A stretch of 5,817 nucleotides of DNA. It comes from a virus (taxonomy: Duplodnaviria > Heunggongvirae > Uroviricota > Caudoviricetes). The notes below the pieces were generated by a model. It searched no databases and was not told the origin of the DNA. It worked only from the letters and a program-made list of their open reading frames with translations. The translations under genes were made by a program, and so were the position numbers. How positions within the stretch are numbered: position 1 is the first letter of the stretch; every line of letters starts with the position of its first letter. Below are positions 1-5,817 of this stretch, one piece after another. The DNA lies in IMG/VR virus record IMGVR_UViG_2585427776_000006. The stretch is one strand, 5' to 3'.

Positions 1-189
1 CATGCCGATCGCCAGGCTTAAATGAGTCGGTGTGAATCCCATCAGCGTTACCGTTTCGCGGTGCTTCTTTAGTACGCTACGGCAAATGTCATCGACGTTT
101 TTATCCGGAAACTGCTGTCTGGCTTTTTTGATTTCAGAATTAGCCTGACGGGCAATGCTGCGAAGGGCGTTTTCCTGCTGAGGTGTCAT
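1..189 (-). CDS. Hypothetical phage protein, partial. ATG at 189..187; the 63 visible codons (MTPQQENALRSIARQANSEIKKARQQFPDKNVDDICRSVLKKHRETVTLMGFTPTHLSLAIGM...) run off the window start with no stop
   Basis: Open frame from the ATG to the window edge. Its ATG overlaps the TGA of the upstream 27-aa ORF (ATGA), as seen throughout this operon. An alternative in-frame ATG lies at 255..253. No recognised homolog. Confidence 0.4.
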   Translation of the reverse strand, partial: MTPQQENALRSIARQANSEIKKARQQFPDKNVDDICRSVLKKHRETVTLMGFTPTHLSLAIGM

Positions 190-269
190 TGAACAAGTCC
201 CATGTCGGCAAGCATAAGCACACAGAATATGAAGCCCGCTGCCAGAAAAATGCATTCCGTGGTTGTCAT
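186..269 (-). CDS. 27-aa hydrophobic small peptide (MTTTECIFLAAGFIFCVLMLADMGLVQ), possible small membrane protein
   Basis: Not in the supplied ORF track (too short). ATG at 269..267 overlaps the methyltransferase TGA (268..266) as ATGA. A GGGAGG Shine-Dalgarno sits 4 nt upstream. The stop TGA (188..186) overlaps the next ATG (189..187). Confidence 0.3.
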   Translation of the reverse strand: MTTTECIFLAAGFIFCVLMLADMGLVQ

Positions 270-823
270 GCAGCCTCCCGACGGGCAAGAATCCTTGAGC
301 CGAACGCCATCAACTCTCCACGATCAACGGTCGTAAAGTGGCAGTGTGTACGGGGGTATGGGTGCCAGATAATGAGCATCGAGCCTTTATTATTTCCACT
401 GACGGGTTTCTCAGTGAGTGGGTTAATAAATGCCAGTCGTCCTGCCGTGATGAATCTGACCTCACTGGCGGTTTGTATCGCTTCATGAAACCATCCGACA
501 GATGTGTCAGCAGGCAATAACATTACACATCCCACACTACTGAATTTGTTTTCAGTGGCTGCCTTTTTCACAAAAGGGGAAATATTGCTGTATGGTGGAT
601 TCAACCAGACATAACCAGAGGCATATCCCATTGCTTCAGGCCATGAAGTGGTTAATGTGTTCTGCTCCTGTGAGATAAAAAGCCGACATAGTCGGTTTTT
701 TTCGCTGGCGGCAGCATCAAGTTGAAAAACGAACTCTGCATTAAGCGCAGCAAAAATCTCTGGTGGTGTGCGCCAGCTGTCGCGATGTTCGGCAGGAGTA
801 TTGCTTCCGGTGAAATCAGTCAT
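266..823 (-). CDS. Phage-type DNA N6-adenine methyltransferase (Dam-like, small phage MTase family)
   Basis: 185-aa ORF. NPPY catalytic motif (VWLNPPYSN; NPPY codons at 601..590) is typical of N6-adenine/N4-cytosine MTases. The N-terminal WRTPPEIF...FQLDAAAS matches the conserved start of the phage Dam family as I recall it. Position downstream of exo resembles Stx-type lambdoid phages. Confidence 0.85.
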   Translation of the reverse strand: MTDFTGSNTPAEHRDSWRTPPEIFAALNAEFVFQLDAAASEKNRLCRLFISQEQNTLTTSWPEAMGYASGYVWLNPPYSNISPFVKKAATENKFSSVGCVMLLPADTSVGWFHEAIQTASEVRFITAGRLAFINPLTEKPVSGNNKGSMLIIWHPYPRTHCHFTTVDRGELMAFGSRILARREAA

Positions 824-977
824 ACAGCCCCCGTTTATTATTTATCTCCTCAGCCAGCCGCTGTGCTTTCAGGGGATTTCGGATAACAGAAAGGCCGGGA
901 AATACCCAGCCTCGCTTTGTAACGGAGTAGACGAAAGTGATCGTGCCTACCCGGATATTATCGTGAGGATGCTTCAT
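816..977 (-). CDS. Hypothetical 53-aa protein ([53 protein letters not shown])
   Basis: Not in the ORF track (under 60 aa). ATG 977..975 overlaps the exo stop TGA (976..974) as ATGA. A GGGGAG SD lies 8 nt upstream. The 3' end overlaps the methyltransferase start by 8 nt. Position corresponds to the small ORFs after exo in lambda. Confidence 0.4.
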
Positions 978-1654
978 CGCCATTGCTCCCCAAATGCAAA
1001 ACCAATTTCAGCCAGTGCCTCGTCCATTTTTTCGATGAACTCCGGCACCATCTCGTCAAAACTCGCCATGTACTTTTCATCCCGCTCAACCACGACATAA
1101 TGCAGGCCTTCACGCTTCATACGCGGGTCATAGTTGGCAAAGTACCAGGCATCTTTTCGCGTCACCCACATGCTGTACTGCACCTGGGCCATGTAAGCCG
1201 ACTTTATGGCCTCGAAACCACCGAGCCGGAACTTCATGAAATCCCGGGAGGTAAACGGGCATTTCAGCTCAAGGCCATTGCCGTCACTGCATAAACCATC
1301 GGGAGAGCAGGCGGTGCGCATACTTTCGTCGCGATAGATGATCGGGGATTCAATAACATTTACGCCGGAAGTGAACTCAAACAGGGTTCTGGCGTCGTTC
1401 TCGTACTGTTTTCCCCAGGCCAGCGCTTTAGCGTTAACTTCCGGAGCCACACCGGTGCAAACCTCAGCCAGCAGGGTGTGGAAGTAGGACATTTTCATGT
1501 CAGGCCACTTCTTTCCTGATCGGGGCTTTGCTATCACGTTGTGAACTTCTGAAGCGGTGATGACGCCGAGCCGTAATTTGTGCCACGCATGATCCCCCTG
1601 TTCGACAGCTCTCACGTCGATCCCGGTACGCTGCAGGATAATGTCCGGTGTCAT
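974..1654 (-). CDS. exo: Lambda-type 5'-3' exonuclease Exo (Red alpha)
   Basis: 226-aa translation ([21 protein letters not shown]...GEQWR) matches lambda Exo from memory over its whole length, with the same size. Start overlaps the bet stop (ATGA). Confidence 0.97.
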
Positions 1655-2436
1655 GCTGCCACCTTCTGCTCAGTGGCTTTCTGTTTCAGGAATCCAAGAG
1701 CTTTCACTGCTTCGGCCTGTGTCAGTTCTGACGATGCGCGAATGTCGCGGCGAAATATCTGGGAACAGAGCGGCAATAAGTCGTCATCCCATGTTTTATC
1801 CAGGGCGATCAGCAGAGTGTTAATCTCCTGCATGGTTTCATCGTTAACCGGAGTGATGTCGCGTTCCGGCTGACGTTCTGCAGTGTATGCGGTATTTTCG
1901 ACAATGCGCTCGGCTTCATCCTTGTCATAGATACCCGCAAATCCGAAGGCCAGACGGGCACACTGAATCATGGCTTTATGCCGTAACATCCGTTTGGGAT
2001 GCGACTGCCACGGTCCGGTGATTTCTCTGCCTTCGCGGGTTTTGAATGGTTCGCGGCGGCATTCATCCATCCACTCGGTAACGCAGATCGGATGATTACG
2101 GTCCTTGCGGTAAATCCGGCATGTACAGGATTCATTGTCCTGCTCAAAGTCCATGCCATCAAACTGCTGGTTTTCATTGATGATGCGGGACCAGCCATCA
2201 ACGCCCACCACCGGAACGATGCCGTTCTGCTTATCAGGGAAGGCGTAAATTTCTTTCGTCCACGGATTAAGGCCGTACTGGTTGGCGACGATCAACAATG
2301 CGATGAACTGCGCATCGCTGGCATCACCTTTAAATGCCGTCTGGCGAAGAGAGGTGATCAGTTCCTGTGGGTCGACAGAATCCATGCCGACACGTTCAGC
2401 CAGCTTCCCTGCCAGCGTTGCGAGTGCTGTACTCAT
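1651..2436 (-). CDS. bet: Lambda-type single-strand annealing recombinase Bet (Red beta)
   Basis: 261-aa translation ([38 protein letters not shown]...) matches lambda Bet from memory, with the same length. Canonical gam-bet-exo order. Confidence 0.97.
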
Positions 2437-2441
2437 CCGTT

Positions 2442-2738
2442 TTATACCTCTGAATCAATATCAACCTGGTGGTGGGCAATAGTTTCAACCATGTACCGGA
2501 TGTGTTCTGCCATGCGTTCCTGAAACTCAACATCGTCATCAAACGCACGGGTAATGGCTTTTTTGCTGGCCCCGTGGCGTTGCAAATGATCGATGCATAG
2601 CGATTCAAACAGGTGCTGAGGCAGGCCTTTTTCCATGTCGTCTGCCAGTTCTGCCTCTTTCTCTTCACGGGCGATCTGCTGGTAGTGACGCGCCCAGCTC
2701 TGAGCCTCAAGACGATCCTGAATGTAATAAGCGTTCAT
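2442..2738 (-). CDS. gam: Gam, RecBCD inhibitor (short 98-aa form)
   Basis: Translation [34 protein letters not shown]...[10 protein letters not shown] matches lambda Gam. CAGGAG SD lies 7 nt upstream of the ATG. An in-frame stop at 2795..2793 with no intervening start means only the short form is encoded here. Confidence 0.95.
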
Positions 2739-2813
2739 GGCTGAACTCCTGAAAATGGCTGTGAAAATATCGCCCGCGAAATGCCAGGCTGATTAGGAAA
2801 ACAGGAAAGGGGA

Positions 2814-3020
2814 TTAGTGATTCAGGCCGTTACCGCGTCCGTCGAGAAAAACTTCCACGAGCAAATCACGGGTATAAGTGCGCTCGATGCCGCGATGCAG
2901 ATATAGCCGTCCGCGTAAATTAGCTGATGCAGTCCAGGTACCATCTTTGTGTTTGACCAGCATTCCTGGCATGACCGCACCTCGATTAACGGTCTGCGTT
3001 CCGTAATGTTGATGAACCAT
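2814..3020 (-). CDS. Hypothetical 68-aa early protein in the Kil position upstream of gam ([68 protein letters not shown])
   Basis: The track ORF 2814..3095 begins at a non-ATG codon (TTG). I place the start at the internal ATG 3020..3018, which has an AGGAG SD 5 nt upstream. Function assigned by position only; the sequence is not recognised. Confidence 0.5.
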
Positions 3021-3156
3021 AAAAACTCCTGCCCGTAAGCTGGGCTGCTGAACATATAGAGACTTCTGCGCGTATTTCGACGTATGGGGAAACAAGTGTG
3101 ATTCGCCAACCGTATCATTAAGCCCGGCCCGAGTTACTGATGTTTATTCTTAAAAG

Positions 3157-3165
3157 AATTAACTG
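3157..3165. repeat. Left copy of the 9-bp direct repeat AATTAACTG flanking the AT-rich cassette (extended imperfect repeat TTCTT-N5-AATTAACTG begins at 3147)
   Basis: Exact 9-mer also present at 5026-5034. Both copies are preceded by TTCTT and a 5-nt spacer. Confidence 0.4.
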
Positions 3166-3192
3166 AAAAGAGGAAGGTTTGATGAGTTTTTT

Positions 3193-3210
3193 TACGTGAA
3201 TTAACACGTA
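3193..3210. promoter_or_regulatory. Palindrome TACGTG-AATTAA-CACGTA (6-bp arms, 6-bp spacer), candidate operator in the divergent intergenic region
   Basis: Perfect inverted repeat read directly from the sequence. Lies between the divergent Kil-position gene and the cassette promoter. Confidence 0.3.
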
Positions 3211-3306
3211 AGACTGCTGGTTATTAAACCATCACATTAGATATCTAAAAATTGTGATCGGTATCTCCCTACTATAAAAAAAAGTAGTTGAATATACGGT
3301 CTATAC

Positions 3307-3334
3307 TTGAAATAAATAAAAGTATTCTTATTTT
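3307..3334 (+). promoter_or_regulatory. Candidate sigma70 promoter for the cassette: -35 TTGAAA (3307-3312), 16-bp spacer, -10 TATTTT (3329-3334)
   Basis: Hexamers and spacing read from the sequence about 30 bp upstream of the gene A start. Other weaker combinations exist in this AT-rich region, so the exact promoter is uncertain. Confidence 0.3.
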
Positions 3335-3353
3335 TTAGATTCTGTGTTGTGAA

Positions 3354-3358
3354 AAGGA
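3354..3358 (+). promoter_or_regulatory. Ribosome-binding site AAGGA for the 343-aa ORF
   Basis: AAGGA lies 6 nt upstream of the ATG at 3365. Confidence 0.5.
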
Positions 3359-3364
3359 ATTTTT

Positions 3365-4396
3365 ATGTCCTCGAATATTTTATCTGGTGAAAAAGTAATC
3401 AATAAAATTGCTGAAAAGTTGAGCGATTATAAATATCCTCCGGCTGAAGGTATGAACTCTGAACATGTCAGCAAATGGATTAAGCAATTTGCAGTGGAGG
3501 ATAGACGATTTATCTTAGATGAAACGCTTTATCTACTTAATGCAGGTTACCTATCCGAAAGTCAATATCAACGAAAAATAAAAGCCATTGCAAGAAGTGA
3601 AAAGAACGCGAAACTCTTCAGATATGCAGGTTTTTTAGATATTCAAAAAAAAGGTTCTAGTCAGAAGGAATTGCTTAAATCTCTTTATGAAACAGTAGGG
3701 ATCAAATTTAACATCGTTACTGAATCATCAACTCAAGATGAAGTAAATAAATTTGATACATTTGTATATATTGATGATGTGTCGTTTTCAGGAGAAAAGG
3801 CCATCAAATCGATAAGTAATTTTGTTTTAAAATTTAATTTAAGAGATATTAAATTCAATGTATATTTTTTTTCATCTCATACGTTATCTGACTATAATAT
3901 AAAAAGACGATTAGAATATATTTTTAAGGATAGAAACATTTTTGTACACGTGAAGAATGGTGGTATGCGTGAGGTTGAAAACCGAAAAAGTCGTTCTGCT
4001 CAATCAGGTGTTTTCTGGCCAAGGAAATATAGTGTAGATACTCCCGAGAAATTCGAGGAGTGTGAGCTTTACAAAGGCGTATTCAGAGATGGATATGCCT
4101 CTTCTGATAGTTTTAGAAATGAAGCCTCAAGGGATCGTTTCGAATCTATCCTTACTAAAGTCGGCTTTAATATCTTGCTGCACAGGAAAACCCCTAGTGA
4201 GGTGCTCAAACCTCTAGGTTTTTCTACTTTTGACGGTTTGGGTTTTGGGGGAACAACATTTACTTATCGAAATTGCCCGAATAATGTGCCGCTGGCTTTT
4301 TGGTGGGGAGATTATGAACCAACAGGTGCTCCCGCATTGGACTGCTGGTATCCACTAATGAAGCGGAATGGGTATAATGAGTGGTATGAGCTATAG
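3365..4396 (+). CDS. Uncharacterised 343-aa protein, candidate toxin/effector of the cassette. Contains a phosphoribosyltransferase-like loop motif FVYIDDVSFSGEK (residues 133-145)
   Basis: Long ORF with a good SD and AT-rich codon usage distinct from the phage genes. The motif (four hydrophobics, DD, then V-S-F-S-G) resembles the PRPP-binding signature of type I PRTases (for example VLLVDDVLTTGGT), but that resemblance is my inference from a single short motif. No homolog recognised. Overlaps the downstream NADAR gene. Confidence 0.75.
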   Translation: MSSNILSGEKVINKIAEKLSDYKYPPAEGMNSEHVSKWIKQFAVEDRRFILDETLYLLNAGYLSESQYQRKIKAIARSEKNAKLFRYAGFLDIQKKGSSQKELLKSLYETVGIKFNIVTESSTQDEVNKFDTFVYIDDVSFSGEKAIKSISNFVLKFNLRDIKFNVYFFSSHTLSDYNIKRRLEYIFKDRNIFVHVKNGGMREVENRKSRSAQSGVFWPRKYSVDTPEKFEECELYKGVFRDGYASSDSFRNEASRDRFESILTKVGFNILLHRKTPSEVLKPLGFSTFDGLGFGGTTFTYRNCPNNVPLAFWWGDYEPTGAPALDCWYPLMKRNGYNEWYEL

Positions 4397-4997
4397 ATTA
4401 TATCCGCTACAGAACACAGTTTCCTTCAGGAAAACCACCGAAAAATGGGGGGGGCTTTCCAACATGGCTAAAGGATATCCATTGTTAATCAATGGGTTGC
4501 CTATTCAATCAAGTGAAATCCTTTACCAAGCATGCCGATATCCAGACTATCCGGATATACAAAAGGCCATCATTACTCAAGGAAACCCCTATGAAGCCAA
4601 GCAGACCGCAAGATCGTTTGAATCCAAAACTCGCGCAGGATGGGATAAGAATCGAGTTTCGATTATGAAGTGGTGTGTATGCGTAAAATTATGCCAGAAC
4701 TGGGATACGTTCTTTGCGCTGTTAGACAGTACAGGCGACCATTTCATCGTGGAACACTCAGAGAAGGACCAATTCTGGGGTGCCAGTAAAGACCCAGAAG
4801 GTAACTATTATGGTATGAACGTATTAGGGCGAATTCTCATGGACGTGAGAGGGGTTGCTAGGAAAAAGGGGGCTGATGGGTTTGCAACAATACCATCGCT
4901 ATCTTTGGACAAATTTTTTCTCCTAGGCGAAAGAATTAAAGATGTAACATTTGTAGAGCCAACGCCTGGAGCAGGGCAAAGTTTATCCTTGTTTTAG
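4368..4997 (+). CDS. NADAR (YbiA-like, DUF1768) domain protein, predicted ADP-ribosyl / N-glycoside hydrolase and candidate antitoxin or immunity partner
   Basis: Translation carries the NADAR signature blocks as I recall them from E. coli YbiA: GGLSNM (YbiA GDFSNF), SSEILYQACRY (YbiA TSEHYFQAQKF), IVEHSEKDQFWGAS (YbiA LVEHTENDAYWGDG) and NVLGRILMDVR (YbiA NRLGYLLMELR). Three in-frame ATGs (4368, 4377, 4386) all lie inside the end of the upstream gene, so the exact start is uncertain. Confidence 0.85.
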   Translation: MGIMSGMSYRLYPLQNTVSFRKTTEKWGGLSNMAKGYPLLINGLPIQSSEILYQACRYPDYPDIQKAIITQGNPYEAKQTARSFESKTRAGWDKNRVSIMKWCVCVKLCQNWDTFFALLDSTGDHFIVEHSEKDQFWGASKDPEGNYYGMNVLGRILMDVRGVARKKGADGFATIPSLSLDKFFLLGERIKDVTFVEPTPGAGQSLSLF

Positions 4998-5025
4998 CGT
5001 TCCATCTGGGGCATTTTCTTCCATA

Positions 5026-5034
5026 AATTAACTG
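5026..5034. repeat. Right copy of the 9-bp direct repeat AATTAACTG (preceded by TTCTT at 5016-5020)
   Basis: Exact match to 3157-3165. Sits 29 bp after the NADAR stop codon, at the point where composition returns to phage-like. Confidence 0.4.
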
Positions 5035-5107
5035 GCGTACCTCCCTCGGCGTTTTTTTGTTGCCATAAAAGGTTTTTGATTTTCTATAATCAACCAGCCA
5101 TAATCAT

Positions 5108-5136
5108 GTCACCGGAGCCTGAACAACTCCGGTGAC
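5108..5136. other. Perfect 10-bp inverted repeat GTCACCGGAG-(9 nt)-CTCCGGTGAC, a stable stem-loop
   Basis: Read directly from the sequence. No following T-run on either strand, so it is not a canonical intrinsic terminator. Possibly a processing or regulatory hairpin, or a remnant of the phage early-left leader. Confidence 0.4.
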
Positions 5137-5315
5137 TTCTGCGCTAAACGGGGACGTTTATGCGCACATACAATCTAAACTCTCTTCTCCCGCCACAGAT
5201 GCAGAAATGCACCTGCGATTTTTTGCATCCAGCGTTTGACCTCTGCGGAGGTGAAGCGTGAACCTCCCACAAGACGGCATCAAACTTCATCGCGGTAACT
5301 TCACCGCTATCGGTC

Positions 5316-5340
5316 TGAACCGCCCCGGGAATCCTGGAGA
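5316..5340 (+). repeat. Putative left terminal inverted repeat of the IS element (TGAACCGCCCCGGGAATCCTGGAGA)
   Basis: IS3-family ends begin with TG, and the spacing to orfA is typical. The right end is outside the window, so the repeat cannot be confirmed by pairing. Confidence 0.45.
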
Positions 5341-5369
5341 CTAAACTTCCTGAGAAAGAGGTAAACAGG

Positions 5370-5696
5370 ATGACTAAAAATACTCGTTTTTCCCCCGAAG
5401 TCCGTCAACGGGCAGTCCGTATGGTTCTGGAAAGTCAGAGCGAATATGACTCACAATGGGCGACAATTTGTTCCATTGCTCCAAAGATTGGCTGTACGCC
5501 GGAGACTCTGCGTGTCTGGGTTCGCCAGCATGAGCGGGATACCGGGGGCGGTGATGGAGGGCTCACCACCGCTGAACGTCAGCGTCTGAAAGAGCTGGAA
5601 CGTGAAAATCGTGAACTGCGCCGCAGTAACGATATCCTTCGCCAGGCTTCCGCTTATTTTGCGAAGGCGGAGTTCGACCGCCTCTGGAAAAAATGA
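5370..5696 (+). CDS. IS3-family transposase OrfA (helix-turn-helix DNA-binding part), 108 aa
   Basis: Translation [60 protein letters not shown]...[36 protein letters not shown], with the leucine-zipper-like C-terminus typical of IS3 OrfA. AGAGG SD upstream. Confidence 0.9.
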
Positions 5697-5817
5697 TGCC
5701 ACTGCTGGATAAGCTGCGTGAGCAGTACGGGGTCGGACCGCTATGCAGCGAACTGCATATTGCCCCGTCAACGTATTACCACTGTCAGCAACAGCGACAT
5801 CATCCGGATAAACGCAG
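5693..5817 (+). CDS. IS3-family transposase OrfB (catalytic part), N-terminal fragment truncated by the window end
   Basis: Translation [41 protein letters not shown]... in the -1 frame relative to orfA. An A6 run (5688-5693) at the orfA/orfB junction is a candidate programmed -1 frameshift site. Confidence 0.85.

Follow-up and report, generated by a model that had tools for sequence, protein, structure and literature searches.

Gene content and organization of the locus

The window, a stretch of 5,817 nucleotides from a virus of the Caudoviricetes (IMG/VR record IMGVR_UViG_2585427776_000006), is a decayed, IS-disrupted prophage remnant (Table 1). An earlier note, made from the letters alone, had described an AT-rich foreign cassette with two overlapping plus-strand genes, and the ORF analysis of the window bears this out. 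The leader (3154-3364) has a GC content of 0.275, gene A of 0.357 (GC3 0.29) and gene B of 0.436, and the cassette as a whole (0.28-0.44) lies below the left flank (positions 1-3075, 0.51). Genes A and B overlap by 11 nt if the RefSeq start of gene B is used, versus 29 nt with its longest ORF. The ribosome-binding site noticed earlier is present 6 nt 5' of the ATG of gene A. The promoter-like hexamers reported alongside it carry less weight: six sigma-70-like hexamers were found against 6.1 expected from shuffled sequence, and because they are no commoner than in shuffles, a promoter belonging to the cassette is not established by sequence. The predicted fold of the leader RNA is modestly more stable than that of shuffled sequences (z = -2.55). 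A search of the window against Rfam gave no family match in the leader; its sole match was the ALIL frameshift pseudoknot of the IS (5651-5767, 120 bits).

Table 1. Features of the window and their coordinates.
Feature	Coordinates	Strand	Remarks
kil, 68 aa	2814..3020	-	PHROG 294 Kil, 1.1e-38; RefSeq 68-aa form in L001
MT-A70 methyltransferase 3'-end remnant, 79 bp	3075..3153	+	MT-A70 annotated in L001, L006, L007 and L009
AT-rich leader	3154..3364	+	candidate TTGAAA-16-TATTTT promoter 3307-3334; AAGGA ribosome-binding site 3354-3358
Gene A: DS-32A, PRTase-CE phosphoribosyltransferase-like, 343 aa	3365..4396	+	
Gene B: DS-32B, predicted YbiA-type NADAR N-glycosidase, 203 aa	4386..4997	+	RefSeq start 4386; alternative ATG 4368 gives the longest ORF (4368..4997, 209 aa)
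Weak terminator-like hairpin and T-rich tail	4999..5012	+	right after the DS-32B stop; consensus scan
ylcH-like ORF, 33 aa	5160-5261	+	coordinates from L003 and L001
ybcN, first 58 nt, cut by IS	5258-5315	+	coordinates from L003 and L001
IS3-family left end (IS1203/IS629-like), inserted in ybcN	5316..5817	+	HTH_Tnp_1 match
IS orfA	5370..5696	+	within the IS3-family left end

The cassette had been thought to adjoin kil and to occupy the lambdoid slot between the Red genes and N/pL; both placements have to be revised. The gene kil, with which the intact genes of the left (Red) arm end, lies outside the cassette and marks the left side of a rearrangement junction at 3075/3076, where the region upstream of kil is joined to the 3'-terminal 79 bp of an MT-A70 methylase gene with only 'TT' in common. 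This junction was called from blast breakpoints and by matching each base to the two parental positions in locus L001, and the kil coordinates were transferred by alignment. The immunity and replication region is missing at the junction. In intact prophages, the cassette natively occupies a variable slot that follows O-P-(MT-A70) and precedes ylcH-ybcN-ninE. The apparent slot between the Red genes and N/pL is an artefact, created when the immunity and replication genes were lost by deletion or recombination. From about window position 5074 onward, the right-hand flank of the cargo slot is conserved among over 2,800 E. coli genomes, and the cassette itself is present in 62 of 5,426 complete E. 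coli genomes. The IS, annotated in H32 as 'IS3-like element IS1203 family transposase', has an identical insertion into ybcN in L009.

Identity with DS-32

With a probability of about 0.97, the cassette represents DS-32, a two-gene anti-phage cargo of lambdoid prophages, in a nearly identical copy. The module, considered undescribed in the earlier note, is already known as a PRTase plus NADAR system validated in E. coli. Both proteins exceed the cutoffs of the corresponding NCBIfam equivalogs over essentially the whole profile: DS-32A scores 310.5 bits against NF053875 (DS32_1; cutoff 250; profile positions 2-322 of 322) and DS-32B 257.4 bits against NF053876 (DS32_2; cutoff 240; positions 1-181 of 181). 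The validated clone 'NADR' consists of WP_000097610.1 and WP_032260665.1 (sequences from Table S8, PMC13092281). Compared with it, 342 of 343 residues of protein A and 202 of 203 of protein B are identical, the substitutions being L84 in A (F in the clone) and E191 in B (K in the clone); DS-32B is identical to WP_024167494.1. The two genes, their order (PRTase then NADAR, co-directional) and their overlap are common to the window and the clone. Positions 3075-5315, leader included, share 99.9-100% nucleotide identity with other natural copies. The copy in the window lies in a rearranged, IS-interrupted remnant and not in an intact prophage.

In the DefensePredictor study (Science 2026), the DS-32 clone is reported to protect E. 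coli from phage, with 3.7 log (~5,000-fold) against Bas26 and 1.6 log (~40-fold) against RB69 (Table S7). It functioned from its native upstream region and defended MG1655 alone, with no relevant prophage context. The anti-phage role suspected earlier is thereby upheld for a near-identical clone, and the allele of the window, one residue off per protein, may protect as well. Neither toxin lethality nor antitoxin rescue is reported for DS-32 in the searched passages of the study and its supplement. Since DS-32 is published, phage-tested and named in RefSeq, the window represents one more copy and adds little as a discovery.

The two proteins

Profile and structure searches, which the earlier note had suggested for both proteins, identified DS-32A as a PRTase-CE protein and DS-32B as a YbiA-type NADAR. 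The 343-residue protein, previously regarded as unrecognised, matches Pfam PF24390 PRTase-CE at 2.2e-38 and, over nearly its full length, PADLOC PRTase_III-A at 1.5e-10; HHblits returned 'Retron_III~PRTase'. It fits the type I PRTase fold, with a five-stranded core and a PRPP loop (residues 132-145, nt 3758-3799) in which two acidic residues, D137 and D138, lie side by side and are both invariant. The signature G291-x13-P305NNVP309 is encoded at nt 4235-4291. Judged by these motifs, DS-32A is a predicted PRTase akin to the effectors of type III retrons, with its catalytic motifs intact. Its structural neighbours range over uracil, orotate and purine PRTases, so the fold gives no base preference. 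Protein A has no ART or DarT match in Pfam, NCBIfam or PADLOC, in line with the earlier view that it is unrelated to DarT, and the text of the discoverers' report likewise describes DS-32A as lacking structural similarity to DarT.

The assignment of gene B to the NADAR proteins, made in the earlier note, is confirmed by the equivalog match given above and by Pfam PF08719 (82.4 bits, gathering score 35.1). Among solved structures, E. coli YbiA is nearest (2B3W, E = 2e-11), and the NADAR chain ranked second is 8BAU (0.074). The segment IVEHSEKDQFWG of DS-32B aligns with VEHTENDAYWG of YbiA. The catalytic glutamate of the last strand, E123 (nt 4752-4754), is invariant in 78 partner NADARs, which places DS-32B, by residue type, among the predicted YbiA (Glu) rather than the BC4488 (Asp) NADARs.

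Comparison with known systems

The retrons of type III-A, such as Retron-Eco11, possess a homologous PRTase-like effector with the same PRPP loop and PNNxP signature, and a PRPP-consuming chemistry is probably common to both. The signature of DS-32A is one residue shorter (G-x13) than the published retron spacing (G-x14). Retrons comprise an RT, an msr/msd ncRNA and a C-terminal wHTH tail; DS-32 has none of these and is constantly partnered by NADAR instead. The window contains no reverse transcriptase ORF and no Rfam match to msr/msd ncRNA, and the conserved gene clusters neighbouring the 80 loci included no RT-like one, the Pfam check covering the larger clusters. Identity with a retron was rejected on the lack of an adjacent RT gene and of an msr/msd ncRNA.

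In DarTG1 (DarT1-NADAR) and YarT-YbiA, an upstream transferase gene is likewise followed by an overlapping NADAR gene. The NADAR of these systems hydrolyses an N-glycosidic ribosyl adduct and serves in phage defence, and by analogy DS-32 may work in a comparable way. Their transferases are NAD+-using ADP-ribosyltransferases, whereas DS-32A has a PRTase fold and presumably takes PRPP as donor. In its NADAR type DS-32B resembles the partner in YarT-YbiA, unlike the DarT1 partners, which are of the BC4488 (Asp) type. DarTG1 itself was rejected, as protein A is not of the DarT family and its NADAR carries Glu E123, not Asp.

Defence-associated PRTase-domain proteins are also found in ShosTA, PsyrTA and Ophion (OpnC). 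ShosT has an N-terminal pyrophosphatase domain and the partner ShosA in place of NADAR; its toxicity involves DNA damage, and ShosA is a DNA-binding antitoxin. The Ophion PRTase is paired with radical-SAM and PHP proteins, and NADAR is absent from all three systems. In E. coli K-12, the LexA-controlled dinG-ybiB-ybiA locus of the DNA-damage regulon places the YbiA NADAR beside a DNA-binding PRTase-like protein (PMC11125620). The ybiA-ybiB pair is chromosomal, non-mobile and housekeeping, with no known defence role, and its likeness to DS-32 is an analogy only.

Pairing and fusions across the family

PRTase-CE is paired with NADAR at 80 of 80 species loci from many phyla. Three variants with sensor or HRDC fusions keep the pairing, and in one case PRTase-CE and NADAR form a single chain. 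NADAR never occurs apart from PRTase-CE in the loci of this family, and both active sites are invariant across the family comparison. At 24 of the 80 loci NADAR is part of a fusion protein, the other part being HsdS, a DUF1156 methyltransferase or a helix-hairpin-helix domain. The pairing, the fusion variants and the fusions of NADAR to DNA-recognition or modification modules are new here. The NADAR::HsdS form accounts for 17 loci, in each of which an HsdM-like ORF precedes the pair and the genes are arranged as hsdM-(other defence genes)-PRTase-CE-NADAR::hsdS; the DUF1156 form, behind an SNF2/ResIII helicase, accounts for 4. In some 55 of the 80, among them the window and the validated clone, NADAR stands alone and R-M genes are absent. 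The earlier note had considered a conserved metabolic operon outside mobile elements. No metabolic operon was found among the locus contexts examined, which are instead prophage cargo slots and R-M operons, with GmrSD, SLFN/AlbA_2, HEPN/MNT and Zeta toxin as neighbours.

These contexts bear on the idea of a function in counter-defence or metabolism, with an orphan NADAR acting against host DarT1 DNA ADP-ribosylation, as in T4-like phages, or the pair forming a nucleotide-salvage or riboflavin-damage-control operon. The cassette does sit in a prophage, phages are known to encode orphan NADARs able to neutralise DarTG1 (PMC11825919), and bacterial NADARs clear reactive riboflavin-pathway intermediates. 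Against this stand the locus contexts, the unbroken association with PRTase-CE, the small number of complete E. coli genomes with the cassette and, above all, the cloned pair that protected its host from phages outside any relevant prophage. The published defence phenotype largely refutes this explanation, which is highly improbable.

Possible mechanism

The pairing at all loci, the invariant active sites and the NADAR fusions lead to a testable writer/eraser hypothesis on nucleic-acid or nucleotide bases. DS-32A would take PRPP as donor, consuming it, and attach ribose-5-phosphate to a nucleophilic nitrogen, the likeliest acceptor being a purine base of DNA or of a nucleotide. DS-32B would act as N-glycosidase, hydrolyse the phosphoribosyl-N bond and thereby hold the effector in check until infection upsets the equilibrium, as in a toxin-antitoxin system. 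This scheme, the likeliest of those considered, is given somewhat less than an even chance: the identity of DS-32, the folds, the intact catalytic motifs, the obligate pairing and the fusion architectures are established, and we infer the donor, the acceptor, the reversal, the trigger and the toxicity. Counting against it, the PRTase of Retron-Eco11 alone is not toxic, its sole measured effect being a loss of about 50% of PRPP, and ShosT binds PRPP but showed no binding of, or PRTase activity with, the purines tested. The fusions to HsdS and methyltransferases could also stem from a regulatory link with R-M complexes instead of from DNA as the substrate. The DS-32 preprint speculates on 'TA partner swapping', in a paragraph absent from the Science text. 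The earlier note's suggestion of a different effector joined to a NADAR-type reversing enzyme coincides with this preprint hypothesis.

Obligate pairing and fusion suit a co-effector pathway equally well. PRTase and NADAR could jointly destroy PRPP during infection and starve phage nucleotide synthesis: the first would make a nucleoside 5'-monophosphate-like product from PRPP and a base, the second would release base and ribose-5-phosphate, and the net reaction of this futile cycle would be PRPP + H2O -> R5P + PPi, with NADAR not an antitoxin. Consistent with such a cycle, PRPP depletion is all that has been measured on activating the related retron PRTase, and in ShosT the PRTase is likewise joined to a second domain, a hydrolytic one, which drives its reaction onward. 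Invariance of both active sites fits as well, and constant co-occurrence with a single-chain fusion is typical of consecutive pathway steps. The cycle nevertheless leaves the NADAR fusions to DNA-recognition or modification modules and the PRTase-HRDC fusion unexplained, the characterised NADAR partners of toxins all act as antitoxins, and a constitutive cycle would need a separate off-switch, none being evident in the two-gene E. coli form. The cycle is rated rather unlikely.

The NADAR::HsdS and NADAR::DUF1156 loci point in a further direction, that of a guard for R-M systems. NADAR would be held by, or sense, the HsdS/HsdM or DUF1156 methyltransferase complex, and a back-up abortive-infection effector would fire once phage anti-restriction proteins disable the DNA-recognition complex; the E. 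coli prophage form, with its free-standing NADAR, would have lost this tether secondarily. PrrC in the EcoprrI locus is a precedent for a guard that fires when anti-restriction proteins disable an R-M complex. Defence genes embedded in R-M-type loci are an established pattern (bioRxiv 10.1101/2024.01.29.577857). Most loci nonetheless have a stand-alone NADAR without R-M genes, and the clone defends by itself in MG1655. A guard is distinctly unlikely; it concerns regulation and is compatible with either the writer/eraser or the futile-cycle chemistry.

Within the writer/eraser hypothesis, an unlikely but more specific form holds that PRTase-CE writes a novel nucleic-acid mark, a PRPP-derived phosphoribosylation of a base, e.g. 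guanine N2, which the YbiA-type NADAR erases. The phosphoribosylated base would sit in phage or host DNA, and the eraser, tethered to HsdS, DUF1156 methyltransferase or HhH in about 30% of species, would give self DNA sequence- or complex-directed protection. If true, the pair would be a counterpart of DarT-NADAR that runs on PRPP, and a defence effector would be coupled to the R-M machinery in a new manner. The window illustrates how defence cargo is retained as the surrounding prophage decays, and the comparative results sharpen the question of the chemistry of defence PRTases.

Identity of the cassette

Judged by the sequences of its two products, the cassette is the already known anti-phage gene pair DS-32. 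The first protein, DS-32A (hereafter A), which the earlier note had called unrecognised, matches the Pfam family PRTase-CE (PF24390, 2.2e-38) and scores 310.5 bits against the NCBIfam equivalog NF053875 ('DS32_1, phosphoribosyltransferase-like anti-phage protein'; curated cutoff 250). The second, DS-32B (hereafter B), correctly taken for a NADAR protein, matches Pfam NADAR (5.7e-23) and scores 257.4 bits against NF053876 ('DS32_2, NADAR family anti-phage protein'; curated cutoff 240). DS-32 was among the systems validated in the DefensePredictor study (bioRxiv 10.1101/2025.01.08.631726; Science 2026, PMC13092281) as the clone 'NADR', which encodes WP_000097610.1 and WP_032260665.1 (NZ_QOXQ01000027.1, 48629-50261; supplementary tables, PMC13092281). 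Each window protein differs from its cloned counterpart at a single residue, L84 of A being F and E191 of B being K in the clone. Since the cassette corresponds to the published DS-32, the module proposed as undescribed had already been described, and the central idea behind that proposal coincides with a published hypothesis.

Candidates of the DefensePredictor study were cloned together with their native upstream sequence into a low-copy plasmid and tested in MG1655 (PMC13092281). For DS-32, -log EOP values of 3.70 (Bas26), 1.60 (RB69), 0.88 (SECphi18), 0.62 (T5) and 0 (Bas67) were reported, with smaller plaques for all five phages (Table S7, PMC13092281). The Science version keeps just a general mention of NADAR domains (PMC13092281). 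Protection against phage by the DS-32 pair is established by this published phenotype, and the defensive nature of the cassette had been rightly guessed. Bas26 is presumably a T5-like phage.

Among solved NADAR chains, B is nearest in sequence to E. coli YbiA (2B3W, E = 2e-11); 8BAU is much more distant (E = 0.074). B resembles YbiA in sharing the last-strand glutamate, here E123, that defines the YbiA family (PMC11125620).

Gene map and composition

Features of the window
Feature	Position	Strand	Remarks
Dam	266-823	-	lambdoid Red region; phage N6-adenine methyltransferase gene
exo	974-1654	-	lambdoid Red region
bet	1651-2436	-	lambdoid Red region
gam	2442-2738	-	lambdoid Red region
kil	2814-3020	-	lambdoid Red region
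MT-A70 remnant	3075-3153		last 79 bp of the gene
Direct repeat, first copy	3147-3165		just 3' of the methylase stop codon
Leader	3154-3364		GC 0.275
A	3365-4396	+	343-aa ORF; GC 0.357, GC3 0.29
B	4368-4997	+	longest ORF; RefSeq start at 4386 (203 aa; overlap with A, 11 nt); GC 0.436
Direct repeat, second copy	5016-5034		just 3' of the NADAR stop codon
IS1203/IS629-like IS3-family element	5316-5817		begins 58 nt inside ybcN
ALIL pseudoknot	5651-5767		Rfam, 120 bits; frameshift signal of the IS element

Several features read from the sequence in the earlier note were recovered: the AT-rich composition of leader and cassette (vs a GC content of 0.51 in 1-3075), the two overlapping plus-strand genes following the minus-strand Red genes, and a ribosome-binding site (AAGGA, 6 nt 5' of the A start codon). 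The promoter-like hexamers ascribed to the cassette showed no excess over shuffled sequence (6 observed vs 6.1 expected). As RNA, the leader has a fold slightly more stable than those of shuffled controls (-43.8 kcal/mol, z = -2.55; 1 of 200 shuffles equally good), and an Rfam scan of it returned no match.

The cassette is flanked by the two copies of a 19-nt imperfect direct repeat, whose core, AATTAACTG, occurs nowhere else in the window. The repeat was not found in the divergent DS-32 variant of locus L002 and may be an insertion footprint or chance. The identical IS insertion in ybcN is carried by L009, a related prophage on a metagenome scaffold.

Prophage slot and distribution

At an identity of at least 99%, the cassette is present in 19 of 5,426 complete E. 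coli genomes, and a divergent variant (amino-acid identity 52% for A, 85% for B) in 43 further genomes of this set. Both forms lie in DLP12/lambda-like prophages 3' of the replication genes and co-directional with rightward transcription, in the order O - P - (MT-A70 methylase) - DS-32A - DS-32B - ylcH - ybcN - ninE - ybcO - rusA - Q. In upwards of 2,800 genomes the conserved right flank starts at about window position 5074. Depending on the prophage, the P/ren-ylcH interval holds emrE-ybcK, an alpha/beta hydrolase, a P22AR + HEPN pair or MT-A70 + DS-32, and is a true variable cargo slot. This slot is not the one named in the earlier note, whose placement of the insertion between the Red genes and N misreads a deletion junction. 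The slot intended there, between kil and the repressor gene, is also variable but is deleted from the window; this interval holds a SIR2-family gene in the intact relative L001 (3434-5035) and a 126-aa or a 1,014-nt hypothetical gene in other relatives.

When L002 8233-9866 was compared with window 3365-4997, the NADAR was 85% identical and the PRTase merely 52%; within A, identity rose from 44-49% in residues 1-270 to 66% in residues 271-343. The N-terminal two-thirds of the effector thus diverge much faster than its NADAR partner.

Rearrangement and prophage decay

The window follows the kil upstream region up to 3076 and the MT-A70 gene from 3075, with a microhomology of 'TT' only at the joint. 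Compared with L009, at least 4.7 kb is absent: a 126-aa gene, a cI-type repressor gene, ydaS, ydaT, O, P and the greater part of MT-A70. Identity to L009 is 100% for the right arm (3075-5817) and 98.8% for the left arm, whose Dam gene is without counterpart in L009-type prophages. Together, the missing segment, the unequal arm identities and Dam indicate that the window is a mosaic, defective prophage remnant. DUF1382/DUF1317 genes occupy the Dam position in L009/L003-type prophages, a further sign of mosaicism. The whole arrangement was not found in any complete E. coli genome of the collection.

Three further loci (L004, L005, L008) show differing gaps in the neighbouring gene order, and each retains the cassette, which, with the window, suggests that defence cargo is kept during prophage decay. 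All lie in the same icd-adjacent prophage, where the gene order runs from exo to the cassette, from truncated recT to P, or from xis to gam.

PRTase-CE/NADAR pairing and domain fusions

A PRTase-CE profile search of 1.84 billion representatives gave 1,239 clusters at 50% identity, and scanning a single genome from each species for the motif found 304 species in many phyla. NADAR lies downstream on the same strand in 80 of 80 retrieved loci (77 by ORF search, 3 by tblastn) and directly adjoins PRTase-CE in 79. The exception, L011 (5001-8671, Enterobacter mori), has the order PRTase-CE - unassigned 141-aa ORF - second PRTase-CE - NADAR; its first PRTase-CE is 76% identical to A, the second (341 aa) about 52%, and a single NADAR closes the tandem. 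Eight residues (E44, Q48, K72, R83, W86, E123, D128 and W131) are invariant in 78 partner NADARs. It is established that A and B are obligate partners and that strict purifying selection acts on the catalytic centre of each.

In 17 of the 80 loci (L024, L029, L030, L034, L035, L038, L044, L045, L060, L064, L067, L069, L071, L072, L080, L086, L089) the C-terminus of the NADAR continues into the N-terminus of HsdS, the specificity subunit of type I restriction-modification (R-M) systems, and all 17 have an HsdM-like ORF upstream. In those examined with Pfam (L069, L071 and L045), further defence-type genes (GmrSD, DUF4062, SLFN/AlbA_2 or UvrD) stand between or beside hsdM and the pair. The NADAR C-terminus is fused to a DUF1156 DNA methyltransferase in four loci (L040, L050, L062, L081), which share a homologous upstream SNF2/ResIII-NOV_C helicase (Pfam-confirmed in L040 and L050); in three others (L061, L073, L084) it carries an HHH_3 helix-hairpin-helix domain. 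PRTase-CE itself is fused to LRR repeats, an FGE-sulfatase domain or an HRDC domain (among P0149, P0233 and P0227; L091-L094), each time with a NADAR gene directly downstream, and in P0221 PRTase-CE and NADAR form one chain. A Zeta-toxin gene lies near the pair in L093 and L094, and a Polbeta/HepT pair also in L093.

None of the top-ranked literature matches names NADAR and HsdS together, and the 'embedded defences' preprint (bioRxiv 10.1101/2024.01.29.577857) has NADAR in a figure legend only and no PRTase. No description of the conserved PRTase-CE/NADAR architecture, including the R-M-tethered forms, was found in the literature searched.

Possible mechanism

In type I PRTases, PRPP donates its ribose-5-phosphate to a nitrogen nucleophile. 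NADARs cleave N-glycosidic ribosyl bonds, both those of riboflavin-pathway intermediates and those formed at guanine N2 of ADP-ribosylated DNA, and act as antitoxins against this DNA modification (PMC11125620). The product class of the one enzyme is thus the substrate class of YbiA-type members of the other. The most likely scheme, to which we give a probability of roughly 0.4, is toxin-antitoxin-like: A would write ribose-5-phosphate from PRPP onto a nitrogen nucleophile, and B would erase it by hydrolysing the resulting N-glycosidic bond. The recurring fusions with DNA-recognition modules and with HRDC suggest that the acceptor would be a base, either of a nucleic acid or of a nucleotide.

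The main rival, a two-enzyme futile cycle burning PRPP, is considered less likely; it fits the PRPP drop observed with Retron-Eco11 and the coupling of PRTase and hydrolase in ShosT. A regulatory variant, in which the R-M-embedded forms would guard R-M complexes, is more doubtful still. A counter-defence or metabolic role is largely excluded by the published phage-protection phenotype and the genomic contexts. The interest that is left lies in the chemistry of DS-32 and in the conserved PRTase-CE/NADAR architecture, including its R-M-tethered forms.

Follow-up and report, generated by a model that had tools for sequence, protein, structure and literature searches.

The window, that is, the whole stretch of 5,817 nt analyzed, belongs to a decayed lambda-like prophage of the DLP12/phage-82-like lambdoid type. 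The features around the putative cargo are the following:

3075..3076 (no strand): junction of a secondary deletion of 5,134 bp with 2-bp (TT) microhomology, identified from the intact relative L027
3075..3162 (+): 3' end of a methyltransferase pseudogene (MT-A70 family), which now stops at 3151-3153 and ancestrally stopped at 3160-3162; its left part was cut by the secondary deletion
3137..3156 (+): the 20 nt before the left repeat copy, the 3' coding end of MT-A70; contains TTCTT and matches 5006-5025 at 11/20 positions
3157..3165 (+): left copy of AATTAACTG at the end of the MT-A70 pseudogene, comprising AAT (ancestrally the last sense codon), TAA (ancestrally the stop, 3160-3162), and the next 3 nt (CTG)
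3166..5025 (+): AT-rich insert of 1,860 bp between the copies, with the region upstream of DS-32, its two genes, and a short 3' tail
3307..3334 (+): sigma-70-like promoter TTGAAA-16-TATTTT, the best match upstream of DS-32A, weak and a consensus match only
3365..4396 (+): DS-32A, phosphoribosyltransferase-like anti-phage protein of 343 aa (Pfam PRTase-CE, E = 2.2e-38; NCBIfam NF053875 DS32_1, 310.5 bits, cut-off 250)
4368..4997 (+): DS-32B, NADAR family anti-phage protein (Pfam NADAR, E = 5.7e-23; NCBIfam NF053876 DS32_2, 257.4 bits, cut-off 240)
5026..5034 (+): right copy of AATTAACTG, starting 29 nt after the NADAR stop and separated by 40 nt from the conserved promoter block of orf33
5035..5074 (+): linker of 40 bp (GCGTACCTCCCTCGGCGTTTTTTTGTTGCCATAAAAGG..), present only in DS-32 carriers and presumably left over from the intergenic DNA that once separated MT-A70 from orf33
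5075..5159 (+): conserved nin-region promoter and leader; the -35 TTGATT (5076-5081) and -10 CATAAT (5099-5104) match the phage 82 annotation, and a 10-bp inverted repeat lies at 5108-5136
5160..5261 (+): orf33 (ylcH-like, 33 codons)
5258..5315 (+): 5' part of ybcN, which is truncated by an IS3 insertion
5316..5817 (+): left part of an IS3-family element, with orfA at 5370-5696 and a frameshift pseudoknot at 5651-5767

Judged by its two gene products, both of which exceed the equivalog cut-offs, the cassette is DS-32, a published anti-phage system consisting of a PRTase-like and a NADAR protein. The DS-32B gene overlaps DS-32A, and its start in the RefSeq annotation corresponds to window position 4386. 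Protection against phage by DS-32 was reported as validated in the DefensePredictor paper (bioRxiv 10.1101/2025.01.08.631726). The PRTase and NADAR gene pair found here fits the description in the accessible part of that paper and shows no difference from the system as presented there; neither the flanking repeat nor the prophage slot appears in that part of its description of DS-32.

The GC content was 27%–47% over the insert (27%–35% in its first ~800 bp) vs 49%–55% in the backbone. Fine-scale switches were located at ~3150, where the GC fraction drops from 0.48 to 0.24, and at 5034/5035; the right copy ends exactly at the GC rise, the 17 nt directly past 5034 having 71% GC. Promoter-like sites in the region were no more numerous than in shuffles. 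The terminator-like site after the NADAR gene (4999-5012) has a stem of only 5 bp, the RNA of the cassette 3' tail folds no better than shuffles, and the 40-bp linker has no significant RNA structure; no RNA or terminator role was found for the right flank.

The window contains exactly two copies of the 9-mer AATTAACTG, one at 3157-3165 and one at 5026-5034, each on the + strand. The initial annotation of this exact pair was thus confirmed, with no third full copy in the window, as was the placement of the right copy, which starts 29 nt past the last base of the NADAR stop (TAG, 4995-4997). The insert is directly flanked by a direct repeat of fixed length, 9 bp and exact. For the extended form, TTCTT-N5-AATTAACTG, 14 of 19 identities had been given, and a recount yielded 15/19. 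The 20 nt upstream of the two copies are identical at 11 of 20 positions (empirical P ~0.019), and this similarity is weaker in the Klebsiella alleles. In the extended repeat, the TTCTT on the left is plain MT-A70 coding sequence (TAT TCT TAA), and the one on the right is lost in the Klebsiella alleles.

The left copy coincides precisely with the end of the MT-A70 gene of the backbone, the point where homology to cassette-free relatives ceases. The frame at this end reads TAT TCT TAA AAG AAT TAA; cassette-free homologs end with TAT TCG AAC GTT AAT TAG (L095) and TAC TCA CCA GTA GAT TGA (L096), and their stops fall on the equivalent codon. With the nearest MT-A70 genes that lack the cassette, DNA homology extends through AATTA and stops there. 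A longer (~29-nt) ancient duplication of the MT-A70 end (..GAFSSIN* vs ..YS*KN*) was considered and is not favored, because a perfect 9-mer beside 45% divergence is hard to obtain under neutral decay.

On the right, the bases following the CTG/CAG ending of the 9-mer towards the orf33 promoter are GCGTACCTCC..., and a right-flank sequence word on the orf33 side is TTTGATTTT. Backbone origin of the 40-bp linker is only presumed because the linker was never found without the cassette. On the left, the secondary deletion fuses the MT-A70 tail to DNA lying upstream of kil. This 5,134-bp deletion is unrelated to the cassette insertion, and kil adjoins the cassette region only because of it.

The cassette was always found with the same outer flanks and in one slot, which extends from replication gene P to the orf33-ybcN promoter. 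Among loci L001, L002, and L004-L008, this P/ren-to-orf33-promoter slot holds six different cargo sets, and in other prophages it is occupied by the serine-recombinase gene ybcK. Among 5,426 complete genomes of E. coli, 19 had the left flank, and the left inner end was present once in each of these, always at the same locus. All 19 genomes carry both copies in the same register, as do draft assemblies, viral and metagenome contigs, and the alleles of K. aerogenes and K. oxytoca, and the core is identical at both junctions in every allele, including those with AG at both sites. The E. coli-type and Klebsiella-type loci have only L001 3725-6188 in common; the Klebsiella loci therefore keep a 5'-truncated, frameshifted MT-A70 remnant, and the block thus travelled along with its flanks. 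There has been no independent movement of the cassette since its insertion, and the unit that is inherited and exchanged is a larger block, from mid-MT-A70 through orf33, transferred via recombination in flanking phage DNA. The mosaic breakpoints among related prophages are off the repeat: one lies 40 bp past the right copy (5074/5075), and the other is inside gene P, ~950 bp to the left.

An empty site in which a single 9-mer joins the two flanks, proposed as confirmation in the initial annotation, was looked for and found to be absent from the collections searched. A 991-nt chimeric query gave no spanning genome among the 5,426 complete E. coli genomes, and the exact junction words gave no hits in one genome for each of 185,579 species, in IMG/VR, or in JGI metagenomes; the Klebsiella versions of these words revealed no empty site either. 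The same result was obtained upon comparison of the cassette segment with INPHARED phages and with plasmids and upon inspection of all contexts of the linked MT-A70 allele. A protein-based scan of species genomes found no relative, and the output of an A-rich left-site pattern search was mostly unrelated contigs. The same cassette with the same repeats was also sought elsewhere, and a second genomic context was never found in these collections. At L002, where a divergent DS-32 variant was placed independently in this slot, there is no flanking repeat, not even one of 8 nt, and other DS-32 loci are without the 9-bp motif.

Terminal inverted repeats were missing, the best ungapped match of the inner ends being 9/20, or 11/20 with the copies included. 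PRTase-CE and NADAR were the only domains in the cassette; no transposase or integrase is encoded in it, and no recombinase was found in the cassette or in this prophage segment. Since its inner ends are single-copy in E. coli genomes, the cassette is not a repeated element.

The Klebsiella alleles, which are ~5% diverged, contain AATTAACAG at both sites. All E. coli-type alleles have TG at both sites, and both Klebsiella-type alleles have AG at both, so that the same T-to-A substitution is seen in the two copies. The probability expected for such a matched change under neutrality is 0.8%–2.8%, and no other pair among the 22 exact 9-mer pairs shows it. This co-variation represents one event on one branch, while the adjoining TTCTT decays. 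Avoidance of AACTG/CAGTT under restriction or methylation is an unconvincing cause of the change: three of four sites changed, but 4 of 318 five-mers do likewise, and the third change is a different substitution.

On balance, the 9-mers probably represent a one-off junction duplication that accompanied insertion of the cassette after the MT-A70 gene, rather than present mobility of the cassette; we infer this history from the anatomy of the locus. In a lambdoid phage of the DLP12/phage-82 type, a single recombination event would have put the AT-rich DS-32 cassette directly after the MT-A70 stop codon, within the cargo slot that extends from gene P to the orf33-ybcN (nin) promoter. The original gene end (AAT TAA CTG) would survive as the left copy, and its duplicate, the right copy, would now be fused to the former 40-bp intergenic DNA before the orf33 promoter. 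The duplicate could have been produced by single crossover of a DNA circle at a 9-bp microhomology, by unequal illegitimate exchange keeping both gene ends, or by fill-in of a staggered cut. Microhomology-mediated illegitimate recombination is the mechanism we favor because there are no terminal inverted repeats. The 5.1-kb deletion on the left and the IS3 insertion on the right reflect further decay of this prophage. Of the target-site duplication or att-like footprint proposed initially, an insertion scar at the cargo edges, marked by the MT-A70 end and the GC switch, was retained, and a transposon-type duplication or a working att site was not. Against a junction duplication stand the missing empty site and the distance of 40 bp between the right copy and the 5074/5075 divergence boundary; besides, the junction argument is post hoc, and chance commonly gives the flanks a shared 9-mer. 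The joint T-to-A substitution of the Klebsiella alleles also counts against it, since a single old duplication does not predict such a change.

A coincidence is possible but rather doubtful. The repeat would then be an AT-rich word with a common gene ending (AAT TAA), and the copy after the NADAR gene would be historically unlinked to the MT-A70 end. A direct match of at least 9 nt anywhere between the two flanking intergenic zones appeared in 12%–19% of dinucleotide-preserving shuffles, and in 24%–38% when inverted matches were counted too. Other, unrelated exact repeats of 10, 10, 11, and 12 nt, meaningless in appearance, are present in the same 2.3 kb, and AATTAAC occurs a third time in the window region, at 3199-3205. 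The lack of an empty site, inverted repeats, and a recombinase, as well as the repeat-free L002 locus, agrees with coincidence. The shuffle estimate for a match anywhere between the flanks is superseded by the junction-specific test, in which a 9-mer overlapping the ancestral MT-A70 stop recurred in the right zone in 0.05%–0.6% of shuffles, or in 1.1%–2.2% upon relaxation to ±10 nt (P = 0.0005–0.02); these low values are somewhat discounted because the junction was defined only after the repeat position was known. The GC switch at the end of the right copy, the similarity of the upstream 20 nt, and the matched Klebsiella change, likewise post hoc, also argue against coincidence. The chance match in AT-rich DNA allowed for in the initial annotation is therefore common anywhere in the flanks and improbable exactly at the gene-end junction, and the MT-A70 junction, the GC rise after the right copy, and the matched Klebsiella reading make pure chance unlikely.

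The matched change could also point to functionally coupled sites, either an att-like core at which a recombinase acting in trans swaps the cargo, or two binding sites of the same protein, with the copies kept identical by selection or recombination. We consider this unlikely. The TG/TG state in E. coli-type and the AG/AG state in Klebsiella-type alleles, maintained while TTCTT decays and rarely expected under neutrality, would be accounted for; AACTG avoidance offers no convincing alternative, and the ybcK serine recombinase occupies the same slot in other prophages. The co-variation is, however, a single event, the segment contains no recombinase, neither an empty site nor a second context was found, other DS-32 loci lack the motif, and the left flank in the 19 E. 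coli genomes is always in the same place. The locus shares with integrase att cores an identical short sequence at both insert ends, kept through one matched substitution, and differs from them in lacking an integrase, an attB (empty site), and another context of integration; the att core of lambda is 15 bp. The narrower proposal that the 9-mers are a working core, with cassettes of the P-to-nin slot exchanged by a trans recombinase, for example of the ybcK type, appears quite improbable, although a need for matching cores would explain the joint T-to-A switch in the Klebsiella lineage. A classical target-site duplication made by the transposase of a transposon or IS has very little probability. 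The repeats are direct, surround a foreign-looking segment, and have the 9-bp length of the duplications of IS1, IS10, IS50, and IS903, but terminal inverted repeats and a transposase are lacking, and the insert is known at one site and in a single copy. This origin is effectively refuted because of the missing inverted repeats and the absence of additional copies.

Two further known phenomena lend themselves to comparison. Morons, in the usage of Juhala and Hendrix, are self-contained cargo cassettes between lambdoid backbone genes, usually described without flanking duplications. Like them, the DS-32 insert is a segment of foreign composition between backbone genes, in a slot variable among related prophages, with a cargo function that is predicted from its genes to benefit the lysogen; in contrast to them, it is bracketed by a 9-bp copy of the upstream gene end, and no convincing terminator was found. 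With short-homology illegitimate recombination in lambda and E. coli, for which relaxed recombination by phage Rad52-like recombinases has been described (De Paepe et al. 2014, PMC3945230), the locus shares very short identity at a novel joint. The separate deletion joint in this window has 2-bp microhomology as well, and exo/bet are encoded in the window. The difference is that no intermediate or empty site was observed here, and the mechanism is therefore deduced.

As an insertion scar, the repeat would fix the limits of the DS-32 cargo to the base, at 3166-5025, and the locus would present a rare, still-readable joint that created a phage defense moron, which bears on the acquisition of defense systems by prophages. 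The matched change in both copies is the sole hint of anything beyond a scar. What now spreads among the prophages of Escherichia and Klebsiella is the block from the MT-A70 tail to orf33, not the cassette itself.

The window contains the 9-mer AATTAACTG in exactly two places, 3157-3165 and 5026-5034, which are the positions given in the initial annotation; both copies lie on the + strand. The right copy starts 29 nt past the stop codon of the NADAR gene (TAG, 4995-4997). The extended match TTCTT-N5-AATTAACTG is also present, and 15 of its 19 positions are identical, against the 14 originally counted. The bracketed segment is a low-GC island (27%–47% GC, with 27%–35% in the first ~800 bp) compared to 49%–55% in the surrounding DNA, and it carries the following open reading frames:

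3365-4396, DS-32A, Pfam PRTase-CE; NCBIfam DS32_1, 310.5 bits versus an equivalog cut-off of 250
4368-4997, DS-32B, Pfam NADAR; NCBIfam DS32_2, 257.4 bits versus an equivalog cut-off of 240

This cassette is already known: the DefensePredictor study (10.1101/2025.01.08.631726) reports DS-32 as a validated two-gene anti-phage system consisting of a PRTase (DS-32A) and a NADAR protein (DS-32B). A DS-32-like locus of Enterobacter (L081-L084) comprises two PRTase-CE paralogs followed by NADAR, and its neighbours, chromosomal-type genes and a GpA-type terminase gene, make both context and gene count unlike those of the window.

The block 3075-5315 was found in 18 complete E. coli genomes at 99.4%–100% identity, its shorter part 3075-5146 in a 19th, and the block was also present in draft assemblies and viral/metagenome contigs. 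The usual setting is a DLP12/phage-82-like prophage with the gene order repressor, cro-like gene, ydaT, O, P, MT-A70 pseudogene, DS-32A, DS-32B, orf33, ybcN, ninE. In such prophages (L001, L002, L004-L008) the stretch from P/ren to the orf33 promoter serves as a slot, or hotspot, for cargo. In related prophages it is occupied by DUF4145 and a theta-like gene, by ren and small ORFs, by emrE-ybcK and a BstA-like gene, by ybcK and a hypothetical gene, or by a DS-32 variant only ~78% identical. In every case homology restarts at the -35 hexamer of the orf33-ybcN promoter, and in ~3,000 E. coli genomes the common right flank starts at 5074/5075, where the promoter annotated in phage 82 has its -35. 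The interval from this promoter to orf33 includes a perfect inverted repeat with 10-bp arms, GTCACCGGAG N9 CTCCGGTGAC (5108-5136); every related locus retains it, and the phage 82 annotation marks it as a possible binding site for a regulator.

The prophage in the window has decayed. A 5,134-bp deletion with a 2-bp TT microhomology (junction 3075/3076; positions 5486 and 10621 of the reverse complement of the intact relative L027) has fused the DNA upstream of kil to the final 79 nt of MT-A70. It took out the immunity and replication genes, and the prophage is therefore defective; kil lies beside the cassette solely through this secondary deletion, and its adjacency is irrelevant to the repeat. 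The same arrangement is seen in an IMG/VR contig (L017/L029). At 5316 ybcN is interrupted by an IS3-family element (5316-5817), whose left end starts with TGAACCGCCCCGGG and which contains an Rfam ALIL frameshift pseudoknot (5651-5767); the same insertion occurs in some relatives with intact left context (L014-L016). In other carriers exo adjoins the cassette region (L010) or bet is followed by P (L011), and these differing rearrangements indicate that the region left of DS-32 was deleted repeatedly while the cassette was retained.

Other repeats are present nearby. The exact 11-nt direct repeat GACTTCTGCGC, longer than the 9-mer, lies just upstream of kil (3061-3071) and just past the conserved hairpin upstream of orf33 (5134-5144), with a third copy, 82% identical, at 5238-5248. 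A perfect palindrome, TTACGTG-AATTAA-CACGTAA (3193-3212), upstream of the DS-32 promoter region includes a third AATTAAC and is degraded in Klebsiella alleles; together with 3138-3163 it belongs to an imperfect local repeat of 26 nt (family D3).

The end of the MT-A70 gene helps to locate the backbone/cargo junction. In the correct frame the pseudogene reads ...ARVTDVYS, TAA, then AAG AAT TAA, and the two nearest homologs lacking the cassette, with protein identities of 78% and 72%, finish three codons past YS, as ...YSNVN* and ...YSPVD*, with stop codons aligning to 3160-3162. AAT TAG of one cassette-free homolog (L095) aligns with AAT TAA of the window, and DNA similarity stops directly after. 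The left 9-mer is therefore made up of the backbone gene's ancestral final codon and stop codon plus 3 nt, and it sits exactly on an independently defined boundary between backbone and cargo. MT-A70 is a pseudogene in every carrier, with nonsense mutations at codon 9 and three codons before the ancestral stop in the E. coli type (L001, 3495-4079), and 5'-truncated and frameshifted in the Klebsiella type (L087, 3432-3787).

A chance match of the two 9-mers is less likely than not. A direct match of at least 9 nt between the two flanking intergenic zones appeared in 12%–19% of dinucleotide shuffles, and unrelated exact repeats of 10–12 nt exist within the same 2.3 kb; judged solely by this anywhere-in-flanks estimate and by other local repeats, the repeat is unremarkable. 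With the real junction sequence held fixed and the right zone shuffled, a 9-mer overlapping the ancestral stop recurred in 0.05%–0.6% of trials, and one within ±10 nt in 1.1%–2.2%. GC content jumps directly past the right copy (71% in the next 17 nt), which fits the 40-bp linker 5035-5074 being old backbone intergenic DNA, and the 20 nt preceding each copy match at 11/20 positions (empirical P about 0.019). These tests were all post hoc, made after the repeat was seen; even discounted accordingly, they jointly tip the balance away from pure chance.

The expected empty site was not recovered: none of 5,426 E. coli genomes spanned a chimeric query in which the MT-A70 3' end was followed by a single 9-mer and then by the right flank, and the exact junction words did not occur in a set with one genome for each of 185,579 species, in IMG/VR or in JGI metagenomes. 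The left inner flank, the linker and this MT-A70 allele were never found without the cassette in the searches made. Nor do the 9-mers act as boundaries among related prophages, as mosaic breakpoints relative to the closest cassette-free ones fall inside gene P (~950 bp left) and at 5074/5075 (40 bp right). Searches of the cassette for terminal inverted repeats and a recombinase found none. No repeat of even 8 nt flanks the divergent DS-32 copy that occupies the same slot in L002, and the flanks of that copy are not alignable with those of the window; in the Enterobacter locus, outside the lambdoid nin-region slot, homology is limited to 3247-4937. Taken together, these observations rule out an active transposon and leave an att system unsupported. 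Of the insertion footprint originally proposed, a classical transposon target-site duplication is thus effectively excluded, and a one-off junction duplication is favoured.

Diverged alleles were found only in K. aerogenes and K. oxytoca, with 104–127 differences from the E. coli type over ~2,190 positions and 51 between each other. Both carry AATTAACAG at both sites, and all E. coli-type alleles carry AATTAACTG at both. The block contains 22 exact 9-mer pairs, and in no other pair did both copies change yet stay identical (neutral expectation 0.8%–2.8%); the matched change is one event on one branch. It is predicted neither by a single old duplication nor by chance, and a small probability is therefore kept for a functionally coupled pair; an active or functional paired site remains improbable. 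The matched change would be expected from independent insertions into polymorphic targets, but these are hard to square with the failure to find empty sites; blocks of both lineages start within the same MT-A70 remnant, more simply explained by a single insertion followed by spread with flanks. Selection against the AACTG motif was not a convincing cause.

We somewhat favour the reading that the repeat is a one-off duplication of the junction, produced when DS-32 was inserted directly behind MT-A70. For its origin a microhomology-mediated mechanism would be preferred. After the insertion the block spread together with its flanks via ordinary phage recombination. The repeat itself is a modestly interesting feature of an ordinary kind.

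Follow-up and report, generated by a model that had tools for sequence, protein, structure and literature searches.

DS-32 is a two-gene anti-phage defence system, consisting of a phosphoribosyltransferase (PRTase) and a NADAR protein, that was cloned and shown to be protective in E. coli (DeWeirdt et al., DefensePredictor, Science 2026; PMC13092281). The host was E. coli MG1655, in which the system acts without a dedicated restriction-modification partner. In the part of that report on which we draw, the reference allele lowered plating of Bas26 by 10^3.7 (~5000-fold) and of RB69 by 10^1.6, and T5 and SECphi18 formed small plaques; the system was expressed and active from its predicted native promoter region, and toxin-antitoxin partner swapping was suggested for it (PMC13092281). 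A published structural comparison found no similarity of its PRTase to DarT. Among other described systems, the toxin and the antitoxin of DarT1-NADAR (DarTG1) act on the N2 of guanine in DNA, the toxin gene being the first of the two, and the ART YarT has a YbiA-type antitoxin as partner. ShosT, a PRTase toxin, binds PRPP but accepts none of the common purines; it causes DNA-damage phenotypes, and an antitoxin that binds DNA counters it. The PRTase of Retron-Eco11 loses its defence function when the PRPP motif is mutated. Known relatives of the NADAR protein DS-32B cleave ribosyl-amine bonds, namely those of ADP-ribosyl-N2-guanine and of the 5-phosphoribosylamino-pyrimidines of riboflavin synthesis. 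A literature search for PRTase-CE, or for NADAR in combination with PRPP, phosphoribosyltransferase or restriction, returned the DefensePredictor papers only.

The window analysed here, a DNA stretch of 5,817 nt, carries two adjacent, co-oriented genes, A (3365–4396, plus strand, 343 aa) and B (4386–4997, plus strand, 203 aa), which overlap by 11 nt and form one transcription unit. Gene A passed the NCBIfam equivalog model DS32_1 (310.5 bits, cut-off 250) and gene B the model NF053876 (DS32_2_antiphage; 257.4 bits, cut-off 240), the entries for DS-32 in NCBIfam being NF053875 and NF053876. When compared with the experimentally tested proteins (Table S8), gene A was identical to DS-32A (WP_000097610.1) at 342 of 343 positions, with L84 in place of F, and gene B to DS-32B (WP_032260665.1) at 202 of 203 positions, with E191 in place of K; both substitutions fall outside the conserved motifs. 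Judged by this identity, gene B is almost certainly DS-32B, the NADAR component of the DS-32 two-gene anti-phage defence system. As each protein differs from the tested one by a single residue, the system is already known: it has been catalogued, is covered by curated NCBI models and has published phage tests. On its own, the finding only confirms that a real defence gene can be recovered from raw sequence. The locus resembles published DS-32 in the order of the two genes, their overlapping ends and the nin-region niche, but differs in that the module lies in a rearranged, IS-disrupted prophage remnant.

The open reading frame of gene B extends on the plus strand from an ATG at 4368 to a TAG stop at 4995–4997 (209 aa), as the initial annotation had reported, with a further in-frame ATG at 4377. 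The frame exists, but translation likely starts at the ATG at 4386 (203 aa) rather than at 4368: this is the start used in RefSeq (WP_024167494.1), and the close homologues in our alignment share the N-terminal 'MSYR' start. With the stop codon of gene A at 4394–4396, the overlap between the two genes is then 11 nt and not 29 nt. The NADAR domain call is far above chance, since gene B matched Pfam NADAR (PF08719) with 82.4 bits (gathering cut-off 35.1; E = 5.7e-23) over profile positions 2–159, i.e. 158 of 163. Four NADAR blocks, GGLSNM (4449–4466), SSEILYQA (4509–4532), EHSEKDQFWG (4752–4781) and NVLGRILMDVR (4818–4850), align with GDFSNF, TSEHYFQA, EHTENDAYWG and NRLGYLLMELR of YbiA, which was also found by phmmer among PDB sequences (2b3w, E = 1.9e-11). 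The observation of the initial annotation, a NADAR/YbiA-like protein with four signature blocks, was thus confirmed, and its interpretation was partly supported (see below).

The AF2 model of DS-32B (pLDDT 93) contains the YbiA-like alpha-helical core with flanking small beta sheets, and Foldseek matched it in the PDB to YbiA (2b3w; E = 2.4e-8, TM 0.63/0.75) and to the Phytophthora NADAR with bound ADP-ribose (8bau; E = 3.7e-7, TM 0.65/0.70), with no other significant match in the PDB. All eight positions that contact ADP-ribose in the Phytophthora structure (E43, K50, R79, W89, R93, E125, D130 and W133) are kept in the 203-aa protein (in the same order E44, R51, R76, W86, R90, E123, D128 and W131), the sole change being a conservative replacement of K50 by an arginine that is nearly invariant across the DS-32B clade. 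The diagnostic catalytic position is occupied by the YbiA-type glutamate (E123). From its sequence and model, DS-32B is predicted to be a NADAR-type hydrolase of sugar-base bonds, in line with the YbiA-like assignment made earlier. The NADAR core begins near residue 4, and the additional segment lies at the C-terminus: a clade-specific extension (residues ~160–190; 4863–4955, plus strand) with the pattern IPxxxIxxFxLxGxxI, in which F177 is invariant and G181 nearly invariant among 37 homologues. This extension was modelled as short strands (pLDDT >90), is covered by the DS32_2 model and is retained as the linker in the NADAR::HsdS and NADAR::methylase fusions described below.

DS-32B shares with YbiA and the Phytophthora NADAR its fold, the catalytic and phosphate-binding residues and the subfamily-defining glutamate, but is only ~27% identical to them and carries the additional ~35 conserved C-terminal residues, which are absent in YbiA. 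With YbiA as the closest solved structure, gene B might be viewed as a housekeeping N-glycosidase that removes reactive riboflavin intermediates and has ended up in a prophage by chance. We consider this extremely unlikely: the TIGR02464 model (riboflavin intermediates N-glycosidase) matched gene B with 70.5 bits and hence below its cut-off of 73.7, while the DS32_2 equivalog was passed, the gene, whose coupling to a PRTase-CE gene is obligate, belongs to an accessory island of low GC content that occurs in ~1% of E. coli genomes, and E. coli already possesses a chromosomal ybiA in another operon. The genomic contexts differ as well, an accessory defence operon in the case of DS-32B and the LexA-regulated dinG-ybiB operon or a fusion to a riboflavin gene in the case of the YbiA relatives.

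Gene A, which encodes the presumed effector DS-32A, is a PRTase-CE phosphoribosyltransferase related to the effectors of type III retrons; an ART domain was not detected in it. The protein has a type I PRTase fold with a five-stranded Rossmann-like core and a PRPP loop with two acidic residues. The predicted PRPP-binding loop (FVYIDDVSFSGEK, residues 133–145; 3761–3799, plus strand) was assigned from conservation and from its counterpart in the Retron-Eco11 PRTase, the PRPP motif VVILTDTIGSGNQ; across 48 homologues, D137 and D138 do not vary, and F141 and G143 are almost invariant. A second motif, RNCPNNVP (residues 302–309; 4268–4291, plus strand), is common to retron type III PRTase effectors, with R302, N303, P305, N306 and P309 invariant among homologues. 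Gx14PNNxP has been described as the signature of the retron-associated PRTase (PMC12746101); counted from G291, the spacing in DS-32A is 13 residues. In PADLOC, gene A matched retron PRTase models only (PRTase_III-A: E = 1.5e-10, residues 10–334). Judged from sequences and models, both DS-32A and DS-32B look active. The initial annotation had missed that gene A is a PRTase-CE, that the whole pair is a defence system and that this system has been published as DS-32.

DS-32A is thus homologous over nearly its full length to the PRTase of type III-A retrons such as Retron-Eco11, including the PRPP loop and PNNxP, and resembles the PRTases ShosT, PsyrT and OpnC, which are likewise effectors in anti-phage systems. 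Unlike a type III-A retron, however, DS-32 has no reverse transcriptase or HTH partner and apparently no ncRNA; its partner is an N-glycosidase. No third ORF of reverse-transcriptase length was present between 3075 and 5315, where only the two genes lie between an MT-A70 gene remnant and ybcN, and the pair was accordingly not assigned to type III-A retrons despite its PRTase effector. ShosT differs from DS-32A by its fused pyrophosphatase and is counteracted by a DprA-like DNA-binding antitoxin. PDC-M42 was rejected as a classification of the pair, given that PADLOC returned only a weak PDC-M42C match (33 bits) for gene B; PADLOC-DB v2.0.0 has no entry for DS-32.

Across many phyla, all of 80 species-level loci had the NADAR gene directly 3' of the PRTase gene and in the same orientation; the genes overlapped in 55 of these and were separated by 0–20 nt in 24. 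The coupling of PRTase and NADAR is obligate: no orphan NADAR of the DS-32 family was found among the loci examined, most relatives being located in bacterial chromosomes. The Enterobacter mori locus (L002) has a decayed NADAR gene beside a PRTase gene that is still intact, and a second complete pair lies 1 kb away. The NADAR was fused to another domain in 26 of the 80 loci, namely to the only HsdS of a type I restriction-modification operon (18 loci), to the DUF1156 DNA methylase of a helicase/DUF499 system (5 loci) or to a ComEA-type helix-hairpin-helix (HhH) domain (3 loci). All 18 NADAR::HsdS loci had hsdM upstream on the same strand, 15 had hsdR downstream within the stretch read, a second hsdS was found in none of the 18, and further defence genes (SIR2+HerA, Shedu SduA domain) were housed in the same operons.

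These operons support viewing the pair as a guard of restriction-modification systems, i.e. as a back-up abortive module restrained via the NADAR, which in many phyla is physically part of the type I methylase/restriction complex. Phage anti-restriction proteins that bind this complex or inactivate it would put the NADAR out of action as well and free the PRTase in the manner of PrrC-EcoprrI, which provides a precedent for such guarding; in E. coli, the stand-alone form would be derived and respond to a different trigger. This appears improbable to us, given that about two-thirds of the loci, DS-32 included, have a stand-alone NADAR with no restriction-modification genes nearby, and that DS-32 protects E. 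coli MG1655 without such a partner.

DS-32 is similar to DarTG1 in having two genes with the toxin-like enzyme first, a NADAR with a conserved active site, anti-phage activity and a mobile location. In contrast to DarTG1, DS-32A is a PRPP-type phosphoribosyltransferase and not an NAD-dependent ADP-ribosyltransferase, with no sequence or structural similarity to DarT, and DS-32B is YbiA-type with a catalytic glutamate, lacks the N-terminal extension and has a C-terminal extension of its own. DarTG1 membership was rejected, the neighbouring gene encoding a PRTase-CE with a type I PRTase fold, as was a BC4488-type NADAR, which has a catalytic aspartate (D171 in E. coli C7) and a basic N-terminal extension, whereas DS-32B has E123.

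The initial annotation had also raised the possibility that gene B encodes a phage counter-defence enzyme that reverses DarT-type ADP-ribosylation of guanines in phage DNA. Such an enzyme would clear DarT1-type ADP-ribose so that the induced phage can replicate in DarTG1 hosts. Phage NADARs (AdfN/gp30.3) have exactly this activity, all NADARs tested to date, including four E. coli subtypes, hydrolyse guanine-ADPr in vitro, and the ADP-ribose-contacting residues are kept in DS-32B, which like AdfN is encoded on a virus-derived element. Nevertheless, AdfN is an orphan anti-defence protein of virulent phages, whereas DS-32B was paired with PRTase-CE in 80/80 loci, mostly outside phages and in 18 of them within type I restriction-modification operons, and the cloned pair confers defence and not anti-defence. 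The diagnostic residue is glutamate in DS-32B, aspartate in DarT1-linked NADARs and histidine in phage NADARs, and YbiA-type and phage NADARs, although active in vitro, did not relieve the toxicity of DarT1 in cells. Searches of 50,697 phage records gave no match to the pair (blastn, distant mode) or to gene A (tblastn); PHROGs contains both families, labelled 'unknown function'. An anti-DarT role of gene B in phage is therefore unlikely, the counter-defence scenario being very improbable in our view, and assignment to the orphan phage NADARs of the AdfN type was rejected.

The best explanation for DS-32B, which we give somewhat better than an even chance, is that PRTase and NADAR oppose each other like a toxin and its antitoxin. 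DS-32A, which belongs to the 'conflict effector' clade of type I phosphoribosyltransferases, would consume PRPP and move 5-phosphoribose onto a nucleobase nitrogen, most plausibly the exocyclic amine of a DNA base, and the resulting adduct would block replication of the phage and, if unchecked, also of the cell. As a YbiA-type N-glycosidase, DS-32B would strip off this adduct, so that the lysogen stays healthy as long as it is not infected, and infection would shift the balance towards the PRTase. The fusions of NADAR to DNA-binding modules in other phyla suggest a substrate on DNA, as in DarTG1, and the strict pairing together with the repeated HsdS, methylase and HhH fusions may point to reversible DNA phosphoribosylation with a link to restriction-modification. 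A putative antitoxin or immunity function of gene B towards the upstream gene, the other reading given in the initial annotation, fits this evidence, including the tight coupling in 80/80 loci and the partner swapping proposed by DeWeirdt et al. On the other hand, the only measured output of the Retron-Eco11 PRTase is a decrease of PRPP by ~50% and not a nucleic-acid adduct, and this effector was not toxic when expressed alone. To our knowledge, no case of a phosphoribosylated DNA base has been reported, which counts against the DNA-adduct step. The intact PRTase beside a decayed NADAR in E. mori, albeit with a complete pair nearby, and the lack of a DNA-binding fusion in the E. coli NADAR also run counter to opposing enzymes.

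The same Retron-Eco11 observation, a ~50% drop in PRPP upon activation of the PRTase that is linked to abortive infection, would suit a cooperative cascade, in which both proteins are effectors acting sequentially on free metabolites. The PRTase would make a ribosyl-N compound from PRPP and a base or amine, or run in reverse on nucleotides, and the NADAR would hydrolyse the product to ribose-5-phosphate and base, giving a futile cycle that drains PRPP or nucleotides and starves phage replication; DS-32B would then be required for defence and not be an antitoxin. PUA-Cal-HAD is a demonstrated two-enzyme nucleotide-depleting cascade, and the name PRTase-CE ('conflict effector') reportedly goes back to Nicastro et al. 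in 2023, who are said to have predicted that such domains target free nucleotides. The 80/80 co-occurrence and the translational coupling suit a two-step pathway and a toxin-antitoxin pair equally. However, in the characterised NADAR substrates the ribose sits on an exocyclic amine, whereas canonical nucleotides carry it on a ring nitrogen, so a simple NMP futile cycle needs a new specificity. Moreover, the HsdS, DNA methylase and HhH fusions in 26/80 loci are difficult to square with a free-metabolite enzyme, and a constitutive futile cycle needs a further off-switch, none being apparent in the two-gene system. We regard the cascade as a serious but minority possibility.

Within the preferred reading of opposing enzymes, a more specific and rather doubtful proposal is that DS-32A draws on PRPP as the donor to write an undescribed 5-phosphoribosylation of DNA bases, for instance on the N2 of guanine, and that the NADAR partner erases it. 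If this were true, one-quarter to one-third of the family would have the eraser incorporated in a restriction-modification system, as part of its specificity or methylase subunit, these systems would carry a second, chemically distinct restricting/protecting pair, and DS-32 of E. coli prophages would be the minimal, experimentally tractable form. We know of no defence-associated PRTase (retron type III, ShosT, PsyrT, OpnC, DS-32A) with a known acceptor substrate. Among them, only DS-32 has a partner enzyme of known bond specificity (a ribosyl-amine N-glycoside), and the comparative data lead to a concrete, testable hypothesis for its mechanism.

With regard to its genomic setting, DS-32 is a moron that lambdoid E. 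coli prophages carry in their nin region. The prophage location stated in the initial annotation was borne out by dam, exo, bet, gam and kil at 266–3020 on the minus strand and by other E. coli genomes, in which the same A/B island occupies the nin region of a lambdoid prophage, as annotated in three complete-genome records (L001, L090 and L094). The island was present in 62 of 5426 complete E. coli genomes (~1%), in every case on the chromosome. The copy in the window belongs to a rearranged, defective and IS-disrupted prophage remnant; no record among the complete E. coli genomes covered more than 62% of the window, and its arrangement is a strain-specific rearrangement. The left module junction, with kil-proximal DNA, lies at ~3075, where identity to L001 starts and identity to the island-less prophage L089 stops (~3076). 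It coincides with what is left, at the 3' end, of a prophage gene for a DNA methyltransferase of the MT-A70 family (3075–3153, plus strand), which is annotated in L001 (H1) as an MT-A70 pseudogene ending at the equivalent of 3153 and is represented in L094–L096 by an intact 161-aa MT-A70 gene ahead of the pair.

The AT-rich region that follows (3154–3364, plus strand) presumably contains the native promoter of the operon; GC content was 0.32 over 3077–3364 and 0.51 in the flanking prophage. One promoter-like site (TTGAAA-16-TATTTT, 3307–3334) was found upstream of gene A, but the number of such sites did not exceed the shuffled expectation, and for this reason no promoter is claimed. Directly 3' of the DS-32B stop codon, a consensus scan revealed a weak terminator-like hairpin (4999–5022, plus strand) with a 5-bp stem, GTTCC...GGGGC, followed by the T-rich tail ATTTTCTTCC, which is a pattern match only. 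On the right-hand side, identity to L001 continues to ~5315 and includes the beginning of the prophage gene ybcN (19 codons; 5258–5315, plus strand; the start in L001 is equivalent to 5258), which is truncated by the left end of an IS3-family element of the IS629/IS1203 type (5316–5817, plus strand; orfA 5370–5696). The matching sequence in H27 bears the annotation of an IS3-like element from the IS1203 family, and L096 carries the same IS insertion, located 373 nt beyond the NADAR stop codon.

The gene under study, gene B, lies on the plus strand within a 209-codon open reading frame (4368-4997) that contains four NADAR blocks (4449-4466, 4509-4532, 4752-4781 and 4818-4850), and the NADAR assignment of the initial annotation was confirmed by a Pfam NADAR (PF08719) match of 82.4 bits (E = 5.7e-23, gathering score 35.1) covering 158 of the 163 profile positions. 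In a phmmer search against the PDB the protein matched E. coli YbiA (2b3w, E = 1.9e-11), with whose own conserved blocks the four blocks align. The predicted fold agreed with the domain call, as the sole significant PDB matches of an AlphaFold2 model built from 37 homologues (mean pLDDT 93) were YbiA and the Phytophthora nicotianae NADAR-ADP-ribose structure 8bau (TM-scores 0.63-0.75). The eight ADP-ribose contacts named in the Phytophthora co-crystal paper (E43, K50, R79, W89, R93, E125, D130 and W133) correspond, by profile alignment to 8bau and the family alignment, to E44, R51, R76, W86, R90, E123, D128 and W131 of gene B, and the active site is therefore intact. The same paper describes a diagnostic position that is Asp in DarT1-linked NADARs and His in phage NADARs, whereas gene B carries Glu (position 123), which places it in the YbiA subfamily. 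One of the roles first proposed for it, phage counter-defence against DarT, is very unlikely, and the initial interpretation was partly supported. The RefSeq start of gene B is the ATG at 4386, giving 203 aa, and its closest homologues share the start MSYR; the overlap with the upstream gene A (3365-4396, plus strand) therefore exists but measures 11 nt, and not the 29 nt expected from a start at 4368.

Gene A codes for a protein matching Pfam PRTase-CE (PF24390, E = 2.2e-38), in which CE stands for "conflict effector", and, over nearly its full length, the PADLOC model of the retron type III-A PRTase effector (E = 1.5e-10). It contains the PRPP loop FVYIDDVSFSGEK with invariant D137 and D138, as well as RNCPNNxP, a signature of retron-associated PRTases. 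No solved counterpart was found for its N-terminal helical domain or for its C-terminal region of about 140 residues, which has many invariant Arg, Asn and Trp residues. Gene A is not a DarT-like enzyme.

Both proteins pass the NCBIfam equivalog models DS32_1_antiphage and DS32_2_antiphage, and each differs from the cloned reference sequences of DS-32 (supplement of the Science version, PMC13092281) by one substitution (L84 for F in gene A, E191 for K in gene B). The locus is therefore the published DS-32, one of the systems validated with DefensePredictor (DeWeirdt et al., Science 2026, PMC13092281), and the finding is real but already known. The preprint of that study describes DS-32 as a PRTase and a NADAR protein with a toxin side unlike DarT, and raises toxin-antitoxin partner swapping as a possibility. 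The entries in Table S7 (PMC13092281) for Bas26 and RB69 give plating reductions of 10^3.7 and 10^1.6, respectively, and those for T5 and SECphi18 smaller plaques; in the literature, no DS-32 experiments other than plaque assays were found. The pair thus defends against phages, at least as the reference allele, and, judged from conserved residues, both of its active sites are intact.

The location on a prophage was borne out. Positions 1-3076 carry Dam methylase, exo, bet, gam and kil on the minus strand, as the early-left operon of a lambdoid prophage. At about 3075 (junction within 3064-3090) a low-GC module begins (GC 0.38 versus 0.51), which differs by a single base from the island in the nin region of other E. 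coli prophages. This module comprises the 3'-terminal 79 nt of an MT-A70 methylase gene (3075-3153), gene A and, 3' of it, gene B, an ORF of 33 codons and the start of ybcN, which is truncated after 19 codons by an IS629/IS1203-type element that interrupts the module from 5316. Because the kil-proximal DNA runs straight into the MT-A70 tail, the prophage lacks the genes for immunity and replication usually found between kil and the nin region; it is thus a defective mosaic. The exact arrangement was found in no complete E. coli genome, and public assemblies show various deletions flanking an intact A-B pair, one with the same IS insertion. The island or a variant of about 78% identity was present in 62 of 5426 complete E. 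coli genomes, in every case on the chromosome, and in three annotated complete-genome records (L001, L090 and L094) the pair sits in the nin region of a lambdoid prophage. A perfect inverted repeat with 10-bp arms and no T-run (GTCACCGGAG-9 nt-CTCCGGTGAC, 5108-5136) lies between gene B and the small ORF that precedes ybcN; it could act as a terminator of the nin region or bind a protein.

When one genome per species was scanned, 304 genomes were found to encode a relative of gene A, and in all of the best 80 loci a NADAR ORF lies directly 3' of the PRTase gene on the same strand; with start codons assigned heuristically, the two genes overlap in 55 of these loci, and a gap of 0-20 nt separates them in 24. 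The hosts include Proteobacteria, Chloroflexota, Planctomycetota, Acidobacteriota, Myxococcota, Bacteroidota, Spirochaetia, Patescibacteria and others. The PRTase and NADAR genes are obligately coupled, and it is extremely improbable that gene B is a housekeeping enzyme. Enterobacter mori (L002, 6001-9668) carries tandem copies, the first consisting of a PRTase gene that is intact (76% identity to gene A) and just 29 NADAR codons before a stop, followed by about 1 kb of unrelated DNA and a second, complete pair. The surviving NADAR may cover both PRTases, or the PRTase might be non-toxic alone, and the decayed copy neither supports nor refutes toxicity.

The NADAR ORF exceeds 400 aa in 24 of the best 80 loci. 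Pfam and local profile searches revealed C-terminal fusions to Methylase_S, the specificity domain of type I restriction-modification, in 18 of the 80, to DUF1156 plus a DNA methylase domain in five (L031, L040, L041, L053 and L072) and to a ComEA-type helix-hairpin-helix (HhH) domain in three (L052, L064 and L075). The NADAR::HsdS fusions occur in many phyla (L015, L020, L021, L025, L026, L029, L035, L036, L043, L051, L055, L058, L060, L062, L063, L071, L077 and L080; also L082 8819-12122, L085 9001-12205 and L087 9001-12220). In the 18 HsdS-fusion loci, hsdM was always upstream, hsdR was downstream in 15 within the stretch read, and a second hsdS was not found; three contigs showed the order hsdM, optional other defence genes, PRTase-CE, NADAR::HsdS and hsdR. 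The DUF1156 fusions are flanked by an SNF2/NOV_C helicase on one side and a DUF499 ATPase on the other. From fusion counts and gene order, NADAR is therefore physically part of a DNA-recognising, self-marking restriction-modification subunit in about a third of the family; the family alignment and the AlphaFold2 model show for the E. coli protein a short, conserved C-terminal tail without a DNA-binding domain. For the fused forms, a trigger model in which the pair guards restriction-modification could apply, but is unlikely. The same type I operons in L085 (5485-8987) and L087 (7411-8949) also contain other known defence modules, namely SIR2_2 with DUF87/HerA, and a Shedu SduA_C protein, and in L052 a radical-SAM+HhH protein is encoded directly 5' of the PRTase gene.

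Known NADARs hydrolyse bonds between ribose and an exocyclic amine, e.g. in ADP-ribosyl-N2-guanine in DNA and in the phosphoribosylamino-pyrimidines of riboflavin synthesis. A PRPP transferase acting on an exocyclic amine would yield exactly this type of bond, and we therefore slightly favour a model of opposing enzymes, in which gene A would carry out the PRPP-dependent transfer and gene B would hydrolyse the resulting ribosyl-amine bond; the fusions to DNA-binding modules suggest that the substrate would be located on DNA. DarT1-NADAR and YarT-YbiA are precedents for such a pair. The main rival, a cooperative cascade in which both enzymes drain PRPP or nucleotides, is a lesser possibility; the DNA-binding fusions and the bond specificity known for NADAR count against it. 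That the opposing enzymes phosphoribosylate DNA reversibly, with a link to restriction-modification, is rather doubtful. ShosT, a toxin of the PRTase type, binds PRPP without using any of the common purines; its phenotypes are those of DNA damage, and the antitoxin that counters it binds DNA. Four subtypes are listed in a survey of NADARs from E. coli (PMC11125620), namely DarT1-linked, sigma70-operon-linked, YbiA and phage gp30.3, and the PRTase-linked prophage subtype is absent from this list. According to this survey, the LexA-controlled operon of K-12 ybiA also includes ybiB, coding for a DNA-binding, predicted phosphoribosyltransferase; NADAR and PRTase would thus be associated a second time, independently.

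Several E. coli prophages (L094-L096, 3304-3789) carry an intact gene for a 161-aa MT-A70 DNA methyltransferase directly before the A-B pair, an adjacency that may be meaningful given the methylase fusions in other phyla and that is lacking in the variant of L090. This DLP12-like prophage of E. coli 268.2 contains two DefensePredictor systems (3019-4592 and 8233-9866): DS-6 (DUF3037 and a HipA kinase, whose protein accessions are those of Table S6), located between kil and the repressor, and the DS-32 variant (about 78% DNA identity), located between P and ybcN. Prophages of this type may thus have two hotspots for defence genes. In other relatives, the slot between kil and the repressor is filled by a pair coding for an ASCH protein and an N-acetyltransferase (L089, 7501-8917).

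Follow-up and report, generated by a model that had tools for sequence, protein, structure and literature searches.

DS-32 in an E. coli prophage: a PRTase-CE family phosphoribosyltransferase-like protein paired with a NADAR N-glycosidase

What is the 343-residue protein encoded immediately ahead of a NADAR gene in an E. coli prophage, and what chemistry might the two proteins perform together? The window, the whole 5,817-nucleotide stretch of DNA analysed here, is prophage DNA, and its ORF listing includes the ATG-to-stop open reading frame that the first-pass annotation had reported at positions 3365–4396 on the plus strand. We refer to this gene as DS-32A; its profile matches (see below) identify the product as a phosphoribosyltransferase-like anti-phage protein of the PRTase-CE family. 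It is followed on the same strand by DS-32B (4386–4997), which codes for a 203-residue YbiA-family NADAR N-glycosidase. The first-pass annotation had also recognised a downstream NADAR; the gene overlaps the end of DS-32A, and its likely start is the RefSeq one at 4386 rather than 4368. The DS-32B start then overlaps the DS-32A stop by 11 nt, through which translation of the second gene is probably coupled to that of the first. An AAGGA ribosome-binding site, read from the sequence, lies ~8 nt before the DS-32A ATG on the plus strand, and in the AT-rich spacer further 5' a consensus scan finds a weak sigma-70-like promoter candidate (3307–3334, plus strand; 9/12). It is kept as a candidate only and no promoter is claimed, because the number of such sites does not exceed that in shuffled sequence. 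A weak terminator-like hairpin from the same kind of scan, with a short stem containing three GC pairs, sits right behind the DS-32B stop (4999–5022, plus strand). The neighbours of the cassette in the window are kil and an IS3-family element.

The two genes are DS-32, a prophage-borne two-gene anti-phage system that has been validated in E. coli, and this identity is as good as certain. DS-32A had initially been regarded as unrecognised and without a family, whereas it matches Pfam PF24390 (PRTase-CE; 2.2e-38, 133 bits where the cutoff is 27, profile positions 1–253 of 253), the NCBIfam anti-phage equivalog NF053875.1 (DS32_1; 310.5 bits, cutoff 250, E 1.3e-92, the full model over residues 12–334), PHROG 8525 (3e-221), and the PADLOC retron model PRTase_III-A (1.5e-10, residues 10–334). 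DS-32B likewise matches the NCBIfam equivalog NF053876.1 (DS32_2; 257.4 bits, cutoff 240, E 4.2e-77). The validated clone, 'NADR', encodes a DS-32A protein (WP_000097610.1) identical to that of the window at 342 of 343 residues, L84F being the sole change; the DS-32B protein of the window is one residue off that of the clone (WP_032260665.1) and identical to WP_024167494.1. The validation of both genes is that of DeWeirdt et al., DefensePredictor (bioRxiv 10.1101/2025.01.08.631726; Science 2026, PMC13092281), in which the near-identical clone gives -log10 EOP values of 3.7 for Bas26 (~5000-fold) and 1.6 for RB69 (~40-fold; Table S7, PMC13092281). The data on DS-32 in that study are confined to protection and a structure comparison; the authors find DS-32A to be without similarity to DarT and propose toxin-antitoxin "partner swapping" of DS-32 relative to DarTG (PMC13092281), so the toxin-antitoxin idea of the first-pass annotation is essentially their published speculation. 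The published and present systems agree in genes, gene order, overlap, E. coli host and prophage setting, and differ in surroundings, the published cassette lying in an intact nin region whereas that of the window abuts kil and the IS3-family element. The annotation of the locus is thus settled as a copy of a published, validated prophage defence system, and the system itself is already known.

DS-32A is composed of an N-terminal helical domain (about residues 1–88), a type I PRTase core (about residues 89–204) and a conserved C-terminal signature domain (residues 205–337). In the predicted model the five-stranded parallel alpha/beta core superposes on known PRTases, and the fold matches are all PRTases, with no ART among them; the fold whose absence had been set beforehand as grounds for abandoning the first idea is therefore present. 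A sequence-profile search of the PDB returns no solved member of the family; the DS-32A family profile touches only PyrR PRTases there, aligned exactly at the PyrR PRPP loop, with an E value of about 1 that is insignificant alone. The corresponding part of DS-32A is the segment FVYIDDVSFSGEK, which begins at nt 3761 and for which the original position and the numbering of D137 and D138 are both right. Read more broadly as codons F133-VYIDDVSFSGEK-A146 (3761–3802, plus strand), it is assigned as a probable, divergent PRPP-binding loop from its conservation, its geometry and the PyrR alignment. D137 and D138 are 100% invariant among 115 unique homologs with identities down to about 26%, S/T142 and G143 are near-invariant, and the acidic pair falls at the junction of a strand (132–140), a loop and a helix (144–157) in the predicted model, as expected for a PRPP loop. 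This loop, FVYIDDVSFSG, carries the invariant DD and the S/T-G pair at the right offsets and yields no match to the strict PROSITE pattern PS00103; we therefore regard it as divergent, and use conservation, geometry and fold in place of the pattern. On these grounds the resemblance to a PRPP loop that was first seen in one short motif goes far beyond chance. A second conserved segment, Q94-K-K-G97-S-S99-Q100 (3644–3664, plus strand), lies behind the strand formed by residues 89–92 and, by analogy with type I PRTases, is a candidate pyrophosphate-binding (PPi) loop; Q94, G97, S99 and Q100 are invariant in the same 115 homologs.

The C-terminal signature, L284-GF...GLGFGG...YRNCPNNVPLAFWWG...WYPLMKR-N335 (4214–4369, plus strand), has no solved counterpart among the fold matches. 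Ten of its residues (G285, G293, G295, N303, N306, P309, W313, W328, P330 and R334) are invariant across the 115 homologs, and it includes the G-x14-PNN-x-P motif of retron PRTases, present in DS-32A as G291...P305-N-N-V-P309; the PADLOC PRTase_III-A models match at residues 291–337. The effector of Retron-Eco11 has the same motif, and its PRPP-motif mutant loses defence (PMC12746101). The kinship with retron-associated PRTase effectors that the first-pass annotation suggested is borne out by the PADLOC match and by this common signature. Because the DD and QxxGxSQ loops are invariant and the PRPP-motif mutant of Retron-Eco11 is defence-dead, we infer by analogy that DS-32A, which belongs to the retron-type 'PRTase-CE' clade, is catalytically active as a transferase and uses PRPP. 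The isoelectric point is uninformative as a hint of nucleic-acid binding (9.0 for DS-32A of the window, homolog median 6.4).

Against an active transferase are the unmatched PS00103 pattern and the fact that PRTase folds can also serve as non-catalytic ligand sensors; one PRTase-like fold match of DS-32A, 5vog, binds ppGpp. The roles of the two proteins might accordingly be reversed, with the PRTase-like protein sensing PRPP, (p)ppGpp or a phage nucleotide without catalysis and the NADAR protein acting as an effector that cuts an essential N-glycosidic bond. PyrR and PurR are precedents for ligand-binding regulators with a PRTase fold, and the ppGpp-bound fold match and the non-canonical PRPP loop of DS-32A are in keeping with such a role. 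It is nonetheless improbable, given that the PPi-like loop and the acidic pair are kept without exception, that a PRPP-motif mutant from the sister retron clade gives no defence and PRPP is consumed in that clade (PMC12746101), and that the NADARs characterised so far are all erasers or antidotes (PMC11125620). Moreover, the sensor-type modules found fused within the family, LRR, Sel1 and FGE-sulfatase, sit on the PRTase-CE protein. An effector normally occupies that position, which argues for an effector role of PRTase-CE.

DS-32B matches the Pfam NADAR profile (5.7e-23, 82 bits, cutoff 35) and NCBIfam TIGR02464. Its best solved relative is E. coli YbiA (2b3w, 2e-11), with the SE..YQ and VEH..D..WG motifs aligned, whereas the DarT-associated NADAR 8bau scores 0.07; DS-32B is thus nearer to the metabolic YbiA. 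All of 80 partner proteins keep the catalytic motifs, E44/Y47/Q48 and V122-E123-H...D128..W131-G132, unchanged. NADAR subfamilies are distinguished by the last-strand residue, Glu in YbiA as against Asp or His (PMC11125620), and by its sequence DS-32B, with a last-strand Glu, belongs to the YbiA subfamily and not to the BC4488 subfamily (Asp). NADARs tested so far all strip ADP-ribose off guanine in DNA and are antitoxins to DarT1 and YarT (PMC11125620). YbiA hydrolyses phosphoribosylamino N-glycosidic bonds, according to Frelin et al. 2015 as cited in later work and in keeping with the TIGR02464 match, and the known substrates of the family are soluble phosphoribosylamino-pyrimidines and ADP-ribosyl-guanine in DNA (PMC11125620).

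The association of the two genes extends well beyond the window. In each of the 80 genome loci compared, which span many phyla, and in 40 of 46 viral loci, a NADAR gene follows the PRTase-CE gene directly and in the same orientation; the remaining viral loci include NADAR-less PRTase-CE variants. No macrodomain or ARH eraser occurs beside the PRTase-CE homologs, the neighbour being a NADAR or, in five distant viral loci, nothing recognisable. One homolog, P0228, is a single-chain PRTase-CE::NADAR fusion. In Enterobacter an A-A'-B tandem places two PRTase-CE paralogues, only 50% identical, ahead of one NADAR, an arrangement consistent with the NADAR undoing a product that both of them make; an intact 'orphan' PRTase-CE is tolerated in this genus only beside a second complete pair. 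We conclude that the two proteins are functionally linked, because of the obligate pairing, the P0228 fusion and the invariant NADAR catalytic residues, and the earlier view of a defence effector working with a NADAR gains from the 80/80 pairing and the intact catalytic residues. It is conceivable that the genes are instead unrelated prophage cargo, a stand-alone anti-defence NADAR (acting, for example, against host DarTG1 in the manner of T4-like phages) beside a PRTase-like moron; the window is a prophage, and phages are reported to carry orphan NADARs that neutralise DarTG1 (PMC11257639). Order and strand are however kept in 80/80 chromosomal and 40/46 viral loci, the two proteins occur as a direct fusion and have paired NCBIfam equivalog models, and it is a clone with both genes that protects, all of which makes this account highly improbable. 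Within it, a NADAR serving as an independent anti-DarTG prophage gene is ruled out by the co-occurrence and by P0228.

In about one third of lineages the NADAR protein is fused to a DNA-recognition module: a full HsdS in 18 of 80 loci, a DUF1156/HmaB DNA methylase in 5 of 80, and a ComEA-like HhH domain in 3 of 80. The HsdS fusions lie in Type I R-M operons with the order hsdM-A-NADAR::hsdS-hsdR, and the HmaB fusions in Hma systems with the order hmaA-A-NADAR::hmaB-hmaC. The other two thirds of NADAR partners, DS-32B of the window among them, are free of a DNA-binding module. The obligate pairing, the PRTase-CE::NADAR fusion, the NADAR::HsdS, NADAR::HmaB and NADAR::HhH fusions and the A-A'-B tandems were not found in the literature searched; nothing was found there on 'PRTase-CE' by name, NADAR together with HsdS yielded strain genotypes only, and the survey of virus NAD/ADPr systems by Aravind does not describe the PRTase-CE and NADAR pair.

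Because NADAR is fused to HsdS, HmaB methylase and HhH modules, and because the NADARs tested act on DNA, we take DNA to be a plausible substrate, and comparative genomics suggests that DS-32 acts there. The reading that we tentatively prefer, and hold at somewhat less than even confidence, is a PRPP-dependent phosphoribosylation of a DNA base by DS-32A that is erased by the NADAR protein. Infection would activate DS-32A, which would move 5-phosphoribose from PRPP to a nucleobase nitrogen in DNA, the likeliest acceptor being an exocyclic amine, for instance guanine N2. Bulky and N-glycosidically linked, this adduct would stop replication or transcription, much as in the chemistry of DarT1 with PRPP replacing NAD+. 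DS-32B would hydrolyse the adduct bond, so that host DNA stays clean until infection tips the balance. In about one third of lineages the eraser belongs to a recognition or methylase subunit, of Type I R-M or of Hma, and might thereby sit on DNA, or make the pair responsive to whether the restriction complex is intact. Against a DNA target, the characterised defence PRTases hit metabolism (Retron-Eco11, PMC12746101; ShosT, PMC11961720), and DS-32B is nearer to the metabolic YbiA than to the DarT-associated NADAR. The HsdS and HmaB fusions could, by analogy, also reflect a guard-type coupling to the restriction complex of the PrrC/EcoprrI kind rather than a DNA substrate.

Two metabolic accounts have therefore to be weighed against DNA modification. 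The first makes the proteins co-effectors of a futile cycle that drains PRPP: DS-32A phosphoribosylates an acceptor base, DS-32B hydrolyses the product at once and the acceptor is regenerated, the net reaction being PRPP + H2O -> ribose-5-phosphate + PPi, and PRPP depletion starves the phage of nucleotides. Strict gene order, the overlap and the PRTase-CE::NADAR fusion fit enzymes of one pathway held at fixed stoichiometry, and the closest relative of DS-32B is metabolic. We consider this cycle rather unlikely, since it leaves the recurrent fusions of NADAR to HsdS, DNA methylase and HhH unexplained, NADAR-less PRTase-CE variants occur, and NADARs are antidotes in all characterised pairs (PMC11125620). 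Activation of Retron-Eco11 lowers PRPP by ~50%, and retron PRTase effectors do so without a NADAR (PMC12746101), so that a hydrolase is unnecessary for the drop. The second account leaves nucleic acids unmodified, DS-32A either making a toxic small nucleotide from PRPP or draining a base or nucleotide pool like ShosT, with the NADAR protein as enzymatic antidote. The physiological substrates of YbiA are indeed soluble phosphoribosylamino-pyrimidines, ShosT (PMC11961720) and Retron-Eco11 (PMC12746101) are metabolic precedents, and one NADAR serving two diverged PRTase-CE paralogues could be accounted for by a shared product that diffuses. The DNA-module fusions of NADAR are equally hard to explain in this way, and the C-terminal domain of DS-32A, large, invariant and rich in aromatic residues and arginine, appears to far exceed the 'hood' that a free base would call for; we judge a metabolite toxin, too, to be unlikely.

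Were phosphoribosylation of DNA by DS-32A correct, it would be a PRPP-dependent counterpart to DNA ADP-ribosylation, would account for the activity of retron type III-A effectors and would provide a physiological substrate class for NADARs outside DarT operons. A stronger version, which we regard as possible and more doubtful, is that DS-32A is the first known enzyme to write 5-phosphoribosyl on a DNA or RNA base with PRPP, a reversible mark on nucleic acids of a new class that parallels DNA ADP-ribosylation, that the NADAR protein is its dedicated eraser, and that in the ~1/3 of lineages in which the eraser is inside a Type I R-M specificity subunit or an Hma methylase it forms a second, erasable 'self/non-self' layer on the restriction complex, or a guard set off by phage anti-restriction proteins that put the complex out of action. 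The obligate pairing, the fusions and the A-A'-B tandems make the chemistry directly testable and point to the homologs to use.

The retron type III-A PRTase effectors are full-length homologs of DS-32A and have the G-x14-PNN-x-P motif, a probable PRPP loop and an anti-phage role in common with it, whereas DS-32 is without the reverse transcriptase, ncRNA, msDNA and wHTH tail of those systems. No RT-like open reading frame is present in the window, and each of the 80 genome loci has a NADAR as the partner; with no RT or ncRNA, retron membership is ruled out. DS-32 would resemble a retron effector in its working but is no retron, the restraining partner being, as proposed here, a NADAR enzyme instead of an RT-msDNA complex. 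ShosTA is likewise a two-gene defence with a PRTase-domain toxin, which is reported to disrupt purine metabolism, and differs in that its antitoxin, ShosA, is DprA-like and not a hydrolase, whereas DS-32B is of the NADAR hydrolase family (PMC11961720); none of the profiles used gives a ShosT match for DS-32A. YbiA (COG3236), the N-glycosidase of riboflavin intermediates, has the same catalytic motifs as DS-32B, and its substrates carry 5-phosphoribosyl on an exocyclic amine, the type of bond that a PRTase would make; it is a stand-alone housekeeping enzyme, unlike DS-32B with its ~45 extra C-terminal residues and obligate PRTase-CE partner. DarTG1 and YarT-YbiA are likewise anti-phage two-gene operons, with the toxin first and the NADAR second, in which the antidote cuts a ribosyl-N-base bond on DNA. 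The first gene of DS-32 has a PRTase fold and DarT1 an ART fold, from which it follows that the donor should be PRPP and not NAD+, and the adduct phosphoribose and not ADP-ribose; lacking an ART fold, DS-32 falls outside the DarTG family, though it may work analogously. PrrC, finally, is an anticodon nuclease held latent by EcoprrI, and the 18 of 80 lineages in which the pair lies between hsdM and hsdR resemble it in having the restraining part joined to an R-M complex. They differ from PrrC-EcoprrI in the chemistry of the effector and in the covalent fusion that joins the partner to HsdS (or HmaB), and the E. coli DS-32 of the window is free-standing.

The two overlapping plus-strand genes of the window are a member of the published anti-phage system DS-32, and the finding is in this respect a rediscovery of what is already known. 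ORF A (3365–4396, 343 aa) lies exactly where the first-pass annotation placed it, but is not the unrecognised protein described there: it matches Pfam PF24390 'PRTase-CE' across the entire model (2.2e-38, 133 bits, cutoff 27), the NCBIfam equivalog NF053875 'DS32_1 phosphoribosyltransferase-like anti-phage protein' (310.5 bits, cutoff 250), PHROG 8525 (3e-221) and, more weakly, the PADLOC retron type III-A PRTase models (1.5e-10). ORF B matches Pfam NADAR (5.7e-23) and NF053876 'DS32_2 NADAR family anti-phage protein' (257.4 bits, cutoff 240). DeWeirdt et al. (DefensePredictor; bioRxiv 2025, Science 2026) cloned WP_000097610.1 and WP_032260665.1 from an E. coli isolate as 'NADR', named DS-32, with -log10(EOP) values of 3.7 for Bas26, 1.6 for RB69, 0.9 for SECphi18, 0.6 for T5 and 0 for Bas67 (their Table S7). 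The window proteins each differ from these validated products by one residue, which in ORF A is at variable position 84 (L84 in the window, F84 in the clone), and all DS-32 features testable here are present. Both DS-32 as an object and the central idea of the first-pass annotation, a toxin reversed by NADAR, are thus already published, but the mechanism is not; the preprint describes DS-32B as structurally like the DarG1 NADAR antitoxin and DS-32A as unlike DarT, a comparison with DarTG that is cut to one sentence in the final paper.

The window is a 5.8 kb part of a lambdoid prophage, with minus-strand genes for a Dam-type methylase (266–823), lambda exonuclease (974–1654), Bet (1651–2436), Gam (2442–2738; Pfam Gam, 3e-65) and an intact kil (2814–3020). 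The two DS-32 genes occupy a low-GC segment between kil and an IS3-family transposase orfA (HTH_Tnp_1; 5370–5696), with GC contents of 35.7% for DS-32A, 43.8% for DS-32B and 32% for the upstream spacer, against 51% for the recombination module to the left. These steps inside one operon (3077–4997) suggest a foreign origin and possibly separate histories of the two genes. In 19 complete E. coli genomes the cassette is located in the nin region, 3' of replication gene P. The prophage is rearranged in region 2814–3160: at about nt 3076 the sequence passes from kil into the tail end of an MT-A70 methylase pseudogene, and the DS-32 cassette comes next. This junction does not occur in any of the 5,426 complete E. 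coli genomes; the entire immunity/replication region is thus absent from this prophage. From about 5316 onwards, the IS3-family (IS1203-like) element breaks up the gene that in intact prophages is ybcN (region about 5316–5817).

An AlphaFold2 model of DS-32A, built on an alignment of 40 homologs with 29–76% identity, is of high confidence (pLDDT 91.7, pTM 0.90). The first-pass annotation had made its reading depend on a PRTase fold, and AlphaFold2 with Foldseek recovers a PRTase core resembling XGPRT/HPRT (E about 1e-4; target TM about 0.48, query TM only 0.23). This core comprises only the central ~140 residues, and no solved structure matches the N-terminal helical domain (about aa 1–88) or the C-terminal ~135 residues. 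The FVYIDDVSFSGEK motif starts at nt 3761, with D137/D138 correctly numbered, and in the model lies on strand 132–140 leading into helix 144–157, the geometry expected of a PRPP loop. DS-32A does not match the strict PROSITE PRPP-loop pattern, and among PDB sequences the family profile finds only PyrR, aligned at its PRPP loop (VILVDDVLYTGRT versus fvYlDDvlfsGer) with an E of about 1 that is insignificant alone. The resemblance noticed by eye stands in its conservation and modelled geometry and fails at the strict pattern; it picked out what is probably a genuine, divergent PRPP loop and followed the same logic as the discoverers of DS-32.

In the 115 unique homologs, which come from both genomes and viral contigs, D137 and D138 are 100% invariant, as are Q94, G97, S99 and Q100 in a loop at the PPi-loop position, and G285, G293, G295, N303, N306, P309, W313, W328, P330 and R334. 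The C-terminal block holds 'G-x14-PNN-x-P', the signature of retron PRTase-like effectors. In one of these, Retron-Eco11, mutation of the PRPP motif abolishes defence, and cellular PRPP drops by about 50% once the effector is activated (PMC12746101). By sequence, model and analogy DS-32A, as an enzyme of the retron-type clade, is probably catalytically active and uses PRPP.

The PRTase-CE family is small yet widespread, with relatives in 304 of 185,579 species from many phyla (degenerate-pattern scan, one genome per species) and 1,227 cluster representatives in 1.84 billion proteins (exhaustive HMM search). A NADAR ORF lies immediately 3' on the same strand in 80/80 fetched genome loci, mostly overlapping or abutting the PRTase-CE stop codon, and one representative (P0228) is a single-chain PRTase-CE::NADAR fusion. 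Among 46 viral contigs NADAR is kept in 40, one ends at the contig edge, and five without NADAR carry distant, longer PRTase-CE variants among SduA_C, RES and PD-(D/E)XK genes. Such co-occurrence essentially excludes the DS-32 genes being coincidental neighbours. Two of the distant viral variants (L119 2154–6191 and L122 548–2104; 404 and 518 aa) retain the Y-x-DD-G-L-Y-T-G loop but have the C-terminal signature NISNT instead of RNCPNN; that of L119 lies directly 3' of an SduA_C (Shedu-like) nuclease gene, a RES-domain gene and a PD-(D/E)XK gene.

Some PRTase-CE proteins carry N-terminal modules, namely LRR (P0234), Sel1 (P0161), FGE-sulfatase (P0214) and nucleoside-deoxyribosyltransferase-like (P0248), a layout that would be expected of a sensor-effector protein; that the PRTase is instead the sensor and NADAR the effector is highly improbable. 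All 24 Enterobacter contigs examined (L002 6001–9671; L128–L131) have two tandem PRTase-CE paralogues, 50% identical to each other, before one intact NADAR. The first is 76% identical to the DS-32A of the window, and its own NADAR is a stub with an in-frame stop, followed by an MT-A70 fragment and the second PRTase-CE.

RefSeq and the family model support a DS-32B start at the third in-frame ATG (4386–4997, plus strand, 203 aa), against 4368 for the longest ORF (209 aa). With this ATG, ORF B overlaps the end of ORF A by 11 nt, which suggests translational coupling. The closest solved relative is E. coli YbiA (2b3w, 2e-11), and 8bau, a NADAR structure of the DarT-associated type, reaches only 0.07. 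Among 80 partner NADARs (37–88% identity), E44/Y47/Q48 are invariant, as is the I121-V122-E123...D128..W131-G132 block, which holds the last-strand Glu by which the YbiA subfamily is defined (PMC11125620). YbiA, as cited in PMC11125620, cuts phosphoribosylamino N-glycosidic bonds of riboflavin intermediates, by analogy the bond type expected from a PRTase acting on an exocyclic amine. All NADARs tested to date strip ADP-ribose from guanine in DNA; those of two kinds act as antitoxins, against DarT1 and YarT (PMC11125620). In E. coli K-12, ybiA is reported to share a LexA-controlled operon with ybiB, whose product binds DNA and has a phosphoribosyltransferase-like fold of another, TrpD2 type (PMC11125620); this second, independent NADAR/PRT-like/DNA association may merit comparison.

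Of the comparative results, which are new here, the most informative is the architecture of the NADAR partner. It is a short NADAR alone in 53/80 genome loci, and is fused to a full two-TRD HsdS in 18, a DUF1156 DNA methylase in five, a ComEA-like HhH module in three and another extension in one. The HsdS-fusion loci have the Type I R-M operon order hsdM - PRTase-CE - NADAR::hsdS - hsdR (for example L062 1891–12074; also L015, L020, L021, L026, L029, L035, L036, L051, L055, L058, L060, L063, L071, L077 and L080), and as no separate hsdS gene is among their recurrent neighbours, NADAR::HsdS may be the only S subunit. The methylase-fusion loci (L072 2505–10771; L041, L053, L031) follow the Hma order hmaA - PRTase-CE - NADAR::hmaB - hmaC, in which HmaA is an SNF2 helicase with NOV_C, HmaB the DUF1156 DNA adenine methylase and HmaC a DUF499 ATPase. 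Two unrelated restriction-type systems have therefore taken up the pair alike, with the hydrolase tethered in both to a DNA-recognising or DNA-modifying subunit. The helix-hairpin-helix (HHH_3) DNA-binding module is C-terminal to NADAR in Dehalococcoidia/Chloroflexota (L064 6983–7939; L075 6855–7913; L052). The R-M fusions could instead reflect guard-type coupling to a restriction complex, of which PrrC/EcoprrI is an example, rather than DNA as the substrate.

We tentatively favour a PRPP-driven analogue of DarTG1, in which DS-32A would put phosphoribose on a base in DNA and DS-32B would erase that mark. Four observations point to it: NADAR is fused to DNA modules, NADARs are known to act on DNA, YbiA is specific for phosphoribosylamino bonds, and in the tandems two PRTase-CE proteins share one eraser. 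Against it, the two characterised defence PRTases, Retron-Eco11 (PMC12746101) and ShosT (PMC11961720), are tied to metabolic effects, and DS-32B is nearer to the metabolic YbiA than to the DarT-associated NADAR. Two alternatives, a PRPP-draining futile cycle with both enzymes as co-effectors and a soluble toxic nucleotide detoxified by NADAR, are each unlikely. PRPP-dependent DNA phosphoribosylation by DS-32 is possible by analogy, if somewhat doubtful; if shown, it would add a new type of modification of nucleic acids, and the mechanism is a question worth pursuing. DS-32 is not a retron, as the locus has neither RT nor ncRNA, and not a DarTG, as the ART fold is absent; DS-32A and the retron III-A effectors are clearly of one lineage, and the system may work like DarTG1.
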